64,000 nt of DNA from Gracilinanus agilis (taxonomy: Eukaryota), in contig NC_058132.1 of NCBI RefSeq assembly GCF_016433145.1, positions 8,292,523 through 8,356,522 of the forward strand, read 5' to 3'. This document shows positions 1-64,000 of the stretch, piece by piece. A program made the position numbers and the translations under genes. Each line of letters starts with the position of its first letter. The stretch's first letter is position 1. The notes below the pieces were generated by a model that saw only the letters and a list, made by a program, of their open reading frames with translations, was not told the DNA's origin and searched no databases.

Positions 1-105
1 AGACAGATAGACAGAGACAGAGAGGAGAGACTGAGAGAGAGGGAGGGAGAGGACAGAGAGACAGAGAGAGAGATAGACAGACAGAGAGAGAGAGAGGAAG
101 GGAAA
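1..105. repeat. GA/GACA simple repeat
   Basis: agacagatagacagagacagag... array. Confidence 0.85.
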
Positions 106-662
106 AATCAGAAGCACGGGCCAGAGTGGCAGAGAAATACACAGAATGAAAGACAATTAGTGGGAGGTAAAGGGCGACCAACTGGGCCTCTCAGGAAGGG
201 ATGTTTATAAATAGAGATACTGAGACATACAAAGGAGGGAAGAGACCCAACCACAGAGGCGGGAAGGAAGGAGAGCCCGAGAGGCACAGAAGGAAAGGAA
301 AAGGGGGGGCACGGAAAGTCAGAAACAGGAAAACAAATAGAGCAGGATGAAAGAGATAGTATTAACACCAGAGTGCAGCATGCTGGGACCTGAAGGATCT
401 CGGGGTACTTGGGTCTCCCTGCTGTGACCCAGACCTGGGTTCCATATGGGAGTCATGGCTGGGGTGCAGGGTAAGTCAGCTCTCCATTTCCCCTGTCCAT
501 TGGCTCGTCCCCATCGCTACCCTCTGTGGCCACTCAGGGGTTTCTATTTTTGGTTCTAGTCTAAAGTTTCCCCCCCAAAGGGGGAGGAGCAAAAGAGACA
601 CTCAACACACAAGTTTGAATTGGGTAAAGGACTGTGGATTCATTCCTAGTTTATATATATAA

Positions 663-852
663 TTTTTTTTTATTTTAAACCCTTAACTTCTGTGTATTGA
701 CTTATAGGTGGAAGATTGGTAAGGGTAGGCAATGGGGGTCAAGTGACTTGCCCAGGGTCACACAGCTGGGAAGTGTCTGAGGCTGGATTTGAACCCAGGA
801 CCTCCTGTCTCTAGGCCTGGCTCTCAATCCACTGAGCTACCCAGCTGCCCCC
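663..852 (-). mobile_element. SINE1_Mdo-like CORE-SINE
   Basis: Reverse of ggggcagctgggtagctcagtggattgag...gtgtgaccctgggcaagtcacttg...gaagttaagggtttaaaa; near-identical to copies at 40462 and 53008. Confidence 0.85.
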
Positions 853-1239
853 TATTCCTAGTTTAAAACAAAATGCCCTAATAAACAAAAGAGAACCCAA
901 GCACGCTTTATAGAATGACAAGAACAGAATTCAGCTGCTCAGTTTAGCGTTACTAGCACCATCAACAGGGAGGCTAATATCCAAGCCTTATTGGGACATA
1001 AAATCGTTTTTTGTGGTTTTTCCTTTTTATTTATCTATTTTACCCAGCCCGCCTCTCTCCTACCCACTCCATAAAAGGCATCATCCAGCAAAATAAATAG
1101 ATTATGTCTTTTATGTTACCATCTTTCAGTTCATTCTCTGGAGGTGAACACTCACAAGTTATTCTTTAATGAAATCTGTCGCTATATATAATGTTCTCTT
1201 GGTTCTACTTGTTTCACTCTTCATTACTTCATGTGGGTA

Positions 1240-1632
1240 TTTTTTTAACTCTTCCCTTCCATCTTGGAATCAATATTATGTATTGGGTCTGAAGCAGAAG
1301 AGAGGTAATGACTAGTCAATGGAGATGAAGTGACTTGCCCAGGGTCAAACATCTAGGAAGTGTCTGAGACCACTTTTGAACCCAGGACCTCCTACCTCTC
1401 AGCCTGGCTCTCATTCCATTGATCCATCTAGATGCCCCTCCAAGTTTTTAAAAAAAATTAATCTGTTCAGTGGATAGAAAGCCACACCTGGAGAGGGGGG
1501 GGGTCCTGGGTTCAAATGTGCTCTCTGACACTTCCTAGCTGTGTGACCCTGGGCAAGTCACTTGACCTCCATGGCCCACCCTTACTACTCTTCCACCTAG
1601 GAGCCAATACACAGAAGTTAAGGGTTTAAAAA
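1240..1632. mobile_element. Two head-to-head marsupial CORE-SINEs (minus 1240-1438, plus about 1468-1632)
   Basis: CORE motif gtgacttgcccagggtca and B-box-like ggttcaaa in both. Confidence 0.8.
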
Positions 1633-1664
1633 AATAAATGTAAAAACAAACAAACAAACTCTTG

Positions 1665-1912
1665 GGTCAGTTCACAGCTCCACTAACAGTGTATTAGTGT
1701 TCCCACTTTTCTACACCCATCCCAGCATTTGTTGTTTTGCCCTTTTATCACGTTAGCCAGTCTGGTGGATGTGAGATGACACCTCTGAATTGTTTTGGCT
1801 CGCATTTCTATATTCAATAGTGATTTGGAGCCATTTTTCATGTACCTATCTACGGCTTTGATGCCTTTATCTGAAAATTATCTGTTCGTATCTTTTGCCC
1901 ATTTATCAACTG
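1665..1912 (-). mobile_element. L1 ORF2 3' fragment
   Basis: Resembles the reverse of the L1 ORF2 C-terminal region (ccagtctggtggatgtgagatgacacctc). Confidence 0.65.
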
Positions 1913-4900
1913 GGGTGGGGGGGAAGGTGACATGAAGCTGTTTTTAAAAAGGTTTCCAATGAGCCATTTTCCATTTTACTTCTGCAATGGATATTGTCCA
2001 TGTAAGATGGTATCCCTTTTGGATCTGGGCTAATATTGTTTATGGAAAGGGATAGAAACTCAAATAATTTGGAGGAGCCAAGCCTCAAGCCTCTCAGATA
2101 GAAGTACTGAGATCAAATCCCAACTCAGGATAGGAGAAATCCTTGGTGCGGGCAAAGATGATCACAGTGGCTTGTTTCCCAGCAGCTAATTTGCATGTGA
2201 TTTTTATGAGCACTTTGAGGTTGAATATAGAGATCCTGTTCTATAACCAGAGACTTATCTGAGTGGCCTAGGGTGGTCATCGGATGTAAAGAACAAAACA
2301 GACTGGAAGCACAGCTTGTTAGCTCATAATGCTCTGAGATATATTGGAGTCACCAATTTATTATAAAGGAAATTAAAGATCCCCTTCCCCCAAAAGCCCA
2401 AGAAAGTTTCCCACAGTTACAGAGAGCAGAATTTTTACTATAGTCAAAACAAAAGCCTTGGGAGCCTCCAGGTGTAGATAAAAAACCTATGCTAAACTAT
2501 CAGCTATATGTGTTATCTTTAAGTGGAGCCTGGGACATCTCGTTAGGTCAGAAAGCCCCTGAAGTTCTCAGCCTTGATGGTATTAAACAATTTTTTGAGC
2601 CTCATTATTTTACTTTAATTCTGGGCAAAATGCCCTGCCAAGGGTTCGACCTTGGCTTTACTAGGCAGCTACATCCTTGGTCAAAGGGGAACAGTGTTAG
2701 CCCCGCTCCTGCTGGATTGCTGAGAGCCCAAAGCTTTTTACTATAATGCATTTTAAAGGAAAGTGAGAATTATGAAAGGAATCAAAAGAGGAATCTCAAA
2801 TTTTTATCTTAGATAGCCCACTCTGTTTCTCAAACCTGATAGGGAGAAAAGTCAATACTCCGCTCTGCCGGTCTGTATTGATCTTTTGATGGGGTCCAGA
2901 TTAAAATATTTACTTGAGATTCTAATTTCTCTTAATAGCTCCTGACAGCTGAAAGTCAGGAATCCCAAATGACTAGAACTTGCCGATGTCTATGAAACAG
3001 TAGTATTTGGGCTACATGTGTTATGCCTGACAGAAATGTATATATTTTTTCTCAATCTGAGATAGAAATGAGTCAGTTCTCACCTTAAGGAAGAAGAATG
3101 GCATTCAGAAGTCTATAGAGAATAGAGGAGAATAACTATTTATGGGAACTGATGTGATTGGAGAAAAGCTGCACTATTTGAAAGGGCTGATTGGAGGAAA
3201 GAAAAATCCTCCTCAATAAGCCAACGGGGAACAGGAAAGGCTAATTTGCTCTGCCTCTTTTTGGTACCTATACCTTAAAAGGTGGAAAACCCTCAGGTTT
3301 GCCTACTTTGCTCTGTCCTGCCTCCTCCAGCTGGAGAGAGGGAAATCTGTCAGAGCCCCAGAGAGAGTACCTGAATAGCTCTATGGATTCCAGACTGAGG
3401 GGATTGTTTTTCTCCAATAGAGTAAATCCAAAAGGCTCCCCTGACCCCAGGCTTAAGGTTTTTGTTTCCATTAAGAGAATCTAACTCTGCTTCAGTAGCC
3501 TAAGAGTAGGGGGCCAGAAAAGGAATAGTTCCCTCAGTAAGTGAAAAGAAAACAGTCCAGGAGAGGGACAGTTCCACTCAATAAATGAAATGGAATATAA
3601 TCTAGACTATTTTTTGAAGACATCAAGGACTTCAGGGTCTGCAGTCTAAAGTTGCTGGGTGCCTTGGACACACGGCCTTCCCTACTCACATGCTTCCCTT
3701 CCTGATTTCTGCAAGTTTGTACCCAATTTTCCCCATGGATACATTACTGGGAGAATGTGTGGCTCAGGTACCTGGGTAGAATGTAATATGATGTTTATTT
3801 TTGTTTTCCCATTCAATCTGTTTTTACATTTCCATTTATAATGAATAATTAATGGCATCATTTTGCCTTGTTAAATGGGAAACACACCAGTGGGGGCTCA
3901 AGAGCTCTAGTTATACATTGTTGGCATAGTTTCTCCCACACCAGAGTGGGAGAAACTATAGTGACCTGTAGCAATGAATCCCCTCCCCACTTCGAGGAAC
4001 CATCCTGACCTGCCAAAGTGGGCACAGGTTGGAGTGAGCCAGGACTGTCCTAGAGAGAGTGTAAATTTGGGGAGTGGCGACACATCTGGCCTCCATCAGG
4101 TCTCATTTGAGATTTATTGGAGGGTGTTCTTGGCACTGGCAGGGACCCGCCAACGTCCAGGATTTCTTAGATGCCCCCATTTCACAGATATCCACTAGGG
4201 AAAAATATGAATTTCTTTCACAGTTTTCCTTTACAAGTCAGACTTCTTTGATACTCTTTGTTATTGTTTGAATATTTAGGTATTAGTAACCATTGATGGC
4301 CTTCCCCTAGAGTGGAGCTTCCAGCCCCAGAGCACTGGCGCTTGGAAATGCTGAGAGAGCCCAAGAGACCACTGTTAGGGGGATGCCCCACGGTCAAAGG
4401 AAGAAGGAGGGCACGGGGAGTTTGTGAGAGTATTGGTACGGGTTGAGTGAGATGAGCCAAAAATAAAGCCCCATCGATTTCCGGGAAATGAGTGCGGGTT
4501 GCGCAGCCTTCTAGAAAGCCTAGTGAGCTAGCGGGCTGCAGAAAACACTGTGCCCGGAATCTGCTAAGCCTGGGAGACCAGGAAGGGGTGCTGTGTGGGG
4601 TCGGCCTGATGGAGATTCGTGGGAGCAGACAGTTTATTAGAATTACCGTGGAAGAAAAGGCCGTATGGAGCGCCAGGAGGAGACTCCATCGAGTCCTAGG
4701 AGTTAGGGTTTCTCTCCTGGAAAGACCCAGATCTGCCCCTCTGTGGAAGAAACCTGGGATATGGGGCCCCGAAGTGGGACCCAAGCTTAGCAGTGGAAGG
4801 CGTCCCAGCGGGAGAAATGGAGTCGAGCCTTCGAAAGCTCTCAGATTCGGGGTTCGAATTCACGCAAAGGATGAAGACTCAAAATCCCGAAAAGTCAGCT

Positions 4901-5689
4901 GGCAAGCAGGGAAGGGAAGAGACTGAGAGGGGAGAATGAAACCTGACGGTATTTGGGGAAATAGCCACAGAGAGAGGCAAAGGGAGAGCGCGAGAGGAAG
5001 AGCCCATGGCCAGGAAAGAGCTCCGATGGGCAGCTGAGGAGGGAAGAGCAGAGGAAGAGAGTAGAAGGAAGAGAGAGGCAGAAGGCCAGGAGATGGGACA
5101 CCTCGAGGAGGGAGGACGGGAGGCAGCTGGCCCAGCGCCTGGGACGCTCCTTCGGAGTCCGGGCTAGGACGAATGGCCGTCCGGCTCTTGGAGGAGGCCC
5201 ATGGAGAAAGCCTCCTCCTCGTTGGTCGGCTCCAATGGCTGGCGGCTCCTCCGGCTATTGGCCGCCATTGATCTCTTGAGGACTCCCCACTCTGTTCTCG
5301 GAGTCACGCCGATCTTTCTCCCACCCAGCAGCCTCTCAGGCCACGGAAGACGGTCCTTCTGCCCCTCCCGGCCTGCTCTTCTCTACTTCCTTAGATTGCT
5401 GGGAGAGGAGAGGAAGCTCTGGGCTCTGTGTGCGGGCAGAGCCGCCTCCTCCTCCGGCTCCCCAGGTCCCAGCAGCCCCATCTTCCCTCCGCTTTAGGCA
5501 GCACGAAGATGGCGGCACGCTCGCTCGCCCGCCCGCCGTGGCCGGCTCCTACAACTGCTCTCTATCCTTGGCCAAGAACACGGACCTCCGTCCCAGGGAC
5601 AAAGCCCAACCGTGCCCTGATGGAAGGGGCGTCTTTTCCTCCTGTCACTCCTCCCTTCTTTTGTATTGATTTCTCAGTAAAGCCCTCCC

Positions 5690-5803
5690 CTTGCGTCTTG
5701 TTCCAAGGCTAGGCTGTGGGGGTGAAGTGACTTGCCCAGGGTCACCCAGCTAGGAAGTGTCTCTCGGCCTGGCTCGCCATCCACGGAGCCACCCAGCTGC
5801 CCC
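5690..5803 (-). mobile_element. CORE-SINE, CpG-enriched copy
   Basis: gtgaagtgacttgcccagggtcacccagctaggaagtgtc...cacccagctgcccc. Confidence 0.75.
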
Positions 5804-6221
5804 CAACTCCCTTCTCCTTTGCTGTTGCTGTGGGGGTCACCCTGGTTCCCAATCCAGGCCTCGCCTCACCCCCACATCCCAAGAGCCCTCAGGGCCCGGC
5901 ATTCCACAACTGGCCGCCCTTTTCTGCCCCGACCCTGCCACCACGCTGGTGGCGGCCCTCGTGTCCTCATGCCTAGGCTTTGGCGATGGCCTCCTGGCTG
6001 CCAGCCTGGCTTCTCCTTTCCCGGCTCTGTCCAGCCGCCATTCAGCTCTCAGAGGGACCTTCCTAATGCGCATTTGACTGCATCACGCCCCAATTCACTC
6101 AGCTTCTGTGGCTTCCCGTCACCAGCAGGTCCAAAAATAACGTTGCTGCTTGGCATTTGGAGCCCTCCGAAATCCTTCCAGTTGGGTTCCGTCTCCTCCC
6201 TTCCTGGAGCCTCTTTTTGTT

Positions 6222-6378
6222 TAACCCTTTCTTTCTGTCTTAATAACAACTCTAAGACTGAAGGGGTCAAGTGACTGGCCCAGGGTCACCCAGCCAGGGA
6301 GTGTCTGAGGCCAGATTGGAACCCAGGACCTCGGGTCTCCAGGCCGGCTCGCCATCCCCTGAGCCACCCAGCTGCCTC
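6222..6378 (-). mobile_element. CORE-SINE
   Basis: gtcaagtgactggcccagggtcacccagcc...gattggaacccaggacc...acccagctgcct. Confidence 0.75.
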
Positions 6379-8674
6379 CCTCCATCCTGCAGGCCCGGCG
6401 TGGTCTGCATGTTGTCTCCCCGTACTCCGCGCAGTCGCAGGCATACAGCAGGCGTCTCACCCACGCTTGGTGTCCGCCAGTCCCCAGCTCTCCTGCCTGG
6501 GGTGTCTGTGACAGCCGGCGGTTGGCCTTCCCTCTGGGCTCTCAGCTCTCCTTTCGCAGGTCCCGTTCCAGGCTCTCCTGAGGCTGCTGCTTCACCTGCC
6601 ACCTTTCCCGGCCATTTCAAGCTGCCCGAGGAAGCCAGCGGCACCCATCTAAGGCTCGTGGGAAGGGAGGCCAGAACGGGCCGGCCCTCGAGACGATCCT
6701 TCCCCAGGCCGGTCTCCTTCCCTGGACATTCGCTCTCTCCAGGGTCCGTCTGCCGCCGCCGGGGCCCACAGCTGCACTGGGCAGCCCAGATTTGGTGGGA
6801 CCAAGGCAGGGGGCTGCGGGGCCATCCCTTCCCCTCCCCTCCTGGCTCTGCCCTGTTCATGGAGCCCAAGACCCATTTTTGCCCCCATCGAATCCCTGGG
6901 TGCAGGCCCTGCTCTGGCGGGTGGCGGTGGGCAGTCAGCATCCTGGCGGCGGCAGGTCGGCCCCTTTGTCTCCCGGGGGGGGGGGCAGAAGGCTTTGACT
7001 CGGGTGCCCCCCCCCCCAGCGCAGGCCGCTGCTGGGCGCTGGCTAGGCGGCCGGGGAGGGAAGAAGGGCTGGTGCATGTGTTTCTCCGCGACCCCCACCT
7101 CGTTCCCAGTGCCCGAGACGGATGGCCATGAAATCGCCAGCTGGGGCCTCGCACAGGCCTCCTCTCAGCGCTCCAGCTTCGCCGCCTCCCCCTCCCTCCC
7201 GCCCTGTACCTTTCCCCCACTTTCCCTGCAGTCTTTGGAGCCCGATCCCCTCCCCCAGAGCACCCCGCTCCCTGCCCTCGGTCCGGGGGGCCTCCCAGAC
7301 ATCTCCCTTCTCCTGTTCTCTCCCTTCCCACCGGGCAGGCAGGCCCAAGCTCCGGCTCCACTGGGGCCCCCTGGACGCGGCCTGGAGGCTGGAAGAGCAG
7401 CTCCGGCCCAGCCACGGCCCGTCCATCCCTGGGGACAAGCGGCCACTCTCCCGGCCATCCGCCAGGCCAAAGGCTGCCCGGGTGAAAGGAAATGCTGAGC
7501 TAAGCCGGGCTCCATCCGCCCCGCGGATCACTTTAGGAAGCCGCCCAGCCAGTGGCCCCAACAGACGGGCCCTCCTAAACAGCCAACCACGGCCAAAAAG
7601 GAAGCGAGACCACCGGGTGACAAGGCGGGCAGAGCCAGCGGGCGCGATTCCCTGACTCTCGCTCCCCCCAGGGGCCCGTAAAGAGCCCACGGGACGGGGA
7701 AGCACGCCGAGTTCGGGCCCGGCCTTTCCAGAGAAGGCGGCACGCCCTGGGCTTCTGCTCAGCCACCCAGGCCCTTGGTGGAGGGTCTCTGAGCACCAAG
7801 TCCAGGGGCCCAGTTTCCCGGCCAGGAAAGGCGACGTTCTCTTCCCGGTCCCACAACTGAAGAGTTTTCTCACCAGACAGAAGCTGGACCAGAGCGTCAG
7901 AGCTACGAGGCGGGAGCTGAGCTGGCGCCAGGATGGAGTCCCAAGATGGCATCGGGGGCTTCGCTCAGTTCTCACAATGAACGGCTTGGTTTTTTCCAGA
8001 GGTGGCGGCAGCGGCAGCCAAACCTCCAGTCCTGCTTCCTCAGCGTCCAGCCTCCGAGCCGTGGCTACTCTGTGCTCCCCGCCCAAGGCCTGGGCACCAT
8101 CCAATCATTTCCTGAGTGAGCGTCTCTTCTAGAGCTCCTGGGGGCCATCAGAGCCCCGCTTTTCTATTTGCACCTTCGGCACATACTTGGTACAGCATGT
8201 GGCAATAGTTACTCCCCCAGCGTAGACCCTCATCGCCTTCCGCCTCTTTCCTTCCAGCTCTCCCTGCTCCAGTCCACTCCATTTAGCCGAAAATGTGATT
8301 TTCCTGAAATGCAGGTGAGATGGAGTCACTACCCACCTCAATAAACGCCAGTGGCTCCCTATTGCCTCCGGGAGCAAACACAAAGTGCTCTTTGGGCACT
8401 CACAGACCTTTCTAAGTTACCTGCCCTCCTCTTCTGGCTTCTTACACCTTACAGTATTTCTGGACTTGTGGCAGGGGGACCAGCATGCTGCTTCTCCATC
8501 TCTGCGCTCTGAGTACCTCTCCTCTGTGGCTGCCTCCTCCATTCCACCTCCTATGCCTTGTCCAGGAAGCCACCCTGACTCTACATCACAGGCCTTCCAC
8601 ATCCAGCTGGTTTTGGAGATTCTCTCTGCTCTGGGCTGCCAGAGGGTCTCTGCTGGTAGCTCCAGCTTCAGTAC

Positions 8675-8864
8675 TTTCCTTCACTCCTTCATTCCCTCAT
8701 TCCATCACTCCTTCATTCCCTCATTTCTTCATTCCCTTATTCTTTCACTCCTTCATTTCCTCACTCCTTCATTCCTTCACTCCCTCATTTCTTCACTCCT
8801 TCATTCCCTCATTCCTTTCCTTCCTCATTCCTTCACTCCTTCATTCCCTCATTTCTTCATTCCC
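8675..8864. repeat. CT-rich minisatellite (TCATTCC/TCACTCCT-type units) running into the gap
   Basis: Repeated cttcattccctcatt and ttcactccttcattcc blocks. Confidence 0.9.
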
Positions 8865-9364
8865 NNNNNNNNNNNNNNNNNNNNNNNNNNNNNNNNNNNN
8901 NNNNNNNNNNNNNNNNNNNNNNNNNNNNNNNNNNNNNNNNNNNNNNNNNNNNNNNNNNNNNNNNNNNNNNNNNNNNNNNNNNNNNNNNNNNNNNNNNNNN
9001 NNNNNNNNNNNNNNNNNNNNNNNNNNNNNNNNNNNNNNNNNNNNNNNNNNNNNNNNNNNNNNNNNNNNNNNNNNNNNNNNNNNNNNNNNNNNNNNNNNNN
9101 NNNNNNNNNNNNNNNNNNNNNNNNNNNNNNNNNNNNNNNNNNNNNNNNNNNNNNNNNNNNNNNNNNNNNNNNNNNNNNNNNNNNNNNNNNNNNNNNNNNN
9201 NNNNNNNNNNNNNNNNNNNNNNNNNNNNNNNNNNNNNNNNNNNNNNNNNNNNNNNNNNNNNNNNNNNNNNNNNNNNNNNNNNNNNNNNNNNNNNNNNNNN
9301 NNNNNNNNNNNNNNNNNNNNNNNNNNNNNNNNNNNNNNNNNNNNNNNNNNNNNNNNNNNNNNNN
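8865..9364. other. Assembly gap (exactly 500 N)
   Basis: Run of N; the round size suggests a placeholder of unknown true length. Confidence 0.98.
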
Positions 9365-9769
9365 CCTACTCCCACCGGAGGGCGAAAGATTCCTGACTGG
9401 CCCAGAAACACCCTGTAAGAAGGGGCTAAACCCCAGCAAGAGGTCCCGGCTTCCTGAGCACAGGACATTGGGCCTCCTGCTCTCAGTTTCCCCAACTGTC
9501 AGATGAGGGAGTTGGGCTCCATGTCCTCCAAGACCTTTCCTTCTGGTGCACAAAATGGCGACTCCCACAATGCCCCTCCGGGGAGACTTTGGTGGACACC
9601 TAAGTTCAGCCTCGCCCCCACACACTCCCAGGGCCTGGATCCTGTCCCAGTATTTGGGCGCATGGCAGAATAGGGGGGCTGGAAGGGCCACAGGCTCCTT
9701 ATGGAGTGCGGGCTTCCCAGCGCAACCCCCACAAAGAACAACAAAGGCCAGGGGGGGACATGGAGGGCG

Positions 9770-9775
9770 TTTATT
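9770..9775 (-). terminator. KASH5: KASH5 polyadenylation signal (AATAAA)
   Basis: Plus-strand tttatt about 22 nt past the KASH5 stop codon. Confidence 0.7.
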
Positions 9776-9797
9776 AGATCAGGTAGGTGCTGGGGCT

Positions 9798-12159
9798 TCA
9801 CACCGGTGGGGGCCGGAAGTAGTGCAGCTGGAGGTGGGGCCAGGCCAGAGGCCCAGAGGAGACCAGGACCAGGACGGACAGCAGCAGCAGCAGCACGAGC
9901 ACGAGCAGGAGGCCCAGGATGGGCAGCTGGCTCATGGGGAGGCTAGGGATCCTGGAAGAAGCAGATGTAGCTAGAGGAAATGGGGGGGGGCCTGGCCCTC
10001 CATGGTCCCCCATGATTCCCTATGGTCCCCATGGCCCTCCATGGTTCCCCATGGTCCCCTATGGTTCTCCAAGGCCCTCCATGGTCCCCCATGGTCCCTT
10101 ATGGTCCTCTATAGTTTCCCATGGTCCCCCATGATTCCCTATGGTCCCCCATGATTCCCTATGGTCCCCCATGGTCCTCTATGGTTCCCCATGATTCCCT
10201 ATGGTCCCCCATGGTCCTCTATGGTTCCCCATGTTCCCCCATGATTCCCTATGGTCCCCAAGTCCCTCCATGGTCCCCCATGGTCTCCCATGAACCCCTA
10301 TGGTCCCCCATGGCCCCTCACAGTCCCTCTCACAGCCCTCCATGACACTCCCTGGTCTCCCCAGGGCCCCCCATCTCCTCCATGGCTAGGCAGCTTACCT
10401 AGGTGTCTGGGCAGCTATAGGAGTGGGATACAGTTCCCAGCTTGTTCTCCGCTGCCGCCGCCGCCCAGCTAAAGGCAGTTGGCCCACAAGAGGCTCTATG
10501 GCTTGAAGGAGGGCGGCATCGCTGGGGCTGCTGGGAGGAAAGGATGCCCTTAGCCCTTAGAGGATGCAGGGTCTGAAGCTGGAAAGGGGTCTTGGACTCA
10601 TCTGGGCCAGCCCTCTCCTTTTACAAATGGGCAAAGCAAGCCTTGGCCAAGCCACCCAGATGCCAAGGGGCAGGCTGTGCCAGCCTGGCTTCCTCACCTC
10701 CTGGCATCAGGACATGGTCTGTCTCCAAGCTGCGCGCCCTCCATTGTGCTGAGGTATCCAACCTGAGGGAACAAAGAGGCTGACCTGAGGGGCAGCTTCT
10801 GGAGCAACATCACCCCGGAGTCCTCTAGACTGGGGCCCAGCAGCCCCAAAGTACCCAGGACTCTCTTCACCAGACCCAGCTGAGGAACCCCCCCCCAACA
10901 CGTCCAGCACTTTGTGTCACCCTCGACTCACCTCTAGCCTCTCCTCAGGCTTGCCACCTCTCCTCTCCCCCTGAAAACCCATCCAGAGTGGGCAGGGACC
11001 TCAGGCCCTGGAGCCCAATCCCCTCCTTTTACAGAGAAGGAAACTGAGGCTTGAGGTCTCCAGTTCAGGGGGAACTCCGTGTGCCTAAGTGCGCTCCTCC
11101 TTTGCTCAAAGCCCTCCTGCCTGGCATTACGTGGCGCTCCCTCTGCCACCTCTCCAGTGCTGGAGGCCCCAGCAGACAGAGCAGGCTCTAGCACTTGGGC
11201 TCTCCACTCTGGGCCTTTGCTCCCTTTATTCTGCCAACTCCTGTGCCCTCCCTCCTTCTTTTCCTCTTCACTTGCTGAATGCCTTCCTGTCAAGAGGTTC
11301 TGGGTGGCTCAGTGGATAGAAAGCCAGGCCCAGAGATAGGAGGTTCTGGGTTCAAATACGGCCCCAGACACTTCTTAGCTGGGTGACCCTGGGCAAGTCA
11401 CTTGACCCCACTGCCCAGCCCTTACCCCTTGGAACTGACACCTGGTATCGCTTGTAAGACAGAAGGGAAGGCTTTAGCATATCAAGAGCATTGCCCCCAT
11501 TTTACAGAGGCCACAACTGGGGAGCTGAGGCAGCGCCAGGGCTATCTGGGCCTCTACTCTTTCTGCCTCACATGCCTGGGGCTTCTGGTCCTGCCCTCCC
11601 GTCGCAGGGCTCTTTCCGTCTCCTGCCCATCCCCACTCAGAGCTGAGTTGGCTTAGGGGGTCCTGCTCCTCTGCCCCCGGGAGCTCCCCAGGGCAGGGCT
11701 CGGCCCAGCTGGACTCTGCCTCTCCCCAGCAGCCTCTGGGCTCCACGTCTGTCTGTCTGTCGACAGCCCAGCCATGCCCACTATGTAGAAGCCCAAGAGC
11801 CTCGGGCATAGCCCTGCCAGCGTCCACACCAACCATTGTGGATCGTTTCATTTAACCTCATTTTGCCCACTGAAGCCAGGCTCTGGAGGAAGCCAGCTGC
11901 CCAGTAGGACCCAGGATGTGGAAGAGGCAGAATGCAGACTCCCAACCTCCCCTGGGGCTGTCTGGTCTGTGCTGGCCAGAGGTCTGGCTACCAGCAGCTC
12001 TCAGCCATCTCGCTGTGTGTGTCAGCTGGTGTGGAGTGGGTGGGGGGCTCCCCTGGGCCCAGACTGGCCTCCCACAGACCCTGCGCCAGCCGGGCTCATT
12101 AGAGGCATCGAGGCCTCATTATCCAGCCCTTGGCGCACCGCACAGTGATTTCCCTTCAG

Positions 12160-12197
<38 letters not shown>

Positions 12198-15100
12198 AAG
12201 GGAAGGCAGGGCTGGGGCTCTCTACCGTGTCTGGGGGCCTCATGCCCTTCTGGCTGGCTCTCTGGTGGTCCCGCTCTCCCAGTAACCTGTGGAAAGGACC
12301 CAGGGTCACCCCGGCCTCCTGCGCCTTGGGCCGCCCTTGCACCCCAGCCTAACAAAAACTCCTCCCTGGGGCCTCCAAGCCTCATCTACCTTCCTGCCAA
12401 CAAAGGCCAGCCATTCCCATGCCTCTTTGCTTCCTGTGGGCTCCCAGGCCTATGGGCCTCTGTCCTGAACCCCCCCCCCCAGGCCCTTTGGAAGCTCAGC
12501 ATTCCAGGCCTTGCCCCGCAGAATGCTGGGGGAGGATCACCTCTGGGGGACCCCTACGTGGCCCCATCTTGGCTGCTCCCAGACAAGTCCAATTAGCGGC
12601 TCAGGCAGCAGCCTCATTAGGAACAGCACAGGAAGGAACTGAGCCAGAGAGGGAGCACGAGGGGGAGGGAGTCGGAGCTGGTGTGGGGCCAGGCCAGGCT
12701 GGGGGCACACACGTCGGGTCCCCAGAGCTGGGGGTGGGGTGGGCTAGGGCCCAGAGGGTCTCAGGGGATCCCTGTGTGGCCTGGGATGGCTCTCCAGCAG
12801 CCAGAGGGATTATGTCAGCTGGGCCACAGCCCGAGCGGAAGAGGGGAAGCCGAGGCAGGGAGCCTCTTCCCCTCGAACTCCTCACCATGAATTTTCCTCT
12901 TCCAAGCTGCTGAGCAATTCACTTGACTTCTCCGGGCCGGTTATCTGGGAAGGGAGTGGGGTGGGCCATCAGGGACCCCCCTTCCCCTGGATATCTGAAT
13001 TCTTCTGAATTCTGCTCTGGGCTGCCCAAGTGCCTCTGGAAGGCCATGAACGACGCTACCAGACTGCCCAAGGAGGCTACGATGCCAACGATGCCTAGGT
13101 GCCCTGGCCTGGGGCAGCCTAAAGGCGAGTGCTTCTATCACAGAAGTCCTGCCCCAGGCCTAGAATAGCCTCCCCTACCCAGGCTCGGGCCCCCAGAAGC
13201 CACCACTCCTCACTCACCACATCCTCGACTGGGGTTTTACCCAGGGGGACCCCGGTTCCTCCCATTCCATCCAGGGGCTCTCCCCATGGCTGAGCACCGC
13301 ACAGGGGGTTGAGAAGGCCTGGTCCCATGTCCTGTCTCTGCAAGAACAAGGGAAATGGTCGGGGCGAGGTGGGACCACGGACAGGAGGCAGGTGTGGCCT
13401 GGGTCTGAGCTGGGGAAGGACAAAGGGAAGCAGAGGCAGAGCCACAAGAGGGAGAGCACTAGACGCAGGGCTGGGCAGATGGGAAGAGGCTCGGGGCTGG
13501 ATAATGGGGGGGGGGCAGAGGTGGAGCTCAAGGGAGGCCCCACCTGGGGATGGAGGCATCTGGAGTGAGGCTAATGGGGGCAGCAGCTACCATCCTGGCC
13601 CCTCTCGCCCCAGCCCTCGGGGAGGGACAGGGCCAGCTGTGGGCTTGTTTGGAGCCCCCTGTTCTGTCTGGGGGTCTTCTACAAGGGAAGGGTCCCACGT
13701 CCTTTGCCGGGCTGTGACGTTCCCCCAGGTCGGAAGTCAGGACACTCCTTTGGGCTGTCCACTCCCACCCCAGGCCAGTCCCATGCTGTGGCTGGCAAGG
13801 GCAACTTGGGGGAGCCAAGAGTGCATCCGTCTGCCCCGTCCTTCGTGACAGGCTCACCTGCTGAATGGCCTCAATCTCCAGGCACAGGGACTGGGGGTGT
13901 AGCTTTATCCATCCACCTGTGATTCCTTGGGTCCCGTCCTGAAACCTGGCCAGGTCACGGACAAGTCCTTTTCCGTCTCTCCCCTCTGGCCCACCCCGGG
14001 CTACCCAGTCCAGGTTTTCTCTCCCAGGCACTAGCCTCCATCGGCTGGGCACTCACCCCTCGGGACCCTCGCGGCTCTGACTCAGCTGCTCCTCCAGGTG
14101 GGAGATTTTCTGCTTCAGCTCCTAGGGTTGAGGGAGTACAAGCCCCTTCTCCAGTTGCCCAGCTCTCTTCCTCCTCCTCCTCCTCCTCCCTCCCTCCCAG
14201 CTCCAGGACTGGGGCCCTCCTGTCCTCTCCCTCCATTGCAGTAGGAGGGTCTGATGACGAGAGACAGACAAACAGACCAAAAGGAGAGACAAAGATTGAA
14301 AAGAGAAGACAGAAACAGACTGGCAGAGACACTTGGGAGCGGGAACAGACGGGGCCGCCACAGACCAATATCCCTGCACGGGAAGGAGCTTTGTCTTTGG
14401 AGGGTTCCAGGCCAAACTGGCACTCAGCGTGGGGTCCTCTCTAGGGCCTCCCTCCTGGACAAGAGCTCCCCGAGCCTCTGCCTGGACACCCCTAGGGCCT
14501 AGGAGCTCCTTCCCTTCCCAGGCAGCCCAGCCCATCGTTGGACAACCATCGCCAAGGTACACGGCACAGAGGAAGCTGGGGCCCGGGAGGGAGGGAGGGA
14601 GGCGTGTGGGGGCTGCCCAGGGGCTCACCTGGATGGTGGCCCTATACTCCTCTAAGGCCTCAGTCAGATTCTCTGTCCGATTTGTCCGCTAGCAAACAGA
14701 GAAGCAGACCCACAGTCACTGGAGGGGACTGGCCGGGGAAGACGAGCCAGGGCCAGGTGCCCCGGGTGCCCAAGTTAACGGGTAGGTGGAGGCCGAGAAG
14801 GGCTCCTAGACCTCTGTCCATGCTGCCTGAGCCCAGGGACGGCCCCTGTCCTCTAGTCCTCCGACCTCAGGGGCACCCTGAGCAGGAGGAGGAGGGGAGG
14901 GCGGCCCCCCTGGCATGTTGACCCCCCCTTACTTCCCCATCCCACTCACCTCAGAGAGGATAGTGTCTCGGTGGCAAATGAGGCTCTCATACTCACACAG
15001 CTGACGCTGCAGGGAGGGAGAGGGGCCAGTCCATCTGTTCATGCCTGGGTTTGACCTGGAGCTCCCAGGAGGTCAGCTCGTCCTTCCCCCCACCTGCCAT

Positions 15101-18100
15101 GCCCCCTCCCCATCAAGACGCCTCTAGCAGTCTGCCTTTGAACCTTCCCTTCCTGGAGACTTGGCCCCCACCCGCCATCCCACCAGCCATTCCGTCACCA
15201 TCAGGGCCTGGAGAGAGCAGCCTCGTGCGCTGTGGCAGGAATTTGGAGTCAGGAGACCTGGGTCCAAATCCCAGCTCTGCCCCTGAGCAGCGGGTGACCT
15301 GGGGCAAGTCCCTTCCCCTCCTCTGGGTCTGTTTCTCCGTCTAGAAGAGAAGGACCCTGGCCTGGTGGATCACTACCACGTGTGCCGTTCTAAAGGCACT
15401 GATCTCTCCTAGACCAGATCTCCTTAGTGATGGGACCTGTCTTGAGGCAGGGCCCTGGGGGATCCTGGGGAGTACCCTCAAGGCCTCCTTCTCCATGGCT
15501 AGCTCCTCACTCCGCTTCTTCACACCATCCCTCTCCGCCAACAACTTCCCATTCTGGCAGGACACAGAGAAAAAAGAGCAGGCTAGAGGCTGGCCGGTCC
15601 AGCTGCCAGGCTCCATGAGCGAGCGCAGAAAAGGGAAGCAGCCTTTCTCCTAGCAGTGCCCCCATCCCGAGCGTGGGCCTGGGCCCGGGCTCCCGTCCAG
15701 CTCCCTGCGATGCTGTCTTCCTCAGCTGCCTTTGGCCGCCCGCTGAAGGGCAGGGGAAGGACAAGGTGGCCAGGTTGCTGAGTCACCACCTGGCCAGCTG
15801 GCAGGGGCAGGGATGGGGGGGTCACTGTGGGGGCATCTCCATTGAGGCCCAGGATCGCTTTAGCGGCCTTTGGCTGCAGCCTCCGCTGGTGGCACGCCGG
15901 CTGGTGGGGCCGGTCCTGGGCCAGCCTGTCCTCACGTGCTGACAAGGGTGCCCTCCAGCTCCCAGGCCTGGGGTCCCCGGGCCCCAGGGGGTGCCAGAGG
16001 TGGATCGTGCCTGGGCCCTACCAACACAGAACAGGACCATCTGGCCTGGCAGCTTCACTGGGGCTCTGGGCTAACTCCAAGAGTGGCTGGGTCTAAGGCT
16101 AAGATGACGTCCTCAGCTTTATTTAATGGCAACTCAGCAGCTCCAGAGCTCCGTGGCCATGGAGCCAGACGACCTACGTCCCAGTCCCGGCTTTGCTTCT
16201 CACGCTTTGGGGAGCTCGTGCCCGTACCTGTCAGGACTCAGTTTCCCCACTGGCACAATGGCGGGACTGGCCCAGAATACTGAAGTGCCCCTGACTGACG
16301 TCCGTGTGGCCTTGGGCACAAGCTTCCCTGACTTGAGCCTTGGCTTTGACTTCTAGAAAGGGCCTTTTTGATCTTAGCCCCTTCCAGCCCTGATTCTGGG
16401 GCTGATGACCTCGGGGGCAGCTGCTCTCTTGCCCTGGGAGATCCCGGGCCCTGGCGTGGCCCCTGGGTTGGAATGAACCTTGACCTGGAAGGCGGGCAGC
16501 ATCCCCAACCCCCTCCCAGGCAGTTCCTGGATGTGCCCATCAGCCACCTGGGCCCACAAAGCCAGGGCTGTGTTAGAGCCAGCTCTTATCGGCTCCCGAA
16601 GGCTAATTTCCAGTGTGAGCACTTACACCCCAAATCCCCACACCTGCACCCTGGGGCCTTGCTTGTCTGTTCTGTTGGCTGTCTGGACTTTTCAAAGGGA
16701 AGGAGAGAAAGCAGTCCTGCTGGCTACATTTCAAAGGATGTCCCCAGTTCATTGCTGCCTTTTTTTCCCCTGGGGAGCCTGTTGTGGGTCACTTTTAGCT
16801 CCTGCCCAAAACCCTCTCTCACCCCCCAAGCCTACCTCTTCCTGCAGGGTCTCCACTTCAGCTACCAGCTGTTGCTGCTCTTTTTCCTGCCCAGGAATGA
16901 GAGGGAAAACCCAAGCCCATCACTGGGCGCCCAGCCCTCCCCTCCTCTTCCCTCTGGAGCAAGGCTGAAGGGGCATTTGTGGGCCTCGGGCTCAGAGCCC
17001 CACTGAGCTGGGCCAGTCTTGTAGCAGCTGAAGGAATGGCAGCGACACAGGCCTAGGACCGCCCAGAGGAAGGAAGGCTTCATGCTTTCCCATTGTAGAC
17101 TTGATCCCAGGCTCTCCCCTCTTCCTTTCCCCCCTTACCTGCTGCCCATCTATCCCTTAAAAGCATTCTCAGAGGAGCCTCTGGGGCTTGGGAGAGGCCC
17201 CGAGGCCCCATGCCAGCAGTGGGGGGAAAGGATGGGGGAAGGCCTTTCTGTGGGGCCCTGGCCTGGGCCCTCAAGGGCTCACCGTCTGCCGGGCCTGGGC
17301 CACGAGGCTTCGATTCTTCTCCTCCAGGCTCTTGGCCAAACTCTTCATATCTTCTAGTTCCTCATCCACAGCCTTGGCAAACTGCAAGGCCTGCTGGGAA
17401 CTGAACCAAGAAAGGTAGGGGAGAGGTAGAGGATTCAAATGGACACCTGGGGGAAAAGTTGGGGTAAGGGAGAAAATGTGAAAGGGGTGAGAGTGGAGGA
17501 GAGCTGGCTCTGGAAGGAGGGCCCCAAGGCCCTGGGAGTCATCTGAGGCACATGGGGAGATGAGGGGAAGTGTAGGTGGGAGAAGCAGGGCCAAGGCCAA
17601 GGTGGAGTAGAGACCTGCGGAGCTGCTTTCGCAGGGAGGCCAGCTCCTCCCCCAGCCGGGCGGCCCCCTCATCGGCGGTCTCCACACTTCTCTGGAGTTT
17701 GGCGTTCTCCCCCACCAGCCTCCGATTGCTGAGTTCCAGCTCCTCCAGGCTGCTGAGCAGTTCTGCTGTGGCCAGCCTGCAGGAGAAAGGAGGGACAGCT
17801 TGGCCATCGGGGCCAGTCCCTGCCTCCCGCTTCCTGGGCCTCGTCTCTGAGAGGGGGGTTGGCACGACCCGGGCTTGGGCTCCATCCAGGTGGAGGAGGC
17901 CTCGCTCTCCACTTGTCTCCGTTTCCCCCTACCTCTATGGAGGTCTTCCCCAGGAGCCGAGGGGCCGAGGACTTCCACCCCGAGCTTACCTTGTGTGCAT
18001 GTATGTATGCACACACAGGGGGCCTCTCTCTTTACTTCCTTGAAGGCAGACTATTTACTTTTTGTCCCTTTCTTTCTATCACCTAGTGGAGCGCCCAGTG

Positions 18101-21100
18101 CACAGGAGATGCCTAATAAGTGCTTGTTGTCGGACCAGTGGCTCCCCGTGAGGCCTACTTACAGCTCAGGCCCAGTTTCCTCGTCTTCATAGCTCTCAGG
18201 TTGGGCAGAGTCTCCTAAGTCAATATGGACACACAGACACCCCAGACACCATGAGCATAGCCCAGGCACTGCTCTGTGAGACCCCCAAGATCACGCACCC
18301 CCTGCATTGGGACCAATTGAGACCCTTCCCTAGGAGGGAAGAGCGTCACACCGAATCATTGCATTTAGGGCCCATAAGAGCATTAGGACTCATTGGGTCA
18401 AACCCATTTCACAGACGAGAAAACTGAGGCCCAGAGAGGCCAAGGGACTTTCCTTGGATCAAAGTGGATAGTGGAAAAAGGTCTTATGATTCTCTATCCA
18501 ATGCTGTCCATTCTCCTGAACCCAGAAAGGGGTGGAGGGTCGGGGAGGAGGGAGCCTGGGGAAGGCCCACAAGGGCCAGGGTGAGGCAGAGCCCTTGACT
18601 GGGGCTCTCAGTCAGGCTGTGGTAAGGGGGCCGGCCTTCCTGGCTCCCTGGGAAGTCCCCCCGCCATCTGACCCTGTACTTGCCTGCTGCAGGCTATAAA
18701 TAGAGTCCTCACCAGATGGCAGAAGGCTGGGTTCCCCGGCCGCCTCGTCTTCCAGCTCTAATCCCCTGCATCAAAGAGAGGAAGCTCAGAAATCCTGCAG
18801 GCCCGGCCCTCCTGGGCTAGCAGCAGCAGGAAAGCCTAGGCTGGAGGAGGAGGCCCAGCAGGATGGCCAGGGAGGCCAGATGGTGAGTGAGCGCCCAGGG
18901 CCAGATGGGAAAGATGAAGGGATGGTAGGAGAGACAAAGAGGATGGATGGATGGGGACCGTGCCCCCTTCCCTCTCCCTCCCCAGCTTTAACAGCCACCA
19001 AGGTAGGGCCCTCCGGGGAGAGAACGGGGATGAGAGGTGGTACCCACGGTCCCAGTTGGCAGGTGGCGATCCAGCCCTGCATGATGCTGAAGAAGGTGGC
19101 TCGGTCTACGGTGGCGGTGGGGCCCTCCCCACGGGGGTCCAGGGCCTGGCCCAAGTTGCACAGGTCACTGTCCTGGGGACCCCGTCCTGTCACTGCTTCC
19201 AGGTAGGCCAGAACCTGACCCACAGCTACCACACCTAGAGGTGGCAGGGAGGGCCCTGGGCTAAGTTCAGGCCCCCGCCAGGGTCCTCTGGTCCAGTTCT
19301 AAGTATTTCCAGGGCATCTTCTTCCCCAGGATACCCTATTCTTCTCCTCCCTTCCAAGGCTCCTGAGCCTGAGCCATCCCCTTTCCCCAGAGCCCTCAGT
19401 CTCCCCCCATTCCCTCAATCAAGTCAGCCAATCGCTTTCCCCTAAGGGTCCCCAGGCCAGGTCAGCCCCTTACACTAGAGTTCCATGTTCTATCCTCTTT
19501 CCCACAAGGTTCTCAGTCCAGGCCATTCTCATCCCCATGATCCCCCAGCCTGGTACCCCTTCTTGTCACCTTTCTTCTCTGAGTCACAAGCTTCAAAAGT
19601 AGAACTGAGCACCTGCTCCTCCAGGCTAAGTGTGGTTCCGAGCCCCCATTCCTCAGGCTGATCCCAAAGCACCACTAAGGAGAGAAGAGAGATCAGAAGG
19701 GCAAAGATAGGGAGAACTTCATTAGGCCCAGGCACCAGCCCCTCTAGGTGCACATCCTTCCTTCTCCAACAGATCTCCATCCTCTATCATCCTCACTTGC
19801 ACTTGTCTCCAGTCTCTTCCTGCCTACTGGCTGCTTCCCTACTGCCTAAAGACATGCCCTTGTCTCAACCCTCCTCCCCTAAAAGCCCTCCCTTGGTCCT
19901 TTACCCCGATACCTGCCTTCTTACATTCCCAGAGATGGCCATGTAAAATCTGTGCCTCCACTTCCTCTCCTCTCTCTTTCCAACTTTCTTTAAAGTTTCT
20001 AAAGTGAATTGCCTGTCCTCGATACTTGTTCCACTCCTGCTCACTCTCTCTTCGACATGCCCTCCATGAAGGTTTCTGACTCCCTCCTCCCTCTCTGGCT
20101 GCTCCTTCCCTGGATCCTTTTCTAGACTCCTCCTTCTTCTCATGGTTGTCCCCCAGGGTTCTGTCTGGGGCCCTCTTTTCTTCTCCCTCTAGACTCCTTC
20201 ACTTGGTGATCTCATCTGCTCCCATGGACTTCATGCCCATCTCAAAGGTGATTCCGAACTCTACTCATCTGGCCCTCCTTCTCCCCACTTCAGACTTACA
20301 TGTCCAACTGCCTATTGGGCACCTCTAGTTGGACGTCCCCCATCAGCATCTGAATATGTCCAAAAATGTACTCGTCATCTTCCCCCAAACCCTTTTCCTC
20401 TCCCAAACTTCCCTGTTACTGTTAAGGGCAACACTATCGCCCCAGTGACCTAAGCTGAAAAACGAAATATCTTTGAACTGTCCCACCCCTGTCCAGTCTG
20501 TCGACATCCCTTGAATACCTCACCTTCCCTCTTCTGCCACTGCCACCACCGGGGAAGCCCTCTTCACCTTAAGCCGGAATCACTATACCAGCTACACCTC
20601 CCCACTACAGAACATCCTGCCCTCAACTTCCAAACTGACCTCCCTAAAACGAAGGAACCAACCATGTTCTCTGTCCCGCCAGTAATGTCCCCCTCCAGGA
20701 TCAAAAACAAACCCTCTGCTTGGTACTCAAAGTCCTTCGTAACCCACCATTCCTCCCGTCCAGTCTTAAGACTTCACCCCATTCCACGGACTCTAGGAGC
20801 CAGTGTCCAGGCCTTGCTGTTCTGCCCACAAGACCCTCCCTCTCCTCCTTCTAGGTTCTTTCTTTGGCTATCCCCCACGTCTGGAACTCTCTCTCTCAAC
20901 ACCTCCACTCTGTCTTCCCTGGTTTTCTCCAGGCCCAGCTAGATCTCCACCATCTATGGGAAGCCTTCCCCGATACTCCTTAATTCTAGTGAGGTGTCTC
21001 TGTTGACCATCTCTGATAATATCCCGCCTGTTTCCCCAGTTAGACGGTGAACTCCTAGAATGCAGGGACTCTTTGACTCTTTTCTGCGGATCCCAGAACT

Positions 21101-24100
21101 TAGCACAAGCCTGGCACCTGATAGACACTTAATAATGTTCGTCGATGAGTCCTGAGATCAGAGCAGGCTATTCTCCAGGCACAAACACCTAGTTTTTCCT
21201 GAAAATGTGGGCCCATGGAGGACAGGAAGGATGGGCATAGTGATGAATAATATCCCCCAAGAAAGGGGTTAGAGGAAAGGGGAGGAAAGGAGGGGGCTTA
21301 TCTTGCTTGCTTGCAAGATCTTTCAATATTCTAATCTCCTCCCTTCTGCCATAGCCAACAGGACAGTTGGAGAGCAATGCTGGTAAGGAAGCAGGGAGGT
21401 GGGCAGTTCAGGAGCATAGAATACTGGGAGGAGCGGAGAGCCCCAAGCGGCAAGAACAATCCAATAACTGTCGGGAAGACTGCATTGATCCTAGGCGGGA
21501 TTGTCTCCGGCTGTCTGACCCCCGTCTCTGACCCAGACCTCTCCGTAAATTATCCAGCTGTGTTCCACTCTATCCCAACATCATCAGGCCAACAAAGAGG
21601 AAGCCAGAGAGATGGGTCCTTGGACAGAGTCAAGGTCTTTCTTACCTTTGGGCACCTTTCCTGGTGTTTAAGTCGTCTCTTCCCTCCCTACCCATCTCTG
21701 CCAGGTCCATATTCCTGTCTTTTCCTTTCGGCGGTGAGCTTTGCCACGTCCTAGGTCCATCTCTGTACTTCACTGCTAGGCAGTGGGGCGCTTAGACATC
21801 TTTTCTTTGCCGCTTTTAGTTCCGGTCATTTCCCATCTTCAGAGGCCCTCCTTTTGAGCCTCTCAATGCCTGTATCTCCTACCTTTCTGGCAATGTCTCA
21901 TCTGTCTCTCTCTGACCACCTATCGGTGTTAATCTCTTTGTCTTGCAACATTTCTCCATCCGTCTCACACGTCTCTGTGCTCATCTGCCTTTGTCTCTCC
22001 CTGTGTCGCCTTTTCCTGTCCCTGGTCTAACCATGTCCTTCCCATCTCTGCCTCGCTCTCCTGTCTCTTTCTCTTCCACAACCCAAACTTTTCCATCTTT
22101 GTCTCTCATTTCTGTTTCTCCCCATCCCATCCTCATGCCTCTGTCTCTGTCTGTGCATCTTTGGAAGCGCAGAGTATCAGAGCTGGGAGGGTTCAGAGCT
22201 CAATGAATCCAACCTAGTAAGGGCAAGACCTGCTTTCATTTTTGCTGTTGTACCCATCGTGCCTAGAACAGCACCTGGTACACAGCAGGAGCTTAAGAGC
22301 CCCTTCGGCTTCTTAAAATAAACAGAACCTATGCCTTAAAAAGAATCCTTCCAGCATAACCAAAGGCCTTAGATTGAAGGATTTTATGAGGGGGGACCCC
22401 ACTGCTCCCAGAGGCAGCCCATTCCCTAGTTGGATAGCTTTGATTGCTGGGAAATTTCCCCTAAGAGTCAGCCTACACCTGCTTCTCTGTAACTTCCACT
22501 TATTGTTCCTAGATCTGCCTTCTGGGGCCATGCAGAACAAGTCTAATTAATCTTCTAAATACTTACTCCAGCACAGCTATTTTGTGCCCTGTAAGCATGC
22601 CCTCTCTAGGACAAGCTAAGCATTTCACCAAACAGGCCTCTCAGCCTATCAGTAGTGTTCCTGTAATGCTGTGCTTGGAACTGGCCAGGAGCGAGGGCGA
22701 TGGCACTGTCATTTCCCTTCTGAGGCCATCTTATCATATTGTAGACTTTTACTGATGATGTGCTGTGGATCAAGTGCCAGGCCTAGAGTCAGGAAGACTC
22801 ATCTCCCCGAGTTCAAATCTGAGCTCCGACGCTCATTAGCTGTGTGACTCCGGACAAGTCACTTCACCCTGTTTGCCTCAGGTTCCTCATTTGTAAAATG
22901 ACTGTGACAAGGAAATGGTAAACCCTCTTATAACTTTACAAAAAAAAAATCCTAAACAGGGTCAAAAGAATCAGACACAACTATAAAATGACTGAGCAAT
23001 GAGTTTGCTAAAACCCTCAGATATTCCGTAGGTAGGTCACTCCTCTACTCAACACATTGACTGGCTCCTTATTGCCTTTAGGATCAAATATCACAGGGCC
23101 ACAGGATCTGAGAGTTGGAAGAGCCCTCTGAGGCTAATTTGTCCATCTAAACTTGTTTTGCTTCCTAAGCCCTTCTCAATCCAGTTTCAACCTCTGATCC
23201 CTGTTCTAGATTATTTCCCCTTCTTGCTGTTCTCATATACAATAAAGTATCTCGTCTCAGTGCCTTGGAATTGGCTTGACCTCTGCATTTTCTTCCTTTC
23301 TAGTTCACAAAGCCCCATTTCCTGCAAAACTCATCTGAAGCAGTACCTTCTACCTGAAGCTTTTCCAGATCACTCCAGATCACAAAGCATTTGTATATAT
23401 TCATGTATGTACACGTTGTCTCCCCTCTTAGACTGCAAGTTCCTTGAGGACAGTGACTTTTATTTTTCTTTGTATCCAAAGCTCTCAGCATATTACCTGG
23501 TACACATCAGGTACTGAACAAATGCTTATTTTGATTTGATTTTCATCCACTCTGTTTGCTGTCCTTCCAAGCTATGTGTTGTTTGCAAATTAGATCGTAT
23601 GTCATTTATGCCTTCAGCCAAGTCACGAATAGAAATAGCACCAAGTTCTAGGGCAGCGTTGGGGAAGTATTAGTTCTTGTGCAGGGGCCAGCACCAGGGA
23701 GGTGCTCCGTTCCCCTCTTCCCAGCCCCCAGGACATTTTTCTGCATGCCCCACTCCTCTGTCCAGAGGCCCAAAGCGAGCATTTCTTTCCTCCACTCTCT
23801 TGAGTAATGTGGGAAGGCCCACAGGCAACTTGAAATTGCAGTTTGGGCAGGAGAACTCAAAAACCTTTGCCAACACTGTCCTGGGGTACTCCACTGAAGA
23901 CCTCTTTCCAGGTGAATCCAGAAAAACTCATTATCATCCTTCTGGTGTGGTCACACAACCTGTTTTGCAAAGACTTATGTCATCTAGCCCTCATCTCTTC
24001 ATCTAATCAAGTCAACGTGGGAGACTCTGTCAAATCTTGCCCAAATCTTGGTAAACATCACCATCACATTTCTCAGATCTTTTCATAAAATAACCCTTTC

Positions 24101-26098
24101 ACACAAGGAAGAGAGGATACGCCTGGCATGACACCTGGAGGAAGCCACCAGGTCCATCAACACTGTTTCCTCTTTGGGATGTTTATTCATTAACACTTGA
24201 ATAGGACGCTATGGAATTTTGACTCCAGTTAAAAGTCAATCTTGCTGGCTTATAGTCTACACACTTCCATTTTCTTCTCTTTGTTGAAAATTGGGATATC
24301 TGTTCTTTCTCCAGTCTTCTTCCTGTCTTCTGCTCTCCGGGCCATTTCACGGATCACTGATTGTTCCCAGAACTTACCTTTACTGTACAACTTACAATTC
24401 TTTCAGTGTTCTAAGATATTGTTCATCTGGGCTCGATGACTTGTAGCCCATCGAAGCCTCTCAACTCATCTTGGATTTCTACCCCATTAGCCAATTTTAC
24501 TCTCCTTTCCAATTCAAGATCATTCTCTTCGATGGGACAAACAGAATTTAAGGAAGAGTTGTGTATTTTTTAAGACTTTCATGTATTGTCATCATTCTCT
24601 TCACAACCAGCAGTGACCGAGTTATTCCTTCCTGGGTCCCCCTCTTTCCCTCCTCTAGACAGAAACCCTGTCTCCATTGTCTTCAGCATTTATTGCCTGC
24701 CTCAGTTCAATCTGAACTTTGATACTACAGATGCTCAGAGGACTGTGTAACGATTTTATATTCAATCCTAGTTATCGGCCCTTGCTTCTATCTTCTACCA
24801 ATTACCATTATCTTTAGGAAACCTAAATTGGCTGCCGTTTCCTTAAAAAACCCACACCTATGGACATGACTCTCTCTTCTCCTCTTTTATCAGAATCAAT
24901 TTCCTTTGTATCTTCAGAATTTCATTTTTAGGAGCCAACCACTGCCTCCTGGACCAACTAGAGAAGTTTATGCAATGAGATGTTCTCTATCCTTTGTCTG
25001 AACATTGTTTTTTTAAACCCTCACTGTCTTAGTAACAACTCTAAGACAGAAGGACATGGGCTAGGCAAACGGGGTTAAGTGACTTGTTCAGGGTCACACA
25101 ACTAGGAAGTCTTTGAGGCTACATTTGAATCCAGGTCCTCCTGTTTCTCAGCTTGGTGCGCTATCCACTGGGCCACCTAGCTGCCTCTTTTTTGAACAAT
25201 TTTCAGTCTGCTTTCTACAAATCTAGAGCATTAAGACTCTGCCTGGCTTTCTTCTCTGCTGTTACAAAGATGGAAGGGTGATTTCCCCTCTCCCCTCCCT
25301 CAAACTGCCATCATTTCTGCCCCAGTGTGAGAGAAGTGCTTCCAGGGTAACACTTCCCCTCCCTGTTGCAGCAAACCCTCTGACTTCATGGCCCTCTCAC
25401 ACAACCTTGGTTTGGGTCTGGGCACTTGACAGGGAGAGACCCAGGCAAAGATATCCCTGAGCCCCTGGAGGATCTGGAAGGATGGCCAGTGAGACTTGGG
25501 GGTTCCCTGACCAGCCCAGCTCAGTCTCAGTCTGCCCTCTGTAGGCACAGGGCTGCTTCCACCTAGACAAACTCCCTGGTCTGAGGGATCCTCAGGTTAG
25601 AGCTGAGTGATACCAAAGACATTTAGGGCTAGTCCGGCTCCTCTCCCCACATTTTACAGGGAAGAAAATTGGGACTTTCCTGATGTTAACCAGAGAAGTT
25701 CAGTGGCAAGGTCACAGCCACAAAGTGGCCAAGTTAGGAACAGAACCAGGCCTTCTAACCCTCAAAGCGGCTTTGTCTCTGCTGGACTTCTGTAAAGTGA
25801 GCCAGGGAGGCCTAACAGTGGACATTAGCCTTTCTCTCCCTCTACATGTGAGGAAACTGAGGCCAGGCCAGGCCCTAGTCCCATGACAGCACTCTTAACC
25901 CTTCCCTAGTTAGACCTAGTGGCTGAGGCTCCCCTGCCCTCAGGCTGCATCTATGAGAAAGTTTTCTGGGTCATTTTTAGAAGCCCCCTTTGGCTACCAG
26001 TGTCCCATGCTCCTTGGCCCTGTGACCACCTCACCAGCAACATGATTGCTGTGGCTGAAGCCCCTGGGCCTTCTGCTTCCACGTCTGTCCCCTAGCAT
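9798..26098 (-). CDS. KASH5: KASH domain-containing protein 5 (CCDC155), meiotic LINC complex outer-nuclear-membrane dynein adaptor, about 589 aa
   Basis: Coding exons 5'->3' on minus: 26098-26035 (inferred first), 19674-19570, 19234-19048, 18765-18713, 18214-18163, 17776-17615, 17400-17283, 16886-16836, 15553-15476, 15006-14950, 14688-14629, 14121-14057, 13945-13858, 13337-13218, 12944-12886, 12286-12226, 10970-10932, 10762-10698, 10530-10399, 9951-9798. All are AG/GT bounded with matching phases; total 1770 nt. Peptides SLEEQVLSSTFEACD, VAVGQVLAYLEAVTG, LELSNRRLVGENAKLQRS, NGKLLAERDGVKKRS and the TM+KASH end WPHLQLHYFRPPPV* match recalled human KASH5. The first exon and linker exons (12944-10698) are less certain. 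Confidence 0.93.
10000..10320. repeat. Minisatellite (ccccatggt/ccctatggt, about 9-10 bp unit) in the last KASH5 intron
   Basis: About 30 degenerate units; explains the PYGP/MVP low-complexity ORFs in the track. Confidence 0.9.
11305..11475 (+). mobile_element. CORE-SINE
   Basis: gggtggctcagtggataga...gggttcaaat...gtgaccctgggcaagtcacttgacc. Confidence 0.8.
12162..12196. repeat. (TG)n microsatellite
   Basis: Perfect dinucleotide run. Confidence 0.95.
19780..21135 (+). mobile_element. LINE-2 fragment (RT to 3' end)
   Basis: gttgtcccccagggttctgtctggggccctctttt (VPQGSVLGPLLF) and the L2 3' tail ttagcacaagcctggcacctgatag...cttaataatg. Confidence 0.8.
22330..22555 (-). mobile_element. L3/CR1 3' fragment
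   Basis: Minus ORF RNNKWKLQRSRCRLTLRGNF...GNGLPLGAVGSP resembles the CR1 ORF2 C-terminus. Confidence 0.75.
22765..23000 (+). mobile_element. MAR1-like SINE
   Basis: tRNA-like head, CORE, and RTE-type tail gtcaaaagaatcagacacaac...gactgagcaa. Confidence 0.75.
23530..24870 (-). mobile_element. Degraded L3/CR1 ORF2
   Basis: CR1-like reverse-strand RT-region sequence (ttcagccaagtca, gacttatgtcatctagccc). Confidence 0.55.
25010..25187 (-). mobile_element. CORE-SINE
   Basis: ttttaaaccctcact...gggttaagtgacttgttcagggtcacacaactagg...cacctagctgcct. Confidence 0.8.
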
Positions 26099-27654
26099 GC
26101 TTCCTAAAAGGTCATGGGCTAAGGAGCCTGGGATCTCTCAGCCCATCCCAGCAGCTGATTGTCACTCACTCTGCATCTTCCCAGAGCCTGGAGCCTCATC
26201 ACGTCCCTGGGCAGCATCTGGGCCTGACAAGATCCCCTGCCTTGGCTCAGTCCCCAAATCTGTCCCCTAAAGACTTTCTCCTCAGACTCCTTAGAGGTCA
26301 CGCCTTACTTTACACATCAGGAAACTGAGGCCCAGAAGAGGTAACTTGCTTGCCTAAGAGTAAAAATCTTTCATTTTGCTGAGAAGGAAATTGGGGTTCA
26401 GCCAAAAAAGGTCACAGTTCAAAGGTGGCAGAGCCAGGATTACAGGTCTTGGACCCCTAGGCTGGGGTTTTCTTTTGGCTCATCTCTCCCCTTGGGGTCC
26501 AGTGGGTACAAGAGCTGAGTGATCCACAAATTCCTCTCTTCCCAGAACTCACCATTCCTTGCTCTACCTCCAGACCTTTACCCCATCTGTGCCTTGCTCC
26601 CTTTCGGGCTAGCTTGGGTGCCCTTTCCTCCCTCCATGGGGCCTTTCTGGATTCTCTAGAATTACCTTGGTTTTGCTGCCCTGGCCCTCCTTGCTTCTTC
26701 CCCCCCAGAAGGGTGGACTGCATGGTGGGCTGCTTTCTTTCTCTCTCTCTCCACCCCAGGGCTCCCCTACCTCAGGCCCCACAGAGCGGAACCAGCAGCC
26801 TCCCACCACCTGTTGAGACAAGCCCCTTCCTTTTCTGGGGCCTCATTCTGAGGCGGAGCCCCGGGTCCTTGGGGCCCCATCATGGACCCCTGCCCACCCT
26901 ACCCTGGGAGGGCGCTGAGAGTTACCCACTTTCTGGTGCCAGGCTGGTAGGTCTGGGGCCTTGGAGGTCGGCCTCCTGCGTCTGCATGCTCTCCATGGTC
27001 CCCCAAGAGAGGAGGGGAACTGCCAGGCCCAGGGTCAGAGGACAGCCTCGGTTTCCCTGCAGAGCAGAGACCAGTCCTGAGCCCATGCCCACACCCAGCC
27101 AGCACCCCATCTTCCATCTTAATTATGGCCTGCCTGCTTTAATTGAGGCCCGATGGAGCCTGTTCTCCCTGGTCCGCCAGGGGCCTCGGGGCCTGGGCTG
27201 GGCCTCACTCTCCCATCCTGTCTGGGGCCTGGCAGGGGTGCTGCTGCTGTTGCAAGGCGCTGGGGACTCCTTCCCCACCCCCACTCCACAGGGGTCCCCA
27301 GGGGCCTCTCGAGGGGCTGGGAGGGGGCAGCACCTTCTTCCTGGGGTGGCCTGGCAGGGGCTGGGGGCTACCCCTAGGAGTCCCTGGGCTCTCTGCCCCG
27401 TTTTGGCCCATTTCTCACAAGGCCTGACAGGTTGGGCGGCTGTCTGACCAGATCTTGGGCCTGACAGGATTGGGGGGGATTCAGCAACGCCCTTTGGGGC
27501 CCTTTCCCACGGGGCTGGAGGCCTTTCTGAGGCTCGGGAGCCCGGGAGAGGATTCGAGGCCCTTCCTCACAGGGCTTGGGGTCCCCTTTCTCACAGGCCC
27601 CAAGTCCCCTCTGGCCCGCCAGTCTTGGGGTGCCTGGGGGGCTCCACCCCTCAC

Positions 27655-27930
27655 CCTGCCGCCCAGCTGGGGCTGCAACAATTAGCGGGAAACTGGGGCC
27701 GAGGTGGAGCATGGGGTGGGGGAAGTGGGGGGACCTTTTCCCGCCAGAATCAGCAGACCTGGGGCGTCGAAGGAGACGACCGCGTGTGCGCATGCGCCTC
27801 TGGTCTAGCTGCCCTCCCCCTCCCCAGGGCGCCCCCTCGAGGCAGGGCGCAGGCGCAGGCACACCAGAGCACAGCGACCGTTGCCCAGTGTGCGCATGCG
27901 TAGTGGCCCAGCTTACGGCTGCGCAAAGAC
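27655..27930 (-). promoter_or_regulatory. KASH5: Probable KASH5 CpG promoter and non-coding first exon
   Basis: CpG-dense patch with NRF1-type TGCGCATGCG at 27787 and 27891, GCGCAGGCGCA near 27847, a MYB-type site (CAACGG on minus, 27878-27883) and a minus-strand donor CAGG|GTGAGG with exon end at 27655. Confidence 0.55.
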
Positions 27931-30411
27931 CCTCCTCCTTCTCTGCTCCAGTCGTGGAGCTGAGAGGGGAGAGAAGGGGCTGAGGCCGTTTGGGGCCAAC
28001 CTTTCCCCCTCCCCAAGCCACGGTCTCCATCTTGCTTGGTTCTAAGCCTTCCCAGGGATTCTCTAGAAAGTGGCAGGGAATGAAAGAGGAGACTTGGCTG
28101 CCCCAGGGCAGGAAGAGACTTACGGGCTCTCACCCACCCACGGTGTGCTACGATCGAGCACCGTTCGAGCGCTGCCCATGTCCGTGAATAGAAGAAGCCT
28201 CCCCCACCCGGGGGTCCCCCACCTCTTACCACCGCCAACCCCCAGGCCATTGACAATGTAACAATGCCCCAAGTGCCCCCGGTGCCCCCCTTCACAAACA
28301 GCTCCACACCTCCCGGTGCGTCTCTGATTTCCGGGGACCGCCCCTTGAGGAAAGCCCTGCCGCTTCCTCTCTTTTCACGCGCTCCCTAAACCTGGGGCAA
28401 ATCCATGGAAATACGGAGCAGCCGGCTCTTTCCTCCGCTTCTGGTTGCACTGGCCATTTGAGATTTGGGGAAGGAAGCAGGCAGTGTCCGGGGAGGGTGG
28501 GATGGCCCCAGGGGTGCACTCCCAGAACCCCGCTGGTGCCAGCCTCCCAAAGCGTCAAAAGGTCTAAGCAGCACATTGAAGTGGGGGGTGGGCTCGCTGC
28601 GGGGCGAGGTTTCTACCGGAGAATGGAGAGCGAACAAGCTGGAGTGTAGTGATGTGTCCCTGCGCCCTGTGACTCTTAGATCAGAGCAGCTTATTCCACT
28701 CCCAAATCGGACTGGATCAAAAACAGGTCGAGGGCGGAAAAATCCACTTTACCAGGAGAGGCTGTGAAGAACCTCTTCCAGCTCACTTGTGTTTTCGTCG
28801 TAGAATCCATGTTTTTTAGCCAGTATGTGCTAAATGAGTGAATGGAGGGGGGGGGGGGAGGGGGCGCGCTAAGCCGAGTAGAAATCTAGGGTCATGAGTC
28901 AAGAAATGTAGGAGTTATTGAAATATTCCCACGTAATGGTCCACTCGGCGCTAGGAGAGGCTGCGAAGGTGAGTGGGCTAGGTACTTTCTGCACCCACAT
29001 CCTTGGGCGCTGTTGAAGCAAGCTTTGAGCATCACCTGGTGGCTGGGCCAGCTATGGCACCCTGAGTGGCTCAAACCACACCCTGAACTACCTGGGCAGA
29101 ACACTGTTCTGGAACTCCCAACTGGTTCCATGAAGGCACAAATGTGTTTCCCAGGGCATAGGGGGCCAGCTGACCTCCAAACATGGCAGCTGGCAACCAC
29201 TGGAAAGCCTCGGAGGATTATAGAAATGGGGCCACAAGTGAGAGGTTAGGACTAGGATAGGACAGAGTTGAGACTGGAGATAACTCACATCTCTAAGTAA
29301 TATCCCAAACTAGGGAAGCATCTAAGTTTTGTGCTCCCCAGGAGAGAAAAGCATAAAGGCAGGAGTGCATGGCAGGAGGACAGAAAGCAAAACCTTTTGT
29401 TCCTTTGGGTTGGAAAGTTGGGAATTTTCTAACCTTCTGACATCTAGTACAATGAATTTCAAATTAACACCAGACCCAGGCATTCAAAAGAAGAGGGTCT
29501 TGGATGTTGGGAAGGGGGGCACCACGGCTAGCTTTTATCCGACTTTCCTTAGGTATGATTTTTACAAAGCCTGCGACTCTGGGCTACATATCAAGAGCTT
29601 TGTCAAGGAGAGGCTTTCTAACCACTGCATTGCAGATAGGAGAGGTAGCAGCTGGACCTCAAGAACTGAAATACAACTGAACCGATAGAAATAGCGAGCA
29701 CAGAAGAGTGGGATAGTATCCTTCGAGGACATAGGCAGCCCCACAAAGCCAGGAGGTGGGAGTGGCCCTGGCTCCAGGGGTTCCTGAGGTATGTGCCCTT
29801 TCACGTATATTCCCCAATAACCCATTCTCTTCATGGGCTCTGTCTCCCCCATTCTCTTTCATTAGTGCAGTCAAGTTGTGGTAGAATGCATCCTACCTGC
29901 AGTTTCTTTAGTATTTTATTTGAAACTAGTGGGTCCTTTGGTAGCATGTCAGTGGAGGGAGACTGATGAGCTGTGGATGTTGTGACTTACAGAGCAGCTC
30001 TACTTTTCTGGAGAGCTGAAGGAGTGTCATAAAACCTACAACTGGTTTTTGTGTATCTTCTGGCTGGTGCAAAACTCTCATCTCCTTATTTTATCAGTGG
30101 GGAAACAGACTCAAATAACTTGCCCAAGGCATTGGAGGTGACATGTGACCCAAGTTTCTGGATTCCAATCCAGGAACTCACTTTTTCCTCTGCTTCAGGC
30201 TGTGGCGGTGGAAGAGGAGAGAAGAGAGGGAGAAAAGGCCAAAGATGAAAGACACAGCGCCTTGGCATCACAGAGCCTGGCTGGAGAGGACAGCCTTGAT
30301 GCTGTTTTCATTGAAGATAGAACTTTATTTATTTCCAATGGTCTGATGCAGGCATTCATACCTATCTCCTCTACTACTGCCTTCAGCCTGCCACTTTGCC
30401 AACCCCAGGGC

Positions 30412-32470
30412 CTAGAGCTTCCTGGGGGGCTTTAGGAGGTAGAAAAAATGGGCCCTTCGGGGGTGGAAGCGGAAGGGGGCTTCCTCGTGAGCTCCCTCCC
30501 GAAGCCCATCCCGGATAGCTTGAAGCCGATGACGCTTCTCACTGAGCCAGCCGCTCCCAGGCTGGCTCTCAACTTGGCCCATCCGATGGGGCAGCTTGAT
30601 AATCCAGAAAGACACTCTGGGCTGGGTTTCAGCACGGAAGCTGCTCAGTCCACTGCTGGGGAGAGCCTGGGGTAGTTCATTTTCCTCATCCTCAGGTGCC
30701 TAGAATCATAGAACCCCAACATCTCTGAGCTGAAAGGGATTTCTCCACCCAAACAAGAATCCCCCAAGATATCATCTCTTGAAAAGCAGACACTGACAGC
30801 CTTTGCTTGAATACTTCTCTGGATGGTGAACTCTCTACCCACCTTGTGGCCAACTCTTAACTTCTTCCTCTCTATTTCTGCCTCTGCCACCTCACCTACT
30901 GCTCCAGGGGCTACCAACTGGGGCTGTGCAATCATGAGATGTAAGGAAGTCTGGCCTCTCTCCTTCCTTCCACAGGAAGAGGTCTCCTCACTCTTTCCCC
31001 GTCATTCCCTCCCCGTTTCATTCCATTTCCCGCACTCCCACCCCCAATGACCAGGGAGTCCAAGGCACGGACAAAAAGGAGAGCAGCTCCCTCGGTCCTG
31101 TCCCTCGTGCCTCATTTTCCTCATCCTCCTTCCTTGGAAGCTCCAAGAACCTTCCCAAGAATCCTTCCCAACACTGAAATTCACTGGGCAGTAAGAGCAT
31201 CTCTGACCTTCCAGTTATCCTCGGAGTTCCCTTCCGAAGGCCCAATTGCAGCTACTACCTTTTCTGAAATCATCACATCTCCGGTCTGATTGTCAGTCAC
31301 CTGTGTGTGTATATGTACGGGGTGGGGAGGGGGTGGGGGGGCAGGCAGAGAACACAAGCTGGATTCTCTTTACCAACCTCTTATCTGCCCCTTCCCAAAT
31401 GCTGCTCTCAGCTGCCATTGACGGTATTTGGGATGGCTCAAAGTCAGACGAAGAGGGACTAGGCCAGAGTGGGACGGAGCAGAGATGACTGGCTGGCTAT
31501 AGGCAGCTGGGCAGGGCCGTGGAGGAGGGGAAAGGGACTGACCTTGTCTATCTGGTGGTGACTGTAGACAGTGCTGTTACCCAAGTGGCCTTGTTTCTGG
31601 TCCTCATTGTGGTAATTGGAGGGGAGGCTCCTCAGGTCCAAGGAAGGTGTCAAGGTGTCCATGCCTCGAAGCAGATCCTCCTGGTGGAAGGAAAGTGTGA
31701 AGCCCAGGGCAGGTGGAAGTGGAAGAGAGGCCAGAAAGGGATATGGGGCAATCGGTAGAAGGGGGTTAAACCTCCTCCAGCCAGCCCTTGGGTCTGCTCT
31801 CAGGAGTTTGCCTCTCCCTTTCCGTTTCCCAAACCTCCAGCTTTTCTGCAGATTCGCTGGCCAGTCCTCCATCTTTCCCCTTCTTCTCCACCAGAGGGTC
31901 GGGCTCTCCATCCTCCCATCTTGTGGTCCTCCCCTTTCCTTTGTAGCTCCTCCTTCTCTTCCTGCCTTTTACCAGTTCCTTGTCGCCACCCTCCTGGATG
32001 GCTGAGCCCCCCTGCCCCTCCCCGTCCCTCTGTCCCTCGTTTTCATCCTTCTGTCCCATCTGGCAGGTTCCGCCTGCTTTCCCTCATCCCCGGCTTTGTC
32101 CGCCGTCCCTAGAGATCTGTCCCCTGTCCTTCTGCCTCCCCGCCCCTCGGGCCCTCGCTGGGAACCGCCTGCCGTCCCCCCACCCCCCAGTCACCGCCGG
32201 GAGGAAGCATTTCCCCAGGGCCTCCCGTCGTCCTCCCCGTCCCTCAGCCTTTCTTCCGCTCACCCGAAAGAGGAGGCGGTTGAGGCTACGGAAAAGACTG
32301 TGGATGCCCAGCAGCCCCAGGGGGCCCAACTCCGGACCCTCAGAAGTGTCGGGGCCCCCGACGGAGTGGCTGTGCCCGCGGGCATGCTCAAGGATAGAGA
32401 CGGGTGCAGCTTGGTCCTCGGGGGTAGCGGCCAGGAGCAGGAGCAGCATCAGCAGGGGCTGGGGCCACAT
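30412..32470 (-). CDS. DKKL1: Dickkopf-like protein 1 (Soggy), secreted acrosomal glycoprotein, 241 aa
   Basis: Coding exons 32470-32264, 31680-31543, 31300-31208, 30699-30412, all phase 0, total 726 nt. Signal peptide MWPQPLLMLLLLLAA. Motifs HLGNSTVYSHHQIDK, VTDNQTGDVMISEKVVA and RVSFWIIKLP...WLSEKRHRLQAIRDGL match recalled human DKKL1. AATAAA on minus at about 30324-30333. Confidence 0.95.
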
Positions 32471-32578
32471 GGCGGGGCGGGGCCTTGGAGGGACGGAGAG
32501 GGGCGGAGGTCAGAAGCCCTGCCCCAGGCCCCGGCTAGAGCCCGCCCTCCTCCCCCCAGCTGGGCTCTCGGACCTCAC

Positions 32579-33300
32579 CTGTGCGACAGCCCACAGACCC
32601 TGGCTGGCGACGGGAGAACCCACCCCCACCCCACGCACAACCGCCCCGTCCCGTGCCCCGCCACGCCCCCTCCGCTGCTGGGGTCCCCCGAGAACGTGCT
32701 GGAACCCCCCCCAGAGGATCCTGAGCGTGGGCGCACAGAGCCAGACCGGGCTCGAGGCTGTCACCCGACTAGAGCAGAGCAGGCTGGGAAATGGGGTCCG
32801 GAATCCAACATCCAGTCCTCCGAGGCCCTCAAGAACCCAGGCGCTCTGCTTCCCCTTCGTCCCAGCGGAGTATTATTTGCTCCTGGGCCCCGGGCCAGAC
32901 CCTCCAAGCCCCAGGCGTCCGCTGCCCCAGGCCCGCCACCTCCCGGGATCCAGGCCCTTGGCAGCCCCCAGGCCTCTGTGGAGCAGTCTGGGCCGCCAGC
33001 CAGCCCCCTTTCAGGGACCTGCGCCTGCCTTCGGACCCTTTCGTTGCCTCACCCCGTTCTCAAAGACCCCGTCGGCTTGTACCCCTGTCACTCTGGGACC
33101 CTGCCGGAGCGTGCAGTCCCCAACGACTGCTGGCTTTGTGCCCAGAGGGCACGGGGAATGAGTGCTGCCCCGCCCTGAGCTGAGGTCACAGGGGTGCTGC
33201 TGGAGTCGTCACAGAGGCGCCGGGAGCGCCCCCGCCCCCCGCAGGGCCACCTCCCCTGGGTCGGGTCATTCTCCTCCACCCGGGGCTCGCCATTCTTTCC
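32579..33300 (-). promoter_or_regulatory. DKKL1: DKKL1 CpG-island promoter and probable non-coding exon 1
   Basis: GC/CpG-rich block. The minus donor CAG|GTGAGG (exon end 32579) and the acceptor at 32483 define a 95-nt intron ahead of the Kozak-context ATG at 32470. Confidence 0.55.
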
Positions 33301-34461
33301 TGAGCCTCCAACGATCTCGGCTTTAACTGTGAGCCAAAGCCCGCTAGGCCGAGATTCTCCATCCTAATCTCTGCCTCCTCCTGACTGGGTGACCCTGAGC
33401 AAGTCATTTTAGTTCTCGGAGCTCTAGGCAAGACTAGAAGGTGCGGGGAAGGTCCTGACCAGCCCGGGGAGGAGTCTTCTCACCTGGAGGTTCCCTCGCC
33501 AATAAAATCTCAGTTCCAGTTCTGAGCCCTGTTTGTGTACACAGTAGGCACTAAATAAATGTTTGCCCAGGGTGGTCAGGGACTGAATTCCCTGAAGGAG
33601 AGACAGTGCTGCATCCTATATTCTTTCCCAGAATCCCAGTCCTGGAAGGGACCTCCAGAGCGCAACCTTAGAAGTGAACCCCCAGTTGAAGTTAAATCTT
33701 CCTTACAATAAGCCTGACACCCATCATCTAGCCTCAGCTTGTAGACCCCCTCAGCGATGGCCAACTCACTCTGAGCTCCCTTTCTCCCACATATACAAGC
33801 CCATTTAGTGGGACATGGGGCAGGCTGCCCCTGGGCAAATGGGACCAGAGCTCCTGTGTGAAAGGGGCAGTGGAGTCAGGTCACAGGAATGGAGGCACAC
33901 TTTATGAACCTGGCCCAGGTTTATTATCAGTCAGTCAGTCTACATCTAATAAGTGTCTGCTATGTGCCAGGCATCTTGGTAGGACACTGAGGTTACAAAG
34001 AATGGCAAATGTCCATCCCTGCCCTTGAGAAGGTCTAACAGGGAGACAGCGTGGAAACAACTAAATAGGAACAAGATATGTACAAAGCAAACTGGAGGGA
34101 TTTGACAGAGGGGAAACAGGAAAGGCTTCATGTAGAAGGTAAGACTTTAGCTGGGACTTGAAGGAAGCTGAAGAAGCCAGGAGGTAGACTGTCACTGTGC
34201 TGCCCTCTACCCCCTTCCCAATGCCTTGTCTTATTTTGTGCTGATATCTTCTGTCCATGATTCCCCTGGTCTTGTCATCAGGTCTCTGATCCCTCTGACT
34301 ATCTTCAGTCACCTAACACTGTCCAAGATCCACCAAGAATGCTGTGGTTAGTAAGCCTCTCCCTGAAAAGGAGACTGTGGCTGTTTCTTGCTGTTTCCTA
34401 GTCTCTTCCAGTGTCTCATCTATAGTCCTCAGCTGAGGCAACATCTTCAGAGCATCTATAC

Positions 34462-34560
34462 CAGTGATGGCGAACCTATGGCACAAGTGCCAAAGATGGC
34501 ATGCAGAGTACCTCTGTGGGCACACACACACCCCGCCCAGAGTTTGTTACTAGAAAGGCA
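34462..34560 (+). mobile_element. Truncated hAT/Charlie-type DNA transposon end (OposCharlie-like), next to a MAR1 tail
   Basis: Starts CAGTGATGGCGAACCTATGGCAC, a recalled hAT terminal repeat, after atctatac. The other terminus was not seen. Confidence 0.55.
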
Positions 34561-35919
34561 GAATAGAAAGGAAAGAAAGAGAGGAAATGGCAAACCATTC
34601 CAATATCTCTGCCAAGAAAACCTCAGATGGAGGCGTGGAGAGTTGGACTCGACTAAAAAGTGACTGAACAACACCCCAGAGGTCGTCACAGGGCTGTTTT
34701 GAAGATCAAACAAGGTAGTATTTGTAAAGCACTTAGCACAGTACCTGGTACATTGCAGGCACCATCTAAATGTTAGCTATTATTAACTCTACAAACAAGA
34801 TCTATACAACTTGGAGGAAAGGTGCTAACATTAAGGGGGAGCAGGGCTCTGTAAAAGACTTTTTGTGTTATATTCAACACTTAAAAAATCCTTACTTTCT
34901 GTGTTAGTAACAACTTTAAGACAAAAGGGTGAGCAAATGGGGTTAAATGATTTGCCTAGGGTCACACACCTGGGAAATATCTGAGGCCCAATTCGAACCA
35001 AGGTCTATCCATTGTGCCAAGTATAGCTGCTCCATTTTTCATGTGTTACCTAGAGATCACACTGGCAGAATCATAGGTTGCCCTACCAGGGTATGGGTTC
35101 AAGTACCCACAGCAAGGTAGCATATTTGGTTTGTTGTCGGGTGGTGTCCGATGCCCAAAGCTCATTATAATCCAGTTCCTTATAAACTGAGCATGGCTGG
35201 ATTTACCTTTTCTTTGAAGGCCTTTATCAAGGGTTCTTAATCTCCCTTTGGTATCCTGGCAAAGCTTAAGTATGGTCCCTTTCTCAGAATATGGCCCAGC
35301 TGACCTGGGAGCTATGCCAGTGATTCAAGGCCTAGCTCTTTGGACCAATTAAGTCTTCAGGTAGACGGGTTTGAATGAATGGCCCAAGACCTCATGTGAC
35401 ACGAATTATTAGCGGATATGTGGACGTGTCTGGATTTTATGGGACTCTTCGACAATGAGTGGAAAGGCTGATGACAGCATTAGACCATCCAGCTTGTCTA
35501 AAGCTGCTCATCAACCAAGCCTCTGTTAGAGTGTGGGCCACGTAGGGCTTCAGAGTTCAGAGAGTATGCCTCAAAGGAAAGAGAATTGGATCTGCTGGAG
35601 TCAGGGGACCTGGTTCAAATCCTGCCTCTGAAGTTGGGCCTGGGCTAGTCACTTAACCTCATTAGGCATCCATTATCCTTCAAGTCAGGGGGTTGGACTC
35701 AGTGGCTTCTCAAGGCCTTTCCATTTTGAGTTTTGGGGATACTTGGACTTCCAAAAGAGGGGAGCTTCCACGGGCTGGCCCCGGCCAGAGAATCTCTAAT
35801 ACCACCAGGACTTTCTTCTTCCTTTGTTCCTTTTTGAGTTCATTTGGGTGGCTAATAGCCAGAGTTTGTGAAGGCCCCTACATCTCCGTAAGAGCTCTCT
35901 CCTTCACAGGCCGCAGAGT

Positions 35920-36110
35920 TGTTATTATTCATCCTGCATTTTCAAAGAGGACCAATGGCAGACATCACGATGATGGGCGATGACTTTTGCTTGAACTGGA
36001 TTTCAGGGCGGCACCGTGGCACAAAGTCCTCAGACGCACTCTTTCATCTCAAACTGTACTAGAAAGCAGTAATCATCAGTGCAGTCTAGTCCTGGCTAAG
36101 GCAGAGAACG
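35920..36110 (+). mobile_element. WALLSI/RTE-related marsupial SINE fragment (related piece at about 38400-38725)
   Basis: ttcaaagaggaccaat...gacatcacgatg...gaactggattt matches a recalled marsupial repeat. Confidence 0.45.
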
Positions 36111-36129
36111 GTGGATCCATGGACCAGAT

Positions 36130-37700
36130 GAGACTTCAACAACCCGATGTTTGAGAAACCCAAAGCTCGGAGGGTAAGAACACACCCTTTAACGAAAACC
36201 GCTGGGGAAACTGGGAAACAGTACGGCAGAAACTGCGTGTAGGCCAATATCTCACTCCCTATACCAAGATATGGTCAAAATGGGCATAAGATTTAGACGT
36301 AAAGCGTGATCCCATGAATAAATTGTGGGAATGTGCGATAGTTTACCTGGAAGCTCTATGGAGAGAGGAAGAATTGATCACCCAAAACAGAGATAGAGAG
36401 CATTATAAGATGCAAAATGAATAATTTTCATTCTATTAAATTTAAAAGCTTTCGTACAGACAAAACCAAGATGAGAAGGGAAACAACAAATTGGAGAATT
36501 TTTTTTTATAACGAATGTTTCTGATAAAGGCCTAATTTCTCAAATTTACAGAGAGCTAAGCCAAATTTATAAGAATCCAAGCCATTCCCCAATTGGCAAA
36601 TGGTCAAAGCCGGGTACCAACGAGCAATTTTCAGATGAGCAAGTGTTCTAAATCCCTCTTGATTGGAGAAATTCAAATTAAAATAATGCTAATGCACCAC
36701 CTCACACCTATCAGATTGGCTAATACGACAGTAAAGGAAAGCGATAAATGTTGGAGGGGATATGACAAAATTGGGACACTGATGCATTGTTGGTGGGGTT
36801 GTGAACTGACCAACGATACTAGAGGGCAATTTGGAACCATACCCAAAGGGCTATAAAATTGTGCATACCCTTTAATCCAGTAATATCACTTCTGGGTCTG
36901 TATATGCCCCCCAAAATCATTAAAAAAATGGAAAAGGACCTGCCTGGAGAAAAATATTTATAGCAGCCCTTTTTGTGGTGACAAAGAACTGGAAATTAAA
37001 GGGATGTCAATTGGGGAATGGCTGAACAAAGTGTGGTATATGATGGCAATTGTAAAAGTGAAATTTGGGAAATGTATCAAACTACATTTCCCGTGGTCCA
37101 ACTGGTTGCCGTTTCCGGTTTTTGGGCTTGGGAAGGCTTACGTCTTGACGCAGGGAAGGGTTTAAATCTCCTGGGTTAGGAGGAAGTGGTCTCTTTGCTA
37201 GTAGGGTCTTGGCCAGCAGATTTGGGAGGTAGAGACAGGAAACAAAATGGAGGCGGCAGTTTTGAATGCTTACAAGCACGTGGTCTAATGATTTTATCTA
37301 TCAGCATGGCTTTAATTAAAATACTAATTTATATATTTATACCAGCATTTATCATTTTTCATATTTATACAATAGAATACTATTGCATTATAAGAAAAGA
37401 TGAACAGGATGATTTCAGAGAAAGCTGGAAGGACCTACATGAACTGATGGAGAATGAAATAAGCAGAACCAGGAGAACACTGTACACTCTAACAGCAATA
37501 TTGTGGAATGATCAACTGTGAAAGACTTAGCTACTCTCAGCAATACAATGATCCAGAACAATTCTGAGGGACTTATGATGGAGGATGCTGTCCACTTCCA
37601 GAGAGAGCTGGATGCAGATCAAATCATACTACTTTTCACATTCGTTTATTTACAGTTTTATTTGGGGAGTTTTGGTTTCGTGTGAATATTCTCTTACGAA
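36130..37700 (+). mobile_element. L1 ORF2 3' part and 3'UTR, interrupted by a solo LTR
   Basis: HHLTPIRLA, KCWRG, GTLMHCWWGC and WKDLHELM motifs. Confidence 0.85.
37051..37369. mobile_element. Probable solo LTR inserted in L1
   Basis: Begins TGTAAAAG; flanked by CAAT direct repeats (37047-37050, 37370-37373); L1 sequence resumes in register. Confidence 0.7.
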
Positions 37701-38829
37701 AATGACCCAGATCAAATTCCTTGCCATCTCCAGGAGGAGGGAGTTGTGGGGACCAAAAACCTGAAACCCCACCTAGCAAGACTCTGGGGTCATGAAAGGC
37801 AAAGCCTGGAACCCCATTCAGCAAAGCTGAAAAGCCATAATGCAGCTGAAGCTCATCACCTTTTCACCCTGAGACCACCCAAAGCTTCAAGCTCCCTGCT
37901 CCTTTCTCAAACTCAATCACTAAATGTTCCTACAAAATCACTGATTTTTGTATTTCCTTGGGAATCTAAGTTAAGCGATTACATGTTGATTTACAGTCTA
38001 TAGAAATCACTGTGTAGACTCAACAAGGTAAACTAGATTACAGTTTACCATTTTATCAATCATTTAACTTTATTGTACAAGTGGAAACTTGTGCAAAATC
38101 CCTAGCTTGCTTTCTCTCCCTATAAAAACAGATGTAACTTTCAATACATTTGCCTTGATAGCCTCCAGCTATCTCAGTCCTCCCAACCCCCACTTTATTC
38201 TCTCTTATTTTTTTTTTCATTTCCCTTGTCCCTTCCTGGGGACCTTTGAATAATTTGTCAGGCAAGGCTTGACAGGGAGGGCAGGGAATGTGAGAGACAA
38301 TTTGGAACTTAAAAGTTCAGAAAACATATTTTGAAAATTTTTTATTACATGTAGTTGGGAAAATAAAATATCTCTGGATGAAAAAAAACCCAAACATGAC
38401 CAGAGATATCCATGAGTGCAGTGGATGACCTTGGCCTCTTCAATGCTGACCAAGCTCTAAGAGCTCCACCAGACCTTCAAGGCTACTGGAACAATTATTG
38501 GCCCATTATACCTGGAGAAGTCTTCACATTCTTGAGGTGGACATCCCCCTAAGTCACTGATAGGTTTGAGGTCATTGGTTGGTTACCCTCAACCTGGTTT
38601 AGTTCATCTGCCTAGATAGTTTCATAGATGTGTATCCATTGAGTTTCTTAGAGCCCCAGGTGAGAGTGAAGTGAAAGGTGGACACCCAAGGTGCATGAGC
38701 AGCCCTAAAAGGGCTTGGCAAGCTTTAAAATCCTAGACCTCCCTCTATACCCCATTCATCCCATTTAGTGGGCTTATAATGGAGAAGGATAAGAAGCAGA
38801 AAGAAGCAATATGGTCTGTACCTTCAGGC

Positions 38830-39172
38830 ACCCCTGGAGGCTGGTGGGATGAGAAGAGCATGTATACTTCAGGCTAATGCTGGCCTGGAAGGCTTTGGAG
38901 AGCAGGAGCCACTAGAAACCTACTGGATTTGCCAGGAGAGGACACTGAGACGATATCCCACACATGAACTAAAGAGACTGGCTTTAAAGTGGGCTGTCAC
39001 TGAGAAGTTCTGGGGCTTTGTGGAACTAACAAGCATGGACCGATAACAATCTACTGATCTGATTCAGCCTGAGGTGGATGCTGCCTGCCAGAGATGAGCA
39101 GCAGCACAAGGAACCTAAAAGTTTAATATGAATGAAAAGCTAGGGAACACAAATGGGTATGATGATGCCCTG

Positions 39173-39175
<3 letters not shown>
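38830..39175 (+). mobile_element. Fossil Ty3/Gypsy pol (RNase H region)
   Basis: ILQANAGLEGFG...YPTHELKRLALKWAVTEKF...TDNN...DAACQR*AAA...NG.DDALS parallels the Gypsy pattern LHTDASLEGLG...YPAHKLEFLALKWAVTEKF...TDNNPL...DATGHRWLAA...NGDADALSR. Confidence 0.75.

Positions 39176-39216
<41 letters not shown>
39172..39216. repeat. (CA)n microsatellite
   Basis: Perfect dinucleotide run. Confidence 0.95.
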
Positions 39217-39219
<3 letters not shown>

Positions 39220-39687
39220 CTTGAAGCATCAGTGAGCTTCAGTGAAAGGGGGAAGGGTGATCTGTGAAAGGCAGAGGGATGAACCTTGGTCTCTTAGAAG
39301 AGTAACTGAGCAGGAAGAATGGTGTTTGCAGTGACACCAATCATGTATGATGTTCAACTATCAATGACAACTATTATCAACAAGGCAAGGATCCAGGATA
39401 ACTCCAAGGAACTCAAGATGAAAAAGGCTCCCCACCACCATAGAAAAAAGTGATGGAGCCTAAATGCAGATTGAAACATGCCATTCTTCGCTTTATTACA
39501 TCTATATATTTTTTTCTAATGTAAGCAATATGGGTCTTGTTTTACAATATGATGAACACAAACACGTATTGTATGATGATATATGTACAACCTATATTTT
39601 ATTATCAGCCTTCTGAGGGTGGGGTAGAAGAGGAGAGAACATGGGTCACAAAAAGTCAGAAAACAATTATTAAAAATTGTAACAACA

Positions 39688-39880
39688 GGCAGCTGAGTGG
39701 CTCAATGGATTGAAAGTCAGACTTAGAGACAGGAGGTCCTGGGTTCAAATCTGATCTCAGACACTTCCTAGCTGTGTGACCCTGGGCAAATCACTTAAGC
39801 CTCATTGCCCAGCATTTACCACTCTTCTGCCTTGGAACCAGTACATGGTATTGATTTTAAGATGGAAGGTAAGGGTTTAA
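39688..39880 (+). mobile_element. CORE-SINE
   Basis: ggcagctgagtggctcaatggattg...gggttcaaat...gtgtgaccctgggcaa. Confidence 0.8.
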
Positions 39881-40461
39881 AAAAATCATAATGACATGTA
39901 ATCCGGGGAACAAAAGGGTAGCCAAGAGGCTGGCCAGATCCTGCCAGAGATTTTGGAACCAATCCACTTTGCCATTGAGTCCTTCTCTGGTGCTTCCCCT
40001 GGCTTTCATTGTTTACAGAGCCTATTTGGGCAGGGAAAATGATAAATGATAAAATAGAAGCTTCTTGAGGGCTGGAACTATCTTGATGCTCTACTTGTAT
40101 CTCTGGTGCTTAGCCCAGTACTTGAAACATAGGAAGCACTAAATGAATGCATTTTTGTTCATTTATTTCATATATTATTCATTGGGCTGAATCGAATAAG
40201 AAGAAAATCAATAGGGATAAGGGGGAAATCATGCCCTGGTTCAATGATCAGTTTCACAAACACAGGGTGGGGGAGATATATTTAGAAGCTTAAAAGCTTC
40301 TTGGCATTCTTAGTGGACCACAAATTCAGGGATGTGGCAACCAAAAAAATGGATGCATCTTGGGCTGCCTTGAGAGGGACAGAGCTTCCAGGAATGAGGA
40401 AGTAGAAGCCTGTTTGTCCTCTGCTCTGACCAGACTACCTCTGCAGTTTTATGTTCGTTTT

Positions 40462-40650
40462 TTTTTTTTTTTTTAAACCCTTAACTTCTATGCATTGGCT
40501 CCCTGGTGGAAGAGTAGTAAGGGTGGGCAATGGGGGTCAAGTGACCTGCCCAGGGTCACACAGCTGGGAAGTGTCTGAGGCCGGATTTGAACCCAGGACC
40601 TCCTGTCTCTAGGCCTGACTCTCAATCCACTGAGCCACCCAGCTGCCCCC
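40462..40650 (-). mobile_element. SINE1_Mdo-like, young copy with poly-T
   Basis: Near-identical to 663-852. Confidence 0.85.
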
Positions 40651-40859
40651 ATTTGGTGTGACCTTTCTTAAGGAAAGTAGAAGGATAAATCTCTATTATG
40701 TCACCATTTTCTTTCCCAATGAGGAGAGTCTTGCAAGCCTGAAGTCAGAGTCACAAGTCCAGTATTCTTCTGCTTTACCCTTTCCCAAGAAGCTTTTCTT
40801 TGCCTTGTCCATTTCTAAGTCTATTCTGAATTTTCTGAAATTGATTGGCTGCTGTTCCT

Positions 40860-42320
40860 TTTTCTTTATTTAGAATATTTTTCCATGGTTACATGATTCC
40901 TATTCCCTCCCTCCCTTCATCCCTTCCCCCTCCCAGAGATGACAAGCAATTCCATTGGGTTATACATGTATCATTTGTTCAAAACCTATTTCCATGTTAT
41001 TCATATTTGTTAATAGAGTGATCTTTTGACATTAAAACCCTAATCACATCCCCATCAAACCATGTGATTGATCCTGTGTTTTTCTTCTGCATTTCTGCTC
41101 CCACGGTTCTTTCTCTGGATGTGGATAGAGTTCTTTCTCATAAATTCCTCTGGATTGTCCTGGGTCATTGCTTTGTCCCTCTTTGTTTTATGAGGGCAGA
41201 ATTTCTGGAATATGAAGTCTGAACTCCTTTCCTTTACATTTCTATCAGGGCACTTAGAAATTTCCCATCAACCATCCAACAAGTATTTATCAATCTCATC
41301 CTAGGTGCTAAACTTTGGGGATAAAAGGCATAACCAGTCAGTCACCTCAATCAAAATGCTTACATCCTAGCCAGAGGAGACAATCTGTACATATGGGTAA
41401 ACAGCCTAGAAACAAAGGAGTGGAGAAAGGCACTATCTATTTTTTCTTCTGTTATCTCATAAAAATCTCAATTAATGAAGGAAGCAAAGAATCAGTGTCC
41501 TGTTGTGGGATTCACTCCATGTTCAGTCCCACCCTCTGACCATACCATAATCATCCCAAACTCCTATCAGATCACGTTATTCCACCTCTGGTTCTATATC
41601 CCCATCCCCTAACAATACAGGCGCTGCTGGCCCCTGGGGGATAATCATACATCTCCTCTCCTGAGATGTTACAAAGATGAAGAAAGTACAATTTTTTTTC
41701 AAAAGGTGGGTTCCTAGGGTATAAATTTCTTTTTTCCGCCCTTTTAAAATTTTTGAATATTTTCCCATAGTTACATGTTTCATGTTCTTTCTCCCCCAAA
41801 CCCCTCCCACCCCTCCACCCCCACCCTCCCCCATAGCCAACAATTCCACTGGGTTTTACATGTATCATTAAGACCTAATTCCATATTCCATATTATTGAT
41901 AGTTGGACTAGAGTTATCGTTTAGTGTCTACATCCCCAATAATATCTCCATCAGCCCATGTGTTCAAGCATTTGTTTTTCCTCTGTGTTTCTTCTCCCAC
42001 AGTTCTTCCTCTGAATGTGGCTAGTTTTCTTTCTCATAAGTCCCTCAGCCTTGCTCTGGATCCTTGCATTGTTGCATGTAGAGAAGTGCTTTTTGTTCGA
42101 TTGTACCACAGTGTATCAGTCTCTATGTACAATGCTCTCCTGGATCTGCTCCTTTCGCTCTGCATCAATTCCTGGAGGTCTTTCCAGTTTACATGGAATT
42201 CCTCCAGTTCATTATTCTTTTGAGCACAATAGTATTCTATCACCAACAGATACCACAATTTGTTCAGCCATTCCTCAATAGAAGGACATTCCCTCATTTT
42301 CCAATTTTTTTCCACTAGTG
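40860..42320 (-). mobile_element. L1 3' fragments (40860-41165 and 41730-42320)
   Basis: Minus ORF EWLNKLWYLLVIEYYCAQKNNELEEFHVNWKDLQELMQSERSR plus 3'UTR. Confidence 0.8.
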
Positions 42321-42908
42321 CATAAATTTCTGCTCAGACAAAACCCATAAGCTTTCCTCTGCTCTTACCCTCATGAGAATGTTCCATAAATACCAATCTT
42401 CTTTCCCCCTCCCTCCAGGCATAAAAAATGGGGGACGTTGGCAATCATCTGATGTGCTATCATGTTGCTTTACTGTTAGTGGGGTTTATGTGGGTACCTA
42501 CTTTTTCTTGAGGGAGATTTCTGTCCTACCTTCTGACATTGTTTCCACTCTCTAGGTGACAATACCACGCTGTTGACCCATTTCAGACTGACAGTCCCAG
42601 AACATTTTGGAAGATCAGTCTAGGTCCCCTCCCATCTTATCTTTATGATGTTTATTTTTAAAATCCAAGCAGAAGACTTTACATCTATTCTTAGTAAATC
42701 TCATGGGATCAGTCTTTGCCCTGGTGCTGGATCTAGCTCATCTTGGTTTTTCACCTACAAAGGACCGACCCCCAGGCTACCTTCCTCTCCTTGGTCTTCC
42801 ATTGGTATTGGAGACTTGGGATGAGAAGTCCTGTCTTGGTAAAGGAAGAAAGACCAGGGAACTTCTAGGGACAACCAGGAGCCAATTTTACCAGCAAATT
42901 TAATGATT

Positions 42909-42914
42909 TTTATT
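42909..42914 (-). terminator. CD37: Candidate distal CD37 polyadenylation signal
   Basis: First canonical AATAAA I found on minus downstream of the CD37 stop, implying a 3'UTR of about 1 kb. Confidence 0.4.
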
Positions 42915-43902
42915 TCTTACCCAGAGCTCAAAGTTATTGGACAGAAAGAGATGTGAAAAGTAAGACAAATGAAAAGCTAAGAAAATGGGCTGTGTGGGAG
43001 GATGCTAGAATCACCAGGAGGCTAAAGGTCCCAGAGGATGGGCCACTGGGAGTGGAGGGAGAAGAGGGTCCATCTAGGTGACAGAATAATGGGGTCCCTG
43101 AGAGGGAAAGGGAGACAGGACACAACAAAGGGGTGGAGGAGATAAGGAGAAAAGGAGCTAGAGAGTAGGATGCCAGGGTCTCAGAGAAGAGGAGAAAAGA
43201 CTGGGGGATAAGAAGCCACATTACCCAGGAAAGGAAGGAAAAAAGGGCAGCCTGGACAGAACGTTGAGACCTCCAGGAAGAAGAGAATATGGTAGCCCAC
43301 AGCAAGAAGATGAAGGTGAGGGGGCCGGCGGGAGGGGAGGTGGAGCCTGCTATGGTGGCCACTAAAGTAACTGGGGGAAGACAGGAGAAGGGGCTGGGAT
43401 GCTAAGTGGAGAGGGTGGCAGAGAAGAGAGTTCTGGGGCTCAGACTCAGCAATAAAGAAGATGCTGGGTGGGAAGAAAACAGAGCGGAGTACAAGAGACT
43501 TGGGATTTAGAGTAGGACCCTATTAGTCATCCAGCTTCCATCCCTGTTGGGGACAGAATGCTGGGGGAGGCACTCAAAGACAGCATGATCTGGAGGATCC
43601 TTAGGAAGACAGGGAAGGTGGGGGACAGAATATTACTGGGTGCCTGGGGAGCCTCCTAGATGCTCAGGGAAAGGACCTGGTTGGCTCAAGAAGTGAGAGG
43701 GATGGATGCTGGGAAACAAGGTGCCAGGCTCCCCCGCCTGAAAGGGAGCAGGGAGAACAAGAAGCCTAGATTTCTCCTTTGGGGCAGCTCTCCAGCGTGA
43801 GCTGGAGGAGAGCAACATGGGAGAGAGGATGTGGCTATTTCAGGCAAGAGAATAAGGTCTCCTGGGGACAGGAGTTGGGGTCTCAGGTAGGGTGGGAGCT
43901 GT

Positions 43903-46900
43903 CTAAGAGTATCGCGAGAGCTTGTTGTAGACGTGATCCAGGTTCCTGCAGAGAAACATCGAGAGCGACATGACCCCGAGCTAGGGAGAGAGGAAGGAGA
44001 CACGAGTGGGTCAGAAAGGGAGCCGGCATGGGCTGAGGACAAGGGTGGGTATGGGGTCAGGGCTCGCGGTTCGGGGCACAGACGCAGGGGGAGAGGCCAG
44101 AGTCAGGGCCGGCGGGTACAGAAGCAGGGCATCGCCGGTCCTGGGTCTGAGCCGATCCTTTATTCACAGCCCTGGGGCCCTAGCCTGCACACGGACCAGA
44201 TAAACGACTGCCGCGAGGTCCGACGCTCCCGTGGCAGCCAGCGCCCCATCACGGTGGGCAGGCGACTCGGCGCCGGGGCTCCCCACGTAGGGCACCTGTT
44301 GGCCGTGCACCAGGTGGGCAAGGGCGTCCCTGTCCCGCTGTTCCCGCCCTCCCCTGCCGTAGATGACTCGCCCTCCATCCCCTGGCGCCCGGTGTCCCAG
44401 CCCCGGGCGTGTGGCAGCAGCGCCAGCGTCAGCCCCAAAGCCACCACCTGCAACGGGACATGCGCATCAGCCGGGCCGGCCCCTGGGCCCGCTCACCATT
44501 TAGGCTTGTGCCAGAACACATCTCGCACATGCGAGAAGAGCATCTTCCCGCCCCCTTCTAGGCCCAGCTGTGGGAGGGTCTCTTTCTGCCCTGACCGATC
44601 AGATAAAAGACACACACACAGACATAGACACAGACACACACACAGACATAGACACAGACACACACTCTTTCACACGTACCCCCCCTTTCCCAGCCTCATC
44701 TGATTACTTCGATAGCAATCCGAGGGAAAGGTTGGGGATGGGTCCCTTCCTGCAGGAGCCAAGCTGAGAAGGGCTCCTTTCCATTTCTCACCATCATCTC
44801 GTTTGGGATTCATCTGACTTACTGCGGCCAACTGAGATAGAACCTACTCCGCCTCCCCATCTTTGGGCATCTGGCCTCAACTAAAAGAGACTGAGAATGG
44901 GTCCTCTTGGGCTACTCCAGGCTAAATTATGAAGGGCTCCGCCTTCCTTTCCTCAGCCAATGGGATAGGATGAGCTTCCCCCACCTCTTGGCTAATCAGA
45001 GGAGGGGCTGCCATCTCCCACCCTCGGAAGAGAGCGCAGGATCAGGGCGGATCCGCGATGGCAGGCGTATGTGTAGACTCTCTGGGGGGTGCGAGAAGAG
45101 GACCTGGTGCCAAGGTCCACCTCACCCAAGAAAGGTGGCTTGGCCTCGGCATTTCTTGGAAAAGGGAGGACAGGCGTGCGTGTGGGTGTGGGTGTGGGTG
45201 CTCCAGGCTCCGGAGAGGCGAAGGAAGGGGGTTAAACGGCCCCAGAAGGGCTCTCCTGGCCTGAGACTGGGTCCTCACCTCGAGCAGCCCCAGGCCCAAG
45301 CTGATGCCCACGATGGAGATGAGGTTGTTGTGCAGCCACGTGTAGAGGCTCCGAGAGCAGCCCTGTAGTGGCGGGGCTCGAGTTAGATCTACCCTCGCCC
45401 CAAAGCTCCTCCAGGGTCCCCCACCCAGTCCCCTCCCCCCGTGTTCTCTCCCCTTCTCCCTCCCGCCCCGCGGGACCTTCCCCGAAACCCACCTCCTGGT
45501 AAACTGAGCTATCCGCTGGCAGGGAGCACAGCTCGCCCGAGTGCAGCCGGGTAGCGGTCCCGGGGACGCCCGGACCGGGCAGGACCCTGCTGGCCTTGGC
45601 GCCAGGCCCGGGGGCAGGCTGGTTGACTTTGGAGACCTCCGCGGGGCTCGGGGGTGCGCCCATGATCACCGACGTGTTCTGGCAGGAGCAGGGCACTCGT
45701 GGAACCGGCTCCAGCGGACGGCTCGGGGACACCAAATCGCTGCTCCGGGTGGTCGGGGAGGAGGTGACGGTTCTTTCCCCGCCGCTGGGGGCCGAGCCAT
45801 TAGGCCGAAGGGAGGACGCCAGCCACCAGTCCTGGGGAGAGTCCCAGCCGCAGCAGCGAAGCTGGTGACAGAGGGAGGGGCCGGCTCACCGGGAGAAAGA
45901 TGCTCACGCACAGGCAGGGGCCTGGCTCCGGGCGGGGCACTGTGCGTGCACAGAGGACCCTGGCCCGCGGGGTCCCAGGGAAACCCGAGTTGGGAGGGAG
46001 ATGGCGGCCGGGACTCCCACCTGGAACTGCACGAAATCCCAGTTCTCGGCCGTGCTGTACGCGTCTGGGTACTTGTGGTAATTTTCGATAACGTCCAGGA
46101 CGATAAGCTTCACCTTCCGCTCCAGCTGGCCCGGAGAAGGGGGGAGAGGGACACATAAGCCGGCTTCTCCGCTTCCCAGAGCGGGCCTCGGCTCCTCCTC
46201 TGTCCTCTCTCCCTTCCTCAGTCTCCCGCGCCCAGCCTGCCTCCAGGGTCTAGCCTCTGGTTTCCGATCTCCAGCTTTCCTGGGCTGCTTCCCGAAGCAT
46301 CGCCTTCTCTCCGACTCGCCTCGCGTGCCCACAGGCCCTTTCGGGCTGGCTCTCCTCCACCTGGCAGGCAGCCCCTGGCGGGCTCCCTCCCACTTCTCTC
46401 TGCGTCTGTCTCTGCTCCTCCCCGCCCTCCTCCTTTCTGCCCCCTCCGTCCCAGCCCCTTTCCTTCTGCCTCGTTCCGGGCACGTGTGTCTCAGCCTCAG
46501 TCTCCCTCTCTGGCTCTAGCTCGGGGGTTTTATTTCCCCCCAGGCCAGCGCGGAAGGTCTCACTCACCGAGCCATGCTGGGTGTAGATGAGGACTCCGAT
46601 GGTGATCTGGGCGGTAAACAGCAACAGCAGAAGACCAAAGTACTGAGGGGAGGGGAAGGGTTAGGACCTGCATCCGGGGCTCAGGGAGAGCAGGGGAGGA
46701 GGGGGAGAGACGGGACGCTCCCTAGGGAAACCGAGGGCTAGGGGGGAGCTTTCAGACTCCAAAGGGGAGGGGGGGGTCCCGGAGGATGGTAGGGAGCATC
46801 TCCAGGCTTGCGGGGTACCAGGAGGCATTTGAGGACCACTCACGAGGCCAAGGAGGCAGCGGATCTCCTTGAGGGCGCCAAGGCAGCCGAGGAAGGACAG

Positions 46901-47326
46901 GACGCCCGTGAAGACCCCAGAGATCGCCATGGCATAGGACCACATTTTCAGCGGCGTGAAGGACATGCCTGCGGACACCCACGGGTCAAAAGGAAGCTGG
47001 GGGCAGAGCTAGAATGGTCGCCTGAGGCCACGTGAAGGTATCCGGGCTTGGGACTGCTAGGGTTGGGGTAGAAAATCTCTTACCCAGGAAGGAGGCAAAG
47101 CTGTTCTTGTCCACGAGAATCCACAGCCCGAAGCAGAATATGAGGCTGCCCAGGACCTGAGGAGGCAGGGAGGGCTGAGTGGGGGACCCGGCCCAAGATG
47201 GATCCAAGAGGAGGTGGGAGGAGGAGGGGGCGCACAGGGCTTAGGGGAGGGATAACTCACGAAGAAGAAGATGTTGAAGACAAAGAGGAAATATTTGATG
47301 AGGCTGAGGCAGCCCTTCCCCGCCAT
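43903..47326 (-). CDS. CD37: Leukocyte tetraspanin CD37, 324 aa
   Basis: Coding exons 47326-47261, 47156-47084, 46968-46844, 46642-46568, 46125-46021, 45861-45493, 45362-45279, 43980-43903, total 975 nt, frame consistent. [36 protein letters not shown] and the C-terminus [16 protein letters not shown] are diagnostic. Confidence 0.97.
44160..44447 (-). CDS. Candidate terminal exon inside CD37 intron 7 (95 codons; alternative CD37 C-terminus or nested small secreted protein)
   Basis: Acceptor tgtcccgttgcag at 44448, phase-0 open frame [16 protein letters not shown]...QGCE*, stop TAA overlapping AATAAA (44164-44159), CpG-rich. Confidence 0.45.
   Translation of the reverse strand: MVALGLTLALLPHARGWDTGRQGMEGESSTAGEGGNSGTGTPLPTWCTANRCPTWGAPAPSRLPTVMGRWLPRERRTSRQSFIWSVCRLGPQGCE
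44609..44665. repeat. Compound CA/CAGA short tandem repeat in CD37 intron 7
   Basis: cacacacacagacatagacacagaca present twice. Confidence 0.8.
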
Positions 47327-48194
47327 GATCTTAACCCGGGGCTGTAGAGACAAGGAATGAAGAGATGCAGAGGCTCAGAGGTTCCCAGAGATACAGATAG
47401 CCAAAGCTGGAGCTTCAAGTCCCAGCATTCCTCCGGGCTCTCCAGCCAACCCTCCTCCAGTTCCCAGTTTCAGCCAATGGTACCAACGTGTCCGTGGCCA
47501 CTCAGGTTCGCAGCTTTGGAGTGATTCTGGACTGCTCCCTCTCCCTTCCCCCGAAACCCAATGGGCTCCAGACCGAACCAGTTCTCGTCTGGATTTCACT
47601 TCTGCATCAACAAGAGAGAGCAGATCGGCCAGTGGAGTGTAGAGGGGTAAAGAACTAGACTGTGAAACCACCACGTGTGTCTTTTCCAGCCTGCCCCCTT
47701 TTCCCCCAGTCCCACTGGGGCACCCCTTTGGGGTTCAGACCTCCAGCCAGCGCTCCTCTCCTGGACTATCGCATCATTTATTTAAATGCCTCTCAGGGAC
47801 TGCAATCTGGCCAGTCCTTGCCCTCAGGGAGCTTTCATTCTCTGGTTAGGGGCACACAGAGGAAATGGGGTAGGGGTCCGAGGGGCTAGCAATTTAGGGG
47901 CCTGGGAAAGAGCTCCTGTTGGAAATGAGCTTGAAAGCAACACCATCGAATAGACTTCTCACTGGTCTACCTGCCTCCAGGCTCTCCCTGTGCCTTCCAT
48001 TTATTATTTCCACACTGCCCGAGCTAGGCAGCTTCCTAATATCCTTCTCTGCCCTAAGGCCTTCCATGGCTCTTCTCTGCCTTCAGGATACTTTTATCTT
48101 CTGATCCTGCAAGGAATTCAGGACCTCCAGACCTCCCTTTCGGAAGTTCAGTCTCCCCACCCCATCTTCCCCAGACTTCTACCCTCTAGCTAAG

Positions 48195-48430
48195 GTGCTG
48201 AAGTGGATAGCCTGGAGTCATGAAGCCTCCTCTCTCTGAGTTCAAATAAATCTGGACTCAGATGCTGCCTAGCTCTATGGCCTTGGGCGAATCATTTAAT
48301 CTTGTTTGCCTCAGTTTCCTCATATGCCAAATGAGCTGGAGAGGAAATGGCACTCCAAGCCACACTTTGCCGAGAAGATACCAAATGGGGCCTCGAAGAG
48401 TCAGATATGACTGAAAATTAACATACTCCA
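48195..48430 (+). mobile_element. MAR1-like SINE
   Basis: CORE plus tail gaagagtcagatatgactgaaa. Confidence 0.7.
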
Positions 48431-49184
48431 GCCAATATAAGGGAACTTCCTTCCTGTTTTCTGATCTTTCCCCTCTTCTGCTCCCATGTATTTGCATTCC
48501 AGGCCTGGAATAAACAAACACCTTCCTTCCAATGGAGATGAGGGAAGAGCACCTTATGACCAATGGAAGGAATCTCCATCTTGATAATAACAAGATTCTC
48601 ATAAGTTTGACATTCTCTCTACTTTCTGGAACCTCACCTCTAGAGGGGTGGCAGTTCAGAAAGAAGAGTGCTATGAGGACCTGGGTTCGAATCCCACCTC
48701 AGGTATTTGCTACTTGGCGTCACCCTGGGTGAGTCAATTTAGCTCCTGGACCTCAGTTGCTCTTAGAGACTTGGGTTTGATGACCCCTAAGACCGCTTCC
48801 AATTCTCAGTCTGTGATCCTTCAATGCTGTGACCTTTCTTCAAACCTCCAACTCCAGCACAGCTTTTTCATGAAGCCCAGAGGACCTCTGTCTCTTCAGA
48901 CTGTCCCCGAGTCTTAGCTTTAGCCTATCCTTGCCACATAGTTTTCTGTCAATCCATCTTGCTTCTCTCTTTACACTGTAAGCTTTTTGAGAGCAAGGAC
49001 TGCATTATGTTGGAGCTCAGGGCCTTGTAAACAGTAGTTGCTTAATGTGGAAAGGAGAGAGGGAGACTGAAATAAAGAGGGGGCAAACTGAGGGAGGGCC
49101 ATGCTCAACAAAGAAAACTCTAAAAGAGGAAGCGCCTCTAGGCCCTGCCCCCTTCCCAGCTTCCCCAGCCCAAAACACACACAC

Positions 49185-49916
49185 CTCCTCTAGGTGCCTG
49201 GTCTCCTTAGATCTCTCTGAACCCTCAGTTTCCTTGGGGCCCCTAAAGTCCAGATAACTGTATCGGGTCCTGGTCTTCTCAGGCCTTCTAGGACTTTTGG
49301 TTTCCTCAGAATCTCTGATCTCAGGCTCCTGAGAACTGGCTTGGGTCCTGGTCTTCTCAGTCTCTTCAGGTCCTCCGCTCTCTCCTGAACTTATCTTTAA
49401 AACTGAATCCTTGGTCCCCTCCCATCCCTCTGGATCTCTGATCTCAGTCTCCTCTGAGGTCCAGGTCTCCCCTGACCTCCAGGCCTCCATAGATCTCTCT
49501 GGGTCCCTGGTGTTCTTAGTGTCCCCTGGGTCTCTGATTTCCTTAATCTCCCCTGGACCCTTAGTCTCAGTGTCCCCCAAGGTCTCCCTGTTATCCACAA
49601 TCTCATCTAGCCACCTGACCCCCTGTGGTCTCCTCAGTGTCCTGGAAGCTCTGGTCTCCTTAGTGTCCCCTGGGCTCCTGATCCCTTTCATCTCCTCTGG
49701 GTCCCTATTGTCCTCAATCTCCTTGGATCCCTCTGGGTCCCTAAGCTCAGTCTCTTCTGGGCCCCTGATCTCCTCTTCACTCTCCTCTGGGGTCCTGATT
49801 TCCTCCAACCCCTGTGGGCTACTGGTCTCCTTAGAGCTCTGGGGATCCCTTGCCTCCTCTGATTCCCTGATCCCTGCCGTCCCTAAGTCCTGGAGGGACC
49901 CCTCCCACCTCTTCAT
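49185..49916 (-). CDS. Candidate coding exon, acidic low-complexity repeat domain (244 codons)
   Basis: Pyrimidine-rich acceptor ending at 49921, then AGCC-ATG at 49916. Open frame of about 15 degenerate IRDPEETKE-like units, then donor GAG|GTGTGT at 49185. Confidence 0.5.
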
Positions 49917-50599
49917 GGCTCTGGGATATGGAGATAGAGAGAGGGATGGTCTGTGGGTCCAGGGCAGCTCCTGTTTGGGCTTTGCCTTCATCCAGATCTC
50001 CTCTTTACCCTAGCCCAAGCCAGACCAGGCTCTACCTCACAGAGCCTGGATGACTTCATGGACTCCTGGGAGGCTGGCTTTGGCTCAGTCTGCCCCTTAG
50101 GCTGCCCCCTCTGTCTTTTCTCTCCCCCTCCGAGGCTGAGAGGAAGCCAGAATGTCATGGCTGGAAGGAACCTTGGAGAGAGTTGAGTCCAAGCCCCTCA
50201 TTTGTCAGAGGAGGAGAGTGAGGCCACATCCGGGGTTTCTCCCTGTCTCAGAGTCCCAGTCTGTCTTGTTGCCCCTCTTTTTTGTTGTTGTTGTTTGCCT
50301 GGCTCTCCCCCACCCCCACCCCCCAATGTGGCCAGTATCTCTCTGTCTCTGGGGCTCGGTGCCTCAGCCTCCAGGGGTCTTTCCCTGGTTCTCCGCCCTC
50401 GGCACCTGGGCTTTGGCGGGATCCTTTGGGGCAGAGCATCCACAGACTCCCCACCCCTCACCCCAGGAAGTACAGTGGCTTCCTCCCGTGTCTCAGGCGA
50501 CGCCTGAGGAAGTGGGGGGAAGGGCAGCGACCCGGGGAGGAGAACACCAAGGCTCTTGGTGGCCCACGGTGACTCGGGGGTTGGGGTAGGGTGGAGGTG

Positions 50600-52000
50600 A
50601 TGGGGGGAAGCCTCAGGGGCTGGGACCTCGTGTTGGAGGTGCGCGGGGACAGCAATGGAGACAGCCACGGAGTCGCCGGGTAACGAATAACGGGCTTGGC
50701 GGAGTTCTTCTCTTAATGCTTAGAGATCTCTAGTTGAGATGCAGGAGAGTGCTGGAAGAGGCGGGAGACTCAGACGCTTGGAGAAAGGAGAAAGGGGGGA
50801 GGGGGTTATTTCTTAAGTGCTTAGAGATCCATTTCCGCCGGTGACTGTGAGTGTGAGTGTGAGTGTGAGTGTGCGTGTCGTACGCGCGCGCGCGAGAAAG
50901 CAAGCACAAGGAGGACCGAGGATGCCTTGAGCGTCATCCTTAAGCGTGTGGATTCTCCATTCCAGAGCACTAGTGTGTGTGGGACCTGAAGAGCGGAGTA
51001 AGTTGGCCAGGCGCCCCTCAAGCGCTTAGAGATCCCCCCTGAGCTGAAGGTAAGGTCCGCTCACCTCGTAAGAAGCTCGGCTCAGGCCGGAAGGACCGCG
51101 GGTAGTCTGGGTGGCCGAGCGACCCCTTAGGTTTTGGATGGCTCCTTAGACTCGTGTGCCCGGAGCCACCAGGCAGGCGTGGGGAGGGAGCCGGCTTCCT
51201 CGCCTCCCACCTGCGCAGCGAAGGAGGAGACGCGAACTGCCTGGTGCTCGGAGGGGGCGGGGCCAGGGTCCTAGAGGCCCCTCCCCTGGAAGCCTTGGGT
51301 TTGAGGCTGCTCGCGGTCCCCTCGGACTCCGCCCACGACGCCTCCGCCTCCGAAGTCCGCCACCTTCGGCCCGCTGCTCCCGTCTGGAGAGACCCCGCGT
51401 TCTGTTTTGGGGGTGGTCCCCTAGTTCTGAGTGGGAGCGAGGCGCCTGCGTTCCATGCCGAGGCTCTAGGGGGACTGAGGCAGCCCCCGAGTTCGAAAGC
51501 TGAGTTCTCGCGTTTGTGTCGGGGAATACCTCTTTGGACCTCAGTTTCCCCATTTGCACGATATGGGGGCTGGGCTCCGTCTCAGTGAGCCCCTCAGGAA
51601 GGGGTTCTATACTCCTGGCCTCCCCCTCCTAACTCTTGGGGTCTCTGCACTGTCCCCGCCGGAGCGGGGGATTTGGCCTAGAAAGCTCCGGAAACTGTCC
51701 ATGTGGGCGCTGAGCCGGGGGCCAGATGCTGGGCGAGGGGGGTGGCAGGCCATGCCCGACTCCCCAAACCCTTGTCTCCTTCCTGTCTCCCCAGCCAGGC
51801 ACGGCTCTCTTCCTGTCCGTTTTCGCGCCGCGCACGGGGGGATCCCCTAGTTATTTTGGGAGCTGCCCTTGGGGCTCTGCAGGGTCTGCTTGAAGTTCCA
51901 CCCGCAATGAGCCAGCTGCCTGGGGAGAAGACCTTCTGCCTCGTCGGGGAGGGAGGGGCGGGGCGGGGCGGATCTGGCTGCGGCCAGCCTCTATTCGACT
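50600..52000. promoter_or_regulatory. CpG island, probable bidirectional promoter between CD37 and the SLC6A16-like remnant
   Basis: CpG-dense. Plus donor AAG|GTAAGG (exon end 51049); minus donors GAG|GTGAGC (exon end 51065) and GG|GTGAGG (exon end 50462). Confidence 0.55.
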
Positions 52001-52539
52001 CCAGCTCTGCTTAGCCTTCATCCCCACTTCCATCTTTCCTGTGACATCATCACCCTCCAACAGGCAAGAAAATGTACCGGAAGAAAGGGGTGCGCCGGGG
52101 GCATGGGCCCAGCCTGCCGTGTGACTTCCTTTCCGAGCCTCAGTTTATCCAACTGAGTTCATTTCAGCAGACACAAAGCACTCCTGTTCCCGCCGTCGAC
52201 GATCCAAGAACAGAAAGGAACGTGCCTGCCCTCCAGGAGGCTACTTTCTCCCGAGGGAAACGGAAGCCAAACAAATCCGAACCCGGGAGATGCAAAGGAT
52301 TTCCGGCTGGGGGTGGGAAAGACGGGGTGGTGGAGGTGGCCCAAGAGAGGAGCCTGGGCGCTGGGGAATTGGAGGTTAAGCTGAGGAGCCATTCCAAAAG
52401 CAGGCAGAGGAGAGAATGGGGGGAACCAGGAGAGGAAGCATGAGAAACAATAGGAAATGCCATTCGGGAGCCTGGTGATGGGTACAGGACGGGTTAAAGA
52501 GGCAGAGAGCTCATTAGGAGTCTCCTTCAGTTACTCCCT

Positions 52540-52785
52540 ACTATCATGGATTGGGGCAGTAAGACAGGGTTAGGAAGACCTAAGTTCAAATCCAACCTCA
52601 GGCACTGACTAGCTGTGTGACCCTGGGCAAGCCACTCAGCCCTGTTTGCCTCAGTTTCCTCATCTGTAAAAATTTCCTCATCTGGAAAATGAGCTGGAGA
52701 AGGAAATGGCAAAGCACTCCAGTATCTTGGCCAAGAAAACCCCAAAGGGGCTCCCGGAGAGTCACCCCCAACTGAATAACAAATT
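52540..52785 (+). mobile_element. MAR1-like SINE
   Basis: CORE, then gagctggagaaggaaatggcaaagcactccagtatcttggccaagaaaacccc. Confidence 0.75.
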
Positions 52786-53007
52786 AGGTGCTGGCCACGA
52801 GGATCTGTGCAGCCAGAGATTGGAGATGGAGAGGACTTGGGGGACTGGAAGGATGATGGGCTTGCCTTTGGCAGAAACAGGGAAGGCAGGGAAAGGATGG
52901 ATGTAAAATCTGCATCAGCTTGTTTGTCATCTCAGGGAATGGGGAGGGCAGGGAGGGAGGCTCAGAAGAAGGGAGAGAATTTGGAACTCAAACCTTTAAA
53001 AAAAATG

Positions 53008-53192
53008 AGGGGGCAGCTGGGTAGCTCAGTGGATTGAGAGTTAGGCCTAGAGATGGGAGGTCCCAAGTTCAAATCCGGCCTCAGACACTTCCCAGCTGTG
53101 TGACCCTGGGCAAGTCACTTGACCTCTATTGCCCATCCTTACTACTCTTCCACTAAGGAGCCAATACACAGAAGTTAAGGGTTTGAAAAAAA
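53008..53192 (+). mobile_element. SINE1_Mdo-like, full length
   Basis: ggggcagctgggtagctcagtggattgagag...gaagttaagggtttgaaaaaaa. Confidence 0.85.
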
Positions 53193-54602
53193 TGAATGTT
53201 AAAATTGTTTTCATGTATAATAGGAGGAAAAAATAAAATATTATTTAAAAAATGAAAACATCCCTAGTAAAATGTCTTCTTGGTTTAAAAAAAAATAAGG
53301 ATGGATGTAGGGGGAGGGAGAATGAATTCTATTTGGGGGCTTGATCACCAAGAGCCTCTGTTTCCCAGGGTCTATCCAGGATCTTGTGGCAGCCACAGTA
53401 TACAGAGCACTGGACGTGGAGTCAGGAAGGGCTGACCTCAGACACTCCCTAGCTCTGGGACCCTAGGCATGTGACAACTTCTGTTTCCTCACCTGTAAAA
53501 TGGGTATACTAGTAGTCTCCCAGGGCTGTCATGAGGAATGAATGAGATGCTATTTATAAAGCACTTTGGGATCCAGGGCACCGGGGACAAGACCTGATCC
53601 CACAGAGGTTGTTTCCTCTTCTGAGATCTGTTGGGTCTGTAACCCAGAGACAGAGAGAAGAGTAGTGAGACAACAGGATAGAAAGACGGAGGTAGCCAGA
53701 CTCTCCCTCAGACAATCTGGAGAGAGTACGGGGGTGGGGGGATTTGTGGTAGGATCTAATGAGAAAGCATTTTAAAAGCGCTCATGATGAGAAAATTCTA
53801 GGAATGCAATGACCAAAGTGAGGGATTCCCTGCCTGTCAGGAGCCTTTAATCCCGGAGAGGAGAAAACTGAGCGAGAACGCTCGTACTTGAAGAGCAATC
53901 ACAAGGAGGAAGGTGGGTTAGACAATCTGCTTCACCTGGGGAGCCACAGAGGATGTTGCAGCTGGGCAGATTTTGGCTTCCTGTAAGTGTAAGATGTAAT
54001 AAATCTCCATAGCATCACTGCCTTACATAGACAGGAATAGTGAATGGAAGAGTTCCTCAGAGTGCAAACCGCGTTTGTGCCACTAGGGGTCGCGCCGAAC
54101 TCTAAGCTGCTCCAGCTCCTTTCACATATCTTAAAGTATGTGTGGTAGGTCTCCATTTGGGTCCTCACAGCTTCAAGTCCATGTTCACTGCCCATGGGAG
54201 AAGAGACTGTCCTGGATCCCACAGCACTCCCAGCCTGCCTTGGAAATCAGATCAAATGGTCTCTCATCTCAGAGTCTATAGTTGTATGCATAAAGATGGT
54301 CATAACTTAATATCTCATAACTTCACCAAAATGGCTCAGCCCTCATCCCACCAAGATTCTTATCTCCTTCCCACTTTCACATGACCCATTTAGCTTAGAG
54401 ACTAGACAACCATCACAGAATAGAATTGGAAAGCATTTTAGAGTTCGAAAATGCCTAACAACCTGCCTCCTATAGCATGAGCTGGATTCCCAACTCCATT
54501 CCTTTTAATATATTGAGCTTTTAGCTACATTTTCTCCAAAAGATCATGTGTGCAGAAGAAGTAATCCGGCACCTCCCAGTATTCAAAGGTGACTCCCCCT
54601 AG

Positions 54603-54790
54603 GAGGGTGCAGCTAGGTGGCACAGGGAATAGAGAGTCAGACCTAAAGTTGAGAGGACCAGAGTTCAAATCTGGCCTCAGATCCTTTCCAACTGTGTGAC
54701 CCTGGGCAAGTCACTTAACCTCCCTTGCTTAACTCTTGCCCTTCTGTCTTAGAATTGTTACTAGGACAGAAGGTAAAAGTTTAAAAAGAA
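54603..54790 (+). mobile_element. CORE-SINE
   Basis: gcagctaggtggcacagggaatagagag...gagttcaaat...gtgtgaccctgggcaagtcacttaac. Confidence 0.8.
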
Positions 54791-55366
54791 AATGGTGACC
54801 CCTGGCTTCTAGCGGTCACTGGAGAGAGACGCTCATGCTGGTCCCCAGCTCAGGTCTCCACTGACAATCCTGTCCCCTTCAGTCCCTGTTCTTCAGCCCA
54901 AGCTCCATGTGCAAGTTACACGTGTTCTCTGGGCACGTGCATTTCTCAACAACACCCTTATTTTTGGCACCTTCTTGGGTTAATCCCACACAAATGACAA
55001 AGATTTCGTGTCTCTTTTAAGACTTCAAGATGGAAATAAGACAGAAACTTAAAGGACAGAAGAGTCAGCTGAAGCCATCTCAAACACTGCTTCCAAAAGG
55101 AAAAGCATCCCAATCATGGGAGTCACTCCGAAATTAGAGCAGGCTGCCTTGGGAAGGACTGGCTTCCCCTCCCTGGAGGCTGGAGGGCCATTGGATGTGG
55201 TGGGGGGATTCTTATTCAGGTCCCACTTGACTCAGGTGGTAGAAAAGCTCAGACACTTTGGGGGGCACCTTCAGTTTGGAGGTTTTGTGACTGGCTGGCA
55301 TAAGGGCGTTTGGGGGTAAAATAGAGGGAGGGATAAAAAGGTGTCCCCCTTTTCACTCTCCCCCAG

Positions 55367-56590
55367 AATGCATGGAAACTGCATAGCTGATAGAGGCTGG
55401 GGAGCTGCCCAAAGACAGGTGGCCTGTCTGAGAAGCCGGCCAACGCCTACGCCATGTGGCTGAACCAACTTGGCACAGAGCTGAGCACCAGGGTCCTGAA
55501 TTATGGACCTCGATGCAAGATGGAGACTGAGTTTATTGATGTCTGTGGGGACTCTGGGAGAGTGGCGGAGCCCAAAGGAAGAGGACTGGGAAACTGATGG
55601 GGAGAGGCGTCACCCTGGGGGACTGGTTTGAGTTCATCGGAGGCCTGGGTGATCTATCACCTCCATGGCCCACAGGAAGTGATAGGCCCCTGCCTGGCCT
55701 TTGTGGCCTTCACTGGGGCTCAGACCATGTTCCCAGGTGCCTCTGCCTGGTCTGTCCTCTTTCTAATGTTCATCGGCCTGGGGCTGAGAGGGATGATAGG
55801 ACTCATGGGAGGGTCCTGACCTCTCTGCAGGAAACCTTCCGTCACCTACTACAGTGCGATCTTGCCCTCACCAGTAGGCATTGGCCTGACCTCAGCCCCC
55901 CTCCTCTGTGATGCTAGGGATCTCTTGACCCCTAGCATGGCTCTGCCCCTTACTGTGGCCTCCAGCTTGACCCTTCCTCATCTCTTCCCTGCTCTGTGAC
56001 CATCTGGTTCTTGGGCTTTCACCCAGCGCTCAGACCCACTTCCCAACTGTGTTTCATGACTCCGTGGCTGCCATGTCTGTCTTTTCGTGGTCGTCTTTGA
56101 GAACATCAGTGTGACCTGGTTGTGTGGGGCCAAAAGGTGACCAAGGCCAGAGGAGAGATGAGCCACCGTGGGGCCTCAGAACCCAGGGAGACTCAGGAGA
56201 GGGTCAGAGAGCCGTGTGAATAGGCAGATGGCCCAAAGGATGCCCAAAGACACGTTGGCAGATGCAGGGAGACTCTGGGAACTAGGAGAACCTCAGAGAG
56301 CCTGTTATACCCAGAGAGACCCAGGGGGCACTTGGGAGACTTAGGGAGGCCCTGGGGGTCTGCTCTGTGGGCCTGCCTGCCCCTTCCAGCTCAGGCTTCG
56401 AGGCCTCGGCCATGCCTCCCTTTAGGTTCTTGGGGGATGCTCAGTTCATGGTGCCATACGAGGAGGCAGTTCTCTCCTACTCTCTGCTGTGGGGCTGAAC
56501 CTCCTTTGGGTTGGCGAGCCTGATCACTGCCAGCCTGTTGCACCTAGAAGTAAAGCAATCACTCCTTCTGCTATGTCTGGGACTCCAACT
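55367..56590 (+). pseudogene. SLC6A16/SLC6A21-like orphan Na/Cl-dependent transporter, disabled 3' exons
   Basis: Four exon remnants: 55367-55540 (LIEAGELPKD...AYAMWLNQL...CKMETEFID), 55676-55873 (GPCLAFVAFT...WSVLFLM...VLTSLQETF), about 55990-56136 (FTQRS...VVVFENISVTWLCGAK) and 56426-56590 (RFLGD...VWDSN). They resemble recalled human SLC6A16 in order and intron positions. Each needs at least one frameshift, and there is an in-frame TGA at 56496. Position and orientation (divergent from CD37) match SLC6A16. Confidence 0.8.
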
Positions 56591-59269
56591 GAGCTTGGGG
56601 AGTGAGGGGAGGTATTCCCGCTCCACAGGGACCCAGTCATCCTCCCTTCACTGGGTCCTCTCAGGGGCCCAGGATCCACCCCCTTCACCTCTTCCCATGA
56701 CTCCTTCTCTGAAGAGACTCCAGAACCTCCCTCCCTTCTTCCCCAGGGATCCCCTACTCTGCTCCTGTTCCTTTGGGGGCCCAGACAACCCTTTCTCCTC
56801 TTCCTCTCCTCTCCGTGATCCAAAAGTCTCTTTCCTCTCAGGGACCCAGGAGTCCCCTTTCCCTCTCTCCTGTCAGGAACTTAAGCATCCTTTTCTCCTC
56901 TCCTCTAGGGGCCCCAGGCGTTCTTTCTTGCGGGATCTGGTGACAGAATGTCTGGGACCCTGAAGAGAAGGGGAAGGAAGAAAGGCCCATAGTTGCCAGG
57001 TCGAGTGCTCTAGGCCTGCATCCAGGCCTACTAAGCTGCCCTACTTCTTTAGGGTCCCAGGCGTCCTGAACCCAGCCTTGGCCTCTGGAATCCAATTTCC
57101 CTGCACCTACTCCACCAAGACGAGGTATATATATATATGTACGGCCTCCAGTGCCGTGCCTGGCACATAGTAGGTGCTTGATAAATACCTGATTCCTGCC
57201 TGATCATTAGAAACAATTTCCCTTACCTTCCTCTCCTTCCCCTCCAGGCAATTCCCCTTTTCTTTCCCTTTCCATTCTTCTTCCAAGATTATCAGGCCAG
57301 AAGAGAACCAAGGCAGCTGCTCCTTTTCCTTTTTCTTTTTTATCTCTCTGGACTACGGACCCAGTAGCGGTAGATCATAAAGGTCTGTGGAGAAGGATCT
57401 TTTTGCCGGACTCTTCTCAGGGCTCCTTTTGGTGGGCTGCGCCCCAGGGATGCCCCTGAGAGTCTGAAGGATTTTCAATACGAGCCCCTATCAGGTACGT
57501 TCTCCAAGATCAGTCGGCCCGCCAGATTTAGCTTTTCAAAAGGGGGCATTGACAGAGAAAGTAGCCCAGAATCCCCTCCAATGTATGGGACCCAAACCAA
57601 AGCCAGGGGAAAGTGGACTCAAACAGAGACCACATGGCATAAGGGACAATTCCAGCGCCTGGGTAGATGACAACCCCTTTTTTCTTTGGGGAGCCCTCAG
57701 GAAGTTCCCCCAGGTATTGGGGGGCCTCTCCCTGGGCCCTGAATATCAGCTCCCCGGTAGAGATGGTAGAAGCTTCATTTCTTTCCGTGACCCCTGAAGT
57801 TCCTTCCCCCCAGGTTCCCCGATCCTCATCTATCTCTTCTTGGTTGGATGAGTTTCCAGGGGTGAGTGGAGGGGCAGCGAAACACTGGGCAAATGCCTTC
57901 CCTTCTCTGATGTTCCTAGGCCAGAGGTGTGTCTAAATCTCCCAAGCAATCCCAAGACATTTCCTCCAGTGGCTCAAAACACTTTCCCCCTCACACCTCA
58001 TCGACTACTTTTGCTTGATTGCTTGATTCAATTGAGGTGAAGAGAGCGCTTGTTGGGACCTAGTGTACACGCTAGAATGATTCTGTAACTCAGTGAAAGG
58101 GTAGCAGCTGGACGTGGAATCAGGAAGACCCGAATTCCAATCGAGCTGTGTTACCCTGGGCAAGTCATTCAACCTGTCTGCCTCAGTTTCCTGATCTGTA
58201 AAATGGGGATAACAACAGCACCTACCTCCCAGGGTTGTTGCAAGGCTCAAATGAGATAAGAGTGGGACAGTACTTTGCAAACCTTAAAGGTCTCTAAATG
58301 CTAGTTCTTCTTCTTGTTGATTGTAGAAGATCACATTAGCGACACCCTTGAAGAAATAGCATTGTAGAAAATATTTGACTTATAGTCAATGCTACGGCAG
58401 ATCCCTAGCTTCCTTCCAAGTTCCACTCGAGGGGTATTTCCCACAAAGGGCTTTTCCTGACCTCCATTGCTAGTATTTTCCTCCATCCCTCGAAGCTCCT
58501 TCACATCACCTTGGTATTTAATCAGTCCAACCAGGAAGCATTTATTAGCAATTGCTCTGTGCCAGCCCACTTGTAGGGAGGCTGTCCGTTGGGGTGTTGG
58601 GTGGGTGCCCCCAAATGGATCTAGCCAGACGTGGCTCCCAAGGAGGCAAGGAAAGGTATTTCGAGATAACCACGACATGGGTGGGCTCCTCCCATCGCCC
58701 TTGTCCAAAGGACGGAGCCAGAGGCTGGCTGCTCTGCTCTCCTCCTCAGAGGAGGGAGTCCTGGGCTAGGGTGACCTTCATCTTCTCCCTTAAATATGAT
58801 TAGTGAAGAGGAAAGAATTCTTAGGTTAAAATGGCCCTCAATGGAGAAGGAGTGCCCCGAGCTCTATATCCAGTAATGTCACTGCCTTCCCCCCAGTGCC
58901 AGTTTATTAACGAATGGATATAGCAAATGGTAAATAAACTCATTTATCTGAGTCAAGAGCAAAACTGAAGTCAGAGAAAGTATACACAGGAGAAAAGCTA
59001 CCAGATAATCCACAAGGGGAAATGAATGCTCCCATTGGGAGAATGATTATCTCCATCAACCAAGAGAGGGCATCGTGGCTCTCACCCAAGGGGAGACTCT
59101 GGGGCGAGTCTAGTGTGGACAGCTGGGGTAGAGGGCAGGACGGAAGCGCCAGCCCCTTTCCGTGTTGGTTTCTTCCCAGAGCTGAGAAGAGTCTGGAACT
59201 GCATGTCTTCTTGCTTGGAGTCTCTCTTCTTTCCAGCCCAACCAACTCTTTTTTTTGTTTGTTTTGTTT

Positions 59270-59905
59270 TGTTTTTATTTGCAAGATTTTATTTAATTAA
59301 TTGATTTAGAATATTTTTCCATGCTTACATGATTCATGTTCTTTCCCTCTCTTCCTCCCACCCCCCTCTCATAGCCAACAAGCAATTCCACTGGGTTTTA
59401 CATGTGTCATTGATCCAGACCAATTTCCATATTATTGATATTTGCACTAGGGTGACTGTTTAGAGTCTACATCCCCAATCATGTCCCCATCGACCCATCT
59501 GATCAGGCAATTGTTTTTCTTCTGTGTTTCTACTCCCACAGTTCTTTCTCTGGACGTGAATAGTTTTCTTTCTCATAAGTCCCTCAGAATTGTCCTGGAT
59601 TATTGCATTGCTGCTAGTAGAGAAGTCCATTACATTCTTTTTTACCACAGTGTGTCAGTCTCTATGTACAATTTTCTCCTGGTTCTTCTCCTTTCACTCT
59701 GCATCAATTCCTGGAGGTCTTTCCAGTTCACATGGAATTCCTCCAGTTTATTATTCCTTTGAGCACAATAGTATTCCATCACCAGCATATACCACAGTTT
59801 GTTCAGCCATTCCCCAATTGAAGGGCAGACTCTCATTTTCCAAATTTTTGCCACCATAAAGAGTACAGCTATGAATATTTTGTATGTCTTTTTCTTTATT
59901 TCCTT
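59270..59905 (-). mobile_element. L1 3' end
   Basis: Minus ORF CPSIGEWLNKLWYMLVMEYYCAQRNNKLEEFHVNWKDLQELM, 3'UTR and T-rich tail. Confidence 0.85.
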
Positions 59906-60089
59906 TTTCCCTGTATAAACCCAGCAGTGGTATCAGCCCAATCAACTCTGACTCTCATGAAGCTAAGCTCAAAGCACTAAGTGATCACTCTCAACCACTA
60001 TGGATAGTCTCCTATAAATGGCATTTGAGCCACAGCTTACTGATGGGCCCTTTAGGATTCAATTCAACATTGAACCCCTCCAATGGGCC

Positions 60090-60740
60090 AGGCACTGTTC
60101 TAAGGGATCTAAAAAGAGTAAAGATGGTCCTGACCTCAAGGAGCTTCCAGTCGACTAGAGGAGACAACCTGTAAGTCAGGATGACTCCTAGGGTGTAAGC
60201 CTGAGGAACTCAGATGATGGTGTTGTCCTCCACAGGAATAGAGAAGGTTGGAGGTGAGGAGGATTTAGGGGGAAAGATAACAAGCTTTGTTTTGGACATA
60301 CTGGGTTTAAGATGTCTACTGGACGTCCAGTTAAAAATGCAAGATTGGAGGTCAGTAGAGAGAGAGGTTGATTTGGAAATCATCAGCATAAATATGGCCA
60401 TTAAATCCATGGCAGCTGAGGAGATGACCAAGTAAAGTGGTCTAGAGAGAGCAGAGAAGAGGGCAGAGGACAGAACCTTGAGGGACCCTTTTGGTGAGAG
60501 GTTGTTATCTGTATGAGGATCCAGCAAAGGAGACAGAGAAGGAATGGTCAGAGAAGCAGGAGGAAAACCAGGAGAGAATGAGAGATCCTGAAAACCTAAG
60601 AGAGAAGAGGATATCAAGGAGGAGAGAGTGATCACCTGTATCAAAGGCTTCAGAAAGATCCAGGAGAATGAGGACTGAGAAAGGGTTGTTGTATTTGACA
60701 GCTAAAAGATCACTGGTCACTTTGGAGAAAGCAGTTGGTT
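60090..60740 (-). mobile_element. LINE-2 RT fragment
   Basis: Minus ORF FSVLILLDLSEAFDTGDHSLLL...SWFSS. Confidence 0.85.
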
Positions 60741-60779
60741 AAATGTGAAATAGTCCCTGTCCTTAAGGAGTTCACATTC

Positions 60780-60970
60780 CTTTTTTTTTTACTTCCTATC
60801 TTAGTTCTGAGTATCTGTGCTAAGGCAGAAGAATGGAAAGGGTTAAGCAATGCGGGTTAAGTGCTTTGTCCAGGGTCAAACAAGGCTAGGAAGTGACTGA
60901 GGCCAGATTTGAACCCAAGACCTCTCCTTTCCAGGCCTGGCTCTCTATCCATTGAGCAATCTAGCTTCCC
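60780..60970 (-). mobile_element. CORE-SINE
   Basis: gggttaagtgctttgtccagggtca...gatttgaacccaagacc. Confidence 0.75.
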
Positions 60971-61369
60971 CAAGTCCAATGCTTTTTAAATATCATAAAG
61001 CAAATTCTTAAAAGAGAAGCAACCAAGAATAAATCCACTATTCCACAAATGGACTCCTACATATGTTTAAATTAGGGCAGAACTAAACTAAATCTCTGGT
61101 TAAATGCTTGTAAGCTGCCAGACTGGGGGCTCTGAGCTATTATGATACTATTACTCACTTAATAAAAACTTCCTAAAGGAGAAGAAAGAGCCTCATGGAC
61201 CTAATAGTCCATCACATTGCTCTGGTTAAAATGAACTGATATCATAACCTTGTAACTGATTACATCTCCAGAGACCAAGGGAAGAAGTTAGGAAAGGATG
61301 ATGAGAATTCTTATTGGTTAACTTCACCATTTCAATCTCCCTCTGAAACACCAGTATTTAGCGCTGTTA

Positions 61370-62170
61370 CAAGTGCGTGAGTGTAGCGCATTGTTGTTGG
61401 AGTTGTGAACTGGTCCAACCATTCTGGAGAGCAATTTGGAACTATGCTCAAAAGGCGATAAAACTATGCATACCCTTTGATTCATTAATGCCACTGCTAG
61501 GTCTCTATGCCAATGAAATTTTTTTTAAAGAGAAAAGGACCTGTTTGTACAAAAATATATAGCAACTCTTTTTGTGGTAGCAAAGGATTGGAAATTGAGG
61601 GGATATTTATCAATTGGGGAATGACTGAACAAATTGTATATGTTGGTGATAGAATACTATTACACTATAAAAAATGATGAGTAGAATGACTTCAGAAAAG
61701 CCTAGAAAGACCTACATGAATGGATACAGAGAGAAATGAGTAGAACCAGGAGAACTTTGTACACAGTAGCAGCAATACTGTACAGTAATTGACTGTGAAT
61801 GATTTAGATACCTTCAATAATGCAAAGATCCGAGTCAATTCTGCAGGATTTATGACAAAGAATGTTCTCCCCCTCCAGAGAAAGAATTGATGGAATCTGA
61901 ATGCAGATGGAAGCATATTATTTTCCACTTTATTTTGCTGTGTTTTTATTTTGGAGTCTGAGTTTTATATGAGTATTCTCTCACAACATGACCAATATGG
62001 AAATATGTTTTGCATGATTATATGTGAATAACCCAGATCAAATTGCTCACCATCTTCGGGGAAGGGGAGGGAAGGGAAGGAGGGGGCCAATTTGGACTTT
62101 ATAATTTCTGGAAATGTTAAAATTAAATTTATTATATGTCATTGGGAAAATATTACAAAATATTAAAAAG
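61370..62170 (+). mobile_element. L1 ORF2 3' end and UTR
   Basis: HCCWSCELVQPFWRAIWNYAQKAIKLCIPFD...LLGLY. Confidence 0.85.
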
Positions 62171-64000
62171 ACTTCCACGTCCCCTCCTCCATCACTATTA
62201 TTGTCTTTTAGCCCATTTGTCCATGTGCTACATATTCTGAGTGACACTTTAGAGTCATTTTCATGTGCATTTCTCTTATTTTGAGTAATTTAGAGCATTT
62301 TTTCATGTAATTACATTTTGCAATTCTTTTGAAAACTGTTAATATCCTTTGATCATGGATCTTTTTGGATTGGTCTTTGGTCTTCTCTGTAATATTTCAG
62401 ATAGAAGACTCATATCAAAAACATATGATACAAAAAAAACATATGATACAAAGATTCCCTCTCCCCCCTCCCGCCCTGTTGATTATTTTTTCATCCTTTT
62501 ATTCCCTTTATCTTTTTTTATGCATTAATTTTATGTGAGAGCAATCACTTTCATGCGTAATATAGGGATATGGCTTATGGCTGGCATAGCTAGACAGCTC
62601 CGTCTGATCTGAGATCTAGCCTGCCTCCTCCCCAGTTTCTATCCCACTTGTGGGAAGAATAAGAGGAGTTTCTCTCTGGCATGTCAGTTAGCAAAGGATG
62701 GGAGGGAGACAGCTCTTTCCCCCTACCCTGGAGACTTTGACTGTAGGTGCTGGCGAGCCTGGCCACAAGCCAGAAGTCCGGGCTGTGGCACTAGTGACTT
62801 TTAGTGGTCTATTAACTTCCATTCAGTTCAGTAAATGTTATCTGGTCTATAATGTGTAGAGGGAATACTTTCTGGTCAGATCTCAAATGGAGTGGAGGTA
62901 AACTGAGCCAAATGAGTTCCAATTTCCCTATCGGCACTCTAGACGGAGACGTCAGCAAAAGAGGAAAGGCTGGGGCATTCAGGCATTCAGCCCAAAAAGG
63001 GGCCTTGGAGGCAGTGAAGTTTAAGCTTGGAGTTCCATCTGGTGGTTCACCCCGATAGTATTCTGAAGCTCTATTTGAGCCCTGCCCTCTAGGAGGCACG
63101 CTTGCTTTGTGGACTCCGTCTTGCTACTTCTTTTGTCTCGGTGACTAAAGTGGTGACCTCATGGAAGACAACATATTCTACAACAGCCTCCCCACTCCAC
63201 CCCCCCCAGAAAAGTCGGTGAAGGTTAATGACTAAAAATTCGATATGAGCCAACTATGCAAGATGGCAGGCGAAAAGGCTCGTGGGCTTGTTGGCTGCTT
63301 TGAGACTTACAGAACTGTAGGGCTGGAAAGATCCCAATGGCCCACCACGTCCCCTCCTAGCCATACTAGAATGAGCTCTCCAGGACACCCAGCAAATGGC
63401 CATTCAGCCTTTATCTGAAGACCACCATGGCAGGGAGCCCACCATCGAGGAATTAACCAACCACCACAAAGTATTGATTGAGCACCTACTATGTGCCAAG
63501 TACTGTGTTTCTTCAATTCAAATGAGATAAACCACTGCAAATCACTTGGCACAGTGGCAGGCACATAGTAGGTGCTTCGTAAATGTTTATTCACTCTCTC
63601 CTGAGGTAGCTCCTTCAGAGATTGCTTCCCAGGACTGCCAAACGACAGAGGCAACTTGGAGCCAACCATAAGAAGCTTCCTGGGTAGTGTCCGAGGCCCA
63701 TAATCCCCCGACACTATTGTGGAGGCAAAGGAAAATGCCTTATTACATTTTGAGTACATTTTGGGCTCTCCACGACCACACTGGCTCCAGTAGGAAGGAG
63801 GACGACGTCCTTCCTTACATGCATAAAACATTCCGAAAATCCTCAAGTCCCATTTTAATGTGTTCTTTCTGGTATGTGCCCTCTGCACTTGGTCTCTGGT
63901 AAGGCCCGGGCCATAGATGATTATTTTGCATTGGCTTTTGGCATGGACTGTACGTCTATCATATTCTTTTTTAGACCCTTCCCTTCTGTCTTAGAATCAT

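What the first reader, a model, noticed from the sequence alone, without database searches (positions are those of the whole stretch)
47326..49920. 244-codon acidic repeat exon that can splice in frame onto CD37
Seen: strong acceptor, AGCC-ATG (49916), about 15 degenerate R-x-P-E-E units that keep one open frame, and a phase-0 donor at 49185. The CD37 first coding exon has a phase-0 acceptor (47341) with 15 stop-free nt (PRVKI) before its ATG. Inference: a 573-aa CD37 isoform with a disordered, charged cytoplasmic N-domain driven from the 50.6-51.4 kb CpG island, perhaps in germ cells given the neighbouring testis genes. Otherwise an independent orphan gene, whose frame stays open to 49017.
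Basis: partly seen in the sequence, partly recalled or inferred. Interest (0 to 1): 0.7.

Follow-up and report, generated by a model that had tools for sequence, protein, structure and literature searches.

The report
Acidic repeat exon extending marsupial CD37
A 244-codon acidic repeat exon upstream of the immune-cell gene CD37 matches the first coding exon of long CD37 forms that NCBI predicts in three other marsupials, so it is probably real but already catalogued.

Summary
On the minus strand there is an acceptor AG before 49920, an ATG at 49916, 244 stop-free codons of degenerate I-R-D-P-E-E-T-like units, and a GT donor after 49185. CD37 exon 1 has an acceptor at 47341 and five stop-free in-frame codons (PRVKI) before its ATG at 47326.

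The open frame is not chance: 0 of 5000 dinucleotide shuffles keep it open. The repeat motif sits in one codon phase in 11 of 12 copies.

A search of 1.84 billion proteins gave one hit: Monodelphis domestica "leukocyte antigen CD37 isoform X2" (E 1.8e-79, 78% identity). Tammar wallaby and bilby carry homologous extended CD37 models (43-45% identity), so frame, motif and junction are kept across American and Australian marsupials.

The window's CD37 exons match the Gracilinanus agilis model, which lacks the extension. No stand-alone homologue exists. AlphaFold2 predicts disorder (pLDDT 46).

Verdict: an unannotated orthologue of an already predicted marsupial-specific CD37 N-terminal extension. 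Moderate interest.

The parts
49917..49922 (-). Acceptor AG (49922-49921) after a pyrimidine tract, plus 4 nt of 5' leader (AGCC) before the ATG
   Evidence: Sequence. Use of this acceptor was not tested.
49185..49916 (-). Acidic tandem-repeat coding exon: 244 codons, ATG at 49916, phase-0 end. Orthologue of the first coding exon of the extended CD37 isoforms of other marsupials.
   Evidence: Hit to XP_056652702.1 at E 1.8e-79. Alignments A1/A2. Single in-frame tblastn match 49916-49155 to Monodelphis isoform X3.
49183..49184 (-). GT donor (GAG|GTGTGT)
   Evidence: Sequence. Its position matches the ...HLEE| end of the exon in the Monodelphis models.
49017..49184 (-). Read-through tail of the open frame (55 codons plus stop), lying inside the intron under the spliced model
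   Evidence: No homologue of this tail in any search.
47342..49182 (-). Intron between the acidic exon and CD37 exon 1. It is CpG-poor and has stretches that look like short interspersed repeats at about 48240-48800.
   Evidence: tblastn of Monodelphis isoform X3 finds no coding match in it.
47327..47341 (-). Five-codon in-frame linker PRVKI behind the acceptor AG at 47343-47342
   Evidence: Sequence. The linker is conserved as PQVKI, EEVKA and PEVKA in Monodelphis, bilby and wallaby.
47261..47326 (-). CD37 canonical start codon and first 22 codons ([22 protein letters not shown])
   Evidence: 100% to Gracilinanus agilis CD37, XP_044523064.1.
43906..47156 (-). Remaining CD37 coding exons (tetraspanin body)
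   Evidence: tblastn of P0002 against the window. PF00335 is listed for the orthologues.
50500..51500 (.). CpG-rich region and candidate upstream promoter, with consensus-like donors at 51065 (GAG|GTGAGC) and 50462 (GGG|GTGAGG)
   Evidence: Sequence only; use not tested.

Best explanation
Window 49185-49916 (minus strand) is a conserved, marsupial-specific alternative first coding exon of CD37. Transcripts that begin upstream of it start translation at the AUG at 49916. They splice from the donor after 49185 to the acceptor at 47341 and read through five linker codons into the normal CD37 frame. The product would be a 573-aa tetraspanin whose normally very short cytoplasmic N-tail carries about 250 residues of acidic, Pro/Gly-punctuated, intrinsically disordered repeats (net charge -22). 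Transcripts that start closer to exon 1 would give the ordinary 324-aa protein. The exon most likely arose by expansion of a stop-free 27-30-nt unit. It evolves fast in residue sequence but keeps its frame, motif, start and junction. Shown here: the anatomy, the open frame beyond chance, homology to extended CD37 models in three species, and predicted disorder. Inferred: splicing and translation in this species, the promoter, and any function. Possible functions are a charged spacer, or a phospho-regulated docking region next to the ITIM-like tyrosine of the CD37 N-tail.
For: The single library hit is Monodelphis CD37 isoform X2: E 1.8e-79, 78% identity, its residues 1-267 matching the ORF from the 49916 Met onward. 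Monodelphis X1 and X3, wallaby X1-X4 and bilby X1-X2 carry the homologous extension, joined to MAEKGCLSL... through a conserved x-x-V-K-[IA] linker. The similarity is not just composition: Smith-Waterman z-scores are 57, 18 and 16 against residue shuffles, and the other two frames of the exon score at the shuffle level. The frame is open in 0 of 5000 shuffles. The motif is in one phase with spacings that are multiples of three. A single in-frame tblastn match covers the whole exon. The window's CD37 exons match G. agilis CD37 at 100% in their cores. No stand-alone homologue exists. AlphaFold2 gives mean pLDDT 46 and no secondary structure.
Against: There is no RNA or protein evidence for this species. 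The listed runs of a second organism hold only 5% of the words and their type is a guess. The G. agilis RefSeq model lacks the extension. The three supporting proteins are automated XP_ models whose transcript support I could not inspect. Only three marsupial species in the protein library show the extension. Residue-level constraint looks weak: paralogous units differ about equally at codon positions 1, 2 and 3 (18/19/22). The extension is 80% identical to Monodelphis against 96% for the CD37 core. No orthologous DNA could be fetched for a dN/dS test.
Confidence: 0.78

Rival explanations
1. The exon is transcribed and spliced onto CD37 exon 1 but serves only as a 5' leader. The long protein is then an artefact of gene predictors choosing the longest open frame, and the extended protein is not made or has no function.
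For: All support comes from automated models. Residue-level constraint is weak: 18/19/22 differences by codon position, and 80% against 96% identity. The ATG at 49916 has a purine at -3 but no G at +4.
Against: A leader has no reason to keep 196-257 codons open, in the same frame as CD37, with the same start region and linker, in four species from both American and Australian marsupials. Composition alone gives an open frame in 0 of 5000 shuffles. If the exon is in the mRNA, scanning ribosomes meet its AUG first and no stop follows.
Confidence: 0.1
2. It is an independent single-exon orphan gene of 299-324 aa, using the frame that stays open to 49017, and is unrelated to CD37 expression.
For: The frame continues 55 codons past the donor to a stop at 49017. 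AATAAA hexamers occur about 1 kb downstream.
Against: No protein of 134-427 aa in 5.8 billion clusters resembles it, either with the single sequence or with the four-species profile. Every homologue is fused to CD37 at the ...LEE| position. The post-donor tail has no homologue.
Confidence: 0.04
3. In this species the stretch is a silent, degenerate minisatellite upstream of CD37. Its open frame is then a leftover of a stop-free purine-rich repeat unit.
For: The strand is purine-rich (68% A+G). The antisense strand also has a 200-aa ORF. Unit lengths of 27 and 30 nt would keep the frame by themselves. The G. agilis annotation has no exon here.
Against: Unit spacings vary (24, 27, 30, 36, 45, 72 nt) yet all are multiples of three. 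The non-repeat N-terminal block (M-x-x-W-E-x-SLQ..GTA) and the C-terminal block (KET.GSE...ETR.LEE) are conserved with other marsupials. The exon is intact with the same start and donor as in Monodelphis.
Confidence: 0.06

Closest known systems
NCBI RefSeq models of extended CD37: Monodelphis domestica isoforms X1/X2/X3 (XP_056652701.1, XP_056652702.1, XP_016277942.2), Notamacropus eugenii X1-X4 (XP_072463463.1 to XP_072463466.1), Macrotis lagotis X1/X2 (XP_074075873.1, XP_074075874.1)
   Same: A homologous acidic I-R-D-P-E-E-T-type repeat extension of 196-257 residues. It has the same start region in the opossums and the bilby, and the same in-frame junction through a five-residue linker into MA[GE]KGCLSL... 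of CD37.
   Different: In this genome, whose CD37 exons match Gracilinanus agilis, the public model XP_044523064.1 starts at the canonical Met and has no extension. Repeat number and unit lengths differ between species: 244, 257, 196 and 249 residues.
Canonical CD37 (tetraspanin, PF00335) as described in eutherians
   Same: The downstream exons encode an ordinary four-pass tetraspanin. The N-tail keeps the membrane-proximal ...CLSLIKYF... segment, which holds the tyrosine described as a weak ITIM in human CD37 (PMC7765243).
   Different: Eutherian CD37 is described with cytoplasmic tails of only 8 to about 14 residues (PMC7765243). Here about 250 extra residues would precede that tail. No non-marsupial protein with this extension was found.
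Fungal Tsp2 tetraspanins
   Same: They are tetraspanins with an unusually long N-terminal cytoplasmic tail of 83-200 aa (PMC2278132). This shows that the fold tolerates long N-tails.
   Different: They show no sequence relation and come from a different kingdom. Their long tail is constitutive, not an alternative repeat exon.

Membership tests
Extended CD37 isoform of marsupials (as in the RefSeq XP_ models) | N-terminal extension homologous to the acidic repeat region of the annotated isoforms | tested here: met
   E 1.8e-79 and 78-80% identity to Monodelphis; 43-45% to bilby and wallaby; z-scores 16-57 against shuffles.
Extended CD37 isoform of marsupials (as in the RefSeq XP_ models) | The exon lies directly upstream of CD37 exon 1 on the same strand, with no other coding exon between | tested here: met
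   tblastn of Monodelphis isoform X3 gives 49916-49155, then 47344-47258, then the remaining CD37 exons, all on the minus strand.
Extended CD37 isoform of marsupials (as in the RefSeq XP_ models) | Phase-compatible donor and acceptor giving the conserved ...LEE | x-x-V-K-[IA]-M junction | tested here: met
   GT after 49185 (phase 0) and AG before 47341, with PRVKI in frame. The same junction appears in three species.
Extended CD37 isoform of marsupials (as in the RefSeq XP_ models) | A spliced transcript that carries the exon exists in this species | not testable with these tools
No listed run is on record as RNA.
Tetraspanin (PF00335) | Four-pass tetraspanin body encoded downstream | tested here: met
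   The window exons match G. agilis CD37 at 100% in the match cores. PF00335 is precomputed for the orthologues. I did not rescan the window exons against Pfam.
Independent orphan gene | Stand-alone homologous gene models in relatives | tested here: not met
   There were no hits among proteins of 134-427 aa, with the single sequence or with the profile.
Non-coding minisatellite | Unit lengths and indels unconstrained by triplet phase, and frame not conserved between species | tested here: not met
   Eleven of 12 motif copies lie in one phase, and the frame is kept in four species.
Any Pfam family for the extension itself | Match to a curated domain | tested here: not met
   No families at E up to 1. 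The protein atlas gave no credible neighbour: best score 0.82, recognition value low.

The most novel reading that the evidence does not exclude
The extended protein is really made and is a marsupial-wide innovation at least as old as the split between American and Australian marsupials. On this reading a protein domain was born from an expanding stop-free tandem repeat in the CD37 5' region. It puts a ~250-residue acidic, probably phosphorylatable disordered arm next to the ITIM-like tyrosine of the N-tail, and so changes CD37 signalling or its packing in the tetraspanin web. It might be the main CD37 form in opossums, since all three Monodelphis models carry it, or a tissue-specific form expressed from an upstream CpG-island promoter.
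Probability: 0.45. Interest if true: 0.55.

Novelty: new member of a known kind. Interest (0 to 1): 0.4.

Why it matters
CD37 is a much-studied leukocyte tetraspanin and a drug target, and its cytoplasmic tails are described as only 8-14 residues long. A conserved ~250-residue acidic repeat arm on that tail in marsupials would be a natural experiment in how tail length and charge affect tetraspanin signalling. It would also be a clear case of a coding exon born from a tandem repeat and kept in frame over a long time. In practical terms, the exon appears to be missing from this genome's public CD37 model, so this is an annotation correction. Nothing here is new to the sequence databases: the same architecture is already predicted for three other marsupials. 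My two marsupial and tetraspanin-tail paper searches found no paper describing it.

Tried and rejected
Searches and tests that gave nothing or could not run:
- Pfam scan of the 244-aa and 324-aa translations: nothing.
- Protein atlas feature search: only unrelated bacterial hypothetical proteins at 0.82 with a low recognition value; discarded.
- Word search with the 244-aa exon, limited to proteins of 134-427 aa: nothing. This first looked like absence of relatives but was an effect of the length limit, because the relatives are 513-664 aa.
- Profile search with the four-species alignment: nothing in that length band either.
No transcript test was therefore possible.
- Orthologous DNA for dN/dS and indel-phase tests: not obtainable. 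P0001 is not on record, the Monodelphis and wallaby files are too large, and the bilby look-up got no answer.
- Codon-position test on paralogous units: no third-position excess. This gives no support for residue-level selection.
- Scan of open segments at 51.6-64 kb and 33-43.9 kb for neighbouring genes: only segments that look like interspersed repeats, and no recognisable exon, so the owner of the CpG island stays unknown.

Considered and rejected: the 200-aa antisense ORF at 49411-50013 as a gene. It is the pyrimidine-rich mirror of the exon and has no support.
Full report
**1. Observation**

- A pyrimidine tract ends in AG at 49922-49921.
- The exon opens AGCC-ATG, with the ATG at 49916.
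- 732 nt (244 codons) follow without a stop up to 49185.
- The next bases are GT (GAG|GTGTGT), so the donor is phase 0.
- The same frame stays open upstream to an ATG at 49991 and downstream to a stop at 49017, giving a 324-aa ORF.
- CD37 exon 1 begins behind ...tctctacag at 47341 with CCC CGG GTT AAG ATC (PRVKI), in frame with the ATG at 47326. It ends after 22 codons at 47261.

The translated exon is 20% Glu. It has 65 acidic and 43 basic residues (net charge -22) and 13 R-x-[PS]-[EGQ] anchors. Tandem Repeats Finder sees only three short two-copy arrays, of period 18, 27 and 30, so the repeat is old and degenerate.

**2. Is it more than chance?**

Several tests say it is.
- None of 5000 dinucleotide-preserving shuffles keeps this frame open, and 0.16% keep any of the six frames open. 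The two other sense frames have 8 and 24 stops.
- The 20-nt core motif occurs five times at 3 or fewer mismatches. All five are inside the exon, against 0.02 expected in the 64-kb window.
- With looser matching, 11 of 12 copies lie in the same codon phase. Their spacings of 24, 27, 30, 36, 45, 72 nt and so on are all multiples of three.
- One test does not help. Differences of paralogous units from their consensus are spread evenly over codon positions (18/19/22). The residue sequence of the units is therefore weakly constrained.

**3. What it is**

Pfam, the protein atlas and a first word search gave nothing. The word search only sees proteins of 134-427 aa.

The exhaustive search of 1.84 billion representatives with the 324-aa ORF gave exactly one hit, P0001 (652 aa). 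It scored E 1.8e-79 at 78% identity, with its residues 1-267 matching the ORF from the Met of 49916 onward. P0001 is XP_056652702.1, "leukocyte antigen CD37 isoform X2 [Monodelphis domestica]". Its cluster holds Monodelphis isoforms X1 (664 aa) and X3 (594 aa), and also the 324-aa CD37 of Gracilinanus agilis.

In the Monodelphis proteins the acidic region ends ...ETRHLEE and continues [18 protein letters not shown]....

A search restricted to residues 1-270 of Monodelphis X3 found two more clusters: CD37 isoforms of Notamacropus eugenii (E 8e-18) and of Macrotis lagotis (E 1e-16). Both species have extended and non-extended isoforms.

The four extensions align with 80%, 43% and 45% identity to the window. 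The bilby and both opossums share the N-terminal block M-x-x-W/Q-E-x-SLQ..GTA. All four share the I-R-[DGTS]-P-[EG]-[ED]-[TS] units, a C-terminal KET.GSE...ETR.LEE-like block, and the x-x-V-K-[IA]-M linker.

Smith-Waterman scores exceed residue shuffles by z = 57, 18 and 16. The other two frames of the window exon score at the shuffle level.

Local tblastn shows one in-frame match over the whole exon (49916-49155), followed directly by CD37 exon 1 and the remaining exons. The window's CD37 exons equal the G. agilis protein at 100% in the match cores. The window is therefore from G. agilis or a very close relative, and that species' public CD37 model lacks the extension.

I never built, searched or folded the joined 573-aa sequence.

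**4. How it most likely works**

- Shown: an intact open exon with consensus-like splice sites, in phase with CD37 and homologous to the first coding exon of extended CD37 models in three other marsupials, including Australian species.
- Shown: it is predicted to be disordered. AlphaFold2 on the four-sequence alignment gives mean pLDDT 46, pTM 0.11 and no secondary structure.
- Inferred, transcript use: transcripts that start upstream include the exon and begin translation at its AUG. They splice 49185>47341 and yield a 573-aa CD37 whose cytoplasmic N-tail is lengthened by about 250 residues. Transcripts that start near exon 1 give the 324-aa form. The wallaby and bilby models, which have both forms, fit this picture.
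- Inferred, topology: tetraspanin N-termini are cytoplasmic and the extension has no signal peptide-like segment, so it should stay cytoplasmic.
- Background: eutherian CD37 tails are described as 8 to about 14 residues, with a weak ITIM tyrosine in the N-tail (PMC7765243). The segment ...CLSLIKYF... that holds that tyrosine is kept here.
- Speculation: a long polyampholyte arm beside it could act as a charged spacer or a phospho-regulated docking region. The exon has 10 [ST]-x-x-[DE] sites, and several units read R-[ST]-P.
- Origin: the most likely route is expansion of a stop-free 27-30-nt unit in the CD37 5' region before the split of American and Australian marsupials.
- Rate: the extension evolves several times faster than the core. 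It is 80% identical to Monodelphis against 96% for the core, and 43-45% identical to the Australian species against about 81%. Such a difference is usual for disordered repeats.

**5. Rivals**

- Leader-only exon with a fortuitous frame. The retention of 196-257 open in-frame codons in four lineages argues against it.
- Independent orphan gene using the frame to 49017. No stand-alone homologue exists, and the post-donor tail has no match.
- Silent minisatellite in this species. This cannot be excluded without RNA, but the exon is intact and the non-repeat blocks are conserved.

**6. What could not be done**

- Later reads and scripts stopped at 51500 or began at 51600.
- The only exception is that the whole window served as the subject database of a local tblastn inside my own scripts.
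- The run table shows one holder of unknown type with 92% of the words, and 22 runs of another organism with 5% each, whose RNA label is a guess. I draw no conclusion on expression from it.
- Orthologous DNA could not be fetched, so no dN/dS or DNA-level indel-phase test was made.
- The CpG-rich region at about 50.5-51.5 kb and the donor-like sites at 51065 and 50462 are present in the sequence, but their use is untested.
- No neighbouring gene was recognised within the window that could own the CpG island.
- Nothing bears on germ-cell expression.

**7. Comparison and novelty**

The closest known things are the RefSeq models themselves, and this locus meets their sequence and structural features. 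The one feature I could not test is the transcript in this species.

Long N-tails occur in fungal Tsp2 tetraspanins (83-200 aa; PMC2278132), but those proteins are unrelated.

The two searches aimed at marsupial CD37 and at long tetraspanin N-tails found no paper on an extended marsupial CD37. The only marsupial paper among the CD37 hits that I opened lists a bandicoot CD37 EST (PMC1802078).

The finding is therefore a new, unannotated member of an already predicted kind. It is useful as an annotation fix and modestly interesting as biology.

**8. Verdict**

- Confidence in the extended-isoform reading is about 0.78.
- Interest is 0.4.

Noticed in passing
window 44163-44453 (-): Inside the last CD37 intron, 97 open codons ([20 protein letters not shown]...RLGPQGCE behind a CAG acceptor) match the alternative C-terminus of CD37 isoforms X1/X2 of Monodelphis (91% identity), wallaby X1 (61%) and bilby X1 (57%). 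This looks like a conserved alternative terminal coding exon that replaces the end of the fourth membrane helix and the C-tail. It overlaps first-reader note s1-153859, which read the stretch as a nested secreted-peptide gene.
   Followed up: partly
window 49411-50013 (+): A 200-aa Ser/Leu-rich ORF lies antisense to the acidic exon. It is most simply the pyrimidine-rich mirror of a purine-rich coding strand. It was not searched on its own.
   Followed up: no
window 50500-51500: A CpG-rich region (observed/expected 0.55-1.1, GC up to 72%) holds a CACT/CA-type microsatellite at about 50845-50900. No coding exon of a neighbouring gene was recognised in the 12 kb beyond it, so its owner is unknown.
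   Followed up: partly
They were left alone afterwards and nothing is claimed about them.
   Followed up: no
window about 8850-9400: A run of N (assembly gap or mask) is flanked on its low-coordinate side by a short tandem repeat that translates as SFIPSFLHS-like units.
   Followed up: no
window 37180-37518 (+), 42037-42333 (-), 59645-59932 (-), 61362-61559 (+): Open segments with motifs such as WLNKLWY...EYYCA and ...WKDLQELM... recur on both sides of CD37. From memory they look like fragments of LINE-type retrotransposon ORF2. Not tested.
   Followed up: no
P0002 / window 45264-46131 (-): Marsupial CD37 proteins are 313-332 aa, which from memory is longer than the roughly 281-aa eutherian protein. 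The extra length appears to lie in a Pro/Ser/Gly-rich stretch of the large extracellular loop. It was not compared with a eutherian sequence here.
   Followed up: no
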